Origin: a plasmid | Length of the DNA stretch: 64,000 nt | Direction: 5' to 3' (one strand) | NCBI RefSeq assembly: GCF_056746865.1 | Contig: NZ_JBWKMP010000003.1 | Shown: piece after piece, positions 1-64,000 of the stretch | Layout: each line of letters opens with the position of its first letter | Position numbering within the stretch: the stretch's first letter is position 1 | Position numbers and translations under genes: made by a program | The notes under the pieces: generated by a model | Databases searched by the model: none | Seen by the model: only the letters and a program-made list of their open reading frames with translations | Told to the model about the DNA's origin: nothing

Positions 1-99
1 AAGATAGAAGCTCAATTACGAAAGGAGCAGCGTCAGTTGGTGGCGATGACTAACCAGCTATGGAACGCCGCTGTGAAAAAACGTGAGGCTTCCCTATGA
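1..99 (+). CDS. 3' end of an upstream ORF truncated by the window start
   Basis: Frame open from base 1 to TGA at 97-99; the stop overlaps the next ATG as ATGA. Sits in the slot P1 uses for lpa, but there is no motif evidence. Confidence 0.3.
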   Translation, partial: KIEAQLRKEQRQLVAMTNQLWNAAVKKREASL

Positions 100-1460
100 C
101 GTTAATTAACTGGGAAGCGCATCGAGCTAAGTTCCTGGAGTTAAGAGAAGAAACCGGGATCACCATAAAAGAATATTGCGAGCAGCATGACCTCAGCTTT
201 AACACCGCCAGAAAGCATCTCAATATGAAAAAAAATGAGGTTAAGGCGAAAGCTAAGGCTACCGGGAAAAGTACAAAACAGCGCGCAAAAAGCAGCGCCA
301 CCGGCTCAAAAAAAGAGCAAAAAAAGGCTAATAAAAGCACAGAATTTACAAAAACTGACAAATCGTTGGCTGGTGGACGGTTCCGCGCCATGCCGCAAAA
401 ACAAAATGCGGATCACAAAGAAAAGCCAAGTAATAACAACAAGATACACAAGGATGTGAAGGGATCATTTTGTGATGAAATGGGAGAAATGATCCCTAAA
501 AGCAGCGATAAAGCCCAACGAAACAAGGGATCATTGCAAATGATCCCTGATTCATCAGCTCAAAGCACCACTTTGCCTGCCACCAACGTCGCCCGTGAGA
601 TGATGAAGAACGGCGCGACTGAACATTTACGACTTGCGATACAGATGGCGCAGGAACGAGCAATTCAGTATCAGGCTATCGTTGACCAGGAAGCGGAGCG
701 ACTACAGGAAGAGATTGACGCCCTCGGTGATACACAGCCAGAGGGGATGCACCCAGGGCAGCGTCTTCTCGGACTGATCAGCGATGCGGCCTACTACATG
801 AATGACTTTATCACCAGGCTGGCAGCCATCTATCAGAACGAGCAGAAGCTACGCCAGGGGGATGAAAAACTTGCGCAGGGCGCGCGTCAGCAGGCATTCA
901 GGGAGGCTGAGGCCAGAGAAAAACTGGCGATTGCCCGCCTACAAGCCGAGCAGCGTGGCAAGGAGATTGAGTATCGCATTGGCGCTGACGCACGCGCCGC
1001 CAGGGTTATCGCCGCCGCTATACGTATGCGTGAGCGCGAGGAGCTGGATGATATAGGTGTTGCTGAATATATCGAGCGGCAGGGCGTCAGTGTCCCGGCT
1101 ATCCTGGCGGCACGAGCGGCAAAAGCGATCTCACTTCTGGAGCCTCCGGTTTCTGACGTTAACGATGTTGATGATGAGCAACTGGATAAAGAGGCGAAGC
1201 AGTTTGCCGAGCAACAAGCTGGACTCCCACAATGGCTTGCACAACGCCGGGCTGAAGTAGCGAAAATCGTTGATAGGCTTGGGATGGGGGATTACGACCG
1301 GAACGGAGAACGTAAAGCCGGTGAATTTGAGGCCAATGATGAAGACCTGAATATAGACCCTTCCGCGACGGCTGATATCTACGGTGATTATGACGCGGGG
1401 GATACCGGTTTTGATGCTGTAGATGACGAGATTGCGATAGACCAGCCGGAGGATGACTAA
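96..1460 (+). CDS. pacA: terminase small subunit (PacA-like)
   Basis: ATG at 96 with GTGAGG Shine-Dalgarno; N-terminal HTH-like segment; stop overlaps the start of the large-subunit gene (TAATG); contains the GATC-rich repeat cluster. Confidence 0.6.
   Translation: MTLINWEAHRAKFLELREETGITIKEYCEQHDLSFNTARKHLNMKKNEVKAKAKATGKSTKQRAKSSATGSKKEQKKANKSTEFTKTDKSLAGGRFRAMPQKQNADHKEKPSNNNKIHKDVKGSFCDEMGEMIPKSSDKAQRNKGSLQMIPDSSAQSTTLPATNVAREMMKNGATEHLRLAIQMAQERAIQYQAIVDQEAERLQEEIDALGDTQPEGMHPGQRLLGLISDAAYYMNDFITRLAAIYQNEQKLRQGDEKLAQGARQQAFREAEAREKLAIARLQAEQRGKEIEYRIGADARAARVIAAAIRMREREELDDIGVAEYIERQGVSVPAILAARAAKAISLLEPPVSDVNDVDDEQLDKEAKQFAEQQAGLPQWLAQRRAEVAKIVDRLGMGDYDRNGERKAGEFEANDEDLNIDPSATADIYGDYDAGDTGFDAVDDEIAIDQPEDD
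461..547. other. candidate pac site: four GATC-containing 9-mers in inverted pairs
   Basis: GGGATCATT at 461-469 and 527-535; AATGATCCC at 488-496 and 539-547; each carries a Dam site; lies in the 5' part of the small-terminase gene, as P1 pac does. Confidence 0.4.
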
Positions 1461-2968
1461 TGGCTGGTGGTCGTAAGATTAAGTGCGTCACCAGTGATCC
1501 ACGTTGGCGCGATATGGTTATCAGGTATCGATACAACTTTACCCAGGCGGTTGTCGATATTTTTGGGATGTTCCCCTCCCACCAGCAGCAGCAGATCATT
1601 CAGTCAGTGCAGGAGACGGGGAGCAGGACGACCGTTACGTCCGGACACGGAACGGGTAAGTCGTCCCTTACCGCGATGTTGCTACTAATTTTTATGATCC
1701 TGTTCCCCGACGCCCGCGTCATTATTGTTGCGAACAAAATAGGCCAGGTAAAAACAGGCGTATTCAAATACGTGAAACAGTTTTGGGCGAATGCTGTTAA
1801 GCGCCACGGCTGGTTACAGACCTATTTTGTCCTGTCTGACACCATGTTTTATGAGCGTTCCCGTAAAGGGATATGGGAAGTGCTCTGTAAAGGTTATCGA
1901 CTCGGTAACGAAGAGGCACTGGCGGGGGAGCACGCGGAGCATTTACTGCTAATCCTTGATGAAGCATCGGGCATATCCGATAAGGCGATTAACGTCATGA
2001 CGGGGGCGTTAACGCAGAAAGATAACCGTATGCTCATGCTTTCCCAGCCTACGCGTCCAAGCGGTTACTTTTATGAATCTCACCATTCAAGGGCAAAGGC
2101 AGAAGGCAATCCGGAAGGTGTCTGGACGGCAATAGTCCTTAACTCTGAAGAATCACCATTCGTTGAACCGAGCTTTATTCGTGAGAAATTGCTGGAGTAC
2201 GGCGGCAGGGATTCGCTGGAGTACATGGTTAAGGTGCTGGGCCAGTTCCCGCGTGCAATTAACGGGTATTTGCTTGGTCGTGATGAGTGCGACCGCGCCG
2301 CACGGCGTAAAGTGTTGCTGGAGAAAGATTGGGGCTGGGTAGCGACCGCTGACGTCGGTAATGGTCGCGATAAATCGGTGCTCAATATATGCAAAGTATC
2401 CGGTTATCGTGAGAAACGACGCGTTGTGAACTTTAAGATACTGGAGATGCCAGGCACTATGGACCCGTTGGCTTTTGCCGACTTTATCTATAACGAATGC
2501 ACTCCTGATAAATACCCGAACATCACCATTGCTGTGGATGCTGATGGCTTTGGTTCAGATACGTGTGCGCAGCTTGTCCGCCGTGGTGCTAATCCCGTTC
2601 GCATCCGTTGGGGTAAGCCTATGTTTGCGCTAAGAGACAGAGAACGCTTTGTCAATCAGCGTGCTTACGCCAATATTATGGCAGGGGATGCCATTAAATC
2701 CGGGCGTATGCGTATCGATAGTGACCCCAAAACCGCAGATCAGGCATCAAAAATCCCGTATATGCTTAACGAAGAAGGGAAGGTAGCGATGATGCGCAAG
2801 GAGCACATGCGGCAGAAGTTAAACATCAAGTCACCGGACAGATGGGATACCTACTGCTTCACTATGCTGGTGGATTACGTGCCTGCTAATGAAGACATTG
2901 GCGCAGAACTCGCAACATTCCGCGATCAGGTGTTGGCAGAAGTGGATATTCCTGATATTGACATTTAA
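1460..2968 (+). CDS. pacB: terminase large subunit (PacB-like)
   Basis: Walker A (TSGHGTGKSS) and Walker B (LLILDEASGI) motifs; 502 aa; translationally coupled to pacA. Confidence 0.75.
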   Translation: MAGGRKIKCVTSDPRWRDMVIRYRYNFTQAVVDIFGMFPSHQQQQIIQSVQETGSRTTVTSGHGTGKSSLTAMLLLIFMILFPDARVIIVANKIGQVKTGVFKYVKQFWANAVKRHGWLQTYFVLSDTMFYERSRKGIWEVLCKGYRLGNEEALAGEHAEHLLLILDEASGISDKAINVMTGALTQKDNRMLMLSQPTRPSGYFYESHHSRAKAEGNPEGVWTAIVLNSEESPFVEPSFIREKLLEYGGRDSLEYMVKVLGQFPRAINGYLLGRDECDRAARRKVLLEKDWGWVATADVGNGRDKSVLNICKVSGYREKRRVVNFKILEMPGTMDPLAFADFIYNECTPDKYPNITIAVDADGFGSDTCAQLVRRGANPVRIRWGKPMFALRDRERFVNQRAYANIMAGDAIKSGRMRIDSDPKTADQASKIPYMLNEEGKVAMMRKEHMRQKLNIKSPDRWDTYCFTMLVDYVPANEDIGAELATFRDQVLAEVDIPDIDI

Positions 2969-2969
2969 A

Positions 2970-2995
2970 AGCCCCGGCGATTCGGGGCTTGTGGG
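2970..2995. terminator. hairpin between convergent pacB and the leftward immunity-slot gene
   Basis: AAGCCCCG-gcgatt-CGGGGCTT stem-loop; a short T-run follows only in the minus-strand reading. Confidence 0.4.
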
Positions 2996-3005
2996 TGGCT
3001 TGCGA

Positions 3006-4043
3006 TTACCAGAGTTTTGCCGCGTACATCGTTTGTGTGAATGTGTACCCATAGCGTTCTTCAACGCTTTTACCGTATTTTTTCCTGGCTTCAGTAAGGC
3101 GGATGCCTGTCAGGTCATCGCCGGAGGCAATCATAACTTCCAGTAGTTCCAGGTCCATTTTATCCAGCCTTGCCATTGCATCTTTAGCCTCTTGAATTTT
3201 CCGGCTAACGATCTGGTGTATGGCTGGATCGGCTTCGGCCAGCATTTTATCTGATTTGTTTTTTAAACTCTGATTGCGGATATCAATGTTTCTCAGGATA
3301 TATGACTTCACGACGTAGCTTGGCTGCTGCTTTTCCAGATCACGAACCCGATAAAGGTCAAATTCGCCGAGAAGTCCGCACGGAAGCGGTTTAATGCCAG
3401 TGTAAATGGTAAGGGTGCGGCGCTCACCAACGTTGTTAACAACGGGAATCTCTGTGTTTGCTTTTTTTGCAAAGATCAGCGCACCGTGCGTACCCACTCT
3501 GAAGCGTGAAAGTCCATTGTTGCCCTCAATATTGGTGGTAATCACCACATCGGTATAACCTTCTTTTCTTGCGCGGTATACCTCGCCCTCACGTTCAGCG
3601 GCGAAGAATCTGCGTTCTTCTTCAAGCGCACCGACAACCTGTGAAAATATCCTGTTTTTCATGCTTTTCTTTATAGTTTTATCGTATTTTTTCAGCAGGT
3701 CTTCGCGCGTAAATGTTCTCGTTGTGGTTGCGCTTTGCATAACGATGTGCGTACTCTGATTAGTATCCTCAACAATGAATGGGATCGGTAAATAAACCGA
3801 CTCAACAATGTTTGAGGCTTTGTCATCATCCTTGCGACACAGATCAACAAAGGCTTTCCATTCGGCTATGCATTTTTCAGCTTCTTCTAATACAGCCGGA
3901 TCATGTGTTAATGCAACATGGCGAAATTCCTCGCCAACATAACTGGTATCATGGAAAACAGAGTTTGCGACCACCAGCTCTTTCCACCTTTCAGCGGTTT
4001 GCAGGAACCGTTTGTACTCATTCTCGATCGACTTCTTACTCAT
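3006..4043 (-). CDS. hypothetical protein in the c1 immunity-repressor slot
   Basis: Start taken at the internal ATG (plus 4041-4043) with AGGAA Shine-Dalgarno; operator-like motifs lie just upstream; position between pacB and rox/dre matches P1 c1; no recognised domain. Confidence 0.5.
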   Translation of the reverse strand: MSKKSIENEYKRFLQTAERWKELVVANSVFHDTSYVGEEFRHVALTHDPAVLEEAEKCIAEWKAFVDLCRKDDDKASNIVESVYLPIPFIVEDTNQSTHIVMQSATTTRTFTREDLLKKYDKTIKKSMKNRIFSQVVGALEEERRFFAAEREGEVYRARKEGYTDVVITTNIEGNNGLSRFRVGTHGALIFAKKANTEIPVVNNVGERRTLTIYTGIKPLPCGLLGEFDLYRVRDLEKQQPSYVVKSYILRNIDIRNQSLKNKSDKMLAEADPAIHQIVSRKIQEAKDAMARLDKMDLELLEVMIASGDDLTGIRLTEARKKYGKSVEERYGYTFTQTMYAAKLW

Positions 4044-4060
4044 TATTCCTACTCGATTTA

Positions 4061-4157
4061 GTTTTCTAACATAAAAGTCCTGTGACAAATTTATGCTGAA
4101 TAACAAGGTGAGTAAAGGATAAAACCGCTTTTTTTTGATTGTTCCTATTAGAAAATG
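4061..4157. promoter_or_regulatory. two operator-like motifs upstream of the immunity-slot gene
   Basis: GTTTTCTAACA at 4061-4071 and ATTAGAAAATG at 4147-4157; same motif family as the palindromes at 24565 and 35913. Confidence 0.4.
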
Positions 4158-4239
4158 TAACCAGGAGCGGCTACCGCATGGCTGACGGATTTGCGAAGTG
4201 ATCTGGTCGGTGTTTTTTTGGGAAAAAAGTTCCGATTTC

Positions 4240-4271
4240 TAACTTTAAATAATTGGCATTATTTAAAGTTA
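4240..4271. other. rox recombination site (Dre target)
   Basis: TAACTTTAAATAAT-TGGC-ATTATTTAAAGTTA: perfect 14-bp inverted arms around a 4-bp asymmetric spacer; its reverse complement matches the rox site as I recall it; 152 bp upstream of dre. Confidence 0.85.
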
Positions 4272-4423
4272 GGCTATAATCTCCAGTAAACAGGCAGTAT
4301 TGACAAGGATGAAAAATCATGCCTCGAATCAAAGGCTTGAATTTTGAAAATTAACTTATAACTACCCTGTCAGTTTTCTATTTTTCACGTAGCGTTATCT
4401 GTATATAGAGGTTTAATAGTTTC

Positions 4424-5452
4424 ATGGGTGAACTAGTTATCTCCGGCGGTTCTGGTGGTTTTCTGCGCGATATTGGCACCGAATACCAGGAAGCTGCAAA
4501 AAACTTTATGCAGTTCATGAACGACCAGGGAGCTTATGCTCCAAATACGCTTCGAGATCTCCGTCTGGTGTTTCATTCCTGGGCGCGGTGGTGTAATTCG
4601 CGCCAGCGCCCCTGGTTCCCGATTACGCCGGAAATGGCCCGCGAGTATCTTCTCCAGTTGCATGAGGCCGATCTGGCCTCGACCACCATTGATAAGCACT
4701 ATGCCATGCTTAACATGCTGCTTTCGCAATGTGGCCTCCCGCCGCTGTCGGACGATAAAAGTGTGTCTCTGGCCATGCGGCGCATCCGGCGCGAAGCGGC
4801 AACGGAAAAAGGCGAGCGAACAGGCCAGGCTATACCGTTGCGGTGGGATGATCTGAAATTGCTCGACGTGTTGCTGTCCCGTTCCGAGCGGCTGGTGGAC
4901 CTGCGCAATCGGGCGTTTCTCTTCGTGGCATACAATACCCTGATGCGTATGTCAGAAATCTCGCGCATCCGCGTCGGAGATCTGGACCAAACAGGTGACA
5001 CTGTAACGCTGCATATTTCACACACGAAGACCATCACGACCGCCGCCGGACTTGATAAGGTGCTTTCTCGTTACACTACCGCCGTACTGAACGACTGGCT
5101 GGAGGTGTCCGGACTTCGAGAACATCCGGACGCGGTGCTATTCCCGCCAATACACCGCAGTAATAAGGCCAGAATCACGACAACGCCCCTTACTGCACCT
5201 GCAATGGAGAAAATATTCAGCGATGCCTGGGGGTTGCTGAACAAACGAGATGCCACGCCGAACAAAGGAAGATACCGGACGTGGACAGGCCATAGTGCGC
5301 GTGTTGGTGCGGCAATTGATATGGCTGAGAAACAGGTGTCAATGGTCGAGATCATGCAGGAAGGTACATGGAAAAAGCCCGAAACACTTATGCGATATTT
5401 GCGCCGTAGCGGGGCATCCGTTGGTGCAAATAGTCGCCTGATGGACTCATAA
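4424..5452 (+). CDS. dre: Cre-family tyrosine recombinase Dre
   Basis: 342 aa, colinear with Cre from the N-terminus; RHR and catalytic-Tyr region present (TGHSARVGAA..LMRYLR); paired with the rox site. Confidence 0.85.
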   Translation: MGELVISGGSGGFLRDIGTEYQEAAKNFMQFMNDQGAYAPNTLRDLRLVFHSWARWCNSRQRPWFPITPEMAREYLLQLHEADLASTTIDKHYAMLNMLLSQCGLPPLSDDKSVSLAMRRIRREAATEKGERTGQAIPLRWDDLKLLDVLLSRSERLVDLRNRAFLFVAYNTLMRMSEISRIRVGDLDQTGDTVTLHISHTKTITTAAGLDKVLSRYTTAVLNDWLEVSGLREHPDAVLFPPIHRSNKARITTTPLTAPAMEKIFSDAWGLLNKRDATPNKGRYRTWTGHSARVGAAIDMAEKQVSMVEIMQEGTWKKPETLMRYLRRSGASVGANSRLMDS

Positions 5453-5498
5453 ATTAATTTTCTAACAACCTTTTTAGACAGTGCATTTTAATGTAAAG

Positions 5499-5527
5499 TA
5501 CCCTCGCCTATTGCGGAGGGTACTTTG
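5499..5527 (+). terminator. intrinsic terminator after dre
   Basis: GTACCCTCGCC-tatt-GCGGAGGGTAC hairpin followed by TTTG. Confidence 0.5.
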
Positions 5528-5629
5528 CACAATCGTATTACGGAATCAAAACGCTTCACTGTTGACGGTTACACCATAACCTTCACTGCGGGCGTTAAGC
5601 GCGACCAGGCGGTCGTGGTGTTCGGTGTT

Positions 5630-5869
5630 ATGACCGGACTTGATGCCGTTCCCGTATTTACCCTCGAAAAAAACTGGCGAAATCTGGAGGAAGCTGAACG
5701 CTACGTCCGGAAAGTAACCGTCATTGCTGCTGAAAAACTCCTGGCCCACTATCAGGAAAATTATCGCGCTATGACCGAGAAAATTAACCATGTTTTCACT
5801 CGCCCCACCAGCGGCTTCATTGCCCCTGATGCGAATGCCGGGCGCTATCCGGCAAGGGGGCGCAAATGA
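5630..5869 (+). CDS. hypothetical protein (start uncertain)
   Basis: The ORF track's TTG start at 5525 overlaps the dre terminator, so the first in-frame ATG at 5630 is used; stop overlaps the next gene. Confidence 0.3.
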   Translation: MTGLDAVPVFTLEKNWRNLEEAERYVRKVTVIAAEKLLAHYQENYRAMTEKINHVFTRPTSGFIAPDANAGRYPARGRK

Positions 5870-6354
5870 AAACTTACTACCCATCCCTGAACTGTTATCC
5901 AACCACTAATCCTGAGCTGTCAGGGAAACTTCTGTCCCTCCTGGCTGATAGTCCTGATGAATGGCATAAGCCTGGTGATATCAACACACAGTTCCCTGAG
6001 TACGGGTGTATCCGCACCCGAAATGAGCTGAAGAACCTCATTGCTCACGGTTTTGTCCGTCACCGTAGCGGGAAAGGCTATCAGTTGGCTATCCCACAAG
6101 GAGAGGCAAGAGAACTCTTTGGCTATCGAGAAAGCCAGACGCAAGCGCGGGTGATCGCAGAAATTATCCGTAATGGCAGCGTCTATGCCCGCAAATTCTG
6201 GCTGTCTGGCGGTGGTGATGCATCACAGTTCTTGCGTGCTGTGCGATCGCTGGAGGAACAAGGTGTTATCGAGAATACCTGCGTCTCCGTTCCGACCGCT
6301 CCGCATATCAAACGCCGGATTTATACATTTACCCGGAGAGCTAAAAAGCAATGA
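5866..6354 (+). CDS. hypothetical protein
   Basis: ATG with AAGGGGG Shine-Dalgarno; stop overlaps the dut ATG (ATGA). Confidence 0.5.
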   Translation: MKTYYPSLNCYPTTNPELSGKLLSLLADSPDEWHKPGDINTQFPEYGCIRTRNELKNLIAHGFVRHRSGKGYQLAIPQGEARELFGYRESQTQARVIAEIIRNGSVYARKFWLSGGGDASQFLRAVRSLEEQGVIENTCVSVPTAPHIKRRIYTFTRRAKKQ

Positions 6355-6845
6355 TTAACGTGAAAGTGAAACGCCTTCATCCGGCGGCAAAACTCCCCGT
6401 TTACGCCACCGCCGGATCGGCGGCGATGGATTTTGTTGCTGTTGAAATAACGCCGGGTATCGATAGCAACGGCGCTATTTCCTCAAGCTGGTGGGTGCAT
6501 ACCGGCCTCGCTATGGCGATCCCTCCTGGCTGGTGTCTGAAACTTTATCCTCGTTCCGGATTGGGCTGCAAAAAGCATACGCGCCTGGCTAACTGCGTAG
6601 GAATTATCGACTCCGATTATCGCGGTGAAATCAAAGCAAAACTGATTACAGATCCCGGTGGTGAAGGCGTTTGCCTCAAGCCAGGAATGGCGGTCATGCA
6701 AGGCATTTTTGAGCGTGTTGAACCGGTATCGCTGGTAGAAGTTGATGAACTCGATGAAACAGAGCGAGGTGCTGGTGGCTTTGGTAGCACATCGGAAGAC
6801 CGCATTGAAATCAAGCGTACACCGCTTCAGTACGCAAAGTTTTAA
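6351..6845 (+). CDS. dut: dUTP diphosphatase
   Basis: Trimeric dUTPase motifs: AGSAAMDF, YPRSGLG, GIIDSDYRGE, RGAGGFGSTS. Confidence 0.85.
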   Translation: MINVKVKRLHPAAKLPVYATAGSAAMDFVAVEITPGIDSNGAISSSWWVHTGLAMAIPPGWCLKLYPRSGLGCKKHTRLANCVGIIDSDYRGEIKAKLITDPGGEGVCLKPGMAVMQGIFERVEPVSLVEVDELDETERGAGGFGSTSEDRIEIKRTPLQYAKF

Positions 6846-6859
6846 GTAGAGGAAAGGCT

Positions 6860-7510
6860 ATGAATAACATGCCAACGAAAGAGCTTTTTAAGTTCCTTCC
6901 CAAATACAAAGCTCACAAAAACGTTAGTGCATCGAAAATTAAAAATGTTGTTATTTTCGGAGTAACTGATGCCCCACTTTGGGGCTGCATCGAACTCGTT
7001 GAACCAAAAGGGGCAACAGTTTGTGTTGACGCAATGTTTTTACAAAAACACCGACCAAAAACTGGCGGGTATCTGATCGTTTATGAAAACGGTTATCTGT
7101 TCTATGCCCCGGAGAAACCATTTGAGGAATGCTATGGCCTGGTTAACGACGCCTCCAAAAATGGAACCACGGTCATCATTACGGATGACAACGGCGTGAT
7201 GATTAATCTTACTGGGAGCGTAACTATTTCTGCTGGTGGCATCACCACCCAGCAAGAAGAAATCGACCTTGAAGCAGCCGACTTCTCTGATGCGCTAATG
7301 TGGTTGAAGGAAGGCAAGAAAGTTGCCCGACGCGAGTGGAAAGGCGAAAAGCAATTCTGCTGGTTAGTTCTCGCTGGAAGCGTCAATTTACACGGCATTC
7401 ACGTTCCTTATGGTGACCATTTTGTATTGAAAGATGCACAAAATATGGACAGCGTTTGGTTGCCGTCTGTGGATGATTTACTGGCCTGTGACTGGTTTGT
7501 TGTGGAGTGA
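6860..7510 (+). CDS. fusion protein: unknown N-terminal domain plus C-terminal DUF2829 (Tad2-like) domain
   Basis: C-terminal ~75 aa (FSDALMWLKEGKKVARREWKG...WLPSVDDLLACDWFVVE) matches the DUF2829 pattern as recalled; GAGGAAAGG Shine-Dalgarno. Confidence 0.55.
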   Translation: MNNMPTKELFKFLPKYKAHKNVSASKIKNVVIFGVTDAPLWGCIELVEPKGATVCVDAMFLQKHRPKTGGYLIVYENGYLFYAPEKPFEECYGLVNDASKNGTTVIITDDNGVMINLTGSVTISAGGITTQQEEIDLEAADFSDALMWLKEGKKVARREWKGEKQFCWLVLAGSVNLHGIHVPYGDHFVLKDAQNMDSVWLPSVDDLLACDWFVVE

Positions 7511-7516
7511 TTTAAC

Positions 7517-8323
7517 GTGGAAAATACCAAGAACATTCAATATCGCTTGCGTAACGGCCTGCTGGTGGATGTAAACGATGATATGTCCCTGCCCTTTGCC
7601 ACCATTGAGCGAACCATCCTTACATACCTGGGCTTAGACGAAGAGTTAGATAGTGAGAATGGCATTGCTATCTGGCGTGACGGAAAAACGGGAGTCAGAC
7701 GTTTTATTACGGCAAGAGGCATTCAGTGCACACAGGAAGAATTGTTTGAACTGGCGCAGTCTTATGGATGCATCGCGTTAGATCCCCTGTATGACCCAGC
7801 CATAGCACAACAACTCATTCGAGAGCTGTCGCTTTCGGTCACGCCAATAATCTTCCGCCAGGGAACCTTAACCGGCACATGGCGTGTAGAACGCATCTCT
7901 AAATATCAGCCATATAATATCCATTTGAACGGCACTATTACTGGTGTGGATCAACCAGTAGCAGGTGAAAACAAAGACCTGGAACTTGCAGTAATGATGG
8001 CAGCTTGTCGCGTGCTTGGCCTGGGCAAGCAGATGTTTATCCATTTCCCAAACGGCGCGGAAGGCGAAGTAGAGCTGATTTCCTGCGACTTTTCCTTAAC
8101 CTGGATGCTTGATGAATTCCTGGACAAAACAGTATTCCGTGCTGAAGAACTGGATATGTATGTCACCTCAAGTATTCCTAATGACGTGAAAGTTGAGGCC
8201 ATCGCTACAGCCAGGGCGAAATGCCGTGCGGCGATTGCAGAACAGGCCAAAGAAGAACAGTCCGATGAAGTCGCGGCAGATGTGGAGGCAGAGGTAGCGG
8301 AGGATGCTGATGCTGACGCCTAA
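7517..8323 (+). CDS. hypothetical protein with acidic C-terminal tail
   Basis: GTG start with GGAG Shine-Dalgarno; 268 aa; ends in an Asp/Glu/Ala-rich tail. Confidence 0.45.
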   Translation: MENTKNIQYRLRNGLLVDVNDDMSLPFATIERTILTYLGLDEELDSENGIAIWRDGKTGVRRFITARGIQCTQEELFELAQSYGCIALDPLYDPAIAQQLIRELSLSVTPIIFRQGTLTGTWRVERISKYQPYNIHLNGTITGVDQPVAGENKDLELAVMMAACRVLGLGKQMFIHFPNGAEGEVELISCDFSLTWMLDEFLDKTVFRAEELDMYVTSSIPNDVKVEAIATARAKCRAAIAEQAKEEQSDEVAADVEAEVAEDADADA

Positions 8324-9410
8324 AAACATCACCGAATTACCAGAGTGGAGAGAGCTGGTAAGCAAATATAGCCATGACTGGGCATTAGCAGCAGAAGAGT
8401 TGATGGGTGTTAAGTTAACCCACCAGCAAAAGCTAATTGTTGAGGCGATTCAACAAAAAGGTTCAGCAGTCAGCGTCACCACTCCTGAAGGGATAGGCCA
8501 AAAGACGGTTATCGCTATAATTAGTATTCTTTATACAATCCTGATGCCTGAGTCTAAAACGGTTATTGTTTCCCCAAAGTTCTATAATTGTCGCAGGCAA
8601 GTTATCCAATACATAAGTACGTATTGGGATAGAGTCAGTAACAGAATCCCATTGCTGGGAGAATATTTTAAAGTCGACGGAAACGGCATCAATCATCGTT
8701 ACCGGGAATATTGGGGCTGCGAAATTAAGCCATATCACCGAAATTATGAGGAAGGTTTCGGTGGATATTATGCTGAACATCTTTTAATCATTGTTACGGA
8801 GGCGGCTCTTGCTGGCGATCGGCTATTCAGCATGTTAAGAGCATCGTTAGTAAGTGACGATTCACGTATACTTTTAATGTCCGCTCCTTCAGAGGAGGAG
8901 CATGGACACTTTTACGATTCCCATCATGGTCGTGCAAAATCAGAAGAAAATCCATGTGGTATTTATACAGCCATCAAGCTGAACGCAGAAGATACCCCCA
9001 TTATTTCACAAGGTTATCTTGATAACATTGCAGAAATATATGGTGGTAAAAACAGCGATTACTACCGTCGCATGATTCTTGGTGAGTTTCCAGGTATTAG
9101 GGAGGCTGTTCTTGAATCAGATATGCCGAAAACAATGCGCTTTTCGATGCCTGATGGTAGTGAATGGATAATGCCATTACGAGTGATAGCCCGGCATCAT
9201 GCACAGCACCACGCCAAAAAACATGGCGTTACAACATTGGAGTGGTTGAAATCGCACACCATTCCACTCTTCACTGCAGATCACAATGCTATCGTTGAGT
9301 GGGCAAAAACAATTCCGTGGGAGAATGTCGCTGAATACGCCCACATGCTAAAACCGCCGAAAGACAGGCAAGAAATTAGCTGGCTGACAGCAGAAAAAAT
9401 CATTGAGTGA
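8304..9410 (+). CDS. terminase-large-subunit ATPase-domain paralog with degenerate Walker motifs
   Basis: Clear similarity to the 1460-2968 ATPase domain (THQQKLIVEAIQ.. vs SHQQQQIIQSVQ..; FYDSHHGRAKSEENP vs FYESHHSRAKAEGNP), but Walker A reads TTPEGIGQKT and Walker B IVTEAA; no nuclease-domain counterpart. Confidence 0.6.
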   Translation: MLMLTPKNITELPEWRELVSKYSHDWALAAEELMGVKLTHQQKLIVEAIQQKGSAVSVTTPEGIGQKTVIAIISILYTILMPESKTVIVSPKFYNCRRQVIQYISTYWDRVSNRIPLLGEYFKVDGNGINHRYREYWGCEIKPYHRNYEEGFGGYYAEHLLIIVTEAALAGDRLFSMLRASLVSDDSRILLMSAPSEEEHGHFYDSHHGRAKSEENPCGIYTAIKLNAEDTPIISQGYLDNIAEIYGGKNSDYYRRMILGEFPGIREAVLESDMPKTMRFSMPDGSEWIMPLRVIARHHAQHHAKKHGVTTLEWLKSHTIPLFTADHNAIVEWAKTIPWENVAEYAHMLKPPKDRQEISWLTAEKIIE

Positions 9411-9416
9411 TAGTAG

Positions 9417-9447
9417 GAAGCCCGCCTGGTTGAGCGGGCTTCTTTTC
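9417..9447 (+). terminator. intrinsic terminator after the rightward dut operon
   Basis: GAAGCCCGC-ctggttga-GCGGGCTTC hairpin followed by TTTTC. Confidence 0.5.
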
Positions 9448-9826
9448 AAATATTGGAACCATATAGTTCACGTAGTTTATCCGCTACTGAAGATACGGGG
9501 ATTTCACCAGTTGCAGCCCCCACCGCAAGTTCCACCAGCACGGGAGAATCATATACCTGTATACCGTTACGGCGTAGAAATAGCAGCGCACTGTTTAGCG
9601 CGGTACGCTTATTGGCATCATTGAATATATGCCCTCTCGCTGTAGCCACCAGGTAGGTGGCGGAGACTTCGAAAAGGTCGGTGATCTCTTCGTAGGCAAC
9701 TCTGGCCTGAACTCTCCCGATAATGGCCTCTGCCCTGCCCGGATCTGACATGCCAGGCAGGCCGCCGTAGCGGCTTATATTCGCATCATGAAGCGCAATA
9801 AGTTCTTCCGGTGATATATGCCTCAT
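9446..9826 (-). CDS. doc: Doc toxin (Fic/Doc family kinase)
   Basis: 126 aa; Fic motif HIFNDANKR; close match to P1 Doc as recalled; overlaps the phd stop. Confidence 0.9.
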
Positions 9827-10047
9827 TATCGGTTAACCAGTTCCTTGTTGGTGGAGTCCAGGGTGTCAAACAGGGATGCAAATTCAGCATCCAGCGCCGC
9901 TTTTTTGTAGGCTTCGAAAGTAGCCTTGCTGACAATTACTGCTGGCTCACGGCCTCTGCGGGTGATTTCAACCTCTTCCCCGGCTTCAACATTGTTGAGC
10001 ACTTCAGAAAGGTTGCCACGCGCGGTACGGAAGTTAATGGATTGCAT
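9826..10047 (-). CDS. phd: Phd antitoxin
   Basis: [32 protein letters not shown]...; start taken at the second ATG of the track ORF. Confidence 0.85.
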
Positions 10048-10119
10048 AAACACCTCGTGTACTCGTTATGTGTACACAATTATAAACTTCACAGGCATAA
10101 AGCACCAGCACTTTGCAGC

Positions 10120-10509
10120 TTAAATAACCGGACAATCATCAAATTCCCCACTTCGGGCATCATTGATGACATGAGTGATCACACCAAAAACAGCATTACT
10201 GCCCGTGTATCCATCGTCATCTACTGGTAACGCCTCTTTCTTCCCGGTGCTTAAGTCCTCCAGGTGCTGGCGCGGATACTTCCTGTATCTCTTTATGCGA
10301 TATTCACCCTCCATAGCGCACACAAGCAGAGAACCATCAACCGGAGTAAGCGAGGAATCAACCACCAGCAAAGCACCCTGCAATATTCCCTCACGGTGAT
10401 GGCTATCAGCTGCCCGCATGAAGTAGGTCGCTGAAGGATGTCTAATTATCTGCTGATCAAGAGAAATTCGGCTTTCAACATAATCCGCCGCAGGAGAAGG
10501 GAAGCCCAT
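10120..10509 (-). CDS. humD: UmuD'-like SOS mutagenesis protein HumD
   Basis: 129 aa; S24-peptidase/UmuD-like core (..RAADSH...LLVVDSS..RIKRY..); same neighbourhood as humD in P1. Confidence 0.75.
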   Translation of the reverse strand: MGFPSPAADYVESRISLDQQIIRHPSATYFMRAADSHHREGILQGALLVVDSSLTPVDGSLLVCAMEGEYRIKRYRKYPRQHLEDLSTGKKEALPVDDDGYTGSNAVFGVITHVINDARSGEFDDCPVI

Positions 10510-10632
10510 AGCGTTTTACCTCAATGATACTGTTTATTCATACAGTATACATTGAAAAGGCATAGTTTGTGAAAGCGGGGTTTGTAGGCGCGCCACGCTG
10601 GGGGCTAATCACATTTCTCCCCCATCTTGCCG

Positions 10633-10884
10633 TTATTTTTTTGGTGCATCCTCGTTCTGATACACCGGATCGCTCCCTTTTGGCAACTGGAGGCTTAACT
10701 GCCGATAGTGCCGTAACCGTTCCATGAAATAGGTGCGCAGATTCTCTGGTTGCTCGCGGGCTACCTGTTCAGCTATGACAGGTATGTTCAATCGCTCTTT
10801 GTACGCCACACCGCTGGCAGCCAGATCAACGTTAACCTTATCCCGTTCTTCCTGACTTTTAGCTGCAATATTCCAGTCGCTCAT
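10633..10884 (-). CDS. hot: DNA polymerase III theta-subunit homolog (Hot)
   Basis: [36 protein letters not shown] closely parallels the HolE theta sequence. Confidence 0.7.
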
Positions 10885-10886
10885 AT

Positions 10887-11153
10887 TTAAGGCTCACATT
10901 TCCAGATGGTATTCTGAACACCCGAACCGGGCGCAAGATTAGGGTTGGCGTTCGCGCTATGCTGATATACTGCTTTAGACTTCCCATATTGCTGACAGGC
11001 TTTATCTGCGGTTTTTTGCAGGCTATCCAGGCCATACCAACCATCTGACTGTATGCTTACCTTTTCACCGTCGTTGTATTGCACCATTGCACACCCAGAT
11101 ATAGCCAGTATCGCACCGACAATAACGCTTTTCCATAAAACTCTATGCAACAT
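10887..11153 (-). CDS. putative lipoprotein
   Basis: Signal peptide with lipobox (LAISGC); GAGGGGA Shine-Dalgarno; start at the ATG rather than the track's TTG. Confidence 0.45.
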
Positions 11154-11198
11154 ATACAAAAATCCCCTCTGTGAATTGAGGGGATTTTAGCATGGTGA

Positions 11199-11834
11199 TC
11201 AGATATCGGCCTTATTCGGAATTTTATCAGCCACCAGCGGCAATAAAGCCTTCGCCATTTCATGAACCAACATGGCATCAATGACGCCTAGCGTATGGCC
11301 CGGTTTAATGTTTAATGCCGCCTCAAGATGACTCCTTTCCAGGCCGCTTTTCTCGGCTTGTTTATGACGATCTGGTGTAATAACTTCGCCCAAAACGCGG
11401 CTAATTTTTTCTCGTAATTGCTGGGTGCCAGCACACTTGATCGCTGTATCGTGGAGACGGTTAACCAGTTCGCGATAAACATGCGGCTTAATGCGGATAC
11501 GTTCACCGGTGACGCCCTTTCCTGGCGCTGGCACCGAACTATCCGGATAGTTGCCAGCCTCGTAAGCTACCCGCAGCCAGTGCATGAATGTTTCAGTGGA
11601 CACACAACCACAGTCCACATCGATTTTTCCGCGTTGCTGTTCCAGCCACTGCTCAAAATTCAATCTACACGTATTACTTTCATGTTGCTCTTTTTGTCTC
11701 AAGGCCAGCATCTGCTGGGCTATTTCCAATACTTCATCTGCCGTATATCCAGCACCGTGACCATACATTTCGATACGGGAAATAATCTCTGATATACGCT
11801 CTTCAGTGATTCTGGTCATTTCTTTTTGCGCCAT
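11199..11834 (-). CDS. hypothetical protein
   Basis: 211 aa; C-terminal segment (HVYRELVNRLHD..GTQQLREK) is shared with the C-terminus of the DUF4406 protein at 23758-24369. Confidence 0.45.
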   Translation of the reverse strand: MAQKEMTRITEERISEIISRIEMYGHGAGYTADEVLEIAQQMLALRQKEQHESNTCRLNFEQWLEQQRGKIDVDCGCVSTETFMHWLRVAYEAGNYPDSSVPAPGKGVTGERIRIKPHVYRELVNRLHDTAIKCAGTQQLREKISRVLGEVITPDRHKQAEKSGLERSHLEAALNIKPGHTLGVIDAMLVHEMAKALLPLVADKIPNKADI

Positions 11835-12187
11835 TTCTTTTCACATTCCTTAGTCCATTTTTCAATGTTCATTTTGGCAATATCAGTCATTCCATCACCT
11901 AAGAAATACTTTTTCCGGTATGTCTTGCACTTAAACCACACTACAACAGCCACCAGCCAGAAAATAAAAGGCCATACAGCAATACCAACGACAGCCGCGA
12001 TAAAGCCCAATAGCCATAAATGAAGCTCTCCAACTTCTGTTTCCGGCAATATTCTTAAAGAATTAAACAGCAGGCTGAACGAATGGTCGTATGCATTGGC
12101 GGTATAAGACATGCAATCCATATAATTAAAGTCATAGCCTGCGGCTGCCGCCCATAATGGGCGGTCAAGAAAATGTTTTAGTGTCAT
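11816..12187 (-). CDS. putative membrane protein
   Basis: Two strongly hydrophobic segments (LWLLGFIAAVVGIAVWPFIFWLVAVVVWF); short overlap with the downstream gene. Confidence 0.4.
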   Translation of the reverse strand: MTLKHFLDRPLWAAAAGYDFNYMDCMSYTANAYDHSFSLLFNSLRILPETEVGELHLWLLGFIAAVVGIAVWPFIFWLVAVVVWFKCKTYRKKYFLGDGMTDIAKMNIEKWTKECEKKWRKKK

Positions 12188-12196
12188 TATATAAAT

Positions 12197-12490
12197 TTAA
12201 GGTTCAGACCAGTTATCTTCAATAGCAATGCTTAATCTTTGTAGCCATTCTGCTAATTTCAGCATTGCTTCTCTTTCGCTTAAACCACGAGGAAAATCAT
12301 CAAGCGAAATTGTTGGCTTGAATCCCCCGCAATTATCCATTTCAACTGTCAGATTTTGTTCCAGCACGGTATTTCTTACGCGGCTATTGTGCCGAAGCAA
12401 ATATACTGAGCGTGATTTATTGGTTTTGTGGTCTAGCTTATATTCGGTAAGTATCATCTGGCTTTTGCCATGATTATTACCTCTCCACAT
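12197..12490 (-). CDS. hypothetical protein
   Basis: Start at the internal ATG with GTGAGG Shine-Dalgarno; the upstream part of the track ORF is the alternate frame of a separate small ORF. Confidence 0.4.
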   Translation of the reverse strand: MWRGNNHGKSQMILTEYKLDHKTNKSRSVYLLRHNSRVRNTVLEQNLTVEMDNCGGFKPTISLDDFPRGLSEREAMLKLAEWLQRLSIAIEDNWSEP

Positions 12491-12497
12491 ACTTACC

Positions 12498-12620
12498 TCA
12501 CTTAATAAAACAACTCCATGCGTAGTTGATGATTTTTTCCCACGTAATATAAATCTGCACTCCGGCAGTAAAACCAAAGCCAACAATTGCTGAAAAAATC
12601 AAAACATTTACTTTTGACAT
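12498..12620 (-). CDS. small hydrophobic peptide (40 aa)
   Basis: MSKVNVLIFSAIVGFGFTAGVQIYITWEKIINYAWSCFIK; ORF found by eye, below the track's size cutoff. Confidence 0.25.
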   Translation of the reverse strand: MSKVNVLIFSAIVGFGFTAGVQIYITWEKIINYAWSCFIK

Positions 12621-12668
12621 TATAAATTTTCTCTCGGTGTCGTAGGTGATAGCACCATAATTGATAAT

Positions 12669-12902
12669 TTAGTGAGTTAGCAGTTCCATTTTTTTGATGA
12701 TTTCCGCATGAGCATCATCGTTATCAACACTTAGCTCGTTTAATGCTTCTCGCACTACATCAACTTCTTCAGGCTGAAAGAAGTCGTCGCGGTAATCACC
12801 AAATAGAACCGAAACCAGCCTGCCACCAGCAACATCAAGATTGGCGCTAACAGGTGGCTCTTTGCCATCCTCAAATTCGACTACAAAAGTTAATTTTCCC
12901 AT
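12669..12902 (-). CDS. hypothetical protein
   Basis: 77-aa acidic ORF in the operon frame chain. Confidence 0.4.
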   Translation of the reverse strand: MGKLTFVVEFEDGKEPPVSANLDVAGGRLVSVLFGDYRDDFFQPEEVDVVREALNELSVDNDDAHAEIIKKMELLTH

Positions 12903-12978
12903 CGTTACCCCCAGAAGATAAAAATAGCGGCAATCGCCATAGCTACGCCTACAATCGCAAATGCTTCAGGCCAGCTTA

Positions 12979-13239
12979 TTACCTCACCTCCAGTCTCCAT
13001 ACCGCCTGACCAATCCGGCTGGCATGGGTATCTTTGGATACTGTTCCATCTTTAGCCAGCTCCATAAGAATTTTGCGCAAATCTGCCGAACGCCATTCTT
13101 CATCAGGAAATTCCTTCTCCATTGCCAACCGCAGATTCCAGGTTGCTATCGTGAATGGATATTCCCCGCCGAGAGCTTTCTCTTGCAGGGCAGCACGGGA
13201 ACGTATCACCTGCAAAACCTTCTCTTTTACATCCATCAT
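12979..13239 (-). CDS. hypothetical protein
   Basis: Start at ATG with AGGAGG Shine-Dalgarno (MMDVKEKV..); overlaps the stop of the upstream gene. Confidence 0.35.
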   Translation of the reverse strand: MMDVKEKVLQVIRSRAALQEKALGGEYPFTIATWNLRLAMEKEFPDEEWRSADLRKILMELAKDGTVSKDTHASRIGQAVWRLEVR

Positions 13240-13934
13240 TTTGCCTCCTGCGGCGGTTCTGGTAGCGGCATCCAGTGTGATGGTATCCACGACGCACCAG
13301 GTATTACCCACCCATCATTAGCGTCAGGATGCCCCGGGATGTAAGTCGCCCATTTCATTCGCCAGTCACCTTTCCTGTCAAACTCCCTGGCAACAAGAAC
13401 GGCTGTTTTGGTATCCGGCATTCGCTCACTACAGCTTATCCAACTATCCGGAATTACCGGATAGTTGCCCGACAGCTTGTTCAACTTGTAAGTCTGGCTT
13501 ACAGGTTTGGCACCATGAAGCATGGCGTCGCTCCGCTCTATGCCATCCAGCGCGATTCGCAGTGCCTGAATTGTGGTAGAGCTATCGTTTGGGGCTATTC
13601 CATATCGCTCGAATACAGCTAAATGGTTGCGCATAATCTCAGGCGTAAGCTCTTTGTAAGCATAAGCAAGAGACTCTGATGCATTATCCGGCACAACCGA
13701 CGCAAGCGCGGCAGCATAAACAGGAATAACGTCCACTTGCTCTTTATTGCTTTCATCCGTTAAAGCCCAGAATAATTTCCCGGCCGGATGTTTGAAAATA
13801 TAAGCAATTGGTTCTGCTTCCAGCGATGCCAGAGCAATTTCATACGACCGTCGCTCAATATTGTCTCGCACGTCCAGGCTGCTGATACGCTCTTTGATTT
13901 CTTTAATCAGTTCTTTGTCGGTTAAAGTGGTCAT
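13236..13934 (-). CDS. DUF551-domain protein
   Basis: C-terminal segment (TAVLVAREFDRKGDW...WIPSHWMPLPEPP) matches the DUF551 signature as recalled. Confidence 0.5.
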   Translation of the reverse strand: MTTLTDKELIKEIKERISSLDVRDNIERRSYEIALASLEAEPIAYIFKHPAGKLFWALTDESNKEQVDVIPVYAAALASVVPDNASESLAYAYKELTPEIMRNHLAVFERYGIAPNDSSTTIQALRIALDGIERSDAMLHGAKPVSQTYKLNKLSGNYPVIPDSWISCSERMPDTKTAVLVAREFDRKGDWRMKWATYIPGHPDANDGWVIPGASWIPSHWMPLPEPPQEAK

Positions 13935-13944
13935 AAATTATGCC

Positions 13945-14181
13945 TCAGTTGTATCCGATTGGATTAACCGCAACAAGAACGCCATCCGCGAACAAATCTT
14001 TAATGAGGTGTTCGCTCGGCTCGCCTTTTTCGTACTCTTCAATAAGGTAAGTGTCTCCATCTTCATTGATATAAACAGGAAGGATGGAGCCGTTGATAAA
14101 GTAGGTTCCGTTGTTATCGAGGATTTTTGCCTCGGCGATTTGTTTTTTGGTAAAACGCTCTTCTTTTGTCAAAGTTGCCAT
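13945..14181 (-). CDS. hypothetical protein
   Basis: Start at the internal ATG (MATLTKEERF..). Confidence 0.35.
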   Translation of the reverse strand: MATLTKEERFTKKQIAEAKILDNNGTYFINGSILPVYINEDGDTYLIEEYEKGEPSEHLIKDLFADGVLVAVNPIGYN

Positions 14182-14182
14182 A

Positions 14183-14401
14183 TCAGCTTTCCTTATATGG
14201 GTTGATTTTGTTGTGCAATGTGTTGAACGACGCCCATACCACGTCGTTATACAATTCAATAACTGGCTCAATTATTTTCCCGATTCCCCATACCAGAATT
14301 AACGGGGATATCGGTATCATCAACACGATAAACAGAATGAGAAACAGAAATTCTGTTATTCGGCTTCTTTGCGGATATTCTTTTCTGAATAATGTTGGCA
14401 C
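14183..14401 (-). CDS. small membrane protein
   Basis: GTG start after AAGGAGAG; hydrophobic core ITEFLFLILFIVLMIPISPLILVWGIG. Confidence 0.35.
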   Translation of the reverse strand: MPTLFRKEYPQRSRITEFLFLILFIVLMIPISPLILVWGIGKIIEPVIELYNDVVWASFNTLHNKINPYKES

Positions 14402-14402
14402 A

Positions 14403-14624
14403 TCACTCTCCTTTGCCCGCAGCTTTCGCCTGCTCTTTAGCAAGTCGCTCCGCTTCTCTGAAATCCCAATCCACTCGATGTGCGATATCAATTGCAGAAC
14501 GCACGGTTCGTTCAATTAGCGTATCCAGGTTATCAATTGTCATTGCCATATCTGGATTTCGAGATAAAATCTCCGCCCTCTGAATCTGCCAGTTGTTACA
14601 GGTTTCAAGTAATGAGTTAGCCAT
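14403..14624 (-). CDS. hypothetical protein
   Basis: ATG preceded by AAGGAGA (MANSLLETCNNWQ..). Confidence 0.4.
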   Translation of the reverse strand: MANSLLETCNNWQIQRAEILSRNPDMAMTIDNLDTLIERTVRSAIDIAHRVDWDFREAERLAKEQAKAAGKGE

Positions 14625-14625
14625 A

Positions 14626-14814
14626 TCACTCTCCTTTAGTGCGCAAGTGGTTTTTCCAGCGGTTTTGCGCCGCGCTGGGCTTTTTGCAAAAACCACAATC
14701 CATCATCCCGTAATATTTCATCAACCCCATCCGTCGGTTGCTGAGTCTCACCCACTGCCAGACGCCAGGAGCGTTTCTACGAACTAACAGAATCTTTGCT
14801 TTACGGTTTTTCAT
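14626..14814 (-). CDS. small basic protein (MKNRKAK family, copy 1)
   Basis: 62 aa, Lys/Arg-rich, with CGFC; start overlaps the stop of copy 2 (ATGA). Confidence 0.4.
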   Translation of the reverse strand: MKNRKAKILLVRRNAPGVWQWVRLSNRRMGLMKYYGMMDCGFCKKPSAAQNRWKNHLRTKGE

Positions 14815-14987
14815 CTTACAGCGTACCCTTTCTTCCGCCTGTTCTGTGACGCAGTAGGCTTACGCTTTGCGGCAAAAGCCACCTGACCAAATGGATGGAG
14901 TACCGCTATCTTATGGTTGCTAATAACCAGCTCCACCACACGCACAGGTCGCTGTAAAAAAAGTCGTTTTGCCTTACGGTTTTTCAT
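14811..14987 (-). CDS. small basic protein (MKNRKAK family, copy 2)
   Basis: 58 aa (MKNRKAKRLFLQRPVRV..); AGGAGAG Shine-Dalgarno; found by eye, below the track cutoff. Confidence 0.35.
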   Translation of the reverse strand: MKNRKAKRLFLQRPVRVVELVISNHKIAVLHPFGQVAFAAKRKPTASQNRRKKGYAVR

Positions 14988-15079
14988 CGCTTTGCTCTCC
15001 TGCGTCTCTTTGCTGCTCGTCGTGCCGCTGCAATACCGGTATGGCGGCGCTTTGGTGCCGGGATGATGTTGTCAGCCAT
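14984..15079 (-). CDS. tiny Arg-rich ORF (31 aa)
   Basis: MADNIIPAPKRRHTGIAAARRAAKRRRRAKR; stop overlaps the next ATG; no clear Shine-Dalgarno. Confidence 0.2.
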   Translation of the reverse strand: MADNIIPAPKRRHTGIAAARRAAKRRRRAKR

Positions 15080-15159
15080 CAGGACATACGGCTTTGCAAT
15101 TAGCGCAGAAGCCCAAAAACGAGTCGGGTACGGTAACAAGCCGATACATGCCACACGCA

Positions 15160-15912
15160 TTACTCACCTCCTTTGATGCGAATGCCTGCGGCGCGGATTG
15201 CAGCGATGACTTCAGAAACTTTGTATGCCATTACCGTTTGGTAATCATCGTGAAAATCTGTTCGATGAAGCATGCTGCTACGTTCCGGGAGCGATATTTC
15301 CCGAGCATCCAGTTCCTTAACGCGTTCCTCCAGTTCGTAGACCCTGCATTGTTCTCTATCATCAATCAGATATACCCCAAGACATTCGCTTTCTACCCAA
15401 CCGCCAAAATCATGATCGTAACGCTCACATGAAAACTCACCGTCACCGTCCTTTGTTGGAATGGTGTAACTATCTAATGGGCCACCATATGTCGGCACAT
15501 TTCCCAATGTTGGATGCTCAATCCACATGAAAAATGCACGTCCGGTTATTGGGCAAATATCTGGCCGCCATTGGTTACGAACAGCCTTGGTTTCGGATAA
15601 TTCTTCAGCGTGTTGTTTTACTTCCTCAAGCTCAACTCTCAGCTTCCCTACCGTTAGCGCAATATCCTCGTTCTCCTGATCGCGGCGTTTTATGTATTGC
15701 TGGTTTCTTTCCCGTTCATCCAGCAGCGCCAGCACGGTTTCTGGTCCGGTCAGAAATTTGAAGGCGTTGAGCGCATCAATATCCACACCGTAATCTTTAA
15801 GTTCCTGTTCACTTAACAAATCATCATCAGCTGGCAACATTAACAGGCGTTCCATTGCTGGAATTGCACGTTCCGCCGCCTCACGCAGTGCCTGGTAATT
15901 AATTTCGCTCAC
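15160..15912 (-). CDS. Ea22-like family protein
   Basis: Contains [35 protein letters not shown] and the C-terminal [10 protein letters not shown] typical of Ea22-like prophage proteins; GTG start overlaps the upstream stop. Confidence 0.6.
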   Translation of the reverse strand: MSEINYQALREAAERAIPAMERLLMLPADDDLLSEQELKDYGVDIDALNAFKFLTGPETVLALLDERERNQQYIKRRDQENEDIALTVGKLRVELEEVKQHAEELSETKAVRNQWRPDICPITGRAFFMWIEHPTLGNVPTYGGPLDSYTIPTKDGDGEFSCERYDHDFGGWVESECLGVYLIDDREQCRVYELEERVKELDAREISLPERSSMLHRTDFHDDYQTVMAYKVSEVIAAIRAAGIRIKGGE

Positions 15913-16571
15913 TGGTTGCCTCCTTTGCGAAGCTGGGCAGCAAAGTCAACTAACCACTCAGTCATTTCAACCTTCCCTACCAGGTCGGAACCAGGGTGCA
16001 TACAGCAATCACTCTGCGCCGCTTTGAAATCCTTACACTCATATTCTTTGGCCACCAGATTTTTTGCAGCTTCTATAGCAGCATCCACCCCCTGCGCCCG
16101 CACTTCAGCCAGAAAAGCATCGGTAGCTGGAGTTTCGCTGTGGTGTAGGGCATCGTTGATAATCATTGCAGCAACACCAGCCTGCCCTGCATCCGTGACC
16201 GACACATGCTCAAGAGTTACGGCCATTGCGTGTTTCAGCCCAGCGTTCTCTGCCACCAGCGCAGCGATATTAGTCTCAAGCTCTGAAATTCGGCACGTGG
16301 CATCAATATTTGTGTCCTCCAAGCACTTAATTTCACCAAGCAGCTCCAGTGCAACCTTTGGGTTGAACGCGGCAACATGACGAGCGTTGTTCTCTGCATT
16401 TTTCTGTCCATCAAAGCCGGTCCATTTGATAACGTCTTCACATCGTTCATCACCGGGCGTGTGCACCGCATAAGTACCAGTATCCGTCGAAATAAATGCG
16501 ACCCATTCGTCTGGTGTTGCCTTTTCTGCCGCCTCACGCAGTACCTGATAGTCAATTGTCATTCTCGCCAT
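15909..16571 (-). CDS. accessory protein, [13 protein letters not shown] / QLRKGGNQ paralog family
   Basis: Shares the TDAFLAE(V/I)RA motif and C-terminal QLRKGGNQ with 21036-21803, 22951-23454 and 17200-17439. Confidence 0.5.
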   Translation of the reverse strand: MARMTIDYQVLREAAEKATPDEWVAFISTDTGTYAVHTPGDERCEDVIKWTGFDGQKNAENNARHVAAFNPKVALELLGEIKCLEDTNIDATCRISELETNIAALVAENAGLKHAMAVTLEHVSVTDAGQAGVAAMIINDALHHSETPATDAFLAEVRAQGVDAAIEAAKNLVAKEYECKDFKAAQSDCCMHPGSDLVGKVEMTEWLVDFAAQLRKGGNQ

Positions 16572-17203
16572 CCTTCACAGTTGTAATCACTACAGCCTTC
16601 AAAATCATATGGGCTGTACTGCCAGGTTATTTTTCCGCAATGCGGACAATTCCAACGCACCTTCCCGCTTCGCGACTTCTTTCTTCTGTTCTGCTCTTTC
16701 AACCAGTCAGGCATGATCAAACCTGCGCCCTGAACCATTGTTCTGCGGTTAAAGTTATTGATATTGAACGTCCGGCGCTTTGCTGCATCAGCAATGGAAA
16801 ATGGCAACCAAACTATTCCTGGTTCGTTTTTGTTGGCGACGCTAAAGATGGTCGCTTTACTGAAGTCATCTGTTGGCAATCCACCGTGTTGAAGCCAGTA
16901 AACATCGTTGCCGTTCCAGCTACCTTTTTTGTAGGCCACATACGCAGTGCAATCTGACTCAATCAGGCTTTCTGTAGGGATGTACTGGCAATCAACGTGC
17001 CACACAGCCATTGCATCCACGCTATCAGCGCAAACAGGCTGATCGATATCTCGCCCACAATTCCAGGCTTTTTGGGCTTCTTCCAGCGTGTAAACATGAG
17101 CGCGATCGATATCAGAGCTATAACCATTGCCGTTATGGCAATGGAATGAGGCGTTATTACCCACAGTTTCACGCAAGCACATCATGTAAAAACGGTTACT
17201 CAC
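16559..17203 (-). CDS. zinc-ribbon protein
   Basis: GTG start overlapping the upstream stop after AAGGAGG; C-terminal CPHCG...CEGW zinc ribbon. Confidence 0.45.
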   Translation of the reverse strand: MSNRFYMMCLRETVGNNASFHCHNGNGYSSDIDRAHVYTLEEAQKAWNCGRDIDQPVCADSVDAMAVWHVDCQYIPTESLIESDCTAYVAYKKGSWNGNDVYWLQHGGLPTDDFSKATIFSVANKNEPGIVWLPFSIADAAKRRTFNINNFNRRTMVQGAGLIMPDWLKEQNRRKKSRSGKVRWNCPHCGKITWQYSPYDFEGCSDYNCEGWRE

Positions 17204-17439
17204 TGGTTGCCTCCTTGGCGGAGTTGCGCTGCGATGCATGAAAAAAAAGACTCCCGAGTGTGACAGTTAAGAGCTGGTGCGAACGCCGCGTTAAGAACGG
17301 CGGCATCACAGCCGTCATCAATATAGAGCGCAATTTTTTTCTCCAGGCGCGCTTTGGCTTCCTGCAACTGCATACCCCGGCACGCACGCGGGATATAATC
17401 AGCAATTTGAGCGATAGCTTTTTCGTTCTGTTTAAACAT
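17200..17439 (-). CDS. small protein with C-terminal AAQLRQGGNQ
   Basis: 79 aa; its conserved C-terminal codons double as the Shine-Dalgarno for the next gene. Confidence 0.45.
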   Translation of the reverse strand: MFKQNEKAIAQIADYIPRACRGMQLQEAKARLEKKIALYIDDGCDAAVLNAAFAPALNCHTRESFFSCIAAQLRQGGNQ

Positions 17440-17635
17440 GCTTCACCTCGATAGGCTTGATGGTGTCTAACAGCAGTCGGCGGCGCGTATTTTCTGCAAA
17501 ATGGCGGCGTCCAGTTTCTTTGTGGTAAAACTCGTTTTTGCCGACGACCCACATCCGCTCTGTTTGGTGCAGTTTTTTTACCTTCGGGCCATCTTTGGTG
17601 ATCACGGTACCGGTATGGGTTTTTACGATTGTCAT
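17432..17635 (-). CDS. hypothetical protein
   Basis: 67-aa basic ORF within the operon chain. Confidence 0.35.
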   Translation of the reverse strand: MTIVKTHTGTVITKDGPKVKKLHQTERMWVVGKNEFYHKETGRRHFAENTRRRLLLDTIKPIEVKHV

Positions 17636-17718
17636 GCCACTACCTATTCGAACAGATGAACGAGACAGGCCGATGCTCGTCCACCTGAAAAACTGACGAT
17701 TTGATGCATACTCACGGT

Positions 17719-18447
17719 TTATTCCTGAATGCGCTTAAACTCGATTACCCACACCCAGGGATTAGCGTTCCAGCTTTCTTCACCATAGATGGATTCCCAC
17801 AGGCGCTGGAACGCAACCTTGGCCATTGCGAAATCCCCCTTGGGAGTAAGGAATGTTCCCGGGTGATCAGGAAGCAAACTTCCAGCAGGCGGAACGCCCT
17901 CAGCCCTTGCATCGCATTCGCTGATATCGTTCAACCGTTCAACGCGCACGTTGGTAATTTCCAACAGAATGCGTGATGCCCATCGCGGCATGTGAATTGA
18001 TGGACGCCACCCACCATCAAACTTTTCATTCACAGTGTGAGGTTTCCAGTCGGCATCATCGGGTATCGACCATAAGCCGTAATCACCAGGTTTTTGCTCG
18101 CAACTGGCCCGATAAATCCTTGCTGCGTTCTTCTCATCGCCACGACAAAGGTTGTCGTTCCAGTCCACACTGCAACCATCCTCATTGCCTAATATCGCCC
18201 ATGTTTCACGAACCCAAATTCGATCGCCGACGATACCAAATGGGCAATTGAAAACACTGCTTACACCATCAGCCCCGTACCACTGAAAACCTGCACCAAT
18301 TTTTCTAACCATCACTGGTGCTTCTGGACCAACTTCCGCAGGCTGATTTTTCATTATCCGCCGCGTCTGCGTTTTCCTTCCTTCGAGGATGGCCCGGACC
18401 ATCTCATCGTTAAAAATCATCCCGCGTTCTTTCATTTTTTGATCCAC
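17719..18447 (-). CDS. ASCH-domain-like protein
   Basis: N-terminal FNDEMVRAILEGRKTQTRR and C-terminal WVWVIEFKRI resemble YqfB-type ASCH proteins. Confidence 0.45.
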   Translation of the reverse strand: MDQKMKERGMIFNDEMVRAILEGRKTQTRRIMKNQPAEVGPEAPVMVRKIGAGFQWYGADGVSSVFNCPFGIVGDRIWVRETWAILGNEDGCSVDWNDNLCRGDEKNAARIYRASCEQKPGDYGLWSIPDDADWKPHTVNEKFDGGWRPSIHMPRWASRILLEITNVRVERLNDISECDARAEGVPPAGSLLPDHPGTFLTPKGDFAMAKVAFQRLWESIYGEESWNANPWVWVIEFKRIQE

Positions 18448-18451
18448 TCCA

Positions 18452-19447
18452 TCAGTTATTGAACGTGATCACTCCGCGCTCGATGGCGAAGTCGAAAAGC
18501 TGGTTGGCGGCTACGTAAAGGCGTATGCCATGTGCTTTTTCCCATGCCCGGACATCGTTTTCTGCGCTTCTGGCGCATTCATCGCAAAGAGGAACGGCCC
18601 AGCGATCGTGTTCGTTTAACGAGCGGGCGCGGTACATGAACGGGTGATTAACTTTGCCTCCGCATCCGATGCACGGACGAGAAATCACAAACCGGAGATA
18701 AGCCGGGCTTTTACCGAGAACCGCTTTTGGTCGGCGCATATACAGCAGGCCGGAATCCTCATCTACAGACAGGTTGACGATCTGCTCTGCGGTTATGTCC
18801 ACCAGCTCACGGGTGCTGTGCTCCCAGGTGATATCCGATTCTTTCAGTGTGCCGGTAGGGATTTCCTGTTTTGGCTGACAAAATGCAATGCGACCGGCTT
18901 CATCTGGCAGCTCGTCTTTCAGATTCCGGCGAATGGCCCAAAAAGTGAGTTCAACCATGCTCAGATCGCGTTCTGGCGGTAGTTTTAACTCGCTCGCAGC
19001 CCAGTTCATAACCCAGTTGGCACGATTCAGGGATAACTGGTCATCCAGCTTGCCGTACCCCTTCATCATGTATTCCGCATCATGCTTCCAGCACAGGCGA
19101 ACGGCAGAGCCGTTATAGAAATGAGTGGTTAGCTGGTGGCTGCAATCGCGCTTATCGTGCGCCTGGCAATCGTGGATATTGGAACTTACCCAATGAACAA
19201 GCGAATCTTCACCGCCTAATGCGTTAAATACGCGCTCGCTTTGAAAAAATGCTTTCAGAGACTGGTTGGCAACCAGCGAATAGTTCAGATCCACTACGCC
19301 ATCTGGCGTGTTTTCAGCCTGTTCGCGCGGAAGTGGAGAGATAATGAAACGGCGACCTGCGCCAATGTAGTTGCTGGTGGGCTTGTCTACCGGAAAGACA
19401 GCCACACCAGCTCCGTTTACGAAATGAGGTGTGATTATTGCACTCAT
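18452..19447 (-). CDS. DUF968-like protein with a C-terminal Ref/HNH-like Cys-His cluster
   Basis: RPCIGCGG..H....VPLCDEC at the C-terminus, similar in pattern to the ref-like gene at 24641. Confidence 0.45.
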   Translation of the reverse strand: MSAIITPHFVNGAGVAVFPVDKPTSNYIGAGRRFIISPLPREQAENTPDGVVDLNYSLVANQSLKAFFQSERVFNALGGEDSLVHWVSSNIHDCQAHDKRDCSHQLTTHFYNGSAVRLCWKHDAEYMMKGYGKLDDQLSLNRANWVMNWAASELKLPPERDLSMVELTFWAIRRNLKDELPDEAGRIAFCQPKQEIPTGTLKESDITWEHSTRELVDITAEQIVNLSVDEDSGLLYMRRPKAVLGKSPAYLRFVISRPCIGCGGKVNHPFMYRARSLNEHDRWAVPLCDECARSAENDVRAWEKAHGIRLYVAANQLFDFAIERGVITFNN

Positions 19448-19490
19448 AATGTATACCGACTCTGTTTTGTTCCGAGCGGTAAAATAATAT

Positions 19491-19520
19491 GTTAGAAAAT
19501 TAAAATCAATATTCTAACAC
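19491..19520. promoter_or_regulatory. operator-like imperfect palindrome (internal promoter region)
   Basis: GTTAGAAAAT..ATTCTAACAC between the phosphatase gene and the DUF968-like gene. Confidence 0.4.
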
Positions 19521-19551
19521 GGTTTTGAGTGCATAAACGATGTGTTCAGGA

Positions 19552-20238
19552 TTACGGCTGGCCTCCCTTCACCTGCTTTAGCGTCAGATTTCCGCAAAAA
19601 ACCGCGCCAGTGTCTATGTAGTGCTGGTTCCAGAAAGATTTCGGGCTGTTTACTGGCGTATGCCCGAAAATAAAGCTATCTGCACCAGTGATCATTCCAC
19701 CAACACCATCAACCGCGTCATAAAATCGCTCACGCCGCCAGGTAACATTGAGATCGCTAACAGGTTTACCAAACTGGTATTCGTTATCAGGATAGTCGGC
19801 ATGGGCTATAACGATAGTTTCATGCCCGGTGTTCAACTCAATGATATAGGGTAAACGTCTTACCAGCTCCACCAGCGCCCTGGCTAATATTTCCCGATCA
19901 GCGTCCAGCATGAAGAACCATTGGCCGCCATTCATTAGCCAGTTATTCACGTTGCCTGCGGGGCTTAACGCATCGATCATTAATCGCTCGTGGTTTCCCA
20001 TAACCGACCGAAACCAGGGCATCTGCAATAGCTCCAAGCATTCAACATTTTCGGTGCCGCGATCGATAAGGTCGCCAACCGATATCAGTAAATCCTGTGT
20101 CGGGTCAAAGTCCACACGATGAAGTTCAGACATCAATCTGGTGTAGCAACCATGCAGATCACCAACAACCCATATGTTTCTGTAGCCTGAACCATCAATA
20201 CGGCCATATAAATTCACTTCATGCAGCGCCTGGGTCAT
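19552..20238 (-). CDS. Ser/Thr protein phosphatase (lambda PP / NinI-like)
   Basis: Metallophosphoesterase motifs GDLHG, GDLIDRG, GNHE; start at the internal ATG. Confidence 0.75.
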
Positions 20239-20546
20239 GCGGCAACCTTCTCCCGCAGCCAGATACAAACCGGGCCATCTTCAGTGTCATGAATAGAGCC
20301 AACAAACCATCCTTCGCCCTCTGGTCGCTCTGGTTCCCAGGCGGCAATATCGGGACCATCTGCGTCCAGATTAAAATGATCTTCATCCATACTGCGAATA
20401 GTCCACTGAAGATTATTATCCTTCATCCAGGCGTCAAATTCCTCAGTGGATATATATTCACGACCTGCGCAAAACTTTTCATATTCCGGATGTGTCCAGC
20501 AGCCATATTCATCACGTTCTACCGGCATTTCTTTAATGATGCTCAC
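20235..20546 (-). CDS. hypothetical protein
   Basis: 103 aa; start and stop overlap the neighbouring genes. Confidence 0.4.
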
Positions 20547-20767
20547 TCTTCATCCTCCAAGTCGGCAACGGCCTCCATCACATCAGAACCGCGAATAACC
20601 TCAAAAGCACGGCAGGCCATTTCAAACACCTGTTGTTCTTGCGGATGCGGTGACTCCCAATACTTAAAACCAGGTCGATGCTCGTAACCCAACATGGAAT
20701 AAAAATCGCCAGCAAGTTCAATCGCTGCATCAACAAGTTCGCGATTTGTCATCGTCTGTTCTGTCAT
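20543..20767 (-). CDS. hypothetical protein
   Basis: 74-aa acidic ORF in the operon chain. Confidence 0.4.
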   Translation of the reverse strand: MTEQTMTNRELVDAAIELAGDFYSMLGYEHRPGFKYWESPHPQEQQVFEMACRAFEVIRGSDVMEAVADLEDEE

Positions 20768-21039
20768 TTTGTTTTCTCCTGTCTGAACATCACTATCATC
20801 AGGTCGCCTTTTGTCGCTATCCTGGCTGTTGTACCTGGTTCAATGCGGCTAAGCTCAAATGCGTCATAGAACGCTTCTAATGCCTTCTGGCGTAGTTCCT
20901 GTTTGCGCCGTTTTTTCCACTGTTTTAGGAAAATGGAACCCAGCCATCGCCATGTACGGGACATGATGTAAAGCCAACCGAGAAGTGCCAGACCGGTATT
21001 TAGGAGCGTATCGATCGTTATTGTCGTGTCGATATTCAC
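20764..21039 (-). CDS. small membrane protein
   Basis: GTG start overlapping the upstream stop after the conserved AAGGAGG; one hydrophobic helix. Confidence 0.4.
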   Translation of the reverse strand: MNIDTTITIDTLLNTGLALLGWLYIMSRTWRWLGSIFLKQWKKRRKQELRQKALEAFYDAFELSRIEPGTTARIATKGDLMIVMFRQEKTK

Positions 21040-21803
21040 TGGCTGCCTCCTTTGCGAAGCTGGTCGGCGAACAAACGTACACTAGACGCTTCACTGCGTA
21101 GAAACTTAACGGCATAATCAAAACCACCTCGTTCTGCGTCGTCTGCTCCGTTGTCGAGGTTATCTGCGTACATCTCTACCCCCTGCGCACGTACTTCAGC
21201 CAGGAAAGCATCGGTGGCTGGGGTATCAACACGGATACTGTCGCGCAAGATGAAAAATGCATTGAGCATTCCAGTCTCTGGCACTTCATCCTGATGCTTC
21301 TCATACGCATCAAGAGCCTTCATCATCTCAGCTCCGAATGGTTGAGGGTGCACAGACTTCAGCTCCGCATTCTCCGCCGCCAGCACCGCGCGTTCGCTCT
21401 CCAGTTCTGTAATGCGCCGTCTTGCAGCATCCAGTTCAATCGACAATTTTCCCAACTGCTCTTTATGCTTCTTGTATTCCTGATATGCGTGCCAAGACTG
21501 ACCTTTGCGCACACTATCCGTGATATCAGTAATCTGTTCTGGTGTTAGCGTGGTCAGTGGCTGTGCTGGGAAAATCAGCACTTTCCCAGCATCCCAATCA
21601 AAACCCACCTGAATTGACTGAACCTCAACTGATGGTGTTGAACCGATGCGACCAGGCGAATGAACAACGATCGTTACATCCATATCGCGACGATGGCTGT
21701 GGTTGTTGGACAAAATACGATTCACCAACTCCGAGAATTTGGAAAATTTCATGCTGATTCCCTTTGCTCTTCCTGGATAATGTTGTTGCAATCTTTCACG
21801 CAC
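21036..21803 (-). CDS. accessory protein, [13 protein letters not shown] / QLRKGGSQ paralog family
   Basis: 255 aa; motif shared with 15909-16571. Confidence 0.5.
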
Positions 21804-22072
21804 TCGTTGCAGATGAAAACGTTGTCCCCGGCAATTAACTTTTTAACGGTGTGCTGGGATTTGTTGCAGAAGCTGCAATAAAGCGTTGGACTGGCTGATA
21901 TGGATGGTGCGCCAGATGTCAGCCGCGCGATGTCGTTCTTGCGACGCAATATCACACGGCTGCACTCGACCAGCATCTCCGGGGATATATCCTCCTCCGT
22001 GGCGAGCGCCTCCAGACGTTCGAGCAAGCGAAATACTTTTTCCTGGGTGATTGCAGAATGCGATGTGGTCAT
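21749..22072 (-). CDS. ClpX N-terminal zinc-binding-domain-like protein
   Basis: [36 protein letters not shown] closely mirrors the ClpX C4 zinc-binding domain; AAGGAGAG Shine-Dalgarno; no AAA+ module. Confidence 0.5.
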
Positions 22073-22073
22073 C

Positions 22074-22724
22074 TCACTCTCCTTTGATGCGAATGCCAGC
22101 GGCACGGGAGTCATTCCATCGCTTTACTTCTTCACGAATTACGTCAATGCATTCTTTCGAATCCATTAGGTAATCTTCATCAAAAAGCCTTTCCTGTTCG
22201 TTTTCTATCGCAACAATGATTGCTTCAACTAACTTTTGTGCCTGAGAACCACTTTCTAACTCTGCAATGCGCTTCTCTGCGGCTTCCAGCTTCTCGCGCA
22301 TATCGTCAACGTACTCGACCAGAGATCCGCCAGCAGGAATTTCGCACTCCTCGACCAGTTGGAAGTAGATATCAGCTGCGGCCCGTGTGTTGCTATGCCT
22401 AGCGTCGCCCATCTCACCTTCACGAAGAGCATCGCGTTCGGCGGTAAGATTGGCTATTTTGCTGTCTTTGCCTTCAAGCTCAACGCGCAGCTTCCCTACC
22501 GTTAGCGCAATATCCTCGTTCTCCTGGTCGCGGCGTTTTATGTATTGCTGGTTTCTTTCCCGTTCATCCAGCAGCGCCAGCACAATGTGTGGCGTTATCA
22601 AGGACTCAAATTCGGCAACAGCTTGCTCACCTCGCTTGTAATTCTTAATCCCACCTAAATCTTTCGCGTTCTGTGCCGCCTCACGCAGCGCCAGTGTGTC
22701 GATGTCGATGTCGATGTTGCTCAT
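22074..22724 (-). CDS. Ea22-like family protein
   Basis: Shares the [35 protein letters not shown] block and C-terminal AAGIRIKGE with 15160-15912. Confidence 0.55.
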
Positions 22725-22954
22725 TGTGCCTCCTCGATTTCGTCCCATTCCACCCAGGCATTCTCTCCATCAGCATCGATTTCACCTTTGTGACCGCATT
22801 TGGAACAAACGGCCTCATCACCCGCCCACAAAGAATCTTTGGTTACCGACCATCCTGTTACCCTGGCTTTGCCGTGCTGGCACCTAGGGCAATCATCAAG
22901 CCATTCGACTTCGACCGTTGAAGGACCAAATCCATGTTCAGTTCGGATGCTCAT
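22721..22954 (-). CDS. zinc-ribbon protein
   Basis: CPRCQHG...CSKCGH; AAGGAG Shine-Dalgarno; overlaps the upstream stop. Confidence 0.45.
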   Translation of the reverse strand: MSIRTEHGFGPSTVEVEWLDDCPRCQHGKARVTGWSVTKDSLWAGDEAVCSKCGHKGEIDADGENAWVEWDEIEEAQ

Positions 22955-23454
22955 GACTGAACTCCTTTGCGAATCTGTTCCGCCCATTCTTCAAGGGATT
23001 TCTCCGCATATTCACCGGACAGGCCATCAATCGGATGCGGTTCATTAGCCAACTCTTCTTTCGCTGACAAAATCATGCGTGTAACGTCGAAAACTTCACG
23101 CAAAGACTTATTGATAAATCCGTGATTGAACGCAGCAGCAAGACGGCTTGCGGTGTAGTTAATCCCCTCGTTGCGTGCCTCCGCACGTATTTCAGCCAGG
23201 AAAGCGTCGGTGGCTGACATATTTCCTGTTGCCTTCATGGCCTTCAAAATAACCAGAACGCCATCTTGCCCAACCAACTCGGAGATAATCTCAGTGTTGT
23301 CGCCAACAACCTCACAGAATGCCTGAACAGCTTTACGAGCAAGTGCATTCTCCGCCGCCAGCGCCGCGCGCTCTTTCTCAAGTCGGGAAATTTCCGTTAC
23401 ATACTCAGCGTTACGCTCTGCCAGTTGTGCGGGCGTTAAACCTTCAGACTTCAT
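22951..23454 (-). CDS. accessory protein, TDAFLAEIRA paralog family
   Basis: 167 aa; motif family as 15909-16571. Confidence 0.45.
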   Translation of the reverse strand: MKSEGLTPAQLAERNAEYVTEISRLEKERAALAAENALARKAVQAFCEVVGDNTEIISELVGQDGVLVILKAMKATGNMSATDAFLAEIRAEARNEGINYTASRLAAAFNHGFINKSLREVFDVTRMILSAKEELANEPHPIDGLSGEYAEKSLEEWAEQIRKGVQS

Positions 23455-23728
23455 GCACTCTCCTTTCGAAATAAACGTACTGATTAATCATGCCCAGGGG
23501 CATTTCGAACTTTTCTGCGATCTCACGGCGGGGAACGCCACACTGATGAAGCTGCCGCGCCAGCTCTATATCGCTCTGCCGGTATTTGGCTGACTGGTGA
23601 AAGTCACCTTTCAGAATCATGCTGATCCGCAATTGCCGCGCTTTAGTCCTGACAGCACCACCGGTACGCCCGATCAGTCTCCCAATACCCTCGACTGTCA
23701 TAGTCCCGGCGCACTGGCGGAGTATCAT
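23444..23728 (-). CDS. putative DNA-binding protein
   Basis: Two helix-turn-helix-like repeats (GRLIGRTGGAVRTKARQL and GVPRREIAEKFEMP). Confidence 0.35.
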   Translation of the reverse strand: MILRQCAGTMTVEGIGRLIGRTGGAVRTKARQLRISMILKGDFHQSAKYRQSDIELARQLHQCGVPRREIAEKFEMPLGMINQYVYFERRVHEV

Positions 23729-23757
23729 GATTTCTGCCCTTCCCCATCCCCGCCAGC

Positions 23758-24369
23758 TCACGCAGAACTCCTTCTAACCAAAAGAACGCCATCTTCAGAA
23801 ACAACGTTGCAGGACTTCAGGTAATTCATTGCCTCTTTCGGTAATGGATTCTTTGGATCGGCGCTTGCCAGGGATTTCGATAACCTCATGATAAATTTGA
23901 TCATTACCTTCTGACGGAGCTTGTGCTCATGGGATGCAGACAGGTAATAGGAAATGGTATGGGCTAAACGCTCACGAAGCTGTTCTGTGCCGTGATATAC
24001 AGCAGCGATATCACGCAGTGCATTGACCAGTTCCCGGTAAATATGCGGAGCAACCTGGCATTCAATGTTGGTTGGTGACTCATAAATTACATTCAGCCCC
24101 AGCTTTTGAGCCAGCTCGTGCTCTGCACGAGCGCCAACTGATTCCTCCCACCCCTTGAGCAAATAGACCGCATTAGCCGAACGCACCATTGCAAGGCAAA
24201 TATCCATGTATTCGCTCTGGCAGAGGCCAGCAGGTAACAGCGCCGGATTCAGAACAATATGCCCTACCTCCATCAGCTCTTTTGCTTTCGAAAAAAACGC
24301 TGTGCGGTTGTAGTCGGGATAACCAGTCATCGGACCCGCGATGTAAATTTTCATAATGCGTTTTGACAT
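23758..24369 (-). CDS. DUF4406 (nucleoside 2-deoxyribosyltransferase-like) protein
   Basis: MKIYIAGPMTGYPDYN N-terminal signature; start at the internal ATG. Confidence 0.55.
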   Translation of the reverse strand: MSKRIMKIYIAGPMTGYPDYNRTAFFSKAKELMEVGHIVLNPALLPAGLCQSEYMDICLAMVRSANAVYLLKGWEESVGARAEHELAQKLGLNVIYESPTNIECQVAPHIYRELVNALRDIAAVYHGTEQLRERLAHTISYYLSASHEHKLRQKVMIKFIMRLSKSLASADPKNPLPKEAMNYLKSCNVVSEDGVLLVRRSSA

Positions 24370-24521
24370 CAAAGTTTCCCCAGGAACGTTACGCAAAAGT
24401 TAATGAGAGCAAAGAGTTCAATGCCCAGCTCAAACAACGCCAGGACAGTGAAAAACAGGGCATATAGCAACCCAATTTCTGTACCGGATTGCTGGTGGAT
24501 TGCACTTATTGCGACAAGCAT
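24369..24521 (-). CDS. small hydrophobic peptide, first gene of the leftward operon
   Basis: 50 aa; GGAGG Shine-Dalgarno; stop overlaps the DUF4406 ATG (TGATG). Confidence 0.3.
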   Translation of the reverse strand: MLVAISAIHQQSGTEIGLLYALFFTVLALFELGIELFALINFCVTFLGKL

Positions 24522-24564
24522 CATGACCTCCTGATATAGCGTCTGAAAAAAGTATCTTCATTTT

Positions 24565-24596
24565 GTGTTAGAAAATCAATTTTGATTTTCTAACAC
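24565..24596. promoter_or_regulatory. palindromic operator in the divergent promoter region
   Basis: GTGTTAGAAAATCAA-tt-TTGATTTTCTAACAC; 15-bp arms, perfect apart from the centre. Confidence 0.55.
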
Positions 24597-24640
24597 TTTT
24601 GATCAACCATAGCGGCGATGTAGACAAACCGGGTATTTCT

Positions 24641-25216
24641 ATGAAGCAAAGCTATTGGGAGAAACAGACACAAAAAGCCCTGCAAAAACTGGCTGATCCG
24701 AAATGGCGGGAGGAACAAAGGGCAAAGCGTCTTCAGCAAGCTCAACGCCAGCAGCAGCGTGCGCGAGAAAAAGCCGCATCGCCTGAATATCGGCAAAAGA
24801 AAATTGAAAAAGCGAAGCAATATGAACAGCGAAGAAAAGAGAAGGCCGCTTCTGCTCCTGTCAAAAAAACTCGCGCGTCACGCGGCCTGAAAGGCAGAAC
24901 ACTCACAGCAGATGAGCGCCGGATACAAACTGCCATCGGTGCTCTCCCCTGCATTGCCTGCCATATGCACGGACAGCATAGCCCTGTGGTATCCCTGCAC
25001 CACATCTTCGGGAGAACAGCAGAAAACGCGCATAAATACGTCCTCCCTTTGTGTAAATGGCACCATCAACACGCAGCGCCAGCAGAGATCCGCGAGCAAT
25101 ACCCCTGGTTGGTTCCTGTTCATGCTGATGGAAAAATAGGCGGCAAAGCAGATTTCAGGCGGCACAATGCTGATGAAATGACGTTGTATCAGATGGTGAC
25201 TGAATTAATAAATTAA
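24641..25216 (+). CDS. ref: Ref-like HNH endonuclease (recombination enhancement function)
   Basis: Highly charged, basic N-terminal region followed by a Cys/His HNH-like core (CIACHMHG...LPLCKWHH); start at ATG 24641, not the track's TTG. Confidence 0.5.
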   Translation: MKQSYWEKQTQKALQKLADPKWREEQRAKRLQQAQRQQQRAREKAASPEYRQKKIEKAKQYEQRRKEKAASAPVKKTRASRGLKGRTLTADERRIQTAIGALPCIACHMHGQHSPVVSLHHIFGRTAENAHKYVLPLCKWHHQHAAPAEIREQYPWLVPVHADGKIGGKADFRRHNADEMTLYQMVTELIN

Positions 25217-25547
25217 TTTTCTAACATTTTAAGTTGAATTGTGAAATTCGCCGTTGTACATTCACAACCGATTGGTACACCGGTCAACTTTTTGAGACAA
25301 ACCGTTTGGTTTTTCGTATGATTGCCGCCGCCATACCAATGGCGGTGCAATATAGGTGGCTGAAAAGCCCCCGTTGACTCACGGTGTTCCAACCTTTATT
25401 GCGCCGCCACCAGACCGTGGAACAGTCGATGGCGGCTCCGAAAGCAAGGAGTCACTACACTATGAACAGCTACTGTCTTTTCCCATCACTCGTTATCCGC
25501 CACTCACGCGATAATCTGCATTCTTTACTCGCGCTGGGGGTGTCAAA

Positions 25548-25715
25548 ATGACCGTTCGCTATCTCAACTTTCAAATCCAGAACATCACTGGCGGTTGCTA
25601 TGACTGGTTTGTCACTCTCGGAAAAGAAGTGATCACCGGGAAGCTGGATGAAGTGAAAGCTAAAGCAATGGCCTACGCCTGCAAGCAAGCCCAAAAGAAG
25701 AAAAGAAAAGCATAA
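25548..25715 (+). CDS. small ORF (55 aa) with Lys-rich tail
   Basis: GGGGGTG Shine-Dalgarno; found by eye. Confidence 0.25.
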   Translation: MTVRYLNFQIQNITGGCYDWFVTLGKEVITGKLDEVKAKAMAYACKQAQKKKRKA

Positions 25716-25818
25716 GAAAACACACAGTTGCGCCCTGGCATTATCGTGGGGTATATTTCTACGGCACCTTAGAAAAACGGGTGCCGGGATTGGAACCCCG
25801 GATAATGTCAAAGGCGAC

Positions 25819-25846
25819 ACAGACGCCGAACGCGTCTTTTTTTGTG
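25819..25846 (+). terminator. hairpin with T-run between target site 1 and the c4-like RNA
   Basis: AGACGC-cgaac-GCGTCT followed by TTTTTTGTG; short stem. Confidence 0.35.
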
Positions 25847-25892
25847 TCATGCCATCGCACAGCCATACTTAGCGTTTAGCTCAGAGATCAAT

Positions 25893-25972
25893 GGTAGTGC
25901 TGGCTGGGCTGCCGAAAGGCAGGCCGGTTCCCTTTGACGCCGGTAGTTCCAACCCAGTCAGTGCTACCGCCA
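25893..25972 (+). ncRNA. c4-like antisense regulatory RNA (immI-type)
   Basis: About 80 nt; acceptor-like stem GGTAGTGC / GTGCTACC followed by G-CCA; internal GNRA hairpin CTGCC-gaaa-GGCAG; single-stranded CCCTTTGAC and GTTCCAACC complementary to sites at 25787-25814 and 25975-26020. Confidence 0.4.
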
Positions 25973-26028
25973 TTGAGATTGGAACCTCACGCGGTAGCTC
26001 CTTAACTTAGTCAAAGGAGGCTGCCAAT

Positions 26029-26244
26029 ATGGCTACTATCCCTACCCCAACTCATTCTGAATTTATCTGGCGTTTCTATTCCTGCCAAAAACACCTTTAT
26101 ATCTGCGTAATGGCTGCTACCGAAGCAGAGGCGCGCTCATACCTTCCCGAAGAACCCTGCATTTTTGCTGCTCGCTTCACTCTTGATGCGATGGAGATCC
26201 TCAATTACTGGAATCTGCCAATGAACTGCGTGGAGGTGCACTGA
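26029..26244 (+). CDS. Icd-like small protein, translationally coupled to ant
   Basis: 71 aa; AAGGAGG Shine-Dalgarno lies inside the predicted antisense target; stop overlaps the ant ATG. Confidence 0.45.
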   Translation: MATIPTPTHSEFIWRFYSCQKHLYICVMAATEAEARSYLPEEPCIFAARFTLDAMEILNYWNLPMNCVEVH

Positions 26245-27185
26245 TGAATCTGTCCATCTCTCAAAAAGCGACAATGACCAGCATTGAGATCGCGGAACTG
26301 GTAGGAAGTCGCCCAGATAGTGTGAAGAGAACTATCGAAACACTGGCTAAAAAGAGTGTGATTCAATTTCCACAATCTGTGGAAATTGAAAATAAACAAT
26401 CAGTTGGCCCTCGTCGATTTTCCAAGGCTTACATCTTTGAAGGCGAACAAGGAAAACGAGACAGCATCATTGTCGTCGCGCAGCTCTCTCCGGAATTTAC
26501 CGCCCGGCTGGTGGACCGCTGGCGCGAACTGGAGAATGCCCGGGTACAGTTAAAATCCAAAGCCGAAATCCTGGCCGAAATGGCGCAAATGCATCTTGAG
26601 CATGAACGCCGGATCAACGCCGTTAATGCCCAGGTAGCCGAAGTATCGGCACAAGTGTCCAGGGTCACCGAAACACTTGAGCAGATCAAGAAAGGCAATA
26701 TTCCAGAAGGCTACATTGGCTATCGCCAGTTGGCGGCAAAATGCGGCCTGACTGAAGCCAAATGCCGCAACCTGGTCAACGCTTACCGGATACCCACTGA
26801 TACGCATGAGTTTTTAACTCCCGACGGTTTGCTTGCGCGACGCTCCATTGTGGCCCTGGCCCCCTTCCGGAAAGCCTTTAAGCAGGTTATGTCGGAGGCA
26901 GAACCACGTAACAAACGCTGGTATCATCCCAGGATGGGGCTATTTCAGGCCATTCACCATCCTGTGCCTGAAAGTCCAAAGGCAAACCTGTCGTTGCATA
27001 CCGCCAGAGAGAAGATTAAAACAGGGTATGCAACCGTATGCCGTCGAGCATCCTGGCCTGAAAGTGTCTGGGTATGGCCCGAAAGAGGCTCACGGAAAAA
27101 CTGGCGCACCATTCGCGACGGCAAGATCTGTGCGATTGATTTACAGCCAGAAGATGTAGCAGCGACCGACTGGATTGTTAGTTAA
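26244..27185 (+). CDS. antirepressor-like protein (Rha-type N-terminal domain)
   Basis: N-terminal TSIEIAELVGSRPDSVKRTIETL resembles the Rha / phage-antirepressor N-domain; occupies the ant position. Confidence 0.55.
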   Translation: MNLSISQKATMTSIEIAELVGSRPDSVKRTIETLAKKSVIQFPQSVEIENKQSVGPRRFSKAYIFEGEQGKRDSIIVVAQLSPEFTARLVDRWRELENARVQLKSKAEILAEMAQMHLEHERRINAVNAQVAEVSAQVSRVTETLEQIKKGNIPEGYIGYRQLAAKCGLTEAKCRNLVNAYRIPTDTHEFLTPDGLLARRSIVALAPFRKAFKQVMSEAEPRNKRWYHPRMGLFQAIHHPVPESPKANLSLHTAREKIKTGYATVCRRASWPESVWVWPERGSRKNWRTIRDGKICAIDLQPEDVAATDWIVS

Positions 27186-27191
27186 TAGATT

Positions 27192-27215
27192 TGCCCCGGT
27201 CATGCCGGGGCTTTA
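27192..27215 (+). terminator. intrinsic terminator after ant
   Basis: GCCCCGG-tcat-GCCGGGGC followed by TTTAAC. Confidence 0.45.
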
Positions 27216-27223
27216 ACTACTAA

Positions 27224-27562
27224 GTGACCGGACACAGCAAAATGTATGCCACGAAAAAAATTGATTTCACTTATTCTTCCGCCACAATTGAGCGGCGCTT
27301 CACCCTCATTAGAGAGTTGGAACTGTCAAAAGTCTGGTATCAAATTCTACTGGATGAAGAGTTCTCACTGATGATAATGGCTGAAAAAGAAGCAATGCCG
27401 AATGACCGGCATAAAGTCATTGCCAGCCTTGACCTGGTGACAAACAGATACTGGGAGACAGAGGAACTGCGTGAAGCGGGAGTAATTCGTGACCTGATGG
27501 AGAGTTCCGTTCCCCGCCGCTATCGTGCGGGAAACGAAATCTCCGTGATTAAAGGGGCTTAA
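27224..27562 (+). CDS. hypothetical protein (start uncertain)
   Basis: 112-aa track ORF; the true start may be the ATG at 27242. Confidence 0.35.
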   Translation: MTGHSKMYATKKIDFTYSSATIERRFTLIRELELSKVWYQILLDEEFSLMIMAEKEAMPNDRHKVIASLDLVTNRYWETEELREAGVIRDLMESSVPRRYRAGNEISVIKGA

Positions 27563-27951
27563 AGCTCACCAGCACGCTGTTTTTCAAGCGTAGATTTAAC
27601 ATTGGGCGCTTTCCCTTTAAAAGAATGGAAAGTGCCACATTTTTCTGTTTTAACCTCGCGCAGAGCTTCGCCATCGGCGTTCTGCCATTGATGAGATAAC
27701 GTCATATCACCGCGAGAAGGAACATCCAGCGAGTACAACGTGTAAGTTCCCCCCATCTCGGCATACTCCTGGAACACATAGCTCATTACGTCAGATTCAG
27801 TTTTCCGGTGCGCGTTATCGACCTTATTCCCATTCAGAAATATGGCGTTCGGATAGATTTTTATATCAAACCTACCGCACTTCACTTGTAAATTCCCGGC
27901 GTGAGCGATCAAAGGGAAAGCTGCCAATAAAGCAATAGCTAATCTTTTCAA
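27559..27951 (-). CDS. secreted protein
   Basis: N-terminal signal peptide MKRLAIALLAAFPLIAHA. Confidence 0.5.
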   Translation of the reverse strand: MKRLAIALLAAFPLIAHAGNLQVKCGRFDIKIYPNAIFLNGNKVDNAHRKTESDVMSYVFQEYAEMGGTYTLYSLDVPSRGDMTLSHQWQNADGEALREVKTEKCGTFHSFKGKAPNVKSTLEKQRAGEL

Positions 27952-27971
27952 TTCTGCCTCCGCTGCGTAAC

Positions 27972-28592
27972 TTATTGCCCGTATTGTTTACACCATTGCT
28001 CTGCCATTTGTGGGGCTAAAGGCCCAGCCACTGCGCTGTATTCTGCTGTTTTGCTTTGCACGCATGAGGCAGATGGTTTTTTATTGCGCTGTTCCTTGAG
28101 TTGTTTTTCATAGGCAACGATGGCATCGAAACCAGCTACATCTTCCTCCCTCATGAACCCTTTCTTGATCAGAAACTGCTGACCTTCCGGCACCAATGCT
28201 AGAGCATACAACGGCTGCAACAGCTCCCCCAATCCTTCCCGGCTATAAACTTGAAACTGCATCCAGCTTTTACTTAACGCTGTCATAGTGTCTTTGGTGG
28301 AATAGCCAGCCTTGCGTATAGCCTTGTCTAATCGATCTGCTGAATACGCAAACAAACAGAAATCGCCCTTTCCTGTAAACCCCGGTTCAACCGGTTGCAA
28401 CGTGATATTTTCTTTTTCGCAAAAGTCTATAAATTCATCAGGTCTATCGGTTTTATAGTCCCGCAATACCTTCAGTCCAGCCTCATACTTTGCAGGTAAC
28501 GCGCCTGCATAGGCAGCATTAAGAGAAACTCCCCCCAATATAACCGCGAGCACTGCTCCCAAAACCCTTAACTTCACAAAACCATCCTTCAT
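27972..28592 (-). CDS. secreted protein
   Basis: Start at the internal ATG; signal peptide MKDGFVKLRVLGAVLAVILGGVSLNAAYA. Confidence 0.5.
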   Translation of the reverse strand: MKDGFVKLRVLGAVLAVILGGVSLNAAYAGALPAKYEAGLKVLRDYKTDRPDEFIDFCEKENITLQPVEPGFTGKGDFCLFAYSADRLDKAIRKAGYSTKDTMTALSKSWMQFQVYSREGLGELLQPLYALALVPEGQQFLIKKGFMREEDVAGFDAIVAYEKQLKEQRNKKPSASCVQSKTAEYSAVAGPLAPQMAEQWCKQYGQ

Positions 28593-28802
28593 GTAAACAA
28601 ACTGAAGTTTTATGTTACAAAAGCAAACATCTACGCCAAAATGACTTAGGCCAAATTCAGCGCGAATAAAAAAATCAAAAAAATTGTTGACACTATTCTG
28701 GAAATCACAATCTGGACAAAATCCATTGCGCAAACGGCTCCCGTTGAAGGTTCTTTTGACGACTAACTTTCAGCCGATGCGCGGTAGGGAGTCATAACGC
28801 CA

Positions 28803-28832
28803 AAGCAGGCCGCCATGTGCGGCCTTTTTTTG
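28803..28832 (+). terminator. intrinsic terminator with no upstream plus-strand ORF
   Basis: AGGCCGC-catgt-GCGGCCT followed by TTTTTTTGTG. Confidence 0.5.
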
Positions 28833-28857
28833 TGCCTGCTATCGTGGAGTAAAAGCC

Positions 28858-29511
28858 ATGCAAAAGATCGCAATATTCAGTCTTTCTACTAACAAGCCGC
28901 TGATGGCTACGGCAGTCCTGAAAGACGGCGCGCTTGTAATTGACAAAGTAAAGCCGCTCCCTGCATCTGCTATTGAACAAAAACGAAAAATTCCACCAGC
29001 AATTGCCGAGCTGCGTAAAAGTGAATTTAAGGTGCTGGTTGACGAAATCACGCCAACCATTTCAGCCGGTACAGGTGCCAGCCAGGTAACATTAAAAACA
29101 CGGCACGCCGACGGCAGAGCAGCGATCATTGTCGGCATGGAGAGATACCGGGAGCTGAAACTACAAAGGCTGCTATCCCTGCCTGACAAGAACAAAGGGG
29201 CATTTGAGATCCCCGACTCTATCGTCGATACCGAATACAACGGCAACGGTGAAGAGGTTTATCGAGTTAACTGGCAAGATATCCGACCAGAGCACATCCT
29301 GATGATTCTGTGCTGCTATGCAACGGTATACCACAATGTTGCCAGCGCGGATTACCTGAAACAAATGACAGGAGCGGTAGAGAAAGAAAACAAAGCAGGG
29401 ATAATGGCCTCGTTCCTGTCCATTATCAGCGATCAAAAAGCTAAAGCAGGAAATACCCAACCAAAATCGCTGGCCGGGCAAGTAATTGATGAAGATACGG
29501 TGATACTTTAA
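28858..29511 (+). CDS. hypothetical protein
   Basis: 217 aa; ATG with upstream GGAG. Confidence 0.5.
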   Translation: MQKIAIFSLSTNKPLMATAVLKDGALVIDKVKPLPASAIEQKRKIPPAIAELRKSEFKVLVDEITPTISAGTGASQVTLKTRHADGRAAIIVGMERYRELKLQRLLSLPDKNKGAFEIPDSIVDTEYNGNGEEVYRVNWQDIRPEHILMILCCYATVYHNVASADYLKQMTGAVEKENKAGIMASFLSIISDQKAKAGNTQPKSLAGQVIDEDTVIL

Positions 29512-29842
29512 TCAACTCAGTAGCTTTGTTAACTCCCTTAATACCAGGTAGAAGAGTAACAAAAATACTAACGCCAGTATTTGCGTGGTCAACGAGGCGT
29601 TCATAAACAGAACAATTAGCTTTAACAATTCGAGAATAACGTCCATGTCATTCACACTATTTAATTTTTAATCTACAGCCAGCAAACAATGAAGCTGGCC
29701 CCCGCATAAAGATTAATGAAAGTCACTTGTCACCAGTGAGGGGATTTATGAACCACATCCCCCTGAACTGGTGGACTGTCTGTTTCTCGCATTTCACACC
29801 CTGCATACAGTTCCCCCCAGGTTATGACTGTGAGGAACTGTT

Positions 29843-30172
29843 ATGAGTTACAGCAGGCTCGACGATCGATGCATTGAAGACGATGTGCTGCGCGCACTAT
29901 TCCATCAGGAGATGATCAAGCGGGTATCGGAGTACCACTCCGATAATTTCCAGTACACGATAAAAATTGATGAGGTTTATCGCTCAGACCTGGCGGCCTA
30001 TCGCGCCTATGGCAACGCTGATTTGCGCTGGGTATTTCGCGTGCTGGTGGGCCATGAGTCAGAAATGGAAGAAATGCCGGTCGGGACAACGTTAACTCTT
30101 CCTGACGCAGCATGGCTAAGAAACAAGATTCGCGATTACGCTGGCTCGGCACCGGAGATAGAAAATGCCTGA
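29843..30172 (+). CDS. hypothetical protein
   Basis: 109 aa; stop overlaps the next ATG. Confidence 0.45.
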   Translation: MSYSRLDDRCIEDDVLRALFHQEMIKRVSEYHSDNFQYTIKIDEVYRSDLAAYRAYGNADLRWVFRVLVGHESEMEEMPVGTTLTLPDAAWLRNKIRDYAGSAPEIENA

Positions 30173-31361
30173 CTTCCTGAAAAATCAGGACGGGCGATAT
30201 ATCACTGACGGCCTGTCCTCTAAGGATTTCACACGCGTATTTGAACTCATCAGGAAAGAGCAAAACCGCAAACGCCGCCAGGCGAACAGGACACTCACGC
30301 CGGGCAGGCTTAGGAATAAATCAGCCGAAGACATTCTTAAGCTGGGGAAAAAGAAAGGCGGCACGTTCTTTACGCGTGACGATCTGAAAGGCTTCGAAAA
30401 GCTGCGAAGCAAAGCACGCGAAAAATATGACAGCAAGACGGCTGGCATTACATACGCACAACTGGTAGCGTCCAGCCAGGCTATCGATATTAAGCGAGCA
30501 AATAACGCCGTAGACGACGGTTCTGGTATCAAAAGAGCTACGCCCGTATCTCTTCGTCACAATGTGATTAATATCCGCGTGGAAGCGTCCGATATATCCG
30601 TTCACCAGCACCACATTGTCCGGGTACGTTTTGAAGAATGGGATCAGATGGTCGATGACATCGCAGAAGACGATAAATCAGCCCTGAAAGTCACAAAATC
30701 ACTGTGTGCCGGGCGAGTGTCTTTCGACTGTGACTGCGGTCGCCATCAATACTGGTATCGCTACATCGCCACTGCGGGTAACTTTGCCCTGGCCCCGCCA
30801 AAAGAATACGCCTATCCAAAAGTTCGCAACCCTAAGCTGCAAGGCGTCGCCTGTAAACATGTGATCCACTCAATGACACGACTACAGTCTGCCAGTTGGC
30901 AGATGAGTATTGCTCGTGCGCTACAAAAGGCTGCAACGCAAATTGCATTTGGTGACGATCGCCGCCGTACAACCAAACACTTCTCAAAAGAAGACGAGAA
31001 GGAGTTTAATCGCAATCGTAGCAGTAAAACGAACGTTGAAGCCGCCAAACGCGAATGGAGGCTCTATCAGAAGCGCCAGGCAGCTTTAAGTACAAAACTG
31101 GCGAAGGACAACGGCAAGATCGACAAGCTACGTGACCAACTGACCAGGGCCAGAAAGTTGTCAGACGCACAGAAAAAACGAGCGGCAGCAAAAGAAGCGG
31201 CCTTGCAACGTGAGAAACAGAAAAACAAGGAGCTTCAGCAACGCCTTGCCGATCAGTTCGCACTGAAGAAGCAGGCGTTCATTGATGCGCTGGTCATGGC
31301 AGGAACGTCACCTGGGCAAGCTGAAAAAATGTTTATGGAGTACGTGAAGAAAGGTTCTTGA
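30165..31361 (+). CDS. SWIM-zinc-finger-like protein with basic coiled-coil C-terminus
   Basis: CDCGRHQYW...CKHVIH fits the CxCx(n)CxH pattern; C-terminal ~120 aa Lys/Arg/Gln-rich. Confidence 0.45.
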   Translation: MPDFLKNQDGRYITDGLSSKDFTRVFELIRKEQNRKRRQANRTLTPGRLRNKSAEDILKLGKKKGGTFFTRDDLKGFEKLRSKAREKYDSKTAGITYAQLVASSQAIDIKRANNAVDDGSGIKRATPVSLRHNVINIRVEASDISVHQHHIVRVRFEEWDQMVDDIAEDDKSALKVTKSLCAGRVSFDCDCGRHQYWYRYIATAGNFALAPPKEYAYPKVRNPKLQGVACKHVIHSMTRLQSASWQMSIARALQKAATQIAFGDDRRRTTKHFSKEDEKEFNRNRSSKTNVEAAKREWRLYQKRQAALSTKLAKDNGKIDKLRDQLTRARKLSDAQKKRAAAKEAALQREKQKNKELQQRLADQFALKKQAFIDALVMAGTSPGQAEKMFMEYVKKGS

Positions 31362-31395
31362 TTGACAACAAAGGCGGTCATACAGACCGCCGAAC

Positions 31396-31776
31396 TCATA
31401 CACCAACCAGGCTTTCAAGAGGAATGCCAAACTGGGAATGTAAACGACGAATCATAGGTAACGTTAAATTTCGTGTTCCATTTAGCACTTCGTAAACACG
31501 ATTTGACTTACCAATCGCCGGTTCCAGATCCTTCACGGTCAGCCCTTGCTGTTCCATACGGAATTTAATGGCCTCAATAGGTGATGGTGGCTCAATTGGG
31601 TAATGTTTTTTCTCGTACTCCTCAATGAGAAGACACATGACCTCAAAGAAATCACCTTCCGGGGTGTTCATTTCCGGTTCGTTATCGAACATCGGTTCGA
31701 CCGCACGCAGTGCGGCCTCATAATCTTGTTCTGTACGGATAGGTTTAATGTTCATTAATTCCAAAGGAAAGCCCAC
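31396..31776 (-). CDS. HigA/YgjM-like HTH protein (extra antitoxin-like regulator)
   Basis: MNIKPIRTEQDYEAALRAVE.. N-domain plus C-terminal HTH (GKSNRVYEVLNGTRNLTL). Confidence 0.5.
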   Translation of the reverse strand: MGFPLELMNIKPIRTEQDYEAALRAVEPMFDNEPEMNTPEGDFFEVMCLLIEEYEKKHYPIEPPSPIEAIKFRMEQQGLTVKDLEPAIGKSNRVYEVLNGTRNLTLPMIRRLHSQFGIPLESLVGV

Positions 31777-31805
31777 TTGTTAAGTGGGCTTTTTGTATGT
31801 GTTTA
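31777..31805. terminator. bidirectional-looking hairpin
   Basis: AAAGCCCACTT-gtta-AAGTGGGCTTTTT. Confidence 0.35.
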
Positions 31806-31811
31806 ACTATA

Positions 31812-32150
31812 TCAGGCTGCTTTTTTATTCAGGTTCCGCTGAGAAATAAATTTTTCAGCAGTATTGATACGACTTAACTCTTCCTGAACGCGCATATCAT
31901 TTTCGACTTCCCACAGGTCTACTGCGGTCTGAAGATTAATCCAAAAATCTACAGAAGTATCGAATGCTTTTGCCAGGCGATATGCCATATCCATCGTTAG
32001 CTTACGATTGTTATTAACAAGAGCACTTACGGTGTTACGATGAACATGAAGTATTTCTGCTAACTCGTTGATCTTAAGCTCTAACGGCTCCAGGTATTCG
32101 TACAGCAGGATATCACCTACAGTCGTCGGTTTTCTGGTTGCCTGTTTCAT
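31812..32150 (-). CDS. higA: HigA antitoxin (HTH_XRE)
   Basis: TVGDILLYEYLEPLELKINELA...DFWINLQTAVDLWEVEN follows the HigA pattern; immediately downstream of higB. Confidence 0.7.
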   Translation of the reverse strand: MKQATRKPTTVGDILLYEYLEPLELKINELAEILHVHRNTVSALVNNNRKLTMDMAYRLAKAFDTSVDFWINLQTAVDLWEVENDMRVQEELSRINTAEKFISQRNLNKKAA

Positions 32151-32221
32151 TTTTTGCCCTTACTAGCGTGCGTATTAAGTGGACTCTGGTCAGTACCTGG
32201 CCCATCCGCCGGGTATTTGTT

Positions 32222-32524
32222 TTAGTATTTGTGAGGGTCGAGATACAAGTCCTCGGCCTTTCCGTTAACCCACTTAAAAATTAACCTGTATTGCTTATTC
32301 ACCCTTATTGATGAATAGCCGTTTAGCTTCCCTGACAATTCCTCATACCGATTACCTGGTGGTGATCTCAAGTCCTTCCAAGTAGTTGCAGCATTGATAA
32401 TATCCAGCTTCCGCAACAATGTAATCTGAATATCAGAAGGTATCTTTTTGTGTGGTATTGAAAATTCAAAAAAATCATCAAGCCACTCATCCCTGAAATT
32501 CTTTATGTTAATCTTTTTGCTCAT
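32222..32524 (-). CDS. higB: HigB toxin (RelE/ParE superfamily)
   Basis: 100 aa; C-terminal RVNKQYRLIFKWVNGKAEDLYLDPHKY matches the HigB pattern. Confidence 0.7.
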   Translation of the reverse strand: MSKKINIKNFRDEWLDDFFEFSIPHKKIPSDIQITLLRKLDIINAATTWKDLRSPPGNRYEELSGKLNGYSSIRVNKQYRLIFKWVNGKAEDLYLDPHKY

Positions 32525-32687
32525 CGATCATTTTATCCTCCATGATTATTAATGAATGTCATAATGATAGCGCACTGTTGCACCGTGCGCAAGTGCATAT
32601 TGTAACAATTCCCCTCCTCCATCCAAAATCACAATCTCCCGAAAATCTTCCTTTCGATACCTGATAAATCGACCTTTGAGGACGCTT

Positions 32688-33482
32688 ATGGGCCGTTTTG
32701 ATGAATGGCTTGCTGATGATGCAAGCCTGATGAGAAAGGGAACAGAACATGACAGCACGCAGAGAGAAGAGACAACGACGGTTGAAGCGAATGAAGGAAG
32801 CACAACGGAAAATGGGAAGGTCAGTACAGGGCCATTCAGTATTCTGGAAGAACACGCTGCCACCGAAGCAGATAGCCGCCATGATAATTGGCCTGATAAT
32901 GCTGGTGACTCTGTTACGGAAGTGATTGAACCTGACATCGCCCCCCTACCGGCATCGCTCGCTAACAGAGAACCAAACCAGCAGCTTAAAACCCGATATA
33001 ACGGACACAAAGCGTTCAACGACCAGATCCGCGCCGATTGGATGCTCATTATTGAATCAAGCCCTGACGCATTCGAGGCGCTTTTATATCGCCCGGCTGA
33101 TGGCACCTATGGCGTCGTAAACGATGAAACAGGTGAAGAGTCATTCACGCAACTGGACAACAACCAGCGTGAGCTTACCTATCTGGAACCGGAAATCGTA
33201 TACGTCCTGGACAACCCGGACGGAAGGGATTCGTTTCATGCCATTGATGCCGATGGAGAACAGGATGGTCTTGCTGATGAAGTGCTAATCCTGCGTATTG
33301 CTGCAAACAACGTACCTGTTGGTTCAATCCTGGAATGGAACGAAGAAATGGCGAATGGCCTCGCCCGCCGCTGGTGGTACGTGCACCGAATCTTCAGCTA
33401 CGGAACACAACACGTCGGCTCCCTTTATTACTGCATCCCGGCCAGGAACTTTGATACCACTCAAAACGGAGTGATCGAATGA
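32688..33482 (+). CDS. hypothetical protein (virion module)
   Basis: Start at ATG 32688 rather than the track's alternative start; first gene of a four-gene overlapping chain. Confidence 0.4.
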   Translation: MGRFDEWLADDASLMRKGTEHDSTQREETTTVEANEGSTTENGKVSTGPFSILEEHAATEADSRHDNWPDNAGDSVTEVIEPDIAPLPASLANREPNQQLKTRYNGHKAFNDQIRADWMLIIESSPDAFEALLYRPADGTYGVVNDETGEESFTQLDNNQRELTYLEPEIVYVLDNPDGRDSFHAIDADGEQDGLADEVLILRIAANNVPVGSILEWNEEMANGLARRWWYVHRIFSYGTQHVGSLYYCIPARNFDTTQNGVIE

Positions 33483-34246
33483 CATCCAACAAAACTCTCC
33501 TGTCCCGCATTGGCGAGTGGCAGACAACGCGTACTGGAAAATTCCAGACAACTGGTCTGGAAAGAGTGGATAACGCTTTTGCTACGCTAATCAGTGACAT
33601 TTTTTCTGACGTAACGCTGGTGGAACCAGCAAAAGAAGAAAGGCGCTTTGCATCATTCCTGAGTCGCCCACCAGCGGAGCGTGTTTATGTTGCCCGTTTT
33701 GATAACGCGGTCGAGTTCCTTAAAGCGGTTCGCCGTGCTAATGCCGGGCAAGGGAGAAAGCCAGAGAATCCGAACATTAATCGCGATGCGCTCCCTCTGA
33801 TTAATATCTCGCGCTCAATGGATATCAGCTATATCAACAATGACCAGCAGATAGACCGCAAAAGCTGTGATCACTTCTGCGAACCTGGCAGCGGTATGCC
33901 TTTAGTAGCCCTGGAATACACCCAGGCAAATCTGACGTATGACGTTACATTAATGGCGACGGATAAGGCGACCATGAGTCTGATGTGTAATTCGCTAGGA
34001 GCACGTCTTCGCTTGATGGCAGGAACGCAGTTTGAAGCAACAACCCCGCTGGTACGAGTACCCGTCCCGCTAATTTGCGCGATTCAGGATGCTAAAGACA
34101 TCAGTTTTACTGATGTTTCAGCCCCAATTGGGGAAGAGCGTATTTATGCTGCACAAACGGCAATTAGTGTTATAGCAGACGTGATCACCGCCTGGGAGCT
34201 GGACGCGAAACGAATTATTACTGAAACCTCTCTGAGAATGGGGTAA
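33479..34246 (+). CDS. hypothetical protein (virion module)
   Basis: ATGA overlap with the upstream stop; 255 aa. Confidence 0.45.
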   Translation: MTSNKTLLSRIGEWQTTRTGKFQTTGLERVDNAFATLISDIFSDVTLVEPAKEERRFASFLSRPPAERVYVARFDNAVEFLKAVRRANAGQGRKPENPNINRDALPLINISRSMDISYINNDQQIDRKSCDHFCEPGSGMPLVALEYTQANLTYDVTLMATDKATMSLMCNSLGARLRLMAGTQFEATTPLVRVPVPLICAIQDAKDISFTDVSAPIGEERIYAAQTAISVIADVITAWELDAKRIITETSLRMG

Positions 34247-34249
34247 GCC

Positions 34250-35230
34250 ATGTCCCAGGAGCTACAGCAATACTTTCTACAGTCCGTTACCATCAACGGA
34301 AACAAAGTACCCAGGGAGTGGATATTCACTGCCGTATATGTGGAAAAGGCAAACCTGCGTGCACCATTGCTGAAACTGGAAATTCACGACATTACCGGCA
34401 CCATAATTGATGACTGGAAAACAAAATACGGCGCAGCACTGGTTGCAGAGATGGGAGATCCACAAGGCAATTCAGGCACGTTTAAAACAACTTTTTTCGT
34501 AACATCTGCGGTGCTGGCTGGTGATGTCATCACGGTCATTGCAGTCAGTGAAGACGTTCGGATATTTAAGATCCCCGCCATACGGGCTAACCTGCATACA
34601 AATAAAACGCCTGATACCATTTTCAAGACGTATACCGGTACACTGAAAATCGCCTCCAGCGCATTGAAACGAAGCTGTACGTACCATCTTTCCGCCGGGG
34701 AAAAACCCTCCAAAATGCTATCTGAAATGGCCCGCGATAAAGGCGCTTTATGCTGGGCCTGCCGTGGTCAGTTTAACTTTTATACATTAGCTGACCTTAT
34801 GAAAGCCAAACCATCATTCACCTATGAAGGGAACAACCCCAGGGCGGAATACACGATTTCAAAAATGAGGCTTATACAGCAAGAGTATGCCGTTACGGCA
34901 AATACTCAGTATCGATTTACCGGCTATTCAATGACTGAAGGCTATGTCGAATATGGCGATAGCTCACTTCCAATACGCTATATATCCGATCCGGATATGG
35001 AAACTCTGCGCAATATGCAATTGTCGCTCGTACCCAAAATGGATATTGAGGTCGCGGGTAATCCCGACATCACGCCGGGAATGGTTATTGAGATCCTCGT
35101 GTATCGTTACGACCAGGAAAATAAGCTGGACGAATCGTTGCCTCGTAAGCTGTTGGTGAAAAACGTAGCCCATTTTGAGGACCGGATCGGCTATACAACA
35201 CGAATGATATTAGGAGTACCCAACCAGTGA
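34250..35230 (+). CDS. hypothetical protein (virion module)
   Basis: 326 aa; tightly packed with its neighbours. Confidence 0.45.
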   Translation: MSQELQQYFLQSVTINGNKVPREWIFTAVYVEKANLRAPLLKLEIHDITGTIIDDWKTKYGAALVAEMGDPQGNSGTFKTTFFVTSAVLAGDVITVIAVSEDVRIFKIPAIRANLHTNKTPDTIFKTYTGTLKIASSALKRSCTYHLSAGEKPSKMLSEMARDKGALCWACRGQFNFYTLADLMKAKPSFTYEGNNPRAEYTISKMRLIQQEYAVTANTQYRFTGYSMTEGYVEYGDSSLPIRYISDPDMETLRNMQLSLVPKMDIEVAGNPDITPGMVIEILVYRYDQENKLDESLPRKLLVKNVAHFEDRIGYTTRMILGVPNQ

Positions 35231-35904
35231 AACGCAGAGCGCAAATCGTAGGGACCAAACACCCTGCCGGACTTATGCGAGCGCAGGTCCGCATACTGCC
35301 TGACTGGAACGGTGTACCGGATGAAGACCTCCCATGGGCAGAGTATCAAATGCCTATCGGTAACGCCTTTACACCTACAGTCAGCGGCGATTTAGTCTGG
35401 GTCGAATTTCCTTATCTGGATGCTAAAGGCAGGATAGACACGCGCCGACCTTTAATCGTTGGCGCGGCGCAGGATGCCCCAGGAGGCGTACCAAATGTGC
35501 CTCCGGAAGCCTCCGGACAAGGAAACGGATGGTCGCCAGAAGAAGTTGATGGTGCTCCTGCCCGCCCCCAGTTTTCGGCGACTGAAGATTTTGTTATTCA
35601 CCGAAACAATATCCTTGAGGTCAGAACGGCTGGCGGTGGCTATGAAATAGCAAACACCGCCGCAGGATCAAGGATAGGGATGAACGAATCCGGCCAGATT
35701 TACATAATCGGCCCGGCGAATATAGTGCTTAATGCTGGAGGTGAGGTTAACGTCAAATCAAGCAGCAAAACCAATGTATCCTCAGATGGAGACGTTAATG
35801 TAAAAGGCAGCAATGTAACCGTCGCCGCTGATGGTGATATAGCCCTGAAAGCTGGTGGCGCGCTAAAAGCAACAGCGAGCAATTTCTCCTTTGTGAAGGG
35901 ATAG
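35227..35904 (+). CDS. putative baseplate spike (gpV-like)
   Basis: GTG start overlapping the upstream stop; C-terminal beta-helix-like repeats (NVKSSSKTNVSSDGDVNVKGSNVTVAADGDIALKAGGALKA). Confidence 0.35.
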   Translation: MKRRAQIVGTKHPAGLMRAQVRILPDWNGVPDEDLPWAEYQMPIGNAFTPTVSGDLVWVEFPYLDAKGRIDTRRPLIVGAAQDAPGGVPNVPPEASGQGNGWSPEEVDGAPARPQFSATEDFVIHRNNILEVRTAGGGYEIANTAAGSRIGMNESGQIYIIGPANIVLNAGGEVNVKSSSKTNVSSDGDVNVKGSNVTVAADGDIALKAGGALKATASNFSFVKG

Positions 35905-35912
35905 CAAAATGC

Positions 35913-35956
35913 AAAACTGTGTTAGATAATTGAGTTTTATTTTCTAACACAGTTTT
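35913..35956. promoter_or_regulatory. palindromic operator upstream of rdgC
   Basis: AAAACTGTGTTAGA ... TCTAACACAGTTTT: perfect 14-bp arms with GTTAGA / TCTAAC cores. Confidence 0.5.
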
Positions 35957-35963
35957 GCGAAAC

Positions 35964-36869
35964 ATGAGATTAGTCGCCTTTAAAAACATATACGTCTATC
36001 GCCTTGCCCGCGAAATTAAACTGGACTCAACCACCGTTAGTGATGCCTTAAGCCAATTCACATTCACTCCATGCGCATCACAAGAAATGGCAAAAGTCGG
36101 ATGGGTGCCGGTTCTGGCTGACAACCTGATCCATGAATACCACGGTTTTCTACTTCTCCAGCAACAGCGAGAAATTAAGCTCCTGCCCTCTCATGTCATT
36201 AAGGAGGAAGTGCAGAAAAAAGTGGAAAAGCTCGAAAATGAGCAATCTCGTAAGCTGAAGAAGTCGGAAAAAAACACCCTGAAGGATGAAGTTCTCCACT
36301 CTTTGTTGCCTCGCGCATTCACTCGCAAATCATTGTCGCGAATCCTTATTGATCGCGACAACTATCTGGTCTTCGTAGAAGCTTCCAGCGCCAGAAAAGC
36401 AGAAGAAATGCTGGCGCTCTTACGTAAATCACTTGGCAGCCTGCCAGTGATTCCATTCACGCCGATAGAACCGCTCGAAATGACTATGACCGAATGGTTC
36501 AAGTCAACATTTCCTCAAGGCTTTAAAGCAGGCGAAGAAGCCATATTGAAATCTCTGTTCGATGACGGCGGCGCAGTTCGTTGCAAGAAAGTAGACCTAC
36601 AGTCAGAGGAAATAATGACTCATATTGAAGCCGGAAAAGTTGCAACAACAGTTGCAATCAACTGGCAGGACCGCGCGACCTTCAGGTTAAACGATGACAT
36701 GAGCATCAAAGCACTGACGTTTTGCGATGATCTCTATGACCAGAACGATGACATCGACCGTGAAGATGTTGCCCAGCGATTTGATGCTGACTTCATTCTG
36801 TTCACAAGCGAATTATCCGCGATGTTTAGCTCGCTGGTGGAGGCCATTGGCGGTGAAGCAGAGCATTAA
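35964..36869 (+). CDS. rdgC: recombination-associated protein RdgC
   Basis: Colinear with E. coli RdgC throughout (KEEVQKKVEKLENEQSRKLKKSEKNTLKDEVLHSLLPRAF...); ATG at 35964. Confidence 0.85.
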   Translation: MRLVAFKNIYVYRLAREIKLDSTTVSDALSQFTFTPCASQEMAKVGWVPVLADNLIHEYHGFLLLQQQREIKLLPSHVIKEEVQKKVEKLENEQSRKLKKSEKNTLKDEVLHSLLPRAFTRKSLSRILIDRDNYLVFVEASSARKAEEMLALLRKSLGSLPVIPFTPIEPLEMTMTEWFKSTFPQGFKAGEEAILKSLFDDGGAVRCKKVDLQSEEIMTHIEAGKVATTVAINWQDRATFRLNDDMSIKALTFCDDLYDQNDDIDREDVAQRFDADFILFTSELSAMFSSLVEAIGGEAEH

Positions 36870-36885
36870 TAACCGACCGCTGGCG

Positions 36886-37533
36886 GTGAGTCTTTGTGAT
36901 TATACAGGGAATATGGTTTCCCCCTGGCTGGAACACGGCATTGATGCAGTCATTGTCGATCCGCAACACCAGGAGTCCGGCAGCCAATTGATGGAGTCAG
37001 GTGCTGTACTCACACGTATCAGCGCAATTATTGACAGTGATGAGGTCTACAATTTCCTTCGGAAAAATTTGCACAGAGTTGTATTTTTAGCCGGTTTCCC
37101 TCCATGTACTGACCTGGCTGTATCTGGCGCACGCTGGTTCGCAGATAAAGCAAAAAAAGATCCGGTTTTCCAGTTCAAAGCAATGCAGGTTGTCTGGCAG
37201 TGTTACGACATTGCAAAGATGATTGGTTGCCCGTACATGATTGAAAACCCGGTCAGCCAAATATCGACATTCTGGCGTAAACCTGATCACATATTCCATC
37301 CTTATCACTTCACTGCATATTGCAAGGAAGACAATTACACCAAAAAAACATGCCTGTGGAGCGGACAAGGATTCATCATGCCAACTCCGCGAATCGACAA
37401 GTCGTTAGGTGATCCAGATAACCGAATACACAAGGCACCGCCAGGGCCTGAAAGAGCGAATTTTCGTAGCGCGACACCTTACGGTTTTGCAAGAGCTGTA
37501 TTTGAAGCAAATAAGGAGGGAATCCGTGGCTGA
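36886..37533 (+). CDS. DNA cytosine-5 methyltransferase-like protein (start uncertain)
   Basis: PC-type motif GFPPC and ENP(V) motif; GTG at 36886 chosen as the first start after the rdgC stop; overlaps the dam start by 8 nt. Confidence 0.45.
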   Translation: MSLCDYTGNMVSPWLEHGIDAVIVDPQHQESGSQLMESGAVLTRISAIIDSDEVYNFLRKNLHRVVFLAGFPPCTDLAVSGARWFADKAKKDPVFQFKAMQVVWQCYDIAKMIGCPYMIENPVSQISTFWRKPDHIFHPYHFTAYCKEDNYTKKTCLWSGQGFIMPTPRIDKSLGDPDNRIHKAPPGPERANFRSATPYGFARAVFEANKEGIRG

Positions 37534-38285
37534 TATTGGTGCTAAATTTATTTCTTATAGCGACAATCATCGTCCTGCGGCGGAAGCCACTATCAGCCAT
37601 ATGCGACGTATTCGCTCGGAGGACGAATTTGATCGCCCAGTCTTTAAGTGGGTCGGCGGCAAATTTTCTGCACTGCCCATTATCTTCGAACACCTGCCCC
37701 ACGGAAAACGGTTGATAGAACCTTTCGTTGGAGGTGGCGCTGTTTTCACTAATGCCGGATTTAAAAGCAACCTGCTGAACGATATCAATAATGACCTGAT
37801 TAACTTCTATCAGACATTGCAGCGTGAAGGGCATTCTCTTATCACACTGGCATATCGTTTTTTTCAGGATTACAACTCTGCTGATGCATTTTTGAATGTT
37901 CGCAATGCATTCAACAATGGTGCTTATGATTCCCTTCACCATGCAGCGGCGTTCCTGTATCTCAATCGTCATTGTTTTAATGGCGTCACTCGCTATAACC
38001 GTAAAGGAGAGTTCAACGTCGGATATGGAAAGCAGAAATCACCCCACTTCCCTCTCGCGGAAATGGAGGCGTTCCTGGCTGACGATATTTCAAAGTATTC
38101 GGAATTTGTGTCCGGCGATTTTGCTGGTGTAATTGAGGCTGCCGGGAATGATGATGTGATTTTCTGCGATCCCCCCTATGAACCATTGCCTGACACTACC
38201 GGATTTACAAATTACTCAGGGCATAGCTTTAGGTTTGAAGATCAACAACGGCTGGTGTCACTGCTGGTGGATGCTGGATTTGCCC

Positions 38286-39191
38286 CTATATTTCCAGACA
38301 CCTGTTATCACTTAACCCATTACTGGCCCGCTGCCGTAGATATTCCCGTGGCGAGCGATAACCCAGTGCACTATGCGGATGCCATTCGTTATAATGCTCG
38401 AACGCCTCTGCAAGGTTCTTTGCTGCCGTTAACCCGTCTGGTTTAGGCATGATACTGATGTAGTCACGCTTTATCGTTTTCACGAAGCTCTCTGCTATGC
38501 CGTTACTCTCCGGACTCCGCACCGCCGTGTTCTTCGGTTCAAGCCCCAACATCCGGGCAAACTGCCGTGTTTCATTAGCCCGGTAGCATGAACCATTATC
38601 CGTCAGCCACTCTACTGGAGACGCCGGAAGCTCGTTGCCGAAGCGGCGTTCCACCGCTCCCAGCATTACGTCCTGTACTGTTTCACTGTCGAAGCCGCCC
38701 GTAGTGACTGCCCAGTGCAGTGCCTCACGGTCACAGCAGTCCAGCGCGAACGTGACTCGCAGTTTTTCTCCGTTATCACAGCGGAACTCGAACCCGTCAG
38801 AGCACCATCGTTGATTGCTTTCTTTCACGGCCACTTTGCCAGTATGTGCCCGTTTCGATGGCGGTACAGCGGTTTTTCGCTCAAGCAACAGCGCATTCTG
38901 GCGCATGATCCGGTAAACACGTTTGGCATTGATCGCAGGCATACCATCAAGTTCGGCCTGTCTGCGAAGCAGCGCCCATACCCGACGATAACCATACGTG
39001 GGCAGCTCTCCGATAACATGGTGTATACGGAGAAGCACATCCGTATCATCTGAGTGACGGCTGCGGCGACCATCTTTCCAGTCATCGGTTCGTCTGAGAA
39101 TGACGTGCAACTGCGCACGCGACACCCGGAGACAACGGCTGACTAAGCTTACTCCCCATCCCCGGGCAATAAGGGCGCGTGCGCTATCCAC
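38286..39191 (-). CDS. insD: IS2 transposase InsD (orfB)
   Basis: 301 aa, very close to IS2 InsD as recalled ([38 protein letters not shown]..). Confidence 0.9.
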
Positions 39192-39514
39192 TTTTTTGCA
39201 CGCCCGTATTCAACGGCTTCTTTAAGGAGTTCATTTTCCATCGTTTTTTTGCCGAGCAGGCGCTGGAGTTCTTTAATCTGCTTCATGGCAGCAGCAAGTT
39301 CAGAGGCAGGAACGACCTGCTCTCCTGCGGCCACAGCAGTAAGACTTCCCTCCTGGTATTGCTTGCGCCAGAGAAATAACTGGCTGGCTGCCACACCGTG
39401 TTGCCGGGCAACAAGGGAGACCGTCATTCCCGGTTCAAAACTCTGCTGAACAATAGCGATCTTTTCCTGTGTAGTACGCCGTCTGCGTTTCTCCGGTCCT
39501 AAGACATCAATCAT
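39149..39514 (-). CDS. insC: IS2 InsC (orfA)
   Basis: [26 protein letters not shown]..; start at the internal ATG of the track ORF. Confidence 0.85.
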
Positions 39515-39780
39515 CTGCTCTCCAATGACTAGTCTAAAAACTAGTATTAAGACTATCACTTATTTAAGTGATATTGGTTGTCTGGAGATTCAGGGGGCCA
39601 GTCTAGATGCCCACAGACGCGGAGCGAAAATTGTGATAACAAACAGTGGTGCGCCTAACATTCGCGAACTTTACGTTGGCAATGGCTTCAAGGTGTATCC
39701 TATGCCATCCCGTCGCTCTGTATCCTGTAAAGCATCAACGCGAATGATAGCTAACGACATTATAGCCACACTTAATTAAG

Positions 39781-39808
39781 AAAAGCCCCATATGGGGCTT
39801 TTATAACA
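39781..39808 (+). terminator. intrinsic terminator after the dam 3' fragment
   Basis: AAAAGCCCCA-tat-GGGGCTTTT. Confidence 0.5.
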
Positions 39809-39836
39809 TCAAACAAGCACCGTTACGGTACACTAA

Positions 39837-39903
39837 CAACACCATTCTGGTACTAAAAAGGAATCAAAGTAGCCTCAAAATAACACATGGACCCAAAACG
39901 GTG
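39837..39903. repeat. repeat block flanking the ParA/ParG-like operon (left copy)
   Basis: CAACACCATTCTGGTACTAAAAAG and AGCCTCAAA..CAAAACGGTG recur at 40993-41055. Confidence 0.45.
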
Positions 39904-39914
39904 TCATTCCGGCG

Positions 39915-40202
39915 TCATTTTGTATCCTCAGACTCTGCAAGCATGAGGATAGCATGGCGGATCATATTCAATTTGCTGCGATTATGCTTTTTGCTTAACG
40001 CATCAAGTACCTGGTACTCGTATTCATTGAAGCCAACACGAATGGATTTAAAATCACGTGGGGCGTCCTTATCGAGCACTTTGTTGTCTTCTGGTTGCTC
40101 ACCCGGCACCAAATCAGCTTTGCTGGCAAAAGCCTCAATTCGGCGTTCAAGATCGAGGTCTTTTACTTCGGGGGCTTTTACCGATTTACGAGGCTTAATC
40201 AC
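39915..40202 (-). CDS. ParG-like small partition protein
   Basis: 95 aa, directly downstream of and overlapping the ParA-like ATPase gene. Confidence 0.45.
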   Translation of the reverse strand: MIKPRKSVKAPEVKDLDLERRIEAFASKADLVPGEQPEDNKVLDKDAPRDFKSIRVGFNEYEYQVLDALSKKHNRSKLNMIRHAILMLAESEDTK

Positions 40203-40836
40203 TTAATAACTCCTTAACCAACATCTGGATTTCACCTTTAGCTTTCCCGTTGTCCATCTCAACAACGCCCTTCCCTTCAGCCATACAATCGCGGTAAACC
40301 TTGCGATCGCGAATGATGGTTTTCAGCAACTTCAGTTGCGGATATTCAGCCAGGTACTCTTTGGCCTCATTGGCTTCATTCACAACCGGATTGGATGGGG
40401 CCATTGTTAAAACTGCGCACGCCTTAATGCTAGGATTAGGCATCAGATCCAAAGCCTCTTCAAAGACTTCAACAAAATGCGCCAGCGTGTCTAAATCTGG
40501 CTGAGATGGCCTGAATGGAACAAGCAAAACATCCGCCGCAGTAATACCGGTGCGCATCTCTTTGCTATCACGACCAGCGGTATCAACAACCACAAATTCA
40601 TAACGCTTGTCCAGATCAAGAAGTGTTTCACGAATATTCCCAAACTTCTGGACGCAATGAATTACTGGAGAAACCTCTGCCGCATTACGGTCCGATGCCC
40701 AACGGGCAGATGTTCCTTGCTTATCTGCATCAAGTAGAACTACGTCCTTATTTGCGCGGGCAAGCTCCGCACAAATGTTTACGCTGGTGGTTGATTTGCC
40801 ACAGCCACCTTTTTGGCTGGCTACCAATATAATCAT
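40195..40836 (-). CDS. ParA/ParF-type partition ATPase
   Basis: Deviant Walker A SQKGGCGKSTT; 213 aa, small-ParA size. Confidence 0.7.
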   Translation of the reverse strand: MIILVASQKGGCGKSTTSVNICAELARANKDVVLLDADKQGTSARWASDRNAAEVSPVIHCVQKFGNIRETLLDLDKRYEFVVVDTAGRDSKEMRTGITAADVLLVPFRPSQPDLDTLAHFVEVFEEALDLMPNPSIKACAVLTMAPSNPVVNEANEAKEYLAEYPQLKLLKTIIRDRKVYRDCMAEGKGVVEMDNGKAKGEIQMLVKELLSD

Positions 40837-40992
40837 ATCCGTCCCTCGGTGTTATTTTGGTATCAAAATGGCTCCAAACAGAAGCCTTATTGATGCGGTT
40901 TTGGCTCTATAGTGGAGTCACTATGCTTTGCAAAAGTATAACACTAAACACTCGAAATTTGCCCTCTGTTGCATCCTGTTTAACACGAAGTC

Positions 40993-41055
40993 AGCCTCAA
41001 AGTGGAACCAGACACAAAACAGCACCACAACAACACCGTTTTGGTACTAAAAGAG
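40993..41055. repeat. repeat block flanking the ParA/ParG-like operon (right copy)
   Basis: AGCCTCAAAGTGGAACCAGACACAAAACAGCACC and CAACACCGTTTTGGTACTAAAAG; related to 39837-39903. Confidence 0.45.
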
Positions 41056-41121
41056 CACCAAATTAGAACCATAACAGTATAAAAAAGGCTGCAAATTGCA
41101 GCCTTTGAAGATGTAGATTTG

Positions 41122-41487
41122 TTAATCAGGGAGTGAGTTTGCCAAATTCTGTGCAGAGCGGCTTTTCGAAACGCCAGGTTTTTTAACATCCGCTGAGGCT
41201 GAGGGGTTTCCTTCAGGGTTTTCCCGAACTTCAGGCGAAATTTCAAGAAATGAAACCAGCATTTTTCTGATCACTTCAGGGCTATTATCACCGGATAAAA
41301 GCGATGCCAACATGGGAGGTAATCTGCTATCAACCTCGCCAAGAGCGATACCTGCAAGCATCGCTGTGCGCGCCATATCATTGCGATCTCTTAATGGATG
41401 GCCCTCAAGTTTTGCATCAGCATATTGCTCACTGGCGTTAAGACCAGGACGAAGATAAAACAATACTTTTCGACGTTCCTGAGACAT
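41122..41487 (-). CDS. parR: ParR-like centromere-binding protein
   Basis: RRKVLFYLRP...RNDMARTAMLAGIAL parallels R1 ParR; immediately downstream of parM. Confidence 0.6.
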   Translation of the reverse strand: MSQERRKVLFYLRPGLNASEQYADAKLEGHPLRDRNDMARTAMLAGIALGEVDSRLPPMLASLLSGDNSPEVIRKMLVSFLEISPEVRENPEGNPSASADVKKPGVSKSRSAQNLANSLPD

Positions 41488-41497
41488 GGCAACCTCA

Positions 41498-42454
41498 TCA
41501 ACCGATAGATTTTAGACCATAGACAAGAGCAAGTTGTGGATCATCAGCAACGAAAAACCTATCGTCACGAATGTTTACCTGCTCACGGATAGCATCAGCA
41601 ACAAGCGGCGCGCCGCCACCAATGACCATAACATGCGTGTATCCTTTGAAATCACTGATCACATCCAGTACGCGTGTACGGAGTCGTTCTATGCTTGACG
41701 AAATGGCTTTCTTAACATCATCAATAGCAGACGGATCGTTAATATTGTCGGTCAAATAATCCTCATCATCACGATTAATGATTAATTGATCGACATTATA
41801 ATTAGAGGTTTCGGTATTCGCTTTTGCAAGTGCCTGTCTGACCTCTTTAGTTACCAGCGAAACGCCGAGATTAGAATCGCCAAATACGCGAGAAACGGCG
41901 GTCATTTGCCCGGCGACCATCGACACATCCAGAGTAGTCCCACCAAGATCAACAATAAGCACAGAATGCGCTGGCACAAGGCTGTCGCACAGACCGATCC
42001 CTGCGGGTATTGACTCCGGGCGCACAGTCACTTTTTTGATAGTAAAAACCTGACCTTTGTTAAGGGTGACTGGTCGCATCAGGCTGGCCTTTTTCCGCTC
42101 AATATTTTTCATGTTGTATTGTGCGTCGTCGTCATAAAACTCTGCCAGTGGCAACGTGACAACTATTTCCACTTCTTGAGGCTCAATGCCACTTGTAAGC
42201 AGGGCATGATGAACAGCAAGCACATTAAGCGGGCTGTATTGCCATTCAACGTTATTCGTCGGCAGCACATCCGGCGAGATCAAGTCATATGAATATTTTT
42301 CGTCATCAATGATGTAGTTAAACGGCTTTCCTGCGCCAAATGTGGCGGACCATCCACGTTTAAAACTGTTCGGACAGATATGGGTTCGAGTTTCCCCGTC
42401 TTGTTCCCACAGCATTTTGATATTGGTAGAACCATCGTCGATAAAAATGCGCAT
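41498..42454 (-). CDS. parM: ParM (StbA) actin-like partition ATPase
   Basis: MRIFIDDGSTNIK..HICPNSFKR..AVHHALLTSG..IVDLGGTTLD..YTHVMVIGGGA is colinear with R1 ParM; start at the second ATG. Confidence 0.85.
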   Translation of the reverse strand: MRIFIDDGSTNIKMLWEQDGETRTHICPNSFKRGWSATFGAGKPFNYIIDDEKYSYDLISPDVLPTNNVEWQYSPLNVLAVHHALLTSGIEPQEVEIVVTLPLAEFYDDDAQYNMKNIERKKASLMRPVTLNKGQVFTIKKVTVRPESIPAGIGLCDSLVPAHSVLIVDLGGTTLDVSMVAGQMTAVSRVFGDSNLGVSLVTKEVRQALAKANTETSNYNVDQLIINRDDEDYLTDNINDPSAIDDVKKAISSSIERLRTRVLDVISDFKGYTHVMVIGGGAPLVADAIREQVNIRDDRFFVADDPQLALVYGLKSIG

Positions 42455-42555
42455 CATATTGCTCCACTTCTGAGACACATTTGAGAAAGAATTGAATTTT
42501 ATATGAGAAAACAAAATAAGACCAGAAGTTAGATAGCGTAAAAAGCATCAAACAA

Positions 42556-42644
42556 GAGACGTAAGAGAGACGCAAAAGAGACTTAGATGATACATGATGT
42601 ACCCACGATACCCGTTTGAGACAAATCAGAGACAAATGTGAGAA
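42556..42644. repeat. parC-like centromere iterons
   Basis: GAGAC / GAGAA cores at 42556, 42567, 42578 and 42618, 42629, 42640 with 11-bp phasing; two triplets flank a ~35-bp core upstream of parM. Confidence 0.5.
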
Positions 42645-42706
42645 GTAAGAAATCTGAAGAGTGAAAATCACAAAGTGGAGAAGATTTAAGAAAAAGGAGG
42701 TGTTAG

Positions 42707-42991
42707 ATGAGTGCAATAGCGACCAGTGACACAGTTTGTTCTGGTCATGGAGGATTCCCTCCGCGACCTGTAGCAGAAACAGTTTCCTGGTTTACCGTAA
42801 ATGGAAAGCCAGTGGTTGTAGATGGGGGAGCGTTCCCCAGCCATACAGACGGAAATAGCGCGCACCCCGGATCAGCCGTATCGACGCGCTCATGGTTTGC
42901 AATAGGCGGGAAAGGAGTTGTTTGTGTGGGAGATCCCCTTTCTTGTGGCTCAGTCATCGCCAATGGTGAGGCAATTTTTCAGGTGTCATAA
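42707..42991 (+). CDS. PAAR-domain spike-tip protein
   Basis: 94 aa; PAAR-like pattern (CSGHGGFPP...VNGKPVVVDG...GDPLSCGS); strong AAAAAGGAGG Shine-Dalgarno. Confidence 0.55.
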   Translation: MSAIATSDTVCSGHGGFPPRPVAETVSWFTVNGKPVVVDGGAFPSHTDGNSAHPGSAVSTRSWFAIGGKGVVCVGDPLSCGSVIANGEAIFQVS

Positions 42992-43785
42992 TGCTTGATT
43001 CAATCGCTGAAGTTAATGCATTCAAAATTCTAAATGCATCAGGCACAACTACGCCTGCATCTATCACGCTAAGTAAAACAGCGTCATCCAATGCCAGTTC
43101 TCTGGAAGAGAATATCCAGGCTCTTATCCTGAAGGATAAAGCATACCCGGCGTCGGTGGTTTCATGGGTCAATCAGCTTTCTGTCTTTTCAGAACAACTG
43201 AAAACTGTCAGTGCAGAAGCAACCAATTTAGCCGACTCGCTGTCTCCGTATACTTCGCCAACTGAATTACTTCAGATGAAAATTGGCTGGGAATGTTACG
43301 TCAAAGGTAATGAGTTATCTCCTGCGCCAGAATTTGCTCTCGTAACAGTTATGGGAGATACCCTGCATCCGCAATCGCTTATTGACGCGTTGGCAGCATT
43401 TGAACTGGTGCCAATCACTTCAGCCATGACCGCTATAAATGCAAAAGTTCAGGCGTCAAGCGGGGAGGCTTCAGGCAACGGAAGTTCCACCGGAACAACA
43501 CAGCAACCAGCACTAACAGAAGAAGAGATCAAAGCACTAAAAGACGCTGTGGAAGCAGCAACAGAACAAATAAATGCAATAAACAACACGAGCAGTAGTC
43601 TCTCAACACTTGTACAGCAAGTTAAGGACTCTACCGGAAAAGCCAAACAGGGACTGGAGAATGCTGTAGCTATTACGTTAACCGGTTCTCTACTGGGCGA
43701 TGAAGTAATGAGTCCGGCAATCAGTTTGATCATGCCACAAGGTGTGATCGATGCGCTCCAAAACAACACTAAAAAGGAACCATAA
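42991..43785 (+). CDS. hypothetical protein
   Basis: 264 aa; ATG overlaps the PAAR stop. Confidence 0.45.
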   Translation: MLDSIAEVNAFKILNASGTTTPASITLSKTASSNASSLEENIQALILKDKAYPASVVSWVNQLSVFSEQLKTVSAEATNLADSLSPYTSPTELLQMKIGWECYVKGNELSPAPEFALVTVMGDTLHPQSLIDALAAFELVPITSAMTAINAKVQASSGEASGNGSSTGTTQQPALTEEEIKALKDAVEAATEQINAINNTSSSLSTLVQQVKDSTGKAKQGLENAVAITLTGSLLGDEVMSPAISLIMPQGVIDALQNNTKKEP

Positions 43786-43855
43786 CCACACCATTTAAGC
43801 CCATAAATGGTTACAAATTGGTACACATATCACACCAACAAAAAATCTGAAGAGG

Positions 43856-44314
43856 ATGGTTTTGAAAAAGATAATTTTGATAGTAGTTGCGCTTTTAGCC
43901 ATTTATGGAATTTACCGTACTACGGCGGCAGTTATCGATCACATCAGGTATATCCGTTCCCTGGAAGACTCAAAATCACAACTTGAAAGCGAGAACAACA
44001 CGCTTTCTACCGCATTGCAGTTAAGTGAAAAATCGCGATCTGCCATGATGGCTGAAAACGAAAGAATTAAAACACTGGAGAAGGAGTACCAGCGCAAAAC
44101 AGCAGAACTGAATACCAGCCTGATCAAACAACGGGAGGAAAGCCAGAATGAAATCAATCGTCTTGAAACTGCGTTACGCAATGCCGGGGTTAATGATGTG
44201 CGTGTGCCTGATGACGTTATCAGGATGCAGCGGGAACGGGCAAAAGAAATCAATCAGCGTGCCAATGCAAATTACCGTAGAAGCCACCAGCAAACCGCAG
44301 GGAAATCTGATTGA
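43856..44314 (+). CDS. Rz-like inner-membrane spanin candidate
   Basis: N-terminal transmembrane helix followed by coiled-coil-rich sequence. Confidence 0.45.
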   Translation: MVLKKIILIVVALLAIYGIYRTTAAVIDHIRYIRSLEDSKSQLESENNTLSTALQLSEKSRSAMMAENERIKTLEKEYQRKTAELNTSLIKQREESQNEINRLETALRNAGVNDVRVPDDVIRMQRERAKEINQRANANYRRSHQQTAGKSD

Positions 44315-44528
44315 TTATACCCCTTGCATAGTGCCAGAGGACACGCCTGTGCTGTTAAACAAGTATCCGGCATACACTGAACAGTTATTCAGCACTATCG
44401 ATGAATGCAACCAACGAAACGCACTGAATAACCAAAGGAATAGGGAGATTTGGGAAGGGAAGGGGGTTAAGGCTCCTGAAGCCAGATGTCCTGGCTGTCA
44501 GCTTCTTCGAAACCGTGACAGACGTTAA
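44148..44528 (+). CDS. Rz1-like outer-membrane lipoprotein spanin candidate
   Basis: Starts inside the Rz-like gene in another frame; lipobox LSGC. Caveat: its 3' end overlaps a convergent ORF by about 60 bp. Confidence 0.35.
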   Translation: MKSIVLKLRYAMPGLMMCVCLMTLSGCSGNGQKKSISVPMQITVEATSKPQGNLIDYTPCIVPEDTPVLLNKYPAYTEQLFSTIDECNQRNALNNQRNREIWEGKGVKAPEARCPGCQLLRNRDRR

Positions 44529-44949
44529 AGTCACTCAAGCGATACTGGCGCTGACGGCCTCTATTTCGCTCATGCCAATGCATATATCCACCAGCAAATG
44601 CCAGCGGACAATCGCTATAGTCGATGTAGCCAATACCATTACCCAAACGCGCTTCGCGCGCCCCGGCTTTCCAGGACAGCAGAAAAGAGTCACGATCTGC
44701 CAGCATGACTACAAAATCATCCAGATCGCCTATGCAGTGAAGAATGCCTGCCTTGCATAACTGTTTGAGTGCCTTGGACTGACTCAGGATGTCTTCACCG
44801 TAATACTGAAAACAATCATCAACAATAGCGGGATAGCCAGCGGGTGGATTCAGGCTGGTTGGTATAGCTGACGCGATAGCCAGCATTAAACGATATTGTG
44901 TTTTCGATGGGTTCGCGTGACTCATGTTTCCTCTACTCACTGTCTCCAT
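44467..44949 (-). CDS. hypothetical protein
   Basis: 160-aa ORF, second gene of a leftward pair. Confidence 0.4.
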   Translation of the reverse strand: METVSRGNMSHANPSKTQYRLMLAIASAIPTSLNPPAGYPAIVDDCFQYYGEDILSQSKALKQLCKAGILHCIGDLDDFVVMLADRDSFLLSWKAGAREARLGNGIGYIDYSDCPLAFAGGYMHWHERNRGRQRQYRLSDFNVCHGFEEADSQDIWLQEP

Positions 44950-45329
44950 GCATTTTTCAGCTCCGGAATATCAGCCATTTCAACCAGCTTCCGAAGCCCC
45001 GCGCTGACCTTCCCATTACCAACCGCAGCAAGCCAATCCCTTACTGACTTCGGCATATAAAGAGTGGTCGTTACAGGATCTTCCACTCTTACAGGCGTGC
45101 CAATTTGAGGCCACTTAACAGATGCCAAAACGTCAGAAGGCGGGGTAAGCGCGGGAACATTAAGAATAGCCTTTCCTGAATGGAGAATCACGATTCGTTC
45201 AGCCAGGGAAAGAATGTCTCTTTCAGTAAGGATTGATGACAGTTGAGCTTCTACAAGGCATCTGCTGCTTGTATTCAGAGAATGGCTTTTAGCACCATTT
45301 TTGTATGAAACGAAGATCTTGTACGCCAT
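44937..45329 (-). CDS. hypothetical protein
   Basis: 130 aa; ATG at plus 45327-45329; operator-like motifs lie immediately upstream. Confidence 0.45.
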   Translation of the reverse strand: MAYKIFVSYKNGAKSHSLNTSSRCLVEAQLSSILTERDILSLAERIVILHSGKAILNVPALTPPSDVLASVKWPQIGTPVRVEDPVTTTLYMPKSVRDWLAAVGNGKVSAGLRKLVEMADIPELKNAWRQ

Positions 45330-45330
45330 T

Positions 45331-45411
45331 TGTTCTAATGTTTTATGTTAGAAAATTAAGATTAAACCATACTAACACAAGATTGTTAACGAAAATTATT
45401 TTTCTAATGCT
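45331..45411. promoter_or_regulatory. divergent control region with three operator-like motifs
   Basis: TGTTCTAATG (45331), GTTAGAAAATT (45347), TTTTCTAATGC (45401); TTGACT -35-like hexamer at 45412. Confidence 0.4.
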
Positions 45412-45488
45412 ATTGACTAAATAACAAAGTGAGTATTGTCACCTCGTCAAAAGAATCTTCACGCCGCGCCCGAATTTAGGGTTTAACC

Positions 45489-47186
45489 GTGAACAAGAAC
45501 ATTGAGCCAGCTCGTAAGCGCGAGCGCGAGATTATGAATCGGGCGGCAAGCGTCATGGCTATGACCGTCGATCCAACCACTGATGCTGCCGGTAACATGA
45601 TTACCGACAACGAAGTGATGATGGCTAACCTGGAAAAAGCTATCCAGAAAGAGCCAATGTTTGAAGGCGTTGGACCAGAAGCAGCTCGCCAGATCATTGG
45701 TAGCTGGGCCATGTCTATTCATGAATACAAACGCCAGCATGGGCATTATCCGGCAAGCGATGTATTAGCCAACGCCCATGTAGCACTTGAGCGCCTGATG
45801 ATGGAGTCCGCTAAAGAGACGCATGAAGGCGCTGGCAAAGCCATGTTTGAATCAGTAGCCAAGGACATGCGCACCTCCGATGGTGTAATGAAGGTTGCAC
45901 AATATGCCGCACTGATCCTGCCTGCTTCTCTCGGCGCAGCCACCAGCGACGCATGTACGTTTATCCCTTGTGATCGTGATGAAACCAATATTTACGAGCT
46001 GACCAACGTTGCTGGTACAAAATTCGGTACATTCGAGCAGGGCGATGAACTGAACATGCAGTCTGCTGGCGTGTATTCGCAGATGAAACGCCTGTACATC
46101 CTGACCGAAAAAGGCGATGGCAGCAAAACCACCTTCCAGTTTGATATCCAGAACTTCGAAGGCCAGGCCTGCCCGCTGCGCCAGGGCTACAACAAACTGC
46201 TGATTAACCGCAAACCGTCCAAAGTAGATGATGGTGACGGCAACCTGTATTTCAACGACAAAGACGTCAACGGCAACTCTTTCTCTGCTACAGCAAAAGT
46301 TAAATACGATACCGGCGTTATCGATATCACCTTTAATGAAGCACCAGCAGAAGGCACAGAAATCGCTGTTCAGGTTGAAATCAACATTGAACGCAATCCG
46401 AGCCTGATACCAGTCATTAACCAGTCCATGCGCAATTACGCCCTGCGCCCGTCGCAGTACGTGATCGCATCCGAACATACGGTTATGACAGCATCTGACC
46501 TGAGCCGTGAACACGGACTCGAACTGGCAGCATTGCAATTCTCCGCAATGCGCAACTGGATTTCCCACGAAATCGATATGATGCGCCTGCGCACTCTGGT
46601 ATTCCACACAGTTTACGGTCGTGAATTTGATGTGGCACTGCCAGAAGCGCAGAACTACGAATCGTGGGTTGGTTTAATTCGCCATGTAGTGAACGCGCTG
46701 TCACAGGACATGGCTGACCGCACCCTGACTACCGGTATCCGTGGTGGCTTTGCTGGTGGCGATGCTGCTAACTTCCTGCGTTCCTTACCGCCGCAGCACT
46801 TCCAGTTGGCACCGGGCTATGTACAGTCGCCGTACATTCAATACATCGGCACCCTGTTTGGTTCCATTCGTATCTACGAAGTGCCGAAGCCTATCTGCAA
46901 ACAATTCCAGGAACATGGCTACGACTTTGGCCTGGACGACATCTACTTCTATGGTCGTGGCGAAGGCATTGGTAAAGCTGGCCTGGTCGCTGGTGATGCT
47001 GTGCCTGCTATTCCGTATGTCCACGAAACAAATCCAGCCCTGGTAAACCGCACCACTCTTTGGGGTACAGCAATCAACGATGTGCATCCGCGCAACGGTG
47101 AGAACTATTTCACTCGCCTTCGCCTGACACGTTCGAAAGAAGGTGCGATTGACATGTTGAGCGGGCAAATCAACGAAAAAAAGTAG
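45489..47186 (+). CDS. putative major head protein
   Basis: 565 aa; GTG start; first gene of the late structural block. Size and position fit P1 gp23, but no motif evidence. Confidence 0.4.
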   Translation: MNKNIEPARKREREIMNRAASVMAMTVDPTTDAAGNMITDNEVMMANLEKAIQKEPMFEGVGPEAARQIIGSWAMSIHEYKRQHGHYPASDVLANAHVALERLMMESAKETHEGAGKAMFESVAKDMRTSDGVMKVAQYAALILPASLGAATSDACTFIPCDRDETNIYELTNVAGTKFGTFEQGDELNMQSAGVYSQMKRLYILTEKGDGSKTTFQFDIQNFEGQACPLRQGYNKLLINRKPSKVDDGDGNLYFNDKDVNGNSFSATAKVKYDTGVIDITFNEAPAEGTEIAVQVEINIERNPSLIPVINQSMRNYALRPSQYVIASEHTVMTASDLSREHGLELAALQFSAMRNWISHEIDMMRLRTLVFHTVYGREFDVALPEAQNYESWVGLIRHVVNALSQDMADRTLTTGIRGGFAGGDAANFLRSLPPQHFQLAPGYVQSPYIQYIGTLFGSIRIYEVPKPICKQFQEHGYDFGLDDIYFYGRGEGIGKAGLVAGDAVPAIPYVHETNPALVNRTTLWGTAINDVHPRNGENYFTRLRLTRSKEGAIDMLSGQINEKK

Positions 47187-47315
47187 CAGTGGCGAACGTG
47201 TCAGTTTCACCAACGGCAATTGAAGTAAACGAAGGTGAAACTATCGCCGCAAGCACTTCAAAGACACGAAAAACACCCAAAAAGAAGTAAGACAAGCCCC
47301 TGAATAGGGGGCTAT

Positions 47316-47606
47316 ATGGAGGAAAAAATGGCTGATATTCAGGTAACTATTACCCCACCAAATGCGACAGATAAAACTTTCACTGTCGAATCCGATCATC
47401 CGGAAATTGTGAGTGTTGATGGAACCACATGCACCGCAGTATCTGCTGGTACTGCGGTACTAACCATCAAAACTACAGATGGAAATAAAACCGCAACATG
47501 CACTGTAACGGTTAATGAAGCCGCAGTAAGTGTCAACTCTGTCAGCGTTGATCCGTCAACCAAAGAAGTGACGGTAGGTGACAGCTTCACGGTCGGCGAA
47601 GCCTGA
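47316..47606 (+). CDS. Big_2 (bacterial Ig-like) domain protein
   Basis: TFTVESDHPEIVSVDGTTCTAVSAGTAVLTIKTTDGNKTATCTVTV matches the Big_2 pattern. Confidence 0.55.
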   Translation: MEEKMADIQVTITPPNATDKTFTVESDHPEIVSVDGTTCTAVSAGTAVLTIKTTDGNKTATCTVTVNEAAVSVNSVSVDPSTKEVTVGDSFTVGEA

Positions 47607-47609
47607 TAA

Positions 47610-47640
47610 AAGCCTCCCCATGCAAATGGGGAGGCTTCTC
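47610..47640 (+). terminator. hairpin after the Big_2 gene
   Basis: AGCCTCCCCA-tgcaaa-TGGGGAGGCTT followed by CTCTC. Confidence 0.4.
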
Positions 47641-47671
47641 TCATCCGCTCGATAAAGAGGAAAAGAGCAGC

Positions 47672-49327
47672 ATGAATAAAATTGGTTTTTCTGTTGGTCA
47701 GGCGGCGGGCGTTGCGGTAGCGGACGTAAATGCCGATGCTATTCTGTCCAACACATCTGGCGGTGCTTCCGTCTTTGCCGGGCTGGTGATTTCCCGCAGA
47801 GGAGCACCAGGCAAGGTTTTGCAGGTTACAGCAGCCAACTATCAGAGCGTGTTAGGTTCACCTCTTCACCCGCGCACCGGGGCCGCATTTGAACCATATC
47901 GCCACGTTGAACGCGCAGTAAAAGGCGGCACCGGTTATGTGGTTCGCGTATGCGCAAAAGACATGAAAGTACCGGGCATTGCCGTTTCTGTTCAGGCCAG
48001 GTCGAAAAGCACCAAGTCAGCAAAAACTCTGCAAATTGCTCCGACCGAAGCAACGGTAAATATCGGCGATACACTGACCGTTCGTGCCGTTTCTGGAGCC
48101 ACTTCTCCGGTAACTTTCGCTGCAAGCGAAACACCTGAAATTTCCGGCAGTGAACTGGCTATTTTCTACATAAAGGACGGTGATGCTTCGACAAACCGCA
48201 CGTTATCACTGACCCGTGAGGACGAAGAAAATGACCTGTTCACTCTGGAACTGAAAGAGACACAGACCGATGGTTCTGTAGAAACTTTGGAAAGCTACCA
48301 GGTTTCTTTCGATCCGGATGCAACGAACGATATGGGCCAGCCAGCATGGATTCCTGCGTTGTTAGAAAGTCAGTCCTCCAGGCTTGGAGCTGTACTGGCT
48401 GATGGTGCCGAAGACTCCGCTCACTTGCTGACTTTCGAAGATGTAGCGTTTGAAGGCGGTACAGATGGCGATCTGTCCTCAATTGACGCTGATGATTATC
48501 TGAAAGCGTTAGAGGTTCTCGAAGCGTCAGAAGTTAATTATACCGCACTGCTTTCTATGGGCTGCTACGACGCATCCGTGCTGGCAAAAATTAATTCGCT
48601 GGCAGAAGACGTTCGCGTGGATATGTTCTACGACCTGAAATGTGCTCAGACTGGTGATAACGCTATCGCGGAAGCTAAATCACATGGTTTCGGCAAATCC
48701 CACCAGGCTGCACGTTATCACTTCCCGTACTCATGCCGTGACACTTTCAGCGGTATGAATGTGGTTTACGGAATCAGTTGTGATGCGTTCGTGGCAAAAG
48801 CGAAAGGCGTTGCGCTTGTGTCTGATGTAGGCGGCTGGCATTACGCCCCGGCTGGTCTGTCTCGCGCAATCATTGATCGCCAGAACATCACCAGACTCTC
48901 CGGAATTGGCACAATCGATCGTGAAGCGTATGTGACCGCTCGTATTAACCCTGTAAGCGTTGCAGCGGATGGTTCTGTCTACATCGACGACTCCCTGACG
49001 ACATACAGCAAAAATAACTATCTGCGATTCCAGCACGTTTCATCACTGATGAATGCAATTGCCCGCAATTTCTATGAAGTTGCTCAGGCAATCAAGCATG
49101 AACCTGATGGCGTTACGCAGGAAAGTCTGACTAACGCACTGACAGATCTTCTGGACCGTTTTTATGCGGCTGGTGCGCTGGTTACACCACGCGATGAATC
49201 TCAAGGTTCTGACCCTTATGTGGTCAAGGTAACTCAAAAAGACATCGACTTGTGGGAAGTGGAATGGTCCGTGTGCCCAACAGGCACTGCCCGTCGAATC
49301 CTCGGCAAACCAATCCTGATGCGTTGA
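47672..49327 (+). CDS. putative contractile tail sheath protein
   Basis: 551 aa; N-terminal region has sheath-like character; sits beside tube candidates. Confidence 0.45.
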   Translation: MNKIGFSVGQAAGVAVADVNADAILSNTSGGASVFAGLVISRRGAPGKVLQVTAANYQSVLGSPLHPRTGAAFEPYRHVERAVKGGTGYVVRVCAKDMKVPGIAVSVQARSKSTKSAKTLQIAPTEATVNIGDTLTVRAVSGATSPVTFAASETPEISGSELAIFYIKDGDASTNRTLSLTREDEENDLFTLELKETQTDGSVETLESYQVSFDPDATNDMGQPAWIPALLESQSSRLGAVLADGAEDSAHLLTFEDVAFEGGTDGDLSSIDADDYLKALEVLEASEVNYTALLSMGCYDASVLAKINSLAEDVRVDMFYDLKCAQTGDNAIAEAKSHGFGKSHQAARYHFPYSCRDTFSGMNVVYGISCDAFVAKAKGVALVSDVGGWHYAPAGLSRAIIDRQNITRLSGIGTIDREAYVTARINPVSVAADGSVYIDDSLTTYSKNNYLRFQHVSSLMNAIARNFYEVAQAIKHEPDGVTQESLTNALTDLLDRFYAAGALVTPRDESQGSDPYVVKVTQKDIDLWEVEWSVCPTGTARRILGKPILMR

Positions 49328-49370
49328 TTTATCTTCCCCGCTGAAACGCGGGGATGAATGAGGTTTCCTA

Positions 49371-50117
49371 ATGAAAAACTATTCTGTTGTTGATCCATTC
49401 ATGCGCGCGCTATTTGCAGGCAAAACAGCCGATAACGCAGATACAGCCATACTGGAAAGCGCCAAAGATTCTGGTTGTTTTGAAAGTGGCGATAACGCCA
49501 TCCTGGAAAGTGCCAAGAATGGAACCGATGGCGCGGATATCGAAGCCGCAATGATGGAAGCGGTGGAATCCCGTGCACAAAGTGACATCCGCAGTCTGGC
49601 AGCTTCAATGCTGGCGAGCTGGGTAGAAGATGGCGACCCTGAAGCGGATTCATTTGATGCGCTGGCAATCACAATGGCTGGCCTGGCCGACATTGACGAA
49701 GACACAGAACTGACCGACGAACAGGTTGACGCATATAACGACGCACTCGCGGCGTTGGCTAACGCGGCTGTGGCCCTGGGCGCTGATCAGGACGACGTCA
49801 CCGAGATGATCGATGACGAAGATGACGCGGCAGCAGAACGCGTATTTGACGCACTGTCAGAAAGCGATAGCGAAATGATGGAAGAAGCCATTGCGATTTA
49901 CACCGTTGCTGGTGGCAATGCCGCAATGCTCGAAGCTGTCAGCAAAAAAGTCGTTCGTGATGGCAAGGTTACTATCATCCGCAAACGCCCGCGCCCGCGT
50001 CGCATGACGTCCTTACAAAAGCAGGCGCTGAAAAAAGCTCGCCTTAAGGCGCATACGTCGATAGCTAACACTCGCCGCCGCAAGTCTATCCGCATTCGCA
50101 AAAAACGCGGTCTGTAA
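49371..50117 (+). CDS. acidic protein with basic C-terminal tail
   Basis: Asp/Glu/Ala-rich body ending in RKRPRPRR..RRRKSIRIRKKRGL. Confidence 0.4.
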   Translation: MKNYSVVDPFMRALFAGKTADNADTAILESAKDSGCFESGDNAILESAKNGTDGADIEAAMMEAVESRAQSDIRSLAASMLASWVEDGDPEADSFDALAITMAGLADIDEDTELTDEQVDAYNDALAALANAAVALGADQDDVTEMIDDEDDAAAERVFDALSESDSEMMEEAIAIYTVAGGNAAMLEAVSKKVVRDGKVTIIRKRPRPRRMTSLQKQALKKARLKAHTSIANTRRRKSIRIRKKRGL

Positions 50118-50135
50118 TGATGTAAGCCACCTGTA

Positions 50136-50753
50136 ATGGTGGCCTGTTTGGGAGAAATAGCAGTGATTTGCGGCGCTAACGTTGCGGACGGAATCAGTCC
50201 GCTAATGAAAGCATACATCATATCAAGCGAGGATATGGTCATCGGATATATCGGCGAAGGTTCCTCTGCCGAATTAACGTCTCTGTGGCAGTCGCCATTT
50301 GAAGATAAAGCGATGGGCAGCATGTTAGGCGCTATTAGCGAGGCGGCATCATCTCTTGCAGGCATCGTGCAGACATCATCAGGGTACACGAGTAAAAGCC
50401 GGTTCAACTCCACCCTCGTGTGGGAAGGGCAACAACCGCCGGAATTTACCCTTGTACTGGATTTTTTAGCGATGTCCAACGCCAAAACGGAAGTGAATGA
50501 CGCCATCACGACGTTGCTGAAAATGGCATCGCCAGAACTAAACGACATTACGCCTTTTGGTCGAGTCCCGGAGGCCGTAACGATAAATATCGGCAGGAAC
50601 GTGATGTTAACGAACGTTGTGATCAAAAGCGTCAGCTATCAGCTTGACGCCCCGCGCACATCGGAAGGCTATTTCACCCACAACACGGTCACTCTGCAAT
50701 GCAGTGGTAACACATCTATTAACCGCAGCAATATCTCATCTGTTTTTGTTTAG
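50136..50753 (+). CDS. putative tail tube protein (start uncertain)
   Basis: About 200 aa; a GTG at 50163 with GGAGA Shine-Dalgarno is an alternative start. Confidence 0.3.
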   Translation: MVACLGEIAVICGANVADGISPLMKAYIISSEDMVIGYIGEGSSAELTSLWQSPFEDKAMGSMLGAISEAASSLAGIVQTSSGYTSKSRFNSTLVWEGQQPPEFTLVLDFLAMSNAKTEVNDAITTLLKMASPELNDITPFGRVPEAVTINIGRNVMLTNVVIKSVSYQLDAPRTSEGYFTHNTVTLQCSGNTSINRSNISSVFV

Positions 50754-50761
50754 GAGTAATT

Positions 50762-51253
50762 ATGGCCGGTTTTTCAAACACAAAAGCCGATCTCGCCTTC
50801 CTGAAAGCCAGATTCAACAAGAACCTGGCAGCAGGCGAAAAATTAATTGGCACTGAATATTGGATGACCATTAAGGGATACGAAAATCTGTCAGTGCTGA
50901 TCCGCACCGCGCAGTTACCGGAAATGACGCGTGAAGACGTAGAAGATTACGCTCCAGGCGGTATGAAGTTCAACCAACACGGCCCGCTGCGTAACTCAGG
51001 TGAATTTCAGGTTACCTGTGCGGAGACGATTGAAGGTGTTGTACTCGCTGCCGTCAAAGAGATGGTTTATCAGAAGAAATATCTGGATATCTCTTTCCAG
51101 GCTGCCGCTGAATCTAACAGCGGTGACAGCAAAGGTCTGTCACGTACTTACTCACACTGCAAAGTGTATTCCGATGCCGTTGATTTCTCATCAGAAGATG
51201 TAACGGCGGTTGTCAGACCGACCCTGCGTATTGTGTACAACTGGGTTGAGTAA
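50762..51253 (+). CDS. hypothetical structural protein
   Basis: 163 aa; AGGAG-like Shine-Dalgarno. Confidence 0.4.
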   Translation: MAGFSNTKADLAFLKARFNKNLAAGEKLIGTEYWMTIKGYENLSVLIRTAQLPEMTREDVEDYAPGGMKFNQHGPLRNSGEFQVTCAETIEGVVLAAVKEMVYQKKYLDISFQAAAESNSGDSKGLSRTYSHCKVYSDAVDFSSEDVTAVVRPTLRIVYNWVE

Positions 51254-51304
51254 TACCGATCCCGCTCAAAAGAGCGGGATTATCCCCCTCCGTCCGGAGT
51301 ATTT

Positions 51305-51856
51305 ATGACACCTTCTGAACTATTAGAAAGCGTTAAAGCGCGATTCAATCCTCTTCTTGTACGGGAAGAGGAAACACTGAAAGCATTCCTGCTCAAAGCG
51401 TTGACTACTTACCAGGACAGGGCAGGCGTAGTTAAGGCGTTAAAGCTGGAGAAATCAGACGGCACGGCGATCCCTGTTCCGGATGATTATCTGTCTCTGG
51501 TCCACGTCACTGACCACAACGGGCTTCTGGTTTACGCCGACGAGATTGCCGGTTTTGTCGAACTTGAGCTTACCGGTTCTGAACGCTGGCCTTTCAAGAT
51601 GCAATACCTTGTAAATCTCCGCGATCGCAACCTGGATGAGTGGCAAGTGCCACCTGCGATTATCGGAATGCTTGAGGAATATCTTGAAGCACTTATCAAT
51701 GTCCGCAACGTTGCCCGCCAGCGAAGGGCGTCAATTGATGGCAAGTTTGATTACTCCGATCTTCCTGATGAGGCGACGCTCTACGCGCGTGTTCAGGAGA
51801 TAGAAGAAAAAATGGCAGCCAACCGGGCCATTATCCCTGGTGCTACCATTTTTTAA
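51305..51856 (+). CDS. hypothetical structural protein
   Basis: 183-aa ORF in the structural block. Confidence 0.4.
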   Translation: MTPSELLESVKARFNPLLVREEETLKAFLLKALTTYQDRAGVVKALKLEKSDGTAIPVPDDYLSLVHVTDHNGLLVYADEIAGFVELELTGSERWPFKMQYLVNLRDRNLDEWQVPPAIIGMLEEYLEALINVRNVARQRRASIDGKFDYSDLPDEATLYARVQEIEEKMAANRAIIPGATIF

Positions 51857-51869
51857 CACGGAGGGCTAC

Positions 51870-52577
51870 GTGAGTATTTTTAGTGCTACAACGCAAACGC
51901 TAGCCAGTGCGGTATCGTTTAGCGCGAAATCGTTCACCAGCAACCTTATCAGCGACATTCTGGATAGAGCGGTGTCTGGCAGTGGCGTTAGTGGGAGCTA
52001 CGGCAATGACATCGCTTACGGAAAGAACGTAGTTGCTACGGCTATGCGTATCCGCTATGCCCAGGGCTGGCAGTGGACGGTAGACGTAGACGGATTAAGC
52101 GGCTTTGATATGTTCGTTAAGGACATCACTTACAGTAGCGGGAATATTGAAACAGAAAGCAAAATCATTGGTAGCGTCGAGTTCAATAAGCCAACGCACG
52201 TAACCGCCGGGCCGGTAACAATGACGGTCAGAGACACAGAAGACGGCAAAATAATGAATTGGTTCAAAGAGCGCCGCGCTCGTGTAACCAATAGCGATGG
52301 TACGCTAAACCTGCCGCCAGATTATCTCATGAATATCAGGCTATACCGCGTTACACAGGAAGGCGGGAAAGAGCTGGAAGAGGAAATGCGTGTATTTCCG
52401 ACTCAGATAGGAGAGATCAGCCGCTCACGTGATCAGGTGTCCGAATTCTTGTCCTATCCGATCACGTTCCAGCGATACACATCTGCCGGTTCCGGCCTGT
52501 CCGCATTAGTCAATGGAGCTGCTGGTTTAGCAACAAGCGCACTTAAAAGCGCCGCCAGCAACGTGATCAAGTTTTGA
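51870..52577 (+). CDS. hypothetical structural protein
   Basis: GTG start after GGAGGG. Confidence 0.35.
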   Translation: MSIFSATTQTLASAVSFSAKSFTSNLISDILDRAVSGSGVSGSYGNDIAYGKNVVATAMRIRYAQGWQWTVDVDGLSGFDMFVKDITYSSGNIETESKIIGSVEFNKPTHVTAGPVTMTVRDTEDGKIMNWFKERRARVTNSDGTLNLPPDYLMNIRLYRVTQEGGKELEEEMRVFPTQIGEISRSRDQVSEFLSYPITFQRYTSAGSGLSALVNGAAGLATSALKSAASNVIKF

Positions 52578-52619
52578 AATGCAATATTAAAGTGCGAGAA
52601 GGTGGGGAAGGGGCAAACT

Positions 52620-52910
52620 TGAGGGCAATATCTACACCTGCTGTTTACGTCAATGATGGCATTTTTTACACATCACAACAAAATCAACGCGTTACAACCA
52701 TAAAACATTCAACAGTAGTGCGATAAAAATAGCTATAGCATACGATGCCATCTGAGGGTGATTTTTACACATTCCTTATTAATCAATAAATTACAAATAA
52801 TGTTAGCCGTTAAAGATCCAACCAACTAACTAATGATGTAAGAATTGCCCTCAATCTCCCATCTTTAAGGGCAAATCCTACACCTACAGAGAGGTGTAGA
52901 AATTGCCCTT
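52620..52910. repeat. incA-like iteron cluster downstream of repA
   Basis: About five ~21-bp copies in both orientations, for example TTGAGGGCAATATCTACACCT (52620) and TAAGGGCAAATCCTACACCT (52868). Confidence 0.5.
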
Positions 52911-53664
52911 AAGACTGCTGATAGGTGAATTTTATTTTTGTAACTCTGCCACCTTCTGTAACCTCTGAGAAAACTATTTTCATTTTTGTGTTTTTTTCGA
53001 TTTCAGCTACAGCTTTTGCCAGAAAGCTTCTCTTAAATTCGGCGTACCGTTGATAGCTTTTGGGAAGACCATAACGCTCCCGCATCCATTCAACGCCAAG
53101 TATAGCGAAGCCGCTCCCATCATCCTTTCTATACTGGCATAAGGACTCATAAAGCCGCATAGAATAAGGGTTTGTCAGGCGAGACACTTCAGTAAAATTC
53201 AGCCTCGTGAACCTCTTATCAAGCAGAGTAAAAAACGGCATGAGATATGGATTCAGATGAATAATGTAAGTCCCCCGGCGTGGTGAGTAAGCCTCCTTAA
53301 TCATCCAGGGATAAGACTCATAACTGTCTTCTGATTCGGTTGATTCATCAGGGTTATATATCGTGACTTTCTTCTCACTAAGTCCGGAGATAGCTTTACG
53401 AATATCCTTGCTGGCTTCAGCAGAGGGCAAATTATACATCTCTGCATATTCGTTGACCGTCAACTCACAGGCACCTGAACCAAGAACGCCATCCTTAGAA
53501 GCATAGCGAAGTCTTCCCACCACAATAAACAACAGTCGCTTTTGGTCGCGTGTCAGGTGATAAGCCGCCTCTGTGATCTCATTGGCCTGCGCCAAGCTAC
53601 GGCTAATTGGTGTCGCTGATTCAATCAGACTGACGGCTTTTGCCGTTAATTCCGCTCTGTTCAT
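52909..53664 (-). CDS. repA: RepA-type plasmid replication initiator (start uncertain)
   Basis: Call is contextual: no sequence motif was checked; sits between two iteron clusters with a DnaA box and AT-rich tract upstream. About 250 aa from ATG 53664. Confidence 0.55.
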   Translation of the reverse strand: MNRAELTAKAVSLIESATPISRSLAQANEITEAAYHLTRDQKRLLFIVVGRLRYASKDGVLGSGACELTVNEYAEMYNLPSAEASKDIRKAISGLSEKKVTIYNPDESTESEDSYESYPWMIKEAYSPRRGTYIIHLNPYLMPFFTLLDKRFTRLNFTEVSRLTNPYSMRLYESLCQYRKDDGSGFAILGVEWMRERYGLPKSYQRYAEFKRSFLAKAVAEIEKNTKMKIVFSEVTEGGRVTKIKFTYQQS

Positions 53665-53688
53665 AACCCTGTGTGATCCTTCAAATGG

Positions 53689-53807
53689 TGAGGGCAATTT
53701 TTACATCACTTTGAGGGCAATTACTACACCTTTTGAGGGCAAATCTTACACCTGCTGAGGGCAAATCTTACACCTCAATAGCTTAATTGAGGGCAAATCT
53801 TACACCT
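53689..53807. repeat. origin iterons (incC-like): five direct ~21-bp repeats
   Basis: TGAGGGCAA(A/T)T(C/T)TTACACCT at about 53689, 53711, 53733, 53755 and 53787. Confidence 0.55.
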
Positions 53808-53839
53808 TGGTCCTCTACAAGCCCCGCCACCCCTGGCCT

Positions 53840-53960
53840 CCGCGATGCCTAAAAAGGATCTAAAAAGGATTAAAAAGAGAAAAAGGTTTATAAAAATACT
53901 CTGTGGATATGTGAATTGCGTCACTTAAGGTGTAAAAATCACCCTCAATAGTTGCTGTTC
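53840..53960. other. AT-rich region with DnaA-box-like site and one inverted iteron
   Basis: AAAAAGGAT repeats; TGTGGATAT at 53902-53910 (reverse complement ATATCCACA); inverted iteron near 53929; GATC sites. Confidence 0.4.
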
Positions 53961-54050
53961 GATCGACAAAGATCCTTATTCAATACTCCCACAAATCACA
54001 CACTCCCTATCCTCTGAAAAACTAACTGAACCTAGCTTTCGGAGGAATCC

Positions 54051-54875
54051 TTGAACATTCCCAAATTCCCATTGCCTTCACAGCCTGAAATAGAAATTCA
54101 GTTTCATGCACCTACTGTGAAAGATGCCCTGAAATATTCAGACATCAATCCGGCAGAAGACGAGGCAACCACAACAGAATACCTCAATGCTATGCAAGAC
54201 GGCGAAATTAACGACAGCTCAAACTGGACAGTTCAGGATCGCAGAACCGCGCTTTGGTGGATCTTTGTTAATTCCAGGCCTGATGCCGTCATGACTTACT
54301 CATACGAGTGTGGTCACTGTGGAAACGTTCATCACGCAGATATTAACCTTTCAGACCTTGCCGAAACGGTAGAAATCCTGACTGTCCCGCCGTTTATTAA
54401 AACTATGGTCCCTATAAACGGAGTACCAACCGAGTGGACGCTTAAACCACTAACAGGGAAAGGAGCTGAATTGCTTGAGCGTATGCGCGCCACTTTGCCT
54501 GATATGAAAACTCCAGAGTACAGTGCTGAGGTTGCTCGTCTCCGCATAGCTGAGTTGGCCTTGTGTACATCTCTGAACGACGATCCAGAAGACTTCACAC
54601 AAGCTGCAAACAGACGATTCGATATCATTGAAAACATGGCTCTGGAAACCGAGTTTACCCCTCTGGTAGCTCGCATTCAGCTCATGCAGAAAGACCTTCG
54701 CCACGGCTTAAAAATGGCTATTGAACGAGGCACAAGCCGCCTGATCCTACCGCCACAACGCTGCAAAAACGCTAAGGAGGGTGCAGACGTGACTACCACG
54801 CTGTACGCCCCATTTCTCAATAGAGAGTTTATCCCATCAATTAGATCTGAATGGATGGCTAACCATTATCAATAA
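54051..54875 (+). CDS. hypothetical protein
   Basis: 274 aa; TTG start after GGAGG; contains CGHCG. Confidence 0.35.
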   Translation: MNIPKFPLPSQPEIEIQFHAPTVKDALKYSDINPAEDEATTTEYLNAMQDGEINDSSNWTVQDRRTALWWIFVNSRPDAVMTYSYECGHCGNVHHADINLSDLAETVEILTVPPFIKTMVPINGVPTEWTLKPLTGKGAELLERMRATLPDMKTPEYSAEVARLRIAELALCTSLNDDPEDFTQAANRRFDIIENMALETEFTPLVARIQLMQKDLRHGLKMAIERGTSRLILPPQRCKNAKEGADVTTTLYAPFLNREFIPSIRSEWMANHYQ

Positions 54876-54926
54876 CCTGACGTTATACGGCTACCAGCCA
54901 GTTAGTGACGTTGAACAATTACCGCA

Positions 54927-57900
54927 GTGGCGGGCACTCCATATGGAAAAAGCACTGGAAGAGAAATACAAAGCCCACGCCAAAAAAACAGGGTGATCAC
55001 CGCCGATGTAAGTGAGGTTATTTTGAACGATAAAAAAGACCGAATAGCGATAATCGACGCAATACAAACGGCAAACGCGAAAGAGCTAGCTGCGCTTTCA
55101 GAAATAAAAAAAGCACTTGAGTCTTACGGACGCAATCCTGATACCAGCGACGCACCACAAGGACGCGTAAGTCGTCGCCTGGCCCGAACAGGGAAAGCAG
55201 GGGCGCAACGCAACAGTTTCACACAGGGGCCGTATAAAGACCGGCTCCCTACCAGGAAACAGAGATTACGTATAAACAACACTAGCGAGATAGATAATCC
55301 GCAAAAAGCAGCAGCAGATCACCGCACCGCTCATTCGGAATCAAAAACAGCACCGCTGGCTGAAGGCAAAGCCACGAAGTCATCACCTGAGCGCATTCAA
55401 TCGCTCACTCCTGACATTCAGCCTGCAAGGCAAGAACAACCAGTTAGAGAAAACCAGAGCATCGCTGGTGCACCGTTACGGGATAGCAACGGACGATTTG
55501 CCTCTCAGAAAAAAAACGAGGATCTCGCACGCCAGAATGAGCTACGCGCACAGGCAAAACTACAGGTTGGGTTCCTGCGAAAACTCGGTTCCATTATGGG
55601 GGTTGATGGTTCAGGGAAAGCCGACGATGGAGCTGTAACCGATGCTGCCGGGGTAGGGGCTGGTGGTCCACTATGGATGGCAGCACGGGGCGTATTTGAT
55701 ATCAGCCGCGAGATTACTGGTAAGGCTAAATCATTGAAAGAATGGATAGATAATGGCAACGACAAGGCGGCTGGCGCACCGGTGGTCGCAAAAGCCCCCG
55801 CCATTACTTACCCGGCACCTGACAATGAAAGGAAGACTCCAGATAACGCGCCCGGTTCAGCAAAGGCATTTACTGAAGCCGTTAAAGAAAAATCTGTGCG
55901 TGCGATCGAAGAACAAACGAAAGTTCTTCAACGCAACGACAGCCAGATAATTGATGAGCTGGAAACTGTATCCGAAGAGATCCGGAAGCTAAGAAAGTCC
56001 CAGGAGAGTGGGCTAAAACTGAGCGACCTCCTCGGCGGTGGCAGATTACGCACCAAAATATCCCCTACACGCGGTCGTAGCAGTGCACGTGGTGGCAACA
56101 CGGGCCGCACTGGAGACAGTAAAGAAAACAAGGGCAAGAAGGGAAAAAACACCAGCAAACCTACTGAGACGGGCAGGAGTCAGGAAGGCAAAGAGGGGAA
56201 AAAAAATCAGCCAGGCAAAAACAACAGTGCGGGCGAGGAAAAAAATCGGACAAAAAATGCTGGTGGGAACGAGGGTAGTACCTCACCAAAATCATCGGGT
56301 GATAAATCTTCAGTTAAAACCAGAGCAGGTAAGGTCACTGAAGAAAGTGTAGCCAAAACGGCGACTGGTGGAGCGGCAGGGAAAGACGCTGGTAAAGCGG
56401 CAACTTCCGCTGGGGAAAGCCTTACCAGGAAAGAGGCGGGTAAGGTTGCCGTTGCCACTGGTGAAAACATCGCGAAAAAAGAAGCTGGAAAAGTGGCTCT
56501 CAAAGCTGCCGGAGGTGTTGCCGCAAGGGCCGGATTCAGGGCGATTCCAGTCATCGGCCAGGTGGCTATGGTTGGTTATGATGCCGTAGACGGCTACAGC
56601 GACACAGAAGCGCAGAGGGCGACTTATAACCTGAAGGAAGGGCAGGACGTTACAACACAGCAAAAGAGCGCCTACGCCGCTGCTAACGTCCTGGATATGG
56701 GCGGTCTGGTGACGGGAGCGGCTAACCTCATTGGCGAGGGGATGTCCGCGCTAGGCTTTGAAGGTGTCGGACAAAAACTTCAGAGTCTTGATACCAGCAA
56801 TATCGCTCGCGGCATAAATAGTTCTATCGACGCGTCGAAGAACGCATTCAGCAGCCTAAAAGAATCGTTCTCATCAAGCAGCGAAGGCACTGCGCAGGTT
56901 AAGAAAGCCGTTGAAGATGGCACCAAGCAAACGGTAGCCGCAATTAATGATCTGGCCCGACAGCTACAGGGCGGGCGCAGAGGTGAGGATGGCGTGGGTG
57001 AACACGGCTACAAATCGCCAGACGAATTTAAAGCGCCTGAAAAAAATACAATAACGGCTGATCTGAATATAGGCGGAAGCAACGCCAAGAACAGGAATTA
57101 CCGGAATAACAACCTGGGGAACCTGGTTTTTGCAAATCAGGAGGGGGCGGTACTGGAAGCGCCGAACGCGAAAGGCGAACAGCGTTTTGCGCGGTTTAAT
57201 ACGCCCGAAGAAGGGATTCGGGCATTGGCAAACCAGGTATCGAGTTATTACAACGGTACAAGTGCTGCCGCCGGGTATCAGAAGCTGCAAACAGTATCCA
57301 GCATCATTTCAAAATGGGCACCACCAACAGAGAACAACACCAATCAGTACATTGAAAACGTCAGCAAATATCTCGGGGTATCCCCCAACGATAAAATAGA
57401 CGTTAGCAACCCTGAAGTTATGACGCACCTTGTTCGCGCCATTGCGACGAAGGAGGGGGGTAACCCGGCGGTTAACAACAATTTCATCAAAACAGCTCTT
57501 GGTTCATTCAACGCTAAAACTGGGCGTTGGGAAGGGCAATTCAATGATGAAACGCTGGAACACATTAATAAAATCCAGAAGGAAAAGGGCGGTCCTCTAA
57601 TCGCTCGCAACTCCCAATATAGTGTCGGTAGCAAAGTCAAATACGCCAACGGCTCATCTTCTGCTATTCCTGCGTCAAGCGTAGCCCAGGCTGTAATGCC
57701 TAGCCCTACTGACGTGGTTCAACACGCACAGGCAGCTAAAAAACCGAAGGCAGCTCAACAGGAAAATGCCCAAGCGATCAGCCACGCGAAAGCTAGTGGC
57801 AATTCTTCCGCCGCAGCCGGATTGACGGAGCGGTTAATGAGTGCAGACGGTGTTGGGGGCGTCATCGCCGGGATAGTTGGGGGAGATCCCAATATGGGGC

Positions 57901-58790
57901 TAAATCTCGGCCCTGTCAGTTCTCCGGAAGAGATGTCCTCGTTAGCAGCAAAAGCCAAGCAATTGGATAAGTTTCTTGTTGAAAAAATATCCAGAGCAAC
58001 GGGCAAAAACTTTAGTTTCCAGAAGGCGGAACAGATCGCCGATATCACTACGGCTATACAGCAAAAGCGCAACGTTAACCGCGATACAGAAACCATTGGC
58101 CTGCTTCCGGAGAGTCCGGCAACCATCAGCGAGAAGCGTGCCACATCGACACCGGCGGGTGTGCAGATGTACGACAACGGCTACAAGGTGGTTGAAGGTG
58201 AGGACAGGGGCTTCTTTGGCTCGCTATTTGATTCAACTGTGTCAGGGCTTAACCAGGTAGGCTCCGCCGTCCTCCCCGCCGTTGGAGATAACCTCTCGCG
58301 ACTTGTGGGCGGTATTGATAGCACCGGAATGTTAAATGACTTTGTATTGCAGTCCTCTGGACAGAATACCGATGTTGCTCGCGCTATTAGTCCGTTAACA
58401 AGGAGTGTTGGCGGTTGGCTGAATGGTGGCATACAGAAAACGGCGGATACGATCAGGGACACAACTGGCGCAATCAATCAAAGCCTGTTTGCTTCGGGCG
58501 TGGCTGCTAAAGAACCGTTCCTTGCAATGCCTCCGCAGCTACCAATCGTCACGGACCTCGCACGAAGCGGAATAAGGCAGATGCTAACAACAGATACCGC
58601 AAATAACGATCCGGCTATGTTGAAAGCACTGGAGAACGTTTATTCCGTTCTTAAAGAGATTCTTGGCGTAAGCAAAGACAACCGCAAAGGCGATCAGGAC
58701 AAAGTTGTGAACACATCACAACCACAACCTCGTCAGCGTGCCAGCACGACTATCAATGACCCATCTCTTGACAAATTACTGGAGGATTAA
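54927..58790 (+). CDS. large virion-associated protein (tape-measure or injected-protein candidate; start uncertain)
   Basis: 1287 aa; central Gly/Lys-rich low-complexity tract; conserved-looking block NLGNLVFANQEGAVLEAPNAKGEQRFARFNTPEEGIRALANQV; no in-frame ATG near the 5' end. Confidence 0.45.
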   Translation: MAGTPYGKSTGREIQSPRQKNRVITADVSEVILNDKKDRIAIIDAIQTANAKELAALSEIKKALESYGRNPDTSDAPQGRVSRRLARTGKAGAQRNSFTQGPYKDRLPTRKQRLRINNTSEIDNPQKAAADHRTAHSESKTAPLAEGKATKSSPERIQSLTPDIQPARQEQPVRENQSIAGAPLRDSNGRFASQKKNEDLARQNELRAQAKLQVGFLRKLGSIMGVDGSGKADDGAVTDAAGVGAGGPLWMAARGVFDISREITGKAKSLKEWIDNGNDKAAGAPVVAKAPAITYPAPDNERKTPDNAPGSAKAFTEAVKEKSVRAIEEQTKVLQRNDSQIIDELETVSEEIRKLRKSQESGLKLSDLLGGGRLRTKISPTRGRSSARGGNTGRTGDSKENKGKKGKNTSKPTETGRSQEGKEGKKNQPGKNNSAGEEKNRTKNAGGNEGSTSPKSSGDKSSVKTRAGKVTEESVAKTATGGAAGKDAGKAATSAGESLTRKEAGKVAVATGENIAKKEAGKVALKAAGGVAARAGFRAIPVIGQVAMVGYDAVDGYSDTEAQRATYNLKEGQDVTTQQKSAYAAANVLDMGGLVTGAANLIGEGMSALGFEGVGQKLQSLDTSNIARGINSSIDASKNAFSSLKESFSSSSEGTAQVKKAVEDGTKQTVAAINDLARQLQGGRRGEDGVGEHGYKSPDEFKAPEKNTITADLNIGGSNAKNRNYRNNNLGNLVFANQEGAVLEAPNAKGEQRFARFNTPEEGIRALANQVSSYYNGTSAAAGYQKLQTVSSIISKWAPPTENNTNQYIENVSKYLGVSPNDKIDVSNPEVMTHLVRAIATKEGGNPAVNNNFIKTALGSFNAKTGRWEGQFNDETLEHINKIQKEKGGPLIARNSQYSVGSKVKYANGSSSAIPASSVAQAVMPSPTDVVQHAQAAKKPKAAQQENAQAISHAKASGNSSAAAGLTERLMSADGVGGVIAGIVGGDPNMGLNLGPVSSPEEMSSLAAKAKQLDKFLVEKISRATGKNFSFQKAEQIADITTAIQQKRNVNRDTETIGLLPESPATISEKRATSTPAGVQMYDNGYKVVEGEDRGFFGSLFDSTVSGLNQVGSAVLPAVGDNLSRLVGGIDSTGMLNDFVLQSSGQNTDVARAISPLTRSVGGWLNGGIQKTADTIRDTTGAINQSLFASGVAAKEPFLAMPPQLPIVTDLARSGIRQMLTTDTANNDPAMLKALENVYSVLKEILGVSKDNRKGDQDKVVNTSQPQPRQRASTTINDPSLDKLLED

Positions 58791-58795
58791 GACCG

Positions 58796-59170
58796 ATGCT
58801 TTATGAGATTGATGCCCGCCTTCAGACAAACGAGAGCGGGGTGGTGATCGCTGAAGGCGACACAAACGCCTGGATAGCCCGACTCGATGAATGGCTACGG
58901 ACACCAAATGGCAGCGTTTACGGATTTCCGTCATGGGGGAATCCGATGGAGGAGTTCAAACACGAACCCTTCGGTTCTGATACGTCACACATTGTTGAAG
59001 TGGCGATTGAAGCGCGAATGATGACGAAGCTACAGCAGGACTTACCAGGGCTTGGACTCCAGGCGATCCGCTGCGCGACTGTCTCTGAAGACCAGTTACT
59101 AATTAGCTTCCAGGCAAAAGGAGGCACCGTGAATGTTGTTATGCAGAAAGATAGCGGAGATACAGCGTGA
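58796..59170 (+). CDS. putative baseplate protein (gpW/gp25-like by position)
   Basis: 124 aa; stop overlaps the next gene. Confidence 0.3.
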   Translation: MLYEIDARLQTNESGVVIAEGDTNAWIARLDEWLRTPNGSVYGFPSWGNPMEEFKHEPFGSDTSHIVEVAIEARMMTKLQQDLPGLGLQAIRCATVSEDQLLISFQAKGGTVNVVMQKDSGDTA

Positions 59171-60597
59171 GTATTACCGAATTACTGGACAAGTTTAATG
59201 CCAAGCTGAACGAAAACCCCTGGTGGGCGCGATTTGTAAACAGCCAGTTTATTCAAATGCAGTCCGTTTTGGGCGCGCAGATTGTTTATATTGCGCGTAC
59301 ATTTGCAAGCCGTGCACTTACAGAAGGATTCATTTCCACCGCGACGCGTAGAGCAAGTATTCTCGCGGCAGCGGAAGACCGTGGCTATGTCGGTCGTTTG
59401 GTCGATGCGTCATACGGCACTGTTTCCATCACCAACAAAACCGACAGGGATATTACTCTACCCGGAGGGGCTGAATTACTGACAAGTGACCAGACACCAA
59501 TTGCAACCAGCAGTAGTGTTGTTATCCCTGCTGGTGAAACAGTACCCGGCATAGAAGTAAAACAGCATGAAGCAGTCAGCGTAACGTTCGACGTGGTGCA
59601 AGAAACACCATTCTTGACGCTGTTACTTTCCCGTGAGTTAACAGCAGAAGTCGCCAGCCTGGAAGTTGTCGTGATAACTAATGGTGTCGAGGAAAAATGG
59701 ACACATAACCCCCTGTTCCGCATGTCCAGGGATAACAGTAAACATTATGTGTTGGTTTATAAGCCGACAGAACAGATCGGCGTGCGCTTCGGTGATGGAT
59801 CAATGGGGATGATGCCAGCGGCAGGGAGTCAGGTACGCATTGATATTATGGCAAGCCTCGGTGATTACACGCTGGCTGAAGGCCAGAAACTTGAACCAGC
59901 AGGGAACATCTCCGGGTATGTCGAATCACTGGAAGTAAAAACCGATTCGATCATTTCTGGCGGTGGTGGCATGGAAACTACCGAGGAAACCCGAAACAGG
60001 GCGCAGTATTATGTGGCCTACGATGAGCAGGTTGTTTGGGGCGGTGATTACCGCCAGTTCATTCAGAACGTGGTCAGTGGCACGTCATGGCTTAACGTGT
60101 GGGGGGAGGCGCTACAGGAGAAAATCACGGGCTTTGATGTGCGTAATATCAACAAAATTTTCTTTTGTGGGCACAAGCCCGGCGTAACACAGGAAGCTCT
60201 GAAAACAGAGATATTATCAGCCCTTGAGAGTATCCCTAATGAGCTGAATAAGAAGTTCGAATACGTCGCCACCAATGAACAGCCGTTCAACATCAAATTT
60301 ACCGGTATCGTAAAAAAGAGTGTGCTGGTGGATGACGCGCTAACTGCAATTAAAGCGGCACTGGAGGAGAACTTCGGTAAAGACTCCATGTCATTTAGCC
60401 AGCTATTGCAGAGTGATGACGATTCACAGCAATGTTATGCACAGGTCAAAGTAAAAGATATCTGGCGAGTAATCGAATCGCTGGATATGTTCCTGTCTTA
60501 TGACGTGGCTACGCAGAACATGAAAGAAGCTGTGTACTTTAATGATTTTGTTTATCTGGACGTGGAATCATCAACGTTCAGCATAACCTATCCGTAA
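59167..60597 (+). CDS. putative baseplate J-like protein
   Basis: 476 aa; GTG start overlapping the upstream stop; placement between W-like and tail-fibre genes. Confidence 0.35.
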   Translation: MSITELLDKFNAKLNENPWWARFVNSQFIQMQSVLGAQIVYIARTFASRALTEGFISTATRRASILAAAEDRGYVGRLVDASYGTVSITNKTDRDITLPGGAELLTSDQTPIATSSSVVIPAGETVPGIEVKQHEAVSVTFDVVQETPFLTLLLSRELTAEVASLEVVVITNGVEEKWTHNPLFRMSRDNSKHYVLVYKPTEQIGVRFGDGSMGMMPAAGSQVRIDIMASLGDYTLAEGQKLEPAGNISGYVESLEVKTDSIISGGGGMETTEETRNRAQYYVAYDEQVVWGGDYRQFIQNVVSGTSWLNVWGEALQEKITGFDVRNINKIFFCGHKPGVTQEALKTEILSALESIPNELNKKFEYVATNEQPFNIKFTGIVKKSVLVDDALTAIKAALEENFGKDSMSFSQLLQSDDDSQQCYAQVKVKDIWRVIESLDMFLSYDVATQNMKEAVYFNDFVYLDVESSTFSITYP

Positions 60598-60606
60598 GAG
60601 GTCACA

Positions 60607-61449
60607 ATGCAGAATAACTGGCTAAAAGAGCGTCTGACGCAATTTAAACAGGATTCTAAATTGTGGGCCGCCTTTGTTGATACGATTCAGGACGTGTGGA
60701 ATGAATCGGTTGAACCTATTCTCACGCGAATAAGCAACCGTAAATCGTTTTTCACAATGGCAAGGGAGGATATGGACACTCGCATTGCTGAATATGGTCG
60801 TTTCTTTGTTATCACAGAAACGGACAAAACACGCAGGCCAATGCTATTAGCTCAACGACTGGATGAGGTGCACTTCAAAGGAACAGTAAGGCCGATAGAG
60901 CAAACGTTCTGGCGTGAATTTGGCACAATCCCCGTCTCATGGGAACCTTTGTATGCGCCTGTCGATACAGAAAAACATCCCTATGGTTCATTCTTCGCGA
61001 CCGCAAATGAAATACCGACCGCTCAGGCACAATATGGTGAGTTTTTCCTGACATCCAGAGGGCTGGTTGTCGTCAACCAAAATAAGCTGTATCGAGCTTA
61101 TGATAGCGATGACCGAGACGTTGCTGTACAGAAGCTACTTGCTGATTTTGATACGGTTATAGCGCCGCTATTGCCATTGCATATCGTGTTTGATGGTGTT
61201 TCTTTCCAGTTAAGCGCAACATTGCCGGAAATGGCGGAGATCCTGAATTGCTTATCTGCGGAAGTGTCCTTTATTGAGGGGGTGTACACGACGCAAGAGA
61301 TGGTCGATGAGCTATCTATTAGCGATACGATCATTCAAATAGGCGGCATCCAGTTCGCAGGAAGGCCAGACCGGACGACGGAAAGAGTGCTTCATCTCGA
61401 TGAACTCCCGCTCGACGCCTGGGCGCTGGATTATAATTTTGCACCTTAG
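60607..61449 (+). CDS. putative tail protein
   Basis: 280-aa ORF. Confidence 0.35.
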   Translation: MQNNWLKERLTQFKQDSKLWAAFVDTIQDVWNESVEPILTRISNRKSFFTMAREDMDTRIAEYGRFFVITETDKTRRPMLLAQRLDEVHFKGTVRPIEQTFWREFGTIPVSWEPLYAPVDTEKHPYGSFFATANEIPTAQAQYGEFFLTSRGLVVVNQNKLYRAYDSDDRDVAVQKLLADFDTVIAPLLPLHIVFDGVSFQLSATLPEMAEILNCLSAEVSFIEGVYTTQEMVDELSISDTIIQIGGIQFAGRPDRTTERVLHLDELPLDAWALDYNFAP

Positions 61450-61565
61450 CAAACCAGGCCCCGCCAACCTGGGTGGGGCCATTTCTCAAAACAAAAGACC
61501 ACTGGAAATCACAAACTGAACATACTGCCCTTCGATTTATTGCTTGTTAAAGGGGCTATGTTCGT

Positions 61566-62012
61566 ATGGCTGAAACTTTAAAATCCCAAAGCGATTCCAG
61601 TATTTACAAGGCGCAACTCCTTTCTTACTACTACTCTCGCCGTGCAGAGTCTGCAATCGGCAGAGGTGAGCGTTTTGTTATGACAAAGGCTTATTGGTGC
61701 AAGTCCGATCTTGTGACGGTAAATAGTGCTGGTGGCTGGACTATTTCTGATATTCCGCTCGACTTCAAGTTAAGTGATGCACAGCATTTTGCTGAATCCA
61801 ATCTCATTCTTTCCAGCCTCGATGGTGTCATTACGATTAATGCCGCTTTTCCACAAGAAACGATGCCGGACGATACACCTTACGATTTCAATACGCTGGT
61901 TCTCGTAGATGCAGAGGATCAGGCTTTTGGGGTTGTTTGTACTCAACAGGACACCTTATTCAAAGGTAAGCGATACAGCTTGCTCATGACCATTGAACAG
62001 GTCGAGGGATAA
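61566..62012 (+). CDS. hypothetical protein
   Basis: 148-aa ORF immediately before the tail-fibre gene. Confidence 0.4.
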   Translation: MAETLKSQSDSSIYKAQLLSYYYSRRAESAIGRGERFVMTKAYWCKSDLVTVNSAGGWTISDIPLDFKLSDAQHFAESNLILSSLDGVITINAAFPQETMPDDTPYDFNTLVLVDAEDQAFGVVCTQQDTLFKGKRYSLLMTIEQVEG

Positions 62013-62014
62013 TT

Positions 62015-64000
62015 ATGTGCGCAGATAAAGTAAAGAACATTGTCACCTTATCTTCGGACATTTCCGCTCCACTAATTGCAGACATGCAATACTTTGAGCT
62101 GTATAGCACCGAAGCTCTAAACAGGAAGATGAAAAATATCGTTCTGCCCGGTGTGTACTGTGGGTTTGAACCGGTGCCAGGGGATGGCCTGTTTGTGCGG
62201 ATTACATCCGAGAAAACAGAGGGAAGAGGGGCGGCTTCAGTTGACGTGGGTAAATGTCAGATATCCGTGCAGCAAGTCAGTGATGTTGTTGTTCCTGTAG
62301 AAGCAGGTGTAACGACAATCATCGTTCTTGAAGCTAATTACGAACATGGAGTGAAAACCAGCCAGGTAGATAGTTCATCGGATATTAGCGCAGCGAGAAT
62401 TATAGCTCTCGTTGATGAGGGCATAGCATCTAACCAGATTGAGCTATGCCGAGTGATCGTGCCTGACAATGCTCAAGCCGTTACCGCAGATATGATTAGC
62501 ACTAAATATCGCGCTAATCGTGCTGTAGGTGTTGAGTTCTCCAGTGCTTTGGATAGTGACGAAGAATATAAAGCTGCAACCCCCCTTGCTATCAGCACGT
62601 TAAATAAACTTAAAGCTCCGGTTGATAGCCCGGAATTTATAGGTATCCCTACATCTCCAACTCCGGAACAAGGTACAAACAGTACACAAATCGCAAACGC
62701 TGCCTTTGTTCAGGCCGCTATAACCGCACTTATTGATGGTTCTCCTTCAGCGTTGGATACGCTGAAAAAAATTGCAGATGCAATAAACAATGATCCCCAG
62801 TTTAGCCAGACGATTAATGATGCTTTAGCTCTTAAAGCGCCGTTATTAAGCCCGGCATTTACGGGGGTTCCAACAGCTCCTACGGCGTCACAAGGTACGA
62901 ACAACACTCAGATTGCAACAACCGCTTATGTTCGTGCCGCTATTTCTGCATTGGTCGGCTCATCACCAGAAGCTCTTGATACTCTTAATGAGCTTGCTGC
63001 GGCGCTGGGCAATGACCCGAACTTTGCGACTACAATGACAAATGCCCTGGCAGGTAAGCAGCCTCTCGACGCAACCTTAACCGCGCTCGCTGGCCTGGCG
63101 ACGGGGGCAAATAAATTACCGTACTTTACCGGAACAGACACTGTAGCCCAGACTGATTTAACGTCAGTCGGTCGCGATATTCTTGCTAAAACAAGCACAC
63201 TGGCTGTTATCCAATACCTTGGTTTAAGAGAACTCGGAACCAGCGGAGAAAAGCTCCCCCTGTTGAGCACAGCTAATACCTGGAGTGCACGCCAGACTTT
63301 CAGCGCGGGGATCACTGGTACGCTGACCGGGAACGCCGATACTGCGACGAAATTAAAAACAGCCAGAAAGATTAACGGTGTGGCATTTGATGGGTCGGCA
63401 GATATTACTCTGACCCCTGAAGATCTTGGCTTAACGGATATTGCTTCTCAAGCTGGTAACGCAGTTCAGCGTTCTGGCGACACAATGGGGGGGCAGCTAA
63501 AAATTGGCACAATAAATGCCCTTCGAATATTTAACCAGGACTTTGGCCTTATCTTCAGGAGATCCGAGGAATATCTTCATCTTATCCCGACAAATGAAGG
63601 GGAGGGTGAAAATGGTGACATCGGGCCATTAAGACCATTTTCTATAAACTTAAGAACTGGGTTGGTGTCCATCGGTAACGGCGTAAAAGTTGGCGGTGGT
63701 ATTACTGGTAATTTGACGGGAAACGCAGATACTGCCACAAAGCTCAAGACAGCTCGAACGATCGGCGGAGTGTCATTTGATGGCAGCGCCAATATCGACC
63801 TGCCTGGCGTGAATAAAACAGGTAATCAGAGCACTACCGGCAATGCTGCAACCGCAACGAAACTTCAGACGGCACGCACAATCGGCGGAGTGTCATTTGA
63901 TGGCAGCGCCAATATCGACCTGCCTGGCGTGAATAAAACAGGTAATCAGAGCACTACCGGCAATGCTGCAACCGCAACGAAACTTCAGACGGCACGCACA
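62015..64000 (+). CDS. tail fibre protein (3'-truncated by window end)
   Basis: ATG with GAGGG Shine-Dalgarno; open for 662 codons to the window edge; repeated tail-fibre motifs (SPxFTGxPTAPTAxQGTNNTQIA, GxLTGNADTATKLKTAR..GVxFDGSA). Confidence 0.7.
   Translation, partial: MCADKVKNIVTLSSDISAPLIADMQYFELYSTEALNRKMKNIVLPGVYCGFEPVPGDGLFVRITSEKTEGRGAASVDVGKCQISVQQVSDVVVPVEAGVTTIIVLEANYEHGVKTSQVDSSSDISAARIIALVDEGIASNQIELCRVIVPDNAQAVTADMISTKYRANRAVGVEFSSALDSDEEYKAATPLAISTLNKLKAPVDSPEFIGIPTSPTPEQGTNSTQIANAAFVQAAITALIDGSPSALDTLKKIADAINNDPQFSQTINDALALKAPLLSPAFTGVPTAPTASQGTNNTQIATTAYVRAAISALVGSSPEALDTLNELAAALGNDPNFATTMTNALAGKQPLDATLTALAGLATGANKLPYFTGTDTVAQTDLTSVGRDILAKTSTLAVIQYLGLRELGTSGEKLPLLSTANTWSARQTFSAGITGTLTGNADTATKLKTARKINGVAFDGSADITLTPEDLGLTDIASQAGNAVQRSGDTMGGQLKIGTINALRIFNQDFGLIFRRSEEYLHLIPTNEGEGENGDIGPLRPFSINLRTGLVSIGNGVKVGGGITGNLTGNADTATKLKTARTIGGVSFDGSANIDLPGVNKTGNQSTTGNAATATKLQTARTIGGVSFDGSANIDLPGVNKTGNQSTTGNAATATKLQTART
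63761..64000 (+). repeat. 120-bp tandem repeat within the tail-fibre gene
   Basis: 63761-63880 is repeated identically at 63881-64000 (ATCGGCGGAGTGTCATTTGATGGCAGCGCC...), encoding a 40-aa unit. Confidence 0.8.

Follow-up and report, generated by a model that had tools for sequence, protein, structure and literature searches.

RNase P releases the c4 RNA in phages P1 and P7, and Forti et al. are reported to have found in 1995 that it also matures the CI RNA of P4. The C4 family entered Rfam in 2010. The model of Citron and Schuster for P1 is summarised in supplement 1 of PMC2864571; the idea that the upstream sites a1 and b1 act as a decoy goes back to that P1 work. In Gifsy-1, an RNA of about 80 nt is processed from a read-through transcript and a short leader acts as an activator in trans (PMC4825925). 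The CI RNA of P4 brings about premature transcription termination on the replication genes (PMC4825925); its main effect is on termination and not on translation. For a D6-like plasmid, homologues of c4, icd and the antirepressor as well as a second region comprising c4 and icd have been described (PMC6799933).

The locus considered here, 93.7% identical to that of phage D6, is located within a 64-kb stretch of plasmid DNA, referred to as the window, which is 100% identical to D6-like E. coli plasmids of about 90 kb such as NZ_LR890273; matching plasmids number about 440. It harbours an RNA which is a member of the already catalogued C4 family and possesses recognition sequences of its own (Table 1). 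As claimed in an earlier note on this DNA, whose coordinates are correct to within one or two bases, the locus follows the c4/a1b1/a2b2 layout of P1, being collinear with the annotated P1 elements a1, b1, c4, a2, b2, icd and ant. The resemblance to immI of P1 and P7 comprises the order of the elements on one strand, the RNA fold with its single-stranded a' and with b' in the loop of hairpin 2, the position of b2 over the icd ribosome-binding site and the overlap of icd with the gene following it. The recognition sequences differ, as the note had likewise maintained: in the window a reads TTGGAAC and b reads GTCAAAGG, while the corresponding elements of P1 read TTGACAG and GTTAGTG, and heptamer and octamer deviate even from those of D6, with compensating changes at every target site. 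Further differences from P1 concern the gap between leader and C4 (44 nt compared to 25 nt) and the upstream neighbour, which is ref in the window and sim in P1. The Rfam C4 match, the collinearity with P1, the Icd homologue and the coupled antirepressor bear out the assignment as a P1-style immI circuit. The best explanation of the locus, which we consider very probable, is that a D6-like phage-plasmid of the P1 group possesses here an immunity module of the immI type, operating by the full mechanism proposed below.

The same order of ref, small ORFs, leader, C4, icd, a Rha-type antirepressor gene and pmgF is found in D6 and pYU39_89, and D6 likewise contains a degenerate C4-like RNA upstream. 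The D6 record has no RNA annotated at this locus. In contrast to this conserved order, the recognition elements have diverged: a' is GTTCCAA in the window and GTCTCAA in D6, and b' is CCTTTGAC in the window and CCTTTTGC in D6. This corresponds to 2 + 2 compensated bases, a difference of the same size as that between P1 and P7, which form a heteroimmune pair. Since a' and b' differ from those of D6 with matching changes at the four target sites, heteroimmunity between this plasmid and D6 is predicted at the C4 module.

As a discovery the module carries little weight, the mechanism having already been worked out in P1/P7, P4 and Gifsy-1. It has value for annotation: RefSeq records with identical sequence show an 'ash family protein' of 39 amino acids over the RNA and no ncRNA. 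Moreover, an a/b pair read from the sequence predicts cross-immunity among phage-plasmids, and the comparison of 15 loci used below constitutes a unifying data set for P1, P4 and the Salmonella leaders.

Table 1. Features of the C4 module and its surroundings (window coordinates)
Feature	Position	Strand	Remarks
C4-2, degenerate C4-like RNA	25335-25414	+	Rfam C4 42.3 bits, below gathering
Predicted sites of C4-2	TGGAACA 25418-25424; GAGTCA 25449-25454	+	From sequence
icd remnant, 29 aa	25462-25551	+	Coupled to 55-aa ORF (25548-25715)
Putative sigma-70 promoter	25728-25757	+	-35 TTGCGC (25728-25733), 18-nt spacer, -10 TATATT (25752-25757)
Leader RNA of isrK / P4 seqA / c4-a1b1 type	25764-25842	+	Rfam isrK; two hairpins
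a1 TTGGAAC	25790-25796	+	Loop of leader hairpin 2; 7/7 pair with a'
b1 GTCAAAGG	25807-25814	+	Single-stranded in leader; 8/8 pair with b'
Intrinsic terminator after b1	stem 25821-25837 + U run	+	Terminator scan
C4-type antisense RNA gene	25887-25974	+	Rfam RF01695, full length
GAAA (GNRA) hairpin of C4	25909-25922	+	Predicted fold
Hairpin 2 of C4	25923-25944	+	Predicted fold; b' CCTTTGAC (25931-25938) in loop
a' GTTCCAA of C4	25946-25952	+	Single-stranded, 3' of hairpin 2
Alternative hairpin	25963-25998	+	25963-25971 pairs with 25990-25998; a2 in loop
G-CCA after C4 closing stem	25969-25972	+	From sequence
a2 TTGGAAC	25979-25985	+	Loop of mini-hairpin GAG...CUC (25975-25988); 7/7 pair with a'
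b2 GTCAAAGG	26010-26017	+	Overlaps Shine-Dalgarno; 8/8 pair with b'
Shine-Dalgarno AAGGAGG of icd	26014-26020	+	8 nt 5' of ATG at 26029
icd-like gene, 71 aa	26029-26244	+	First translated gene of operon; P1 Icd homologue
Antirepressor-like gene, 313 aa, Rha family	26244-27185	+	phrog_63, PF09669

Structure of the C4-type RNA and complementarity to its target sites

Two of the checks which the earlier note had proposed, a covariance-model search and folding, both turned out in its favour. The Rfam C4 model (RF01695) is matched over its full length (positions 1-87 of 87) with 77.1 bits at a gathering cutoff of 45 (E = 2.4e-13), and the segment 25893-25972 adopts a stable predicted structure of -46.5 kcal/mol (z = -5.0), none of 200 shuffled sequences being as stable. 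The acceptor-like closing stem is indeed present, yet it comprises 16 pairs in the predicted fold and 17 in the Rfam consensus (25892-25908 with 25953-25969) instead of the 8 bp attributed to it; the G-CCA following this stem and the GNRA hairpin are found as described. The mature RNA is predicted to extend from about 25893 to 25972, its 5' end being placed by alignment to the annotated c4 RNA of P1. The RNA resembles an RNase P substrate in shape, its stem terminating in G-CCA and its 5' end aligning with the mature end in P1. In 15 homologues the stems of C4 comprise 27 pairs with 99.3% of the cells paired, and compensatory double changes are observed in 13 of these 27 pairs; not one of 500 shuffles matches the observed covariation value. 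A scan for tRNA and tmRNA by ARAGORN yielded no genes within 25000-26500 and recognised no cloverleaf.

The presence of two antisense segments in C4 (CCCTTTGAC starting at 25930 and GTTCCAACC starting at 25946) with matching sites both upstream and downstream is confirmed by exact matches of 7 nt and 8 nt, which show the right antiparallel order on both sides. The plus strand of the window contains GTCAAAGG at three positions only (25807, 26010 and 43300), and GATTGGAAC is present in the window only at 25788 and 25977. The chance of finding a 7-mer and an 8-mer both in two chosen stretches of 80 nt amounts, by an arithmetic estimate, to about 4e-11. The downstream site covers, as had been asserted, the ribosome-binding site of the icd-like gene, b2 overlapping its AAGGAGG. 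The energies of the single short duplexes are not exceptional, neither compared to shuffles nor compared to a scan of the whole window; hence, the case rests on the exact matches, their order and their covariation. A cofolding test of C4 against the target sites was discarded as uninformative, the algorithm being unable to represent loop-loop (pseudoknot) contacts.

Covariation was assessed in a set of 15 related loci including P1, P4, D6, RCS47 and Stx phages. Between the RNA and its targets 447 out of 450 positions pair, compared to a mean of 303 upon permutation, and none of 20000 permutations reaches 447. The 15 loci contain 11 alleles of a' and 10 of b', each of which is matched at a1, a2, b1 and b2, while no non-cognate pair of alleles is fully complementary. 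At a2 and b2, all 7 and all 8 positions, respectively, pair with the cognate a' and b' in every one of these loci, and b2 overlaps the Shine-Dalgarno sequence in 15 out of 15. RNAalifold analysis of the a2-b2 region reveals only invariant pairs (CCUC with the GAGG of the Shine-Dalgarno sequence), covariation thus speaking neither for nor against them.

Leader, promoter and icd-antirepressor operon

The upstream target sites belong to a leader of the isrK family, which is structured and ends in a terminator. Its fold consists of two hairpins, with a1 exposed in the loop of the second one and the single-stranded b1 immediately followed by the terminator. Rfam isrK (RF01394) matches positions 25764-25842 with 61.3 bits at a gathering cutoff of 50, whereas c4-a1b1 (RF03163) attains only 22.4 bits at a cutoff of 46.7. 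Therefore, the leader belongs to the isrK/P4 subtype and not to the subtype of P1, whose own leader scores 51 bits with c4-a1b1 and 35 bits with isrK. Of 14 fetched loci which were scanned, 13 contain an isrK-type leader at a distance of 23-107 nt 5' of C4. The 15-locus comparison shows the a1/b1 region of P1, seqA of P4 and the IsrK elements of Salmonella to be one leader. A short terminated transcript binding Hfq and acting in trans would be expected of a leader of this type; the window shows the terminator and the family match.

Transcription of the module presumably starts near 25764, just downstream of the putative promoter. Hexamers of the type TTGAYY or TTGCYY and TAYNNT are present at the promoter position in all 15 aligned loci; those of P51b in P1 read TTGACC/TATAGT, and P4 possesses corresponding ones. 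A consensus promoter scan did not call the promoter at 25728-25757 because its -35 hexamer is weak.

The icd product shares 63% identity with Icd of P1 (E = 6e-28) and matches the NCBIfam model NF033153 (phage_ICD_like) with 49 bits at a cutoff of 25; phrog_1426 is matched, too. Its stop codon TGA overlaps the ATG of the antirepressor gene (TGATG at 26242-26246). The proposed coupling of an icd-like ORF to an ant-like gene thus holds with respect to homology of icd and overlap of the genes, but the antirepressor is of the Rha type and shows no homology to Ant1 of P1 in a BLASTP comparison (E = 0.38). While sharing the role class of Ant1/2, it belongs to another protein family: it matches phrog_63 ('anti-repressor Ant', E = 3.5e-58) and, over residues 11-98, the Pfam family Phage_pRha (PF09669). 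As it is not homologous to Ant1/2, its target repressor is assumed. Unlike P1, the whole window contains no match to the P1-type C1 operator (ATTGCTCTAATAAATTT, up to three mismatches), this consensus being that of P1 and maybe not that of a D6-type C1. A match to RybB at 26325-26400 on the minus strand (26.9 bits at a gathering cutoff of 40) was taken as chance.

Proposed mechanism and competing readings

If the relatives serve as the model for RNA processing, for repression and for what a1/b1 do, the module would function as follows. A weak constitutive promoter near 25728-25757 would give rise to a transcript from about 25764, whose first 80 nt would constitute the leader, showing a1 in a hairpin loop and b1 just 5' of the intrinsic terminator. 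Read-through transcripts would contain C4, and its tRNA-like long stem ending in G-CCA would lead to the release of a stable RNA of about 80 nt. This RNA would display the octamer b' in the loop of hairpin 2 together with the heptamer a' in the adjoining single strand, both of which would pair with a2 and b2 of the mRNA. Because b2 overlaps AAGGAGG, this pairing would block the start of ribosomes on icd and, since the antirepressor start is located inside the icd stop codon, the antirepressor would not be translated either. Without antirepressor the prophage repressor would remain active, and any incoming phage sharing the a/b 'address' would be kept down. The binding of the same C4 by a1/b1 probably serves as a competitor or decoy, or as a means of C4-enhanced termination at the leader terminator, or both. 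Repression of the genes downstream by C4 in trans, and the determination of immunity specificity by this RNA, are suggested by the covariation and by the parallel with P1 and P7.

The transcript may also fold in other ways. The alternative hairpin makes use of the 3' strand of the C4 stem, so that it and the C4 fold are mutually exclusive. In 14 loci 93.5% of its cells pair, 7 of its 12 pairs show compensatory changes and none out of 500 shuffles equals it. This hairpin is part of the fold of lowest energy predicted for the complete read-through transcript; the thermodynamic minimum is a cis duplex of leader and C4 instead of the C4 fold, with the Shine-Dalgarno sequence in a hairpin (z = -6.1).

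It is conceivable, if rather doubtful, that the module mainly operates in the manner of P4. C4 would then pair with a1/b1 and a2/b2 of the nascent transcript and provoke premature termination (at 25821-25842 and downstream), the block of the ribosome-binding site not being the main effect. In P4 (seqA-CI RNA-seqC), matches to the isrK and C4 families indeed follow each other as in the window; its target sites are arranged alike and, being members of the 15-locus set, covary with the RNA in the same manner. Termination by CI RNA proceeds via pairing with seqA and seqC (PMC4825925). In the window, a good intrinsic terminator lies directly 3' of b1. The covarying hairpin over the 3' strand of C4 would fit termination as well, and several relatives possess a T run 3' of it; in the window, however, this T run is weak. 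Biere et al. are said to have reported in 1992 that in P1 termination is secondary to the translational block. The overlap of b2 with the Shine-Dalgarno sequence throughout the 15 loci is what translational repression predicts, and the operon of the window is an icd-ant operon as in P1, whereas P4 has no such operon and a gap of 107 nt between leader and RNA. Termination and block of the ribosome-binding site are, moreover, not mutually exclusive.

Similarly tentative is an activation as known from IsrK, in which the terminated leader RNA (25764-25842) would bind a'/b' in trans, open an inactive structure and thereby activate translation of icd and the antirepressor gene. The leader of the window is a full match to the isrK family, the decoy idea for a1/b1 mentioned above is in line with this reading, and in Gifsy-1 a fusion to the antirepressor gene downstream is translated more than 100-fold better in response to the short IsrK RNA (PMC4825925). 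For the window, the predicted fold of lowest energy of the read-through transcript, with its cis duplex, reproduces the inactive 'structure A' of that study. Gifsy-1 (isrK-orf45(STnc1160)-anrP) further resembles the window in that the leader falls into the same Rfam family, the downstream gene encodes an antirepressor and the processed RNA of about 80 nt occupies the position of C4; by arithmetic, the first AUG of orf45 (nt 107) coincides with the AUGG at the 5' end of C4. Yet Gifsy-1 has no icd, its antirepressor gene following directly. In addition, orf45 overlaps the next start, whereas the ORF over C4 in the window ends 5' of the ribosome-binding site, 19 nt upstream of the icd ATG; hence, the coupling route from orf45 to anrP is not exactly transferable. 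Activation by the leader would complement repression by C4 rather than replace it.

We consider it very unlikely that 25891-26010 represents a protein gene (the 'ash family protein' of RefSeq, equivalent to orf45 of Gifsy-1) in which the RNA structure is incidental. This segment does contain an ATG-initiated ORF of 39 amino acids, present as a CDS in RefSeq plasmids, the frame over C4 runs on without a stop into the gene downstream at 10 of the 15 loci, and an orf45-SPA fusion has been detected in Gifsy-1 (PMC4825925). The substitutions, however, follow stem compensation and target sites and not codons, and the peptide over C4 is poorly conserved, comprising only 14 amino acids in P1. No NCBIfam model matches the product of the 39-aa ORF, and its PHROG matches are internal pieces of long ORFs called across the RNA. 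In Gifsy-1, too, the nucleotide sequence is conserved while the amino acid sequence is not (PMC4825925). We give virtually no credence to complementarities arisen by chance in the neighbourhood of a stable but unrelated hairpin or of a tRNA-like relic: although single duplex energies are unexceptional in the whole-window scan, this reading is refuted by the C4 score of 77 bits and the covariation of RNA, both sets of targets and stems in 15 loci, with the four exact and correctly ordered sites and the absence of a tRNA call by ARAGORN likewise standing against it.

A second, degenerate C4-like RNA

Upstream of the immI-type module lies a second C4-like RNA (C4-2), whose score of 42.3 bits (E = 3.5e-6) falls short of the Rfam gathering cutoff of 45 and whose fold reaches z = -5.3. 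Of its own predicted sites, GAGTCA overlaps the Shine-Dalgarno sequence AAGGAG (25446-25451) of the icd remnant. In plasmids of E. fergusonii and S. dysenteriae, homologues of C4-2 are followed by an intact gene encoding an Icd-like protein of 61 amino acids. Both the loops of C4-2 and its predicted sites are invariant in all homologues fetched. C4-2 shares the single-stranded heptamer GTTCCAA with the main RNA (a'), and its hairpin loop is able to pair with six contiguous bases of the main b2 (UUGACU with AGUCAA, 26009-26014). In view of these matches, the predicted binding of C4-2 to the main icd ribosome-binding region is roughly as good as that to its own sites (7 + 6 pairs each). Phage D6 does not have this match.

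On the basis of these matches C4-2 might be wired into the main circuit in this particular allele, which we regard as unlikely. If it were so, then, together with a further P1-type c4-icd-ant module found elsewhere in the D6 genome, the antisense 'address codes' of D6-like plasmids would form a small network, orthogonal in part and in part subject to cross-talk, and would evolve by independent swapping of a and b elements.

C4 RNA, target sites and adjoining genes

An antisense circuit resembling immI of P1 had been proposed from the sequence, and everything listed in the earlier note is present in 25764-26031; the observation is confirmed and its interpretation is supported. Curated Rfam models name both RNA elements outright (see table), C4 being matched over the full model with 77.1 bits (gathering score 45) in the covariance-model search called for earlier and isrK with 61.3 bits (gathering 50). 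In accordance with the proposed structure, the C4 segment folds with -46.5 kcal/mol (z = -5.0 compared to dinucleotide shuffles) into a long closing stem, a CUGCC-GAAA-GGCAG hairpin and a second hairpin, with G-CCA located 3' of the stem. While stem, G-CCA and GNRA hairpin are thus recovered, the stem comprises 16 pairs according to the predicted fold, or 17 according to the Rfam consensus, instead of the 8 originally suggested. G-CCA behind such a long stem would fit a predicted RNase P substrate, and Hartmann et al. reportedly found in 1995 that RNase P generates the 5' end of C4. ARAGORN detects no tRNA at the module.

RNA elements of the main C4 module
Feature	Position	Strand	Basis
Leader, isrK type	25764-25842	+	Rfam RF01394
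C4 antisense RNA	25887-25974	+	Rfam RF01695
Alternative hairpin	25963-25971 with 25990-25998	+	covariation in 14 loci and fold

The 12-nt loop of the second hairpin contains CCTTTGAC (b'), and GTTCCAA (a') lies within the 8-nt single-stranded stretch 3' of this hairpin. Their exact complements flank C4 on either side, TTGGAAC at 25790 and 25979 (a1 and a2) and GTCAAAGG at 25807 and 26010 (b1 and b2), in the order which antiparallel pairing requires and which had been claimed. By simple arithmetic, the chance of four such sites within two 80-nt stretches amounts to about 4e-11. In the whole 64 kb the a-site motif GATTGGAAC occurs at the two a sites only, and GTCAAAGG has one further occurrence on the + strand. 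A good intrinsic terminator is located immediately 3' of b1. As anticipated, the octamer at 26010 overlaps the ribosome-binding site of the icd-like gene (AAGGAGG, 26014-26020, 8 nt 5' of the ATG at 26029).

The ORF thus preceded (26029-26244) encodes an Icd homolog (63% identity to P1 Icd, E = 6e-28) which matches NCBIfam NF033153 above cutoff. Its stop codon overlaps the start of the antirepressor gene (TGATG), whose 313-aa product belongs to the phrog_63 antirepressor family and carries a Phage_pRha domain, so that the coupling to an ant-like gene had been recognised correctly. Comparison of this protein with P1 Ant1 reveals no homology. In RefSeq the antirepressor gene carries a pseudogene flag ("incomplete; missing C-terminus"; 3545-4255 of the RefSeq record L003, window 26244-26954), although the ORF in the window is intact with 313 aa and an end-to-end phrog_63 match; the call is probably an annotation artefact of the mosaic C-terminal part. 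A weak RybB-like match inside this gene (26325-26400, - strand; 26.9 bits against a gathering score of 40, E near 0.01) is probably due to chance. A 601-bp core of the module is 100% identical in several non-mobilizable E. coli plasmids of about 90 kb and shares 93.7% identity and a like gene order with phage D6, a P1 relative living as a plasmid prophage.

Covariation and the proposed control of icd

The homologous region was taken from 13 further phages plus D6 and P1. C4 was found in all 14 fetched loci scanned with Rfam, and 13 of these, satellite phage P4 included, have isrK at a distance of 23-107 nt upstream of C4; the sole exception is interrupted by IS629. In the 15-sequence alignment the three C4 helices are 99.3% paired, and two-sided changes occur in 13 of 27 pairs (matched by 0/500 shuffles; slid controls 30-50%). 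The 15 loci comprise 11 a' heptamers and 10 b' octamers in 15 combinations, that of the window joining a as in phiP27 to b as in RCS47, and in every locus a1, a2, b1 and b2 change along with a' and b'. Cognate pairing reaches 447 of 450 positions, a value attained in none of 20000 permutations (mean 303, maximum 379), and among the 15 loci no non-cognate pair of alleles is fully complementary. This covariation argues for a functional pairing of the RNA with its targets.

By analogy, the P1 model (summarised in PMC2864571 supplement 1) offers the best-supported reading of the module. C4 would pair with a2/b2 and mask the ribosome-binding site of icd, and the block of icd would shut off the coupled antirepressor. 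Biere et al. are said to have observed in 1992 that blocked icd translation leads to termination ahead of ant.

A role of the upstream a1/b1 sites is suggested by the relatives in P4 and Gifsy-1. In P4, transcription ends prematurely when CI RNA pairs with seqA and seqC. In Gifsy-1, where IsrK has already been called a structural homolog of P4 SeqA, this short terminated RNA acts in trans to switch on translation of the antirepressor encoded downstream, and an RNA of about 80 nt, STnc1160, is processed out of the read-through transcript (PMC4825925). By position (77-nt leader + 24-nt gap + 5), the first AUG of Gifsy-1 "orf45" (nt 107) corresponds to the AUGG at the 5' end of C4. When the complete read-through RNA is folded (25764-26040, z = -6.1), the minimum-energy structure differs from the C4 fold: a long cis duplex of a1..b1 with b'..a' forms, the Shine-Dalgarno sequence being held in a hairpin, and this duplex corresponds to "structure A" of the Gifsy-1 work. 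Since the window contains both a terminator after b1 and a fold of this type, termination control as in P4 and a leader acting as decoy are regarded as layers that complement each other and not as genuine rivals.

The same minimum-energy fold contains the alternative hairpin, in which the 3' strand of the C4 stem pairs downstream with a2 in the loop, excluding the C4 fold. This helix covaries as well: across 14 loci 93.5% of the cells are paired with double changes in 7 of 12 pairs (0/500 shuffles match; slid controls 36-55%). A T run comes after this helix in several relatives, with a weak tail in the window; such a run has been remarked for some C4 RNAs by Weinberg et al. (PMC2864571 supplement 1).

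The reading frame annotated over C4

RefSeq/PGAP places a 39-aa "ash family protein" exactly on C4 (25891-26010, +) and annotates no ncRNA. That this frame is a protein-coding gene and the RNA structure incidental is very improbable: although in 10 of 15 loci the frame that begins with the AUG inside C4 stays open and shares its phase with the downstream start, the peptide shows poor conservation, is reduced in P1 to 14 aa and has no match among the NCBIfam models, the substitutions over C4 are patterned like those of an RNA, and PHROG matches of the translation are internal parts of "repressor/regulator" families. The latter suggests that these "transcriptional repressor/regulator" families include long ORFs mis-called across the RNA.

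In the D6 GenBank record a hypothetical ORF runs over the C4 region on the other strand. Around the start codon at 26029, GGAGGCTGCCAWYATGGCTAC (window 26014-26036) is nearly invariant in nucleotides in 14 loci (window, L001, L004-L012, L014-L016), extending to loci with a Rha-type antirepressor in place of icd.

Relation to P1, P7 and D6, and further C4-type RNAs

The P1 record annotates Op51, P51a/b, a1, b1, a 77-nt c4 RNA, a2, b2, icd and ant1 in the order found in the window. As here, P1 a' (CUGUCAA) is a single-stranded heptamer, b' (CACUAAC) resides in the hairpin-2 loop, and b2 extends into the icd Shine-Dalgarno sequence. The P1 arrangement is thus exactly reproduced with different recognition elements, as had been stated. 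The P1 leader scores 51 bits with the Rfam c4-a1b1 model and 35 bits with isrK, whereas the isrK-strong window leader reaches a weak 22 bits with c4-a1b1 in a relaxed scan; they are two sub-types of one leader.

In the classic heteroimmune pair P1/P7 the a sites read TTGACAG vs TTAGCAG and the b sites GTTAGTG vs GATTGTG, leaving 6/7 and 6/8 positions paired for P1 C4 on P7 sites. Window and D6 differ by two bases in each recognition element, all compensated, and window C4 on D6 sites equally retains 6/7 and 6/8 pairs. Because of this parallel, we predict the plasmid and D6 to be heteroimmune at the main module.

A second, degenerate C4-like RNA, C4-2, lies upstream (25335-25414, +; 42.3 bits, slightly short of the gathering score (45), E = 3.5e-6 in a relaxed scan; fold z = -5.3) and is conserved in D6 and about 119 plasmids. 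Its heptamer is complementary to a predicted site TGGAACA (25418-25424) and its loop to GAGTCA (25449-25454), a site covering part of the AAGGAG (25446-25451) ahead of a 29-aa ORF (25462-25551) coupled to a conserved 55-aa ORF (25548-25715, phrog_7786). Since plasmids of E. fergusonii and S. dysenteriae keep an intact 61-aa Icd-like gene behind C4-2, the 29-aa ORF is read as an internally deleted icd remnant. The homologs compared show no variation in the C4-2 pairing elements by which pairing could be judged. In the window allele these elements are complementary to the a2/b2 sites of the main module as well (7+6 pairs), making cross-talk possible. The main module belongs to a catalogued family and has been noted in this phage group before; its residual value lies in the annotation error, a readable specificity code and this possible cross-talk.

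The Rfam scan found no third C4 in the window; by synteny, a P1-type c4 module would lie outside it. D6, RCS47 and 673R5 contain, elsewhere in the genome, an extra match (90-93% identity) to a probe covering the P1 leader, c4 and icd start: in D6 at 2501-3692 of the fetched segment 18407-23677, followed by a complete icd-ant pair adjoining repL, in RCS47 at 52738-53024 and in 673R5 at 80790-81078. As the same genomes carry the isrK-type module, they contain two C4-type RNAs, or three in the case of D6, which differ in their recognition sequences. In the Stx phage TL-2011c a strong sRNA-Xcc1 family match (79.6 bits, L011 2215-2298) lies just 3' of the Rha-type gene following C4; this family has been mentioned for genomes carrying C4 and isrK (APSE phage preprint, 10.1101/2020.03.17.996009).

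What the first reader, a model, noticed from the sequence alone, without database searches (positions are those of the whole stretch)
27559..28592. Pair of secreted proteins as candidate superinfection-exclusion factors
Two adjacent leftward genes encode proteins with classic signal peptides and no other recognisable features, placed just after the immI-like module. P1 encodes a periplasmic exclusion function (Sim) in a comparable context. This is a positional guess only.
Basis: inference. Interest (0 to 1): 0.4.

Follow-up and report, generated by a model that had tools for sequence, protein, structure and literature searches.

The report
Exported protein pair in sim slot
Two adjacent genes of a D6-like (P1-family) E. 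coli phage-plasmid encode a conserved pair of exported proteins of unknown fold that sit where relatives carry a P1 simB-like "superimmunity" gene, so they are credible but untested candidates for blocking entry of a second phage.

Summary
Two tandem leftward genes, here called wB (27972-28577, 201 aa) and wA (27559-27951, 130 aa), each begin with a classic Sec signal peptide. They lie just after a confirmed immI module (C4 RNA, icd, ant).

Both genes are real. dN/dS is 0.08-0.16, and the cassette is in 69 of 5,426 complete E. coli genomes, nearly always on ~90-kb plasmids.

No Pfam, NCBIfam or PADLOC family matches, and no PDB or BFVD fold. PHROGs places them in two families of unknown function.

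Comparative genomics gave four new results:
- wB and wA are fused into one protein in Enterobacter and metagenomic relatives, so they work together.
- The pair fills the slot where phage D6 has its simB-like gene. D6 still keeps the first ~16 codons of wB.
- wB/wA homologues share operons with true SimB homologues in several diverged elements, including a wB-SimB-wA trio.
- The slot is a mosaic hotspot.

Neither protein resembles SimA, SimB or SimC in sequence or profile. The window has no SimB, and no function could be tested.

Verdict: a new variant of the sim-type locus. Periplasmic superinfection exclusion is the leading hypothesis, at about 0.4.

The parts
27972..28577 (-). wB: gene for a 201-aa exported protein (mature form 177 aa, predicted all-helical). 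An alternative ATG lies at 28592. The RefSeq annotation starts at 28733.
   Evidence: ORF and sequence. PHROG 12786, E 1e-101. Start position conserved in relatives. dN/dS 0.13-0.16. AlphaFold2 pLDDT 80.9, pTM 0.71, nine helices.
28506..28577 (-). wB signal peptide (24 codons): MKLRVLGAVLAVILGGVSLNAAYA, with predicted cleavage before GALP.
   Evidence: Read from the sequence. The same architecture is present in the wB-family members whose N-termini are intact. The first ~16 codons are shared at DNA level with D6 orf79.
27559..27951 (-). wA: gene for a 130-aa exported protein (mature form 112 aa, predicted beta-rich with one helix). TTG start.
   Evidence: ORF and sequence. PHROG 13864, E 1.6e-88. 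dN/dS 0.08-0.16. AlphaFold2 pLDDT 70.7. Fused to wB in P0022 and P0027.
27898..27951 (-). wA signal peptide (18 codons): MKRLAIALLAAFPLIAHA, with predicted cleavage before GNLQ.
   Evidence: Read from the sequence. In the fusions the wA domain begins at this predicted mature end.
27952..27971 (-). 20-nt spacer between wB and wA containing the wA ribosome-binding site (GGAGG at 27957-27961). The tight spacing implies one operon.
   Evidence: Read from the sequence.
28578..28735 (-). wB leader and presumed promoter region, with the AAGGA ribosome-binding site at 28585-28589. It is alignable with D6 across its whole length but poorly conserved across the family.
   Evidence: Alignments. No strong sigma-70 consensus was found, so the promoter is inferred, not shown.
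25887..25974 (+). C4 antisense RNA of the immI module (context).
   Evidence: Rfam RF01695, 77.1 bits, gathering score 45.
26029..27185 (+). icd-like gene (26029-26244) and ant anti-repressor gene (26244-27185) of immI (context).
   Evidence: ORFs. Annotation of the identical plasmid and of D6.
27224..27562 (+). pmgF-like gene, convergent with wA; the two stop codons overlap by 4 nt. This is the left border of the variable slot.
   Evidence: ORF. 79% identity to the D6 pmgF-like protein.
28858..29511 (+). mat-like (maturation control) gene, divergent from wB. This is the right border of the variable slot.
   Evidence: ORF. D6 annotation. mat lies next to wB in all 17 IMG/VR loci.

Best explanation
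wB and wA form one operon. Each product is made with a cleavable Sec signal peptide and is released as a soluble, probably disulfide-bonded protein into the periplasm of the cell carrying the phage-plasmid. The two act together, probably as a complex.

They are one allelic form of the variable 'sim-type' accessory locus of P1/D6-family phage-plasmids. Across the family this locus is built from three shuffled exported parts: wB, wA and SimB.

The most likely role is Sim-like superinfection exclusion. The periplasmic pair would meet the injection machinery or the DNA of an incoming related phage after adsorption and stop genome entry into the cytoplasm.

Shown here:
- the gene structure;
- the signal-peptide features;
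- purifying selection;
- fusion of the two proteins in relatives;
- occupancy of the D6 simB slot;
- co-operonic linkage with SimB homologues.

Inferred:
- export and disulfide bonds;
- complex formation;
- expression in the lysogen;
- the exclusion phenotype and its target.
For: Exported pair:
- Signal peptides are read and are conserved in homologues.
- Cys pairs are invariant.

Functional unit:
- The genes are 20 nt apart, with a ribosome-binding site for wA in the spacer.
- Natural fusions exist: P0022 (277 aa, Enterobacter-type D6-like plasmids) and P0027 (281 aa).
- The adjacent wB-wA arrangement is kept at 29-38% identity in a Vibrio plasmid.

Sim linkage:
- D6 has a simB-like gene in the same slot between pmgF/orf80 and mat and retains the wB 5' end.
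- L024, L025 and L027 have wB followed by a SimB-like gene.
- L007 has SimB followed by a wB::wA fusion.
- L037 has wB, SimB and wA tightly packed.
- A Citrobacter phage-plasmid has a secreted protein X, then wB, then SimB, then icd and KilA-N.
- All these relationships are significant by BLASTP.

Location and distribution:
- The pair lies next to immI. P1 simABC also lies next to c4-icd-ant, with SimC annotated 'superimmunity'.
- The family is almost confined to ~80-100-kb phage-plasmids.

The slot behaves as an accessory hotspot:
- PLSDB holds 68 plasmids with wA/wB DNA and 56 with the D6-type gene.
- One locus has a 3-gene insertion in the slot.
- PMC9603915 lists simABC among eight hypervariable regions of P1-like plasmids.

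From my own knowledge, not checked here: P1 Sim is a Sec-processed protein that blocks infection after adsorption but not after transfection (Kliem & Dreiseikelmann 1989; Maillou & Dreiseikelmann 1990).
Against: - There is no similarity to SimC, the only Sim protein annotated as causing superimmunity, nor to SimA, SimB or D6 orf79.
- The association is with SimB, whose own role is only 'putative accessory'.
- The window has no SimB or SimC.
- No match to any known defence or exclusion family (PADLOC, Pfam, NCBIfam).
- No recognisable promoter or P1 C1 operator, so expression in lysogeny is unknown.
- Some relatives carry inactivated copies: a nonsense codon in L015 wA, pseudogenes in Vibrio and truncated remnants. 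The function is therefore dispensable.
Confidence: 0.4

Rival explanations
1. The pair is a lysogenic-conversion or envelope-protection module unrelated to phage entry. It would protect or modify the host envelope, for example as an immunity or inhibitor protein against peptidoglycan hydrolases, colicins or contact-dependent and type VI effectors, or as a fitness factor in the gut.
For: - Small, soluble, disulfide-bonded periplasmic proteins are typical of immunity and inhibitor proteins; both products have signal peptides and conserved Cys.
- wB-like genes also occur on non-phage plasmids beside replication genes and an autotransporter, and alone on an IncF virulence plasmid near sslE.
- No exclusion phenotype is known for any family member.
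Against: - No toxin or effector gene is adjacent in the window or in any relative.
- The strongest recurring neighbours are SimB homologues and immI/mat genes of P1-family elements.
Confidence: 0.25
2. The pair serves the phage's own lytic cycle, for example as a periplasmic regulator of lysis timing or of injection and maturation, linked to the divergently transcribed mat gene. It would not act on competitors.
For: - mat is the invariant divergent neighbour of wB in all 17 IMG/VR loci and lies near a distant wB-like gene in L010.
- The wB-mat intergenic region holds a highly conserved structured element. This suggests coordinated control.
Against: - The slot is replaceable: D6 lacks wB and wA yet is a viable phage.
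- wA carries a nonsense codon in L015.
- In P1, simA, simB and simC are non-essential for plaque formation (PMC10695390).
- Presence/absence variation and mosaicism are typical of accessory genes, not core genes.
Confidence: 0.15
3. The ORFs are not functional genes. They would be chance ORFs or decaying remnants, and the signal-peptide-like N-termini would be fortuitous.
For: - No database family has a known function.
- Some relatives are frameshifted or truncated.
Against: - dN/dS is 0.08-0.16 over dS 0.2-1.8.
- Full-length conservation down to 25-35% identity in Citrobacter and metagenomic plasmids; the Vibrio copy is related but disrupted.
- Conserved Cys and motifs such as GYSxxDT.
- A strong ribosome-binding site.
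- A confident helical model for wB.
- Fusion proteins preserve both domains.
Confidence: 0.02

Closest known systems
Phage P1 simABC operon (SimC = superimmunity protein; SimA and SimB = putative accessory proteins)
   Same: - An operon of small proteins that all begin with signal-peptide-like N-termini.
- It lies beside the c4-icd-ant immI module.
- It is non-essential and hypervariable among relatives (PMC9603915).
- SimB homologues sit in the same operons as wB/wA homologues in several elements.
   Different: - wA and wB have no BLASTP or profile similarity to SimA, SimB or SimC.
- The window has no SimB or SimC.
- The operon is convergent with ant-pmgF and divergent from mat; P1's sim operon is divergent from c4.
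- No phenotype is known for wA or wB.
Phage D6 orf79 (298-aa 'putative superimmunity accessory function protein', SimB-like N-domain plus a C-terminal extension)
   Same: - It occupies exactly the same slot between pmgF/orf80 and mat.
- It shares the upstream region and the first ~16 codons with wB.
- It is exported.
- In L024, L025 and L027 the homologous 281-aa gene follows wB in one operon.
   Different: - The body of the protein is unrelated to wA or wB.
- D6 has one gene where the window has two.
Other envelope-located superinfection-exclusion proteins of prophages and phages (T4 Imm/Sp, T5 Llp, phi80/N15 Cor, HK97 gp15, P22 SieA). This comparison rests on my own knowledge.
   Same: The proposed logic is the same: a phage-encoded protein in the cell envelope blocks genome entry or receptor use by related phages.
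   Different: - Those proteins are inner-membrane proteins or lipoproteins.
- wA and wB have cleavable signal peptides, no lipobox and no membrane segment, so they should be soluble.
- No Pfam or PADLOC hit to any such family.
- wA and wB are a two-protein unit that is sometimes fused.
Periplasmic lysozyme inhibitors (Ivy, MliC/PliC)
   Same: They are small, Sec-exported, disulfide-bonded periplasmic proteins. An inhibitor of the injection transglycosylase Sit would be an attractive exclusion mechanism.

Membership tests
P1 SimC (Sim superimmunity protein) | Sequence or profile homology to SimC | tested here: not met
   BLASTP E above 5. hhalign of the wA and wB family profiles against SimC gives probability at most 0.3%.
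P1 SimC (Sim superimmunity protein) | N-terminal Sec signal peptide, hence a periplasmic product | tested here: met
   Met at the sequence level only. The n/h/c regions and A-x-A sites are read and are conserved in homologues. No predictor or experiment was available.
P1 SimC (Sim superimmunity protein) | Encoded beside the immI (c4-icd-ant) module | tested here: met
   C4 RNA at 25887-25974, with icd, ant and pmgF immediately upstream of wA. The orientation differs from P1.
P1 SimC (Sim superimmunity protein) | Confers exclusion of P1-type phage after adsorption when expressed | not testable with these tools
   Needs expression and phage challenge.
SimB family (P1 SimB, D6 orf79 N-domain; PHROG 14329/13054) | Sequence or profile homology to SimB | tested here: not met
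   BLASTP gave only short non-significant hits, best E 0.36. hhalign against D6 orf79 gave probability at most 0.3%. wA and wB hit different PHROGs.
sim-type variable locus of P1/D6 phage-plasmids (membership by gene neighbourhood) | Occupies the same slot as, or shares an operon with, a SimB homologue in related elements | tested here: met
   D6 slot. L024, L025 and L027. L007. L037. Citrobacter L036. BLASTP matrix.
PHROG 12786 (wB) and PHROG 13864 (wA), both of unknown function | Full-length HMM match | tested here: met
   E 1e-101 over residues 1-206 and E 1.6e-88 over residues 1-130.
Known anti-phage defence and exclusion families (PADLOC-DB, Pfam) | HMM match to any model | tested here: not met
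   PADLOC gave 0 families at E up to 1. Pfam gave only sub-threshold noise. None of the 15 wB-family members hits Pfam.
Periplasmic lysozyme inhibitors (MliC/PliC, Ivy) | Family HMM match or fold match | tested here: not met

The most novel reading that the evidence does not exclude
wB, wA and SimB together make up a previously unrecognised, modular periplasmic superinfection-exclusion system of P1/D6-type phage-plasmids. The trio is seen intact in L037. Gene fusion, gene fission and swapping of components would set which related phage-plasmids are excluded. If so, the slot would be a specificity locus for competition between phage-plasmids, and it would open a route to the still-unknown mechanism of P1 Sim.
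Probability: 0.3. Interest if true: 0.6.

Novelty: new variant of a known kind. Interest (0 to 1): 0.4.

Why it matters
P1 'superimmunity' (sim) was described in 1982. To my knowledge its mechanism is still unknown, and SimB has no assigned role.

This work shows that two uncharacterised exported proteins are regular operon partners of SimB, or replace it, across E. coli, Shigella, Salmonella, Enterobacter, Citrobacter and Vibrio plasmids. That defines a small, testable module with natural 'experiments' already in hand: fusions, two-gene forms and three-gene forms.

D6-like phage-plasmids occur in about 1% of complete E. coli genomes and sometimes carry resistance genes. A locus that decides which related elements can enter a cell would therefore affect their spread.

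If the pair does not exclude phage, it remains a conserved periplasmic cargo of unknown fold that is worth characterising. It would not be a major surprise.

Tried and rejected
- **Homology to P1 SimA, SimB, SimC and D6 orf79.** BLASTP and hhalign found none. A tempting short match, wA GTYTLYSLDVPSRGD against D6 orf79 GTYFSWDLPRGNRGN, scored probability 0.3% and was dropped.
- **Family libraries.** Pfam, NCBIfam and PADLOC gave nothing. PHROGs gave only 'unknown function'.
- **PDB sequence profile search.** Nothing.
- **tblastn against 50,697 GenBank phages.** No hit for either protein.
- **Promoter and operator scans.** No sigma-70 consensus upstream of wB. No P1 C1 operator in the window. 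A P1 late-promoter-like TGACT box upstream lacks a -10 element (read by eye).
- **Low-GC island.** Not seen; GC is 0.42-0.48 against about 0.48 in the flanks.
- **Phase variation at the G6 run in wA.** Rejected. No locus examined is frameshifted at the run, and the only defect found is a nonsense codon elsewhere, in L015. The frameshifted database proteins are rare and may be assembly errors.
- **The search for related loci with the broad alignment.** Failed for lack of conserved stretches. It was repeated with the close alignment.
- **Papers.** The P1 genome paper and the D6 genome paper are not in the held library.

Full report
**What the window is.** The region is 100% identical to E. coli plasmid NZ_LR890273.1 (92.8 kb, non-mobilizable) and close to many other 88-95-kb plasmids. 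The only GenBank phage with DNA similarity is the P1-family plasmid-prophage D6. Gene order matches D6: Ref, icd, ant, pmgF-like, [slot], mat, then the genes annotated as similar to P1 genes 26 and 25. Rfam confirms the immI module, with C4 antisense RNA at 25887-25974 (77 bits, gathering score 45) preceded by an isrK-type sRNA.

**Checking the observation.** Two tandem minus-strand ORFs lie at the reported coordinates.

- wA (27559-27951, 130 aa) has a TTG start, with GGAGG 5 nt upstream. Its N-terminus is MKRLAIALLAAFPLIAHA|GNLQ.
- wB ends at 27972.
- The GTG at 28577 has AAGGA 7 nt upstream and is the start position conserved in relatives. It gives MKLRVLGAVLAVILGGVSLNAAYA|GALP.
- The longer RefSeq start (28733) is not frame-conserved in D6 or L014.
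- Neither protein has a lipobox or a second hydrophobic segment.

Both genes are real:

- They give full-length PHROG matches.
- dN/dS is 0.08-0.16 for wA and 0.13-0.16 for wB against diverged alleles.
- Mature wA keeps two invariant Cys. wB keeps an invariant Cys pair plus a second pair in its C-terminal tail.
- The cassette is present in 69 of 5,426 complete E. coli genomes, 66 of them on plasmids.

**No known family or fold.**

- Pfam, NCBIfam and PADLOC gave no hits. A PDB sequence profile search also gave nothing.
- AlphaFold2 gave a confident all-helical model for mature wB (pLDDT 80.9, pTM 0.71). For wA it gave a moderate beta-rich model (pLDDT 70.7).

**The family is tiny and tied to phage-plasmids.**

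- The word-indexed search found 7 wB clusters and 11 wA clusters, all from enterobacterial contigs, the longest about 90 kb.
- An exhaustive profile search of 1.84 billion representative proteins found only 20 wB relatives.
- In PLSDB, wB is encoded on 69 plasmids. Nearly all are 80-100 kb and non-mobilizable. They come from Escherichia, Shigella, Salmonella, Enterobacter, Citrobacter and one Vibrio.

**The two proteins are one functional unit.** Two of the distant relatives, P0022 (277 aa) and P0027 (281 aa), are natural fusions. Each carries an N-terminal wB core, a short linker and a wA domain. The wA domain starts exactly at wA's predicted mature end. P0022 sits in the same slot next to mat in 83-88-kb D6-like elements, including Enterobacter pJBIWA008_2. 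A Vibrio parahaemolyticus plasmid keeps the order wB-like then wA-like at 29-38% identity, although both copies are disrupted there.

**Link to sim.**

1. In D6 the slot holds orf79, annotated as similar to P1 simB. It is 52% identical to SimB residues 28-111.
2. The D6-window DNA homology runs from mat through the intergenic region into the first ~16 codons of wB. The annotated N-terminus of D6 orf79 (VKLMVLG...) is therefore a remnant of the wB signal peptide.
3. In IMG/VR loci L024, L025 and L027, wB is followed by the 281-aa SimB-like gene instead of wA.
4. L007 encodes a SimB homologue (E 3e-18 against P1 SimB) followed 3 nt later by the wB::wA fusion.
5. L037 encodes wB-like (206 aa), SimB-like (105 aa) and wA-like (134 aa), tightly packed. 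All three have signal peptides.
6. A 98.8-kb Citrobacter freundii phage-plasmid encodes, on one strand, a secreted 123-aa protein, a wB-like protein, a SimB-like protein (42% identity, E 4e-31) and then icd-like and KilA-N genes.

A BLASTP matrix confirms all these relationships. wB, wA and SimB are thus a recurrent, shuffled set of exported proteins. The window carries the wB+wA form without SimB, and there is no SimA, SimB or SimC homologue anywhere in its 64 kb.

**The slot is an accessory hotspot.**

- PLSDB holds 68 records with wA/wB DNA and 56 with the D6-type gene.
- wB alleles differ far more (dN 0.24) than wA (0.02) or ant (0.04-0.08). wB also has two alternative C-terminal tails.
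- L015 has three extra genes inserted between wA and pmgF.
[quoted passage not shown] That plasmid is hit H24.
- PMC9603915 lists simABC among eight hypervariable regions of P1-like plasmids.
- PMC10695390 scores simA, simB and simC as non-essential.

**What argues against a Sim-like role.**

- Neither BLASTP nor profile comparison links wA or wB to SimA, SimB, SimC or D6 orf79.
- The neighbourhood link is to SimB, annotated only as a putative accessory protein. SimC is the one annotated as conferring superimmunity.
- No promoter or operator could be recognised, so the timing of expression is unknown.
- Some relatives are inactivated.
- wB-like genes also occur on ordinary Rep3-type plasmids and on an IncF plasmid.

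**Conclusion.** The pair is a two-component, Sec-exported module belonging to the sim-type variable locus of P1/D6 phage-plasmids.

I put periplasmic superinfection exclusion at about 0.4. Envelope protection unrelated to phage entry is about 0.25, a role in the phage's own cycle about 0.15, and a non-functional pair about 0.02. The remainder covers functions not considered here.

What is known of how P1 Sim acts (a Sec-processed protein; block after adsorption but not after transfection) is from my own knowledge of Kliem & Dreiseikelmann 1989 and Maillou & Dreiseikelmann 1990. I could not check it here.

Noticed in passing
window 28725-28832 (+ strand), between wB and mat: A roughly 105-nt non-coding block is much better conserved than the flanking genes. 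It is nearly identical in D6, L014, L025 and L028, and still about 85-90% identical in the Enterobacter element, where mat is only 73% identical at the protein level. On the + strand it is predicted to fold into a multi-stem structure. It ends in a GC hairpin (28807-28825) plus T7, an intrinsic-terminator-like site about 30 nt before the mat start codon. It could be a small RNA, a leader or attenuator for mat, or a stop for ant-operon read-through running antisense to wA/wB. Rfam gave only a weak isrK-like hit (E 0.68), and no covariation was detectable.
   Followed up: partly
window 27749-27754 (minus-strand G6 run inside wA, codons EMGG): Several database relatives of wA are split or truncated at or just after the conserved EYAEM motif, which abuts this homopolymer (P0012-P0015, P0017, P0018). 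All loci I could read are in frame there. The common L014-type allele did not match the pattern used to locate the run. These cases are probably sequencing errors or sporadic inactivation, not phase variation.
   Followed up: partly
L015 5036-7040 (IMG/VR D6-like contig), between wA and pmgF: Three extra genes on the opposite strand (209, 361 and 101 aa) are inserted in the slot. PADLOC gave no meaningful hit. In the same locus wA carries an in-frame stop codon (E62*). This shows the slot accepts cargo.
   Followed up: partly
window 25764-25842 (+): An isrK-type Hfq-binding sRNA (61 bits, gathering score 50) lies immediately upstream of the C4 RNA in the immI region.
   Followed up: no
L001 (phage D6) 7969-8034, annotated start of orf79; window 28593-28733: There are two likely annotation errors. 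The annotated N-terminus of D6 orf79 (VKLMVLGTALAAKMVRYGVNEM) is a relic of the wB signal peptide; the real SimB-like signal peptide starts at the internal MFFIKNGKRF. The 253-aa RefSeq model of wB (start at 28733) is probably about 50 codons too long.
   Followed up: yes
L029/L030 (P1-like contigs with RepL/ddrB) and L031-L033 (Klebsiella lambdoid prophages), around position 8000: 5'-truncated remnants of the wB::wA fusion lie next to a Zeta_toxin/AAA_33 gene pair. In Klebsiella they also lie next to an AAA_15 + DUF4435 pair, which by my own recollection resembles the PARIS defence system (not tested here). The surrounding accessory region looks defence-rich.
   Followed up: partly
L038 (E. 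coli IncF plasmid NZ_OZ039654.1) 3926-4531: A stand-alone wB-like gene (45% identity) sits on a 168-kb conjugative IncF plasmid among phage and transposase fragments and near sslE. It is probably a captured piece of a phage-plasmid.
   Followed up: no
window 31396-32150 (-): Two small helix-turn-helix-like ORFs lie here. The matching region of the identical plasmid is annotated as an HTH protein plus a HigB-family toxin. D6 has a different toxin-antitoxin pair at this position.
   Followed up: no

Follow-up and report, generated by a model that had tools for sequence, protein, structure and literature searches.

A candidate structured RNA in the mat leader of P1/D6-like phage-plasmids, predicted to pair with the major capsid mRNA

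The mat locus

The DNA analysed here (64,000 nt, called the window throughout) is that of a P1/D6-like phage-plasmid. Phage P1 is among the most studied temperate phages. Escherichia, Salmonella, Shigella and Enterobacter commonly carry P1/D6-like phage-plasmids, and resistance genes such as mcr-1 have been reported on related elements. The element of interest lies, as the initial annotation had proposed, between divergent genes, which are a simB-like gene on the minus strand and a homolog of the phage P1 gene mat on the plus strand (Table 1). The 600 bases around it are 99.7% identical to ~90-kb Escherichia coli plasmids and ~81% identical to phage D6. The same annotation saw no plus-strand coding, and we agree: the sole mechanical ORF is one of 37 codons starting with TTG (28684-28797), the length of this stretch differs between lineages by non-multiples of three, and no believable gene ends at the terminator.

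The mat gene of phage P1 is its 'maturation control' gene. Fold prediction suggests that Mat may be a terminase-type or RuvC-like nuclease; such a protein would plausibly be harmful if produced early. A role for Mat as a transcription regulator was considered and rejected, since Pfam and PDB sequence searches came back empty and the predicted fold points to a nuclease.

Two database gene starts in this region deserve comment. The phage P1 reference (NC_005856, 2716-2829; 1384-1497 of our locus L015) starts mat 37 codons upstream, within the leader and across the terminator. Homology among mat genes starts at ATG 1495 of L015, homologs are 217-220 aa long, the PHROG profile begins at the same ATG, and P1-like contigs carry a 1-nt indel (GGGGG/GGGG) inside the supposed extension. 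Together these facts make the annotated start doubtful, and by such sequence comparison it is probably wrong. On the other side, RefSeq relatives start the divergent simB-like gene at TTG 28733 (28593-28733, minus strand), so that it overlaps the promoter and first bases of the RNA described below; its real start looks like the ATG of Table 1, which is followed by a signal peptide (MKDGFVKLRVLGAVLAVILGG...).

Table 1. Features of the mat leader and of the capsid leader in the window
Feature	Position	Strand	Details
simB-like gene	ATG 28592 (likely start)	minus	
TTGACA, -35-like hexamer	28687-28692	plus	homologous hexamer in phage P1 annotated as Pmat -35
Imperfect inverted repeat ATTCTGGAAAT, then -10-like CACAAT	28695-28711	plus	CACAAT 28706-28711
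Predicted ~115-nt small RNA (mat leader)	28717-28831	plus	three-way junction and intrinsic terminator
Outer stem P1, 5' strand	28728-28742	plus	GCG 28728-28730, internal loop, GGCUCCC 28736-28742
Hairpin P2	28745-28772	plus	stem UGAAGGUU 28745-28752 with AACUUUCA 28765-28772
P2 loop, 12 nt	28753-28764	plus	CUUUUGACGACU
Small hairpin P3	28773-28785	plus	GCCG 28773-28776 with CGGU 28782-28785; holds conserved GCGCGG (28779-28784)
Outer stem P1, 3' strand	28787-28800	plus	GGGAGUC 28787-28793, internal loop, CGC 28798-28800
Intrinsic terminator	28807-28831	plus	7-bp stem AGGCCGC/GCGGCCT (28807-28813 with 28819-28825; six G-C pairs), 5-nt loop CATGT, 7-U run (seven T, 28825-28831)
mat homolog with Shine-Dalgarno	28846-29511	plus	GGAG 28846-28849, ATG 28858, 217 aa
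Capsid promoter-like region	45413-45439	plus	TTGACT 45413-45418, box AAAGTGAGT, -10-like TATTGT 45434-45439
Target site UCGUCAAAAGAAUCUUCA	45444-45461	plus	5' end of capsid mRNA
Predicted inhibitory capsid-leader structure	45458-45493	plus	predicted outer stem UUCACG (45458-45463) with CGUGAA (45488-45493), covering the GUG start codon (45489-45491); predicted inner hairpin GCCC (45468-45471) with GGGU (45479-45482), containing Shine-Dalgarno AGGG
Major capsid protein gene, homolog of phage P1 gene 23 (proposed target)	45489-47186	plus	

Transcription signals

Three features were taken to define an intrinsic (Rho-independent) terminator: a G+C-rich stem of at least 5 bp, a loop of 3-8 nt, and a U-rich tract that follows the stem immediately. 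The GC-rich hairpin and 7-T run that had been pointed out at first are present and fit this definition. The U tail of 7 nt also has the length of at least six U that, together with Hfq binding, defines Hfq-dependent small RNAs. In a 2.5-kb scan four terminator-like matches were found against 2.5 expected, so that a lone match is not above chance; the significance of this terminator comes instead from its conservation in ~87 related loci. It ends 26 nt before the mat start codon, and therefore any transcript made here is also the mat leader. There is no space in this gap for a further promoter, and mat can be transcribed solely through the terminator.

The TTGACA hexamer had been placed near 28688 and is there, one base to the left; as part of a conventional promoter it is weak. 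Counting against our main reading, the best -10-like hexamer, CACAAT, is only 13 nt away, and a consensus promoter scan called no promoter at TTGACA/CACAAT. The core TTGAC is retained in most lineages, with 13 to 19 nt between it and the -10-like element. At the position homologous to this one, the phage P1 reference record has Pmat and LPmat as annotated promoters and, upstream of them, a C1 operator; the inverted repeat and CACAAT of the window are placed like the -22 box and -10 of the late promoter LPmat. From this spacing, transcription is predicted to start at ~28717-28719.

Other promoter-like sequences were noted in the window. Upstream of TTGACA there is a conserved block, AATGACTTAGGCCAAAT (28640-28656, plus strand), in which AAATGACTT, 4 nt and CAAATT resemble a phage P1 late promoter (-22 box AAGTGACTT, then a -10); judged by its sequence, the block could be a second promoter of the leader or the promoter of the divergent gene. 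The sole exact palindromic phage P1 late-promoter box (AAGTCACTT/AAGTGACTT) in the window is at 29720-29728, upstream of the gene 26 homolog (29843-30172), and is probably the late promoter of that operon. Phage P1 Lpa boxes in general are not enriched in the window (13 matches, 14.3 expected), and a search of the rest of the window for the promoter motif of the RNA gave no second copy.

Conservation across lineages

In 15 relatives the block from TTGACA to the terminator is near-invariant, whereas both its upstream flank and the coding sequence of mat diverge. In a protein-guided scan, viral contigs contributed 80 more mat loci, which were added to the plasmid and phage records. Nine sequence lineages are represented among the resulting ~87 related loci: A (the window and D6), B to G, H (phage P1) and I (Cronobacter phage JK004). 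In ~87/87 loci a GCCGC...GCGGC hairpin and U run are found 20-35 nt before mat, and the stem shows compensatory changes, G-C to A-U as well as A-U/G-U. Phage P1 and JK004 keep the same layout with almost wholly different sequence, in the order -35-like hexamer, Lpa box, -10, long structured region, terminator, ribosome-binding site and mat.

One locus is decayed. In the Salmonella plasmid pSa1423-90k (~560-700 of locus L008) the copy of the RNA has a 1-nt deletion in the outer stem and an insertion in the partner strand, its terminator stem is damaged and its T run short, and mat is disrupted; with RNA and gene both affected, this looks like a defective prophage.

In the 64-kb window, the covariance model of lineages A-F has one full match (28717-28834, 92.9 bits, E 3e-21). 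We had considered a leader repeated before several late operons and rejected it, given this single copy; the other matches in the window involve only the terminator half of the model. These are strong terminator hairpins with T runs at 41077-41141 and 39774-39867, both on the minus strand. Viral contigs were also scanned for two conserved motifs; among the 80 stretches listed, most of them chance matches, the model matches P1-like contigs only, and these were already known.

No family reached its gathering threshold when 28400-29000 was scanned with Rfam 15. The best sub-threshold matches, asX2 (18.2 bits, threshold 70) and isrK (14.7 bits, threshold 50), align the terminator only. Literature searches found no published description of the RNA; the P1 genome paper (Lobocka et al. 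2004) lay outside their coverage.

Fold of the RNA

The initial annotation had suggested a small RNA of ~100 nt from the TTGACA region. Conservation, a shared fold and co-variation with the capsid leader (below) favour such an RNA, with a length of ~115 nt and predicted ends near 28717 and 28831. Of the two signals that would delimit a discrete transcript, the terminator is present in the sequence and the promoter is predicted from conservation and from the Pmat/LPmat annotation of phage P1. All nine lineages are able to adopt one fold, a three-way junction formed by an outer stem (P1 in Table 1) and the hairpins P2 and P3, followed by the terminator. The consensus of the P2 loop is YUUUUGACRAYU.

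Single-sequence folding gives the junction as the minimum-energy structure, or within 0-0.8 kcal of it, in the window, loci L013, L046-48 and L055, phage P1 and JK004. The gap to the minimum is 1.8 kcal in lineage G and 2.9 kcal in the D6 type. Two results count against the junction: in lineage E it was not recovered by folding and is ~4 kcal above the minimum, and in the window and D6 lineages an alternative pairing of the 5' CAUUGCGC with GCGCGGUA is equally or more stable. The alternative has one apparent compensatory change; it is confined to the 5' part of the RNA, so that the terminator is not disturbed.

Pairs were counted in a hand-made structural alignment of 19 sequences, which was fitted to the structure and so carries a fitting bias; each sequence has 26-32 pairs, nearly all canonical. 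Covariation statistics were taken from the 14 sequences of lineages A-F, and pair counts for phage P1, JK004 and lineage G came from a separate script. In the A-F part of this fitted alignment 95.3% of cells are paired, against 78.8% in shuffles (0/500 as high), two-sided changes occur at 17 pairs (1/500 shuffles) and the covariation score is 0.39 against 0.15. Controls with slid partners gave 34-52% pairing. An unguided MAFFT/CM alignment had 79% pairing, with no excess over shuffles and no covariation signal; without guidance, both MAFFT and the model-based method put the 5' strand of the outer stem out of register from one lineage to another. Because the alignment was fitted to the structure and the unguided one lacks the signal, the support is for the topology and not for all pairs: the topology of the fold is well supported, though not each pair in it.

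A riboswitch or attenuator was considered and rejected. No antiterminator competing with the terminator was found, and the terminator hairpin is in the minimum-energy fold of each lineage.

Complementarity to the capsid leader

When the window was searched for complements of the P2 loop, 45444-45455 matched exactly over 12 nt; the GTG with which the major capsid protein gene begins is 34 nt further downstream. Extended into the P2 arm, the pairing reaches 18 bp and -26.1 kcal/mol, between loci 16.7 kb apart. This site is the best partner in the whole window on both strands, the RNA's own antisense excepted (background -8.9 kcal/mol, sd 2.4); the next-best partners are antisense inside ORFs.

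For each of the nine lineages, the region upstream of the capsid gene was then taken from the genome or contig that had supplied the RNA. The P2 5' arm and loop pair with the cognate capsid leader over 14-18 bp in 9/9 lineages, and the duplex has a fixed position, -47 to -27 from the start codon. Cognate pairs have a mean energy of -22.2 kcal/mol, with values from -18.1 to -28.9, whereas pairs made between lineages average -13.7; when the pairings of the nine lineages were shuffled, none of 20,000 permutations was as good. The 15 duplexes contain 221 Watson-Crick pairs, 11 G.U pairs and no A.C mismatches. Examples of the co-variation are given in Table 2. Running RNAduplex on whole RNAs against whole leaders was uninformative, with long spurious duplexes throughout.

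Table 2. Pairing segments of the small RNA and the cognate capsid leader
Lineage	Small RNA	Capsid leader
A	GGUUCUUUUGAC	GUCAAAAGAAYC
F	GGUUUUUUGGCG	CGCCAAAAAACC
G	GGGGUUUUGCUUUUCGAC	GUCGAGAAGCAAACCCC
Phage P1	GGAUCCCUUUUC	GAAAAGGGAUUC
JK004	GGGACUCUUUUCA	UGAAAAGAGUUCC

The segment has the properties that define the seed of a trans-acting sRNA, being conserved and accessible and having pairing that co-varies, and we propose the P2 5' arm and loop as the seed for the capsid mRNA. It counts against this that the 5' arm can be used only by opening a stable hairpin. A second contact is possible, in which GCGCGG of P3 would pair with CCGCGC (45464-45469), directly 3' of the first site. It is invariant in lineages A-F, weak elsewhere and barely co-varies, which counts against it; the equivalent in phage P1 and JK004 is GGCAC with GUGCC.

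Both loci are on the plus strand in the window, making an inverted DNA repeat, and on opposite strands in phage P1, making a direct repeat. Since the orientation of the repeat differs, the conserved feature is sense-sense RNA complementarity rather than a DNA repeat of fixed orientation, and this makes it less likely that the two loci share a recombination site or a DNA site bound by a protein.

In phage P1 the target site begins 7 nt past the annotated -10 of LP23, and so lies at the very start of the late capsid transcript. The window has the same geometry, with a -10-like TATTGT ahead of the site, and by analogy with LP23 its capsid transcript is predicted to start at ~45446. In phage P1 and JK004, ACAAGTGACTT is found in the promoter of the RNA as well as in that of the capsid gene, and in lineages D and E the same is true of CAAAGTACAAACCGCATAA; in the lineage of the window the two promoters are unlike each other. 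The motifs that the two promoters share in phage P1, JK004 and lineages D and E suggest that RNA and target are probably co-produced there late in infection.

Predicted structure of the capsid leader

RNAalifold on 13 capsid leaders from lineages A-F predicted a 6-bp outer stem (YUCRCR/YGUGAR) and an inner hairpin (GCCC/GGGY) that holds the Shine-Dalgarno AGGG, with two compensatory pairs in the outer stem, changed on both sides. As a predicted translational block on the major capsid gene, this structure is notable on its own. In lineages A-F it would be a conserved stem occluding the start codon, the kind of leader on which anti-antisense activating sRNAs act. The target site takes in 4/6 bases of the 5' strand of the outer stem; when pairing was forbidden at the target bases in predicted folds of lineages A-F, the outer stem was lost at a cost of 3-5 kcal. 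In lineage G the site covers the strand masking the Shine-Dalgarno, which is consistent with activation. The capsid leaders of phage P1 and JK004 showed no start-codon stem in their predicted folds, and in these phages regulation may run in a different direction.

Proposed mode of action

In lineages A-F the target strand is predicted to mask the start codon, as in known anti-antisense activators, and from this we infer that the RNA switches on capsid translation. Our best explanation as a whole is a structured small RNA, also the leader of mat, that pairs with the capsid mRNA and activates its translation, mat being expressed by read-through; we give it a probability of roughly two in three. 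By its sequence features the RNA would be classed as a phage-encoded, trans-acting base-pairing RNA outside every curated family, and is probably a regulator of capsid production that has not been described before.

The proposed steps are as follows. The element would be transcribed from the promoter just downstream of TTGACA, which in phage P1 and JK004 has the late, Lpa-box form. Most transcripts would stop at the strong intrinsic terminator, with a read-through fraction supplying mat. The released RNA would fold into the three-way junction, and the 12-nt P2 loop (CUUUUGAC...) would nucleate pairing with the first ~18 nt of the late capsid mRNA, from where the duplex would extend along the 5' arm of P2. 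In the lineage of the window, the target's 3' portion (UUCA of UUCACG) belongs to the strand otherwise predicted to pair with the capsid GUG at the base of the structure that holds the Shine-Dalgarno. Binding of the small RNA would open the start codon and turn capsid translation on.

The likeliest competitor, in our view an unlikely one, keeps the pairing and reverses its sign: the RNA would repress the capsid mRNA or mark it for processing, so that capsid synthesis is delayed or limited. RNase III might, for instance, cleave the 14-18 bp duplex formed at the mRNA 5' end, or the duplex might change decay that depends on that end. The pairing evidence fits this equally, the leader hairpin of phage P1 leaves the ribosome-binding site unoccluded, and in the predicted phage P1 fold with the site blocked CCUUG pairs with the Shine-Dalgarno AAGG. 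What speaks for activation instead is the layout in lineages A-F and G, where the strand that the RNA would bind is also the one that masks the start codon or Shine-Dalgarno, as in activating sRNAs, and the position of the site, which at 27-47 nt upstream of the start codon is beyond the ribosome footprint.

Activation might also be part of something larger, a late-stage checkpoint that couples two essential functions, head-protein synthesis and DNA maturation, via a single RNA-RNA contact. The small RNA freed by transcription of the mat leader would be needed to unlock capsid mRNA translation, and abundant capsid leader would remodel the nascent mat leader, raising read-through into the nuclease-like Mat. 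This is speculative, and we rate it slightly below repression.

We think it improbable that the element acts in cis alone, as a leader or insulator whose terminator holds the nuclease-like Mat off until read-through, the RNA being a by-product like lambda 6S. Such a role agrees with the absence of space for another promoter in the 26 nt before the mat ATG, with a predicted nuclease that is plausibly harmful early, and with the location of the element only upstream of mat in the window and in the 80 listed viral-contig stretches. Read-through could then come from a phage antiterminator or from capsid leader pairing with the nascent mat leader. However, a search for pairings in competition with the terminator found none, and every minimum-energy fold contains the hairpin; P2 is ~35 nt from the terminator with the closing stem between them; and the lineage-specific complementarity of 14-18 bp to a gene 16.7 kb away is left unexplained.

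It is very improbable that both loci share a double-stranded DNA site for one protein (e.g. a late regulator) with the RNA complementarity incidental: both copies closely follow promoters, which resemble each other in several lineages, and a DNA site functions in either orientation, but all 11 non-Watson-Crick positions are G.U in the sense-sense orientation and none A.C, the mat-leader copy is embedded in a hairpin with a co-varying stem, and the sequence has been almost wholly replaced (GGUUCUUUUGAC, GGAUCCCUUUUC, GGGGUUUUGCUUUUCGAC) with complementarity kept, which would be unusual unless the protein changed too.

Comparison with known systems

To our knowledge C4 is the only regulatory RNA known for the P1/D6-like family. 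If activation by the mat-leader RNA is true, the P1 family has a second, structurally distinct regulatory RNA, conserved from phage P1 to distant relatives and with a co-varying capsid target, and late gene control gains a post-transcriptional layer. It would account for an essential gene placed behind a strong terminator, and the mat start of the phage P1 reference would be corrected. It would also be a compact case of a phage RNA gating virion production, with natural compensatory variants at hand.

The window has its own C4 antisense RNA (RF01695, 25887-25974, plus strand, 77 bits in Rfam) and an isrK-like RNA (RF01394, 25764-25842, plus strand, 61 bits). These are directly upstream of icd (26029-26244) and a Rha-type antirepressor (26244-27185), an arrangement that is the P1-type immunity I region. 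A HigA-like antitoxin ORF was also noted (31396-31776, minus strand), at the place where phage D6 has a HigA/RelE-type addiction module.

The C4 RNA of P1/P7 comes from the same phage family and is likewise a structured RNA with loops complementary to short sites in mRNA leaders; a two-site contact is possible for the mat-leader RNA as well. The two have no sequence or model similarity, and the Rfam scan of 28400-29000 gave no C4 match. C4 is processed from the operon it represses (icd-ant), whereas the mat-leader RNA has its own terminator and a target 16.7 kb off, and is predicted to activate. The Hfq-binding prophage sRNA isrK (RF01394) ends in a similar GC-rich terminator, but only this half aligns, at 14.7 bits against a gathering score of 50.

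Trans-acting sRNAs derived from leaders or attenuators include SreA/SreB of Listeria and rnTrpL of Sinorhizobium, and lambda has the PR'-tR' 6S transcript. As in these, the short transcript predicted here ends at a terminator between promoter and gene, and the gene needs read-through. Unlike SreA/SreB and rnTrpL, the mat-leader RNA has no ligand-sensing or leader-peptide-dependent alternative structure that we could find. We know of no trans target of lambda 6S and of no Q-type antiterminator in phage P1.

The nearest functional parallels are the anti-antisense activating sRNAs: DsrA, RprA and ArcZ on rpoS, RNAIII on hla and GlmZ on glmS. There too an upstream leader strand masks the ribosome-binding site or start codon, the sRNA pairs with that strand far from the start codon, and the sRNA ends in an intrinsic terminator with a U tail. 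The mat-leader RNA differs from them in that a phage encodes it and its proposed target is the capsid gene of that same phage, with activation predicted from the leader fold. It would seed from the 12-nt loop of a three-way junction onto the extreme 5' end of the mRNA, and it would double as the leader of an essential gene.

Follow-up and report, generated by a model that had tools for sequence, protein, structure and literature searches.

The proteins of the phage P1 virion have been named from head to baseplate in a whole-virion cryo-EM study (PMC12810830), and the products of several genes surrounding P1 gene 25 have been assigned places in the particle. P1 gp26 is a six-fold baseplate "plug" that resembles T4 gp53 and fastens the wedges to the hub (preprint 10.1101/2025.07.21.665459; PMC12810830), while gp7 is the hexameric stopper of the neck and gp24 is the tail terminator (PMC12810830; PMC10304247). 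The product of gene 25 is absent from the list given by the whole-virion study (PMC12810830), is not named in a further report on P1 (PMC10304247), and is not among the P1 proteins modelled in the preprint (10.1101/2025.07.21.665459). In LC-MS/MS of CsCl-purified P1 virions, two gp25 peptides were recovered, giving 8.4% coverage, and HHpred gave the protein no function (PMC9024508). The same analysis likewise recovered two peptides of gp7 (PMC9024508), though gp7 forms a six-copy ring in the virion (PMC12810830). Gene 25 was discovered via amber mutants (PMC10695390) and is accordingly regarded as essential. When a CRISPRi roadblock was placed on gene 25, plating fell only to 0.11, and there was no polarity on the genes downstream, which the authors of that study blame on an ineffective block (PMC10695390). 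The annotation of P1 classes genes 7 and 25 under "tail stability", gene 24 under "baseplate or tail stability", and gene 26 under "baseplate"; the tail phenotype of 25-amber mutants, as we use it here, is based on this annotation and on secondary citations. A similarity to myosin rods is also noted in the P1 annotation of gene 25. In Escherichia phage D6, the corresponding gene is orf74, described in the D6 record as "similar to P1 gene 25".

The window analyzed here is a stretch of 64,000 nucleotides from a plasmid (contig NZ_JBWKMP010000003.1 of assembly GCF_056746865.1). The open reading frame at positions 30165..31361 (plus strand, as for all features given with coordinates below) runs from ATG to TGA and encodes a protein of 398 aa, with a mass of 45.5 kDa and a pI of 10.1. 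This gene is the orthologue of P1 gene 25 and D6 orf74, and belongs to the D6 lineage. The profile of PHROG 1722 ("tail protein"), the "tail stability" family, matches the protein over its full length (E 7.1e-195, residues 2-396 against profile positions 3-403 of 410). In tblastn comparisons, the protein shows 97% identity to D6 orf74 and 56% identity to P1 gp25, both in full-length alignments, and the DNA of the window segment is 92% identical to that of phage D6. Scans of the window protein against Pfam and NCBIfam gave no matches, and among the anti-phage defence profiles of PADLOC, no family matched at E<=0.01. E. coli, Salmonella, and Shigella carry the same segment on 122 non-mobilizable plasmids, about 75-95 kb in size. 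The original prediction called the combination of a zinc-finger motif and a basic tail encoded here unfamiliar in phage-plasmids. This is not borne out: as the orthologue of P1 gene 25, the gene is a core late gene of P1-like phage-plasmids, of which P1 is the archetype, and therefore no oddity, having been both known and annotated before.

The genes around gene 25 in the window are orthologues of P1 genes 26, 7, 24, and 6. The gene 26 orthologue, encoding the T4 gp53-like baseplate plug, lies directly upstream at 29843..30172 (PHROG 1269, E 1e-35) and is translationally coupled to gene 25; the two share 8 nt (ATGCCTGA) that span the ATG of gene 25 and the stop of gene 26. The gene 7 orthologue, encoding the neck stopper, lies downstream at 32676..33482 (PHROG 1906, E 1e-110). 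Searches of the PDB with the window orthologues returned P1 chains for gp24 (8jan), gp7 (9ums), and gp26 (9ay5/9vzk), whereas the same kind of sequence search with gp25 and with its family profile returned a chance match and low-complexity noise only, and no gp25 chain. With neither an assigned density nor a deposited chain, gp25 does not appear in the virion structures as an ordered subunit of tail, neck, or baseplate. The 26-25-7-24-6-5 late operon encodes six proteins, and the recent whole-virion structures of P1 place all of them but gp25. The gene, defined by amber mutants decades ago, is a well-defined orphan among the classical morphogenesis genes of P1 rather than an anomaly. P1 gene 25 and D6 orf74 occupy the same operon position after gene 26 as the window gene. 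The spacing downstream differs, as genes 25 and 7 are 4 nt apart in P1, whereas in the D6 lineage and in the window a minus-strand toxin-antitoxin/HTH cassette stands between them, and in the window this 1.3-kb insertion displaces gene 7 from gene 25. Upstream of gene 26, an alignment with the LP26 region of P1 is too diverged to call a P1-type late promoter.

The gp25 family extends well beyond this lineage. At E<=1e-3, an exhaustive search with the core profile retrieved 943 cluster representatives, of which 265 remain at E<=1e-30; they come from Enterobacterales, Acinetobacter, Xanthomonas, and metagenomes. Among the matches listed, proteins are about 320-450 aa, or more widely about 270-500 aa, long, with the core at about residues 55-270 and the same overall layout, and a Pfam scan of 47 relatives showed no informative domain fusions. 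We compared the gene neighborhoods of 89 loci, with neighboring open reading frames classified by iterated profiles. They include 80 IMG/VR contigs, most of which measure 75-95 kb, along with the window, D6, P1, Xanthomonas phage Rb1, Acinetobacter phage ABMM1, and three contexts from metagenomes or genomes; these loci hold 81 distinct genes and are a phylogenetically non-independent set. A gp26-like gene (PHROG 1269) lies directly upstream of the gp25-like gene in 85 of the 89 loci. Directly downstream is a gp7-like gene in 37 loci and a gene of about 160 aa assigned to phrog_4597 in 49, which together account for 86 of the 89. Across the 81 distinct genes, the start or stop of the neighboring gene falls within 12 nt in 82% of cases upstream and in 91% downstream. 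Whether phrog_4597 is a diverged gp7 stopper was approached by pairwise BLASTP, which gave no match, and by hhalign, which aligned 146 columns with a probability of 10.8% (E 0.003). The arrangements seen include mat-26-25-7-24-6, 24-26-25-p4597-MCP, and 26-25-p4597-portal. Given the kinship among these loci, the meaningful point is that the trio persists while its flanks are rearranged. A universally basic gp25 locked between plug and stopper genes is absent from the literature examined.

The original prediction singled out a CDCGRHQYW...CKHVIH peptide with the CxC...CxH pattern of SWIM domains, and we find it as FDC189-D-C191-GRHQYW...VAC230-K-H232-VIH. Its ligands are encoded at 30729-31, 30735-37, 30852-54, and 30858-60, in a protein with a total of four cysteines. 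The motif is genuine, far beyond chance, and strongly selected. A CxC-x(6-45)-CxH pattern arises in only 2 of 20,000 shuffles of the window protein, and no variation is seen at C189, C191, C230, K231, and H232 in 30 relatives or in 47 relatives at 22-44% identity. When representatives of separate 50%-identity clusters are considered, 149 of 150 carry the motif, and the spacer measures 37-38 residues in 143. Such a spacer exceeds the classical SWIM range. The codons of C189-D-C191 (30729..30737), the first half of the putative zinc site, are invariant in three family alignments. The second half is held by the stretch E214-x3-P218-K219-x2-N222-P223-x-L225-x-G227-x2-C230-K231-H232 (30804..30860), which is conserved more strongly than any other part of the protein; E214, P218, N222, G227, C230, K231, and H232 are invariant columns in the 47 relatives, and K219, P223, and L225 are nearly so. 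It is most likely that the four invariant residues C189, C191, C230, and H232 together hold one zinc ion.

These residues are embedded in a core spanning aa 121-262 (30525..30950), predicted to consist of a three-stranded sheet, an inserted helical hairpin, a strand ending in CxC, a helix, a conserved loop, and a helix starting at CKH. In the predicted secondary structure, the sheet strands are at 122-131, 134-141, and 149-156, followed by a strand at 185-189 that ends at C189, with C191 in the turn after it, and C230 and H232 open a helix at 231-239. The prediction thus fits the SWIM layout, with its CxC-bearing strand and its helix starting at CxH. The original prediction depended on a zinc-finger fold, and one is predicted: human ZSWIM8 (PDB 9rwz) is the best fold match in the PDB for both predicted models. 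Of the profile and structure searches proposed along with it, the fold part therefore came out in its favor and the profile part did not, since the SWIM profile PF04434 gave no match to the window protein even at E<=10, and its curated threshold was not reached. Among relatives, PF04434 appears only below threshold (in 2 of 30 and 10 of 47, best E 0.041); it is, at the same time, the sole Pfam family that recurs among diverse relatives, the remaining matches being scattered coiled-coil noise. Foldseek searches against BFVD gave matches at probability 1.0 (E 8e-6 to 5e-4), including phage proteins that UniProt calls "SWIM-type domain-containing", and Acinetobacter members of the gp25 family are named SWIM-type in UniRef. 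From the sub-threshold PF04434 matches, the ZSWIM8 fold, the names attached to Foldseek and UniRef entries, and the secondary structure, we therefore describe the core as a divergent, extended SWIM-type module. It shares with the SWIM domain (PF04434; ZSWIM8) the CxC...CxH ligands, the position of CxC at the end of a strand, and that of CxH at the start of a helix. Two features set it apart from the classical domain: the CxC strand is preceded by an inserted helical hairpin (159-182), and the spacer, fixed at 37-38 residues, consists of a helix followed by the conserved loop from E214 to H232. An invariant SWIM-type core with a fixed conserved insert across a large family is absent from the literature examined, and literature searches joining SWIM with phage P1 or with the virion found no paper linking them.

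The core is flanked by basic helical regions on both sides. The N-terminal region (aa 1-112, 30165..30500) includes an Arg-rich helix at 19-40 (KEQNRKRRQANR), and AlphaFold2 (AF2) predicts helices at 19-40, 46-50, 54-59, 71-87, 97-102, and 106-112. The net charge of aa 1-120 is +12, and across the 47 relatives, G94 is invariant and R37 and G61 are nearly invariant. On the other side, a long basic helical tail spans aa 286-378 (31020..31298), with AF2 helices at 291-313 and 318-378 and a further one at 383-397 (mean pLDDT 83.7). Residues 286-398 contain 28 Lys and Arg against 13 Asp and Glu, together with 11 Gln, for a net charge of +15. The original prediction of a Lys/Arg/Gln-rich helical tail is therefore confirmed by composition and AF2 helices, but its description as a coiled coil is not: the heptad score, a crude test, was reached by 239 of 1000 shuffles, with a fairly regular column of a-position residues (V, W, Q, L, I, L, S, A, L, N, L). 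Residues 333-360 resemble a charged single alpha-helix, and AF2 predicts one helix of 60 residues here. The C-terminal end (31260..31358) forms a helix-Gly-helix in which F372, A375, G380, and A386 are nearly invariant columns in the alignment of 30 relatives. It is weakly SHOCT-like, as PF09851 (SHOCT) matches 2 of 47 relatives (best E 0.005) and does not match the window protein.

The basic character is shared by the whole family. Among the 149 motif-bearing representatives, the whole-protein pI is above 9 in all (median 10.05), and every core carries a net positive charge (median +14). The same holds for the tail in 98.7% of representatives, the medians being +13 for charge and 10.2 for pI. 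In the window, the contrast with neighboring gene products is marked, with a pI of 10.1 for gp25 versus 4.9 for gp26, 4.4 for gp7, and 5.6 for gp24. A basic charge conserved across the family argues for binding to a polyanion, which could be DNA or RNA, or else the acidic surfaces of structural neighbors. Nucleic-acid binding by gp25 is plausible, and we treat it as a putative activity.

We tentatively favor, as a possibility somewhat short of even, a role of gene 25 as a late morphogenesis gene whose product is an accessory factor at the completion of the tail and its joining to the head, at the terminator-stopper end. The gene is co-translated with that of the baseplate plug (gp26) and, ancestrally, with that of the neck stopper (gp7). 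Its product has three parts: Arg-rich helices at the N-terminus, then the extended SWIM-type module, and finally a long, strongly basic helix whose C-terminal end is small and conserved. We infer that gp25 is not a lattice-forming subunit of the tail; its presence in a few disordered copies, or only transiently, seems more likely. It may act as the tail is completed and joined to the head, where the terminator (gp24) meets the stopper (gp7). The zinc module would offer a rigid surface for docking. An acidic partner would be bound by the basic helix, and this could be the packaged DNA, at its end within the neck channel, or the acidic neighbors gp26, gp7, and gp24. For experiments, the four ligand residues, and gp26, gp7, gp24, and the DNA ends as candidate partners, provide handles. 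A parallel in role only may be drawn with T4 gp51 and T4 gp26, non-virion tail assembly factors cited by Gonzales et al. (2022; PMC9024508), which are needed for properly formed tails and are not ordered parts of the finished ones.

Several other readings of these observations were weighed against this one. Unassigned proteins such as this one may, as Gonzales et al. suggest, be chaperones or cofactors (PMC9024508), and gp25 could be a non-virion assembly chaperone for the acidic plug gp26, the glue between wedges and hub, delivering it or locking it. Without gp25, the baseplate would be poorly latched and sheaths would contract prematurely, giving rise to the "tail stability" phenotype. The description of gp26 as attaching the wedges to the central region of the baseplate (PMC12810830) is in line with this, as are the complementary charges of acidic gp26 (pI 4.9) and basic gp25 (pI 10.1) and the fact that gp25 is missing from all solved structures of P1. 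The adjacency of gp26-like and gp25-like genes (85 of 89 loci, at 12 nt or less in 82%, with an 8-nt overlap in the window) is a further point in its favor, and this tight 26-25 coupling fits a chaperone equally well. However, the coupling of gp25 to the downstream stopper gene is equally tight (91%), the P1 annotation places gene 26 under "baseplate" and gene 25 under "tail stability" alongside the stopper and terminator genes, and two gp25 peptides were present in CsCl-purified virions (PMC9024508). We regard the chaperone as the main rival, though a less probable reading and on the whole a rather doubtful one. The peptides from virions, a low-copy signal to which no ordered density has been assigned, would instead suit a pilot protein, of which a few copies bind, in the neck, to one or both ends of the packaged DNA and are injected with it, protecting or bridging the ends. 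Such a protein would be a functional analogue of T4 gp2, the DNA end protector involved in head completion, and not its homologue. The universally basic character of the family would be expected of it, T4 gp2 having the identical pI of 10.1, and the putative zinc module is joined to a long helix that could dimerize. The position of the gene between those of a gp53-type plug and a head-completion protein is also comparable, as T4 gp2 is likewise a low-copy protein encoded beside gp53-type plug and head-completion genes. The likeness has its limits, in that T4 gp2 has no cysteines and T4 genes 3, 2, and 4, which abut gene 53, are transcribed divergently from it. When the alignment of the gp25 family was compared by hhalign with T4 gp2, gp3, and gp4 and with Mu N, no relationship was found; the probability was 0.1% for T4 gp2 and 0.1% also for Mu N (gp43, DNA circularization), which is an acidic protein with a pI of 5.05. 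This lack of sequence similarity, and the morphological tail defect reported in the P1 annotation, which would be unexpected for an end protector, make a pilot protein unlikely. We give still less credence to the more specific proposal of a DNA-end protein common to the P1 family, a zinc-finger analogue of T4 gp2, a few copies of which would be disordered on the packaged DNA end in the neck channel and leave with the DNA, shielding or bridging its ends in the recipient cell. If it were true, gp25 would be a candidate for the protein that, according to reports dating from 1965 and 1980, is carried on P1 transducing DNA and on the circles of abortively transduced DNA.

Two readings remain. The original prediction implied a nucleic-acid-binding factor, and a free-standing regulator of late gene expression would agree with a basic protein whose motif resembles a zinc finger and which is not among the ordered subunits of the virion. 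We consider it very improbable, as the gene lies among structural genes, with translational coupling to them throughout the family, gp25 peptides occur in purified virions (PMC9024508), the annotated mutant phenotype is specific to tails with no general defect in late genes, and no regulator family was matched in Pfam, NCBIfam, or PADLOC. A scaffolding or other assembly protein of the head was also entertained. P1 has no identified scaffold, and in Xanthomonas phage Rb1, in Acinetobacter phage ABMM1, and at many of the IMG/VR loci, the distantly related gp25-like gene is followed by phrog_4597 and then by the major capsid protein (MCP) or portal gene. However, the P1 MCP has its own cleaved N-terminal domain, and the annotated phenotype concerns tails and not heads. 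Elsewhere (locus L006 and the P1/D6 type), the genes for the terminator, hub, and spike come after the same trio, and proximity to head genes is therefore not a conserved trait. With the trio adjoining tail genes of this kind in other lineages, the head-scaffold idea is scarcely credible and was dropped.

An accessory factor in tail completion thus remains the reading we tentatively prefer, and SWIM-type proteins of other phages offer a comparison for its core. Achromobacter phage Motura (A0A514CSJ7) and Burkholderia phage BcepSauron (A0A482MLT0) encode proteins that match the core model in Foldseek at probability 1.0, with E values from 1.5e-4 to 5.4e-4 and TM scores of 0.4-0.6. These SWIM-type proteins are 139-223 aa long, show 11-17% identity to gp25, and differ from it in being without the basic helical tail. 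An automatic SWIM-type label is already attached to some members of the gp25 family in UniRef.

The late operon of the window is interrupted between gene 25, the orthologue of the tail stability gene of phage P1 (window 30165-31361, plus strand), and gene 7, the neck stopper gene (32676-33482, plus strand), by a cassette on the minus strand (31396-32524). Whereas in P1 the two genes are separated by 4 nt, in the window three genes lie between them, encoding an HTH protein of 126 aa, a HigA-like antitoxin and a HigB/RelE-like toxin. Of the 402 positions of the PADLOC PD-Lambda-2_B profile, the HTH protein matches 1-119 (E 7e-43). An extra ORF of ~730-800 bp, which adjoins gene 25 in D6 and in some plasmids, is absent from the window. 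A GC-rich hairpin (GGCGGTC-TGTAT-GACCGCC, 31373-31391) is present 12 nt past the stop codon of gene 25, and because a T-run comes after it on the minus strand, with none after it on the plus strand, the hairpin looks like the terminator of the convergent cassette.

Where P1-type genomes have the neck stopper gp7, other genomes carry in exactly that slot a phrog_4597 family protein of ~160-180 aa, found in 49 of the 89 gp25-family loci compared, including Xanthomonas phage Rb1 (8884-9387 of its locus) and two further loci, L003 (5699-6247) and L005 (3005-3478). The two proteins are mutually exclusive across the compared loci, and a profile-profile comparison between them is weak (probability 10.8%, E 0.003, over 146 columns). 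The phrog_4597 protein may be a diverged or an alternative stopper.

Upstream of gene 26, the baseplate plug gene (29843-30172, plus strand), the window carries a gene for a phrog_1837 protein (28858-29511), annotated in D6 as "similar to P1 gene mat", a maturation control protein. About 40 of the 89 loci have this gene upstream of gene 26, and in a distant metagenomic phage (L006, 6993-7670) it lies directly between the large terminase gene and gene 26. Two inverted repeats, GTCACTTGTCACCAGTGA and GGGGAT-N11-ATCCCC, are also present upstream of gene 26 (29722-29765), and they may be regulatory. Both are conserved in D6; they cannot be aligned with the P1 LP26 late-promoter region, and by comparison with that region no late promoter could be called upstream of gene 26 in the window.

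The capsid protein of Rb1 (phrog_1014) matches the product of window 45726-47105 (plus strand; 21% identity, E 4e-17), presumably a major capsid gene of the P1 gene 23 type, and this match shows both phages, Rb1 and ABMM1, to be distant P1-like myophages. Between its portal and gp25-like genes, Rb1 encodes a 948-aa protein (4301-7147) that may be Sit-like, since it contains a glycine-zipper region and resembles tape-measure proteins and lysins. The place expected for gene 26, between the gene for this protein and the gp25-like gene, is occupied in Rb1 by a lipoprotein-like ORF on the minus strand.
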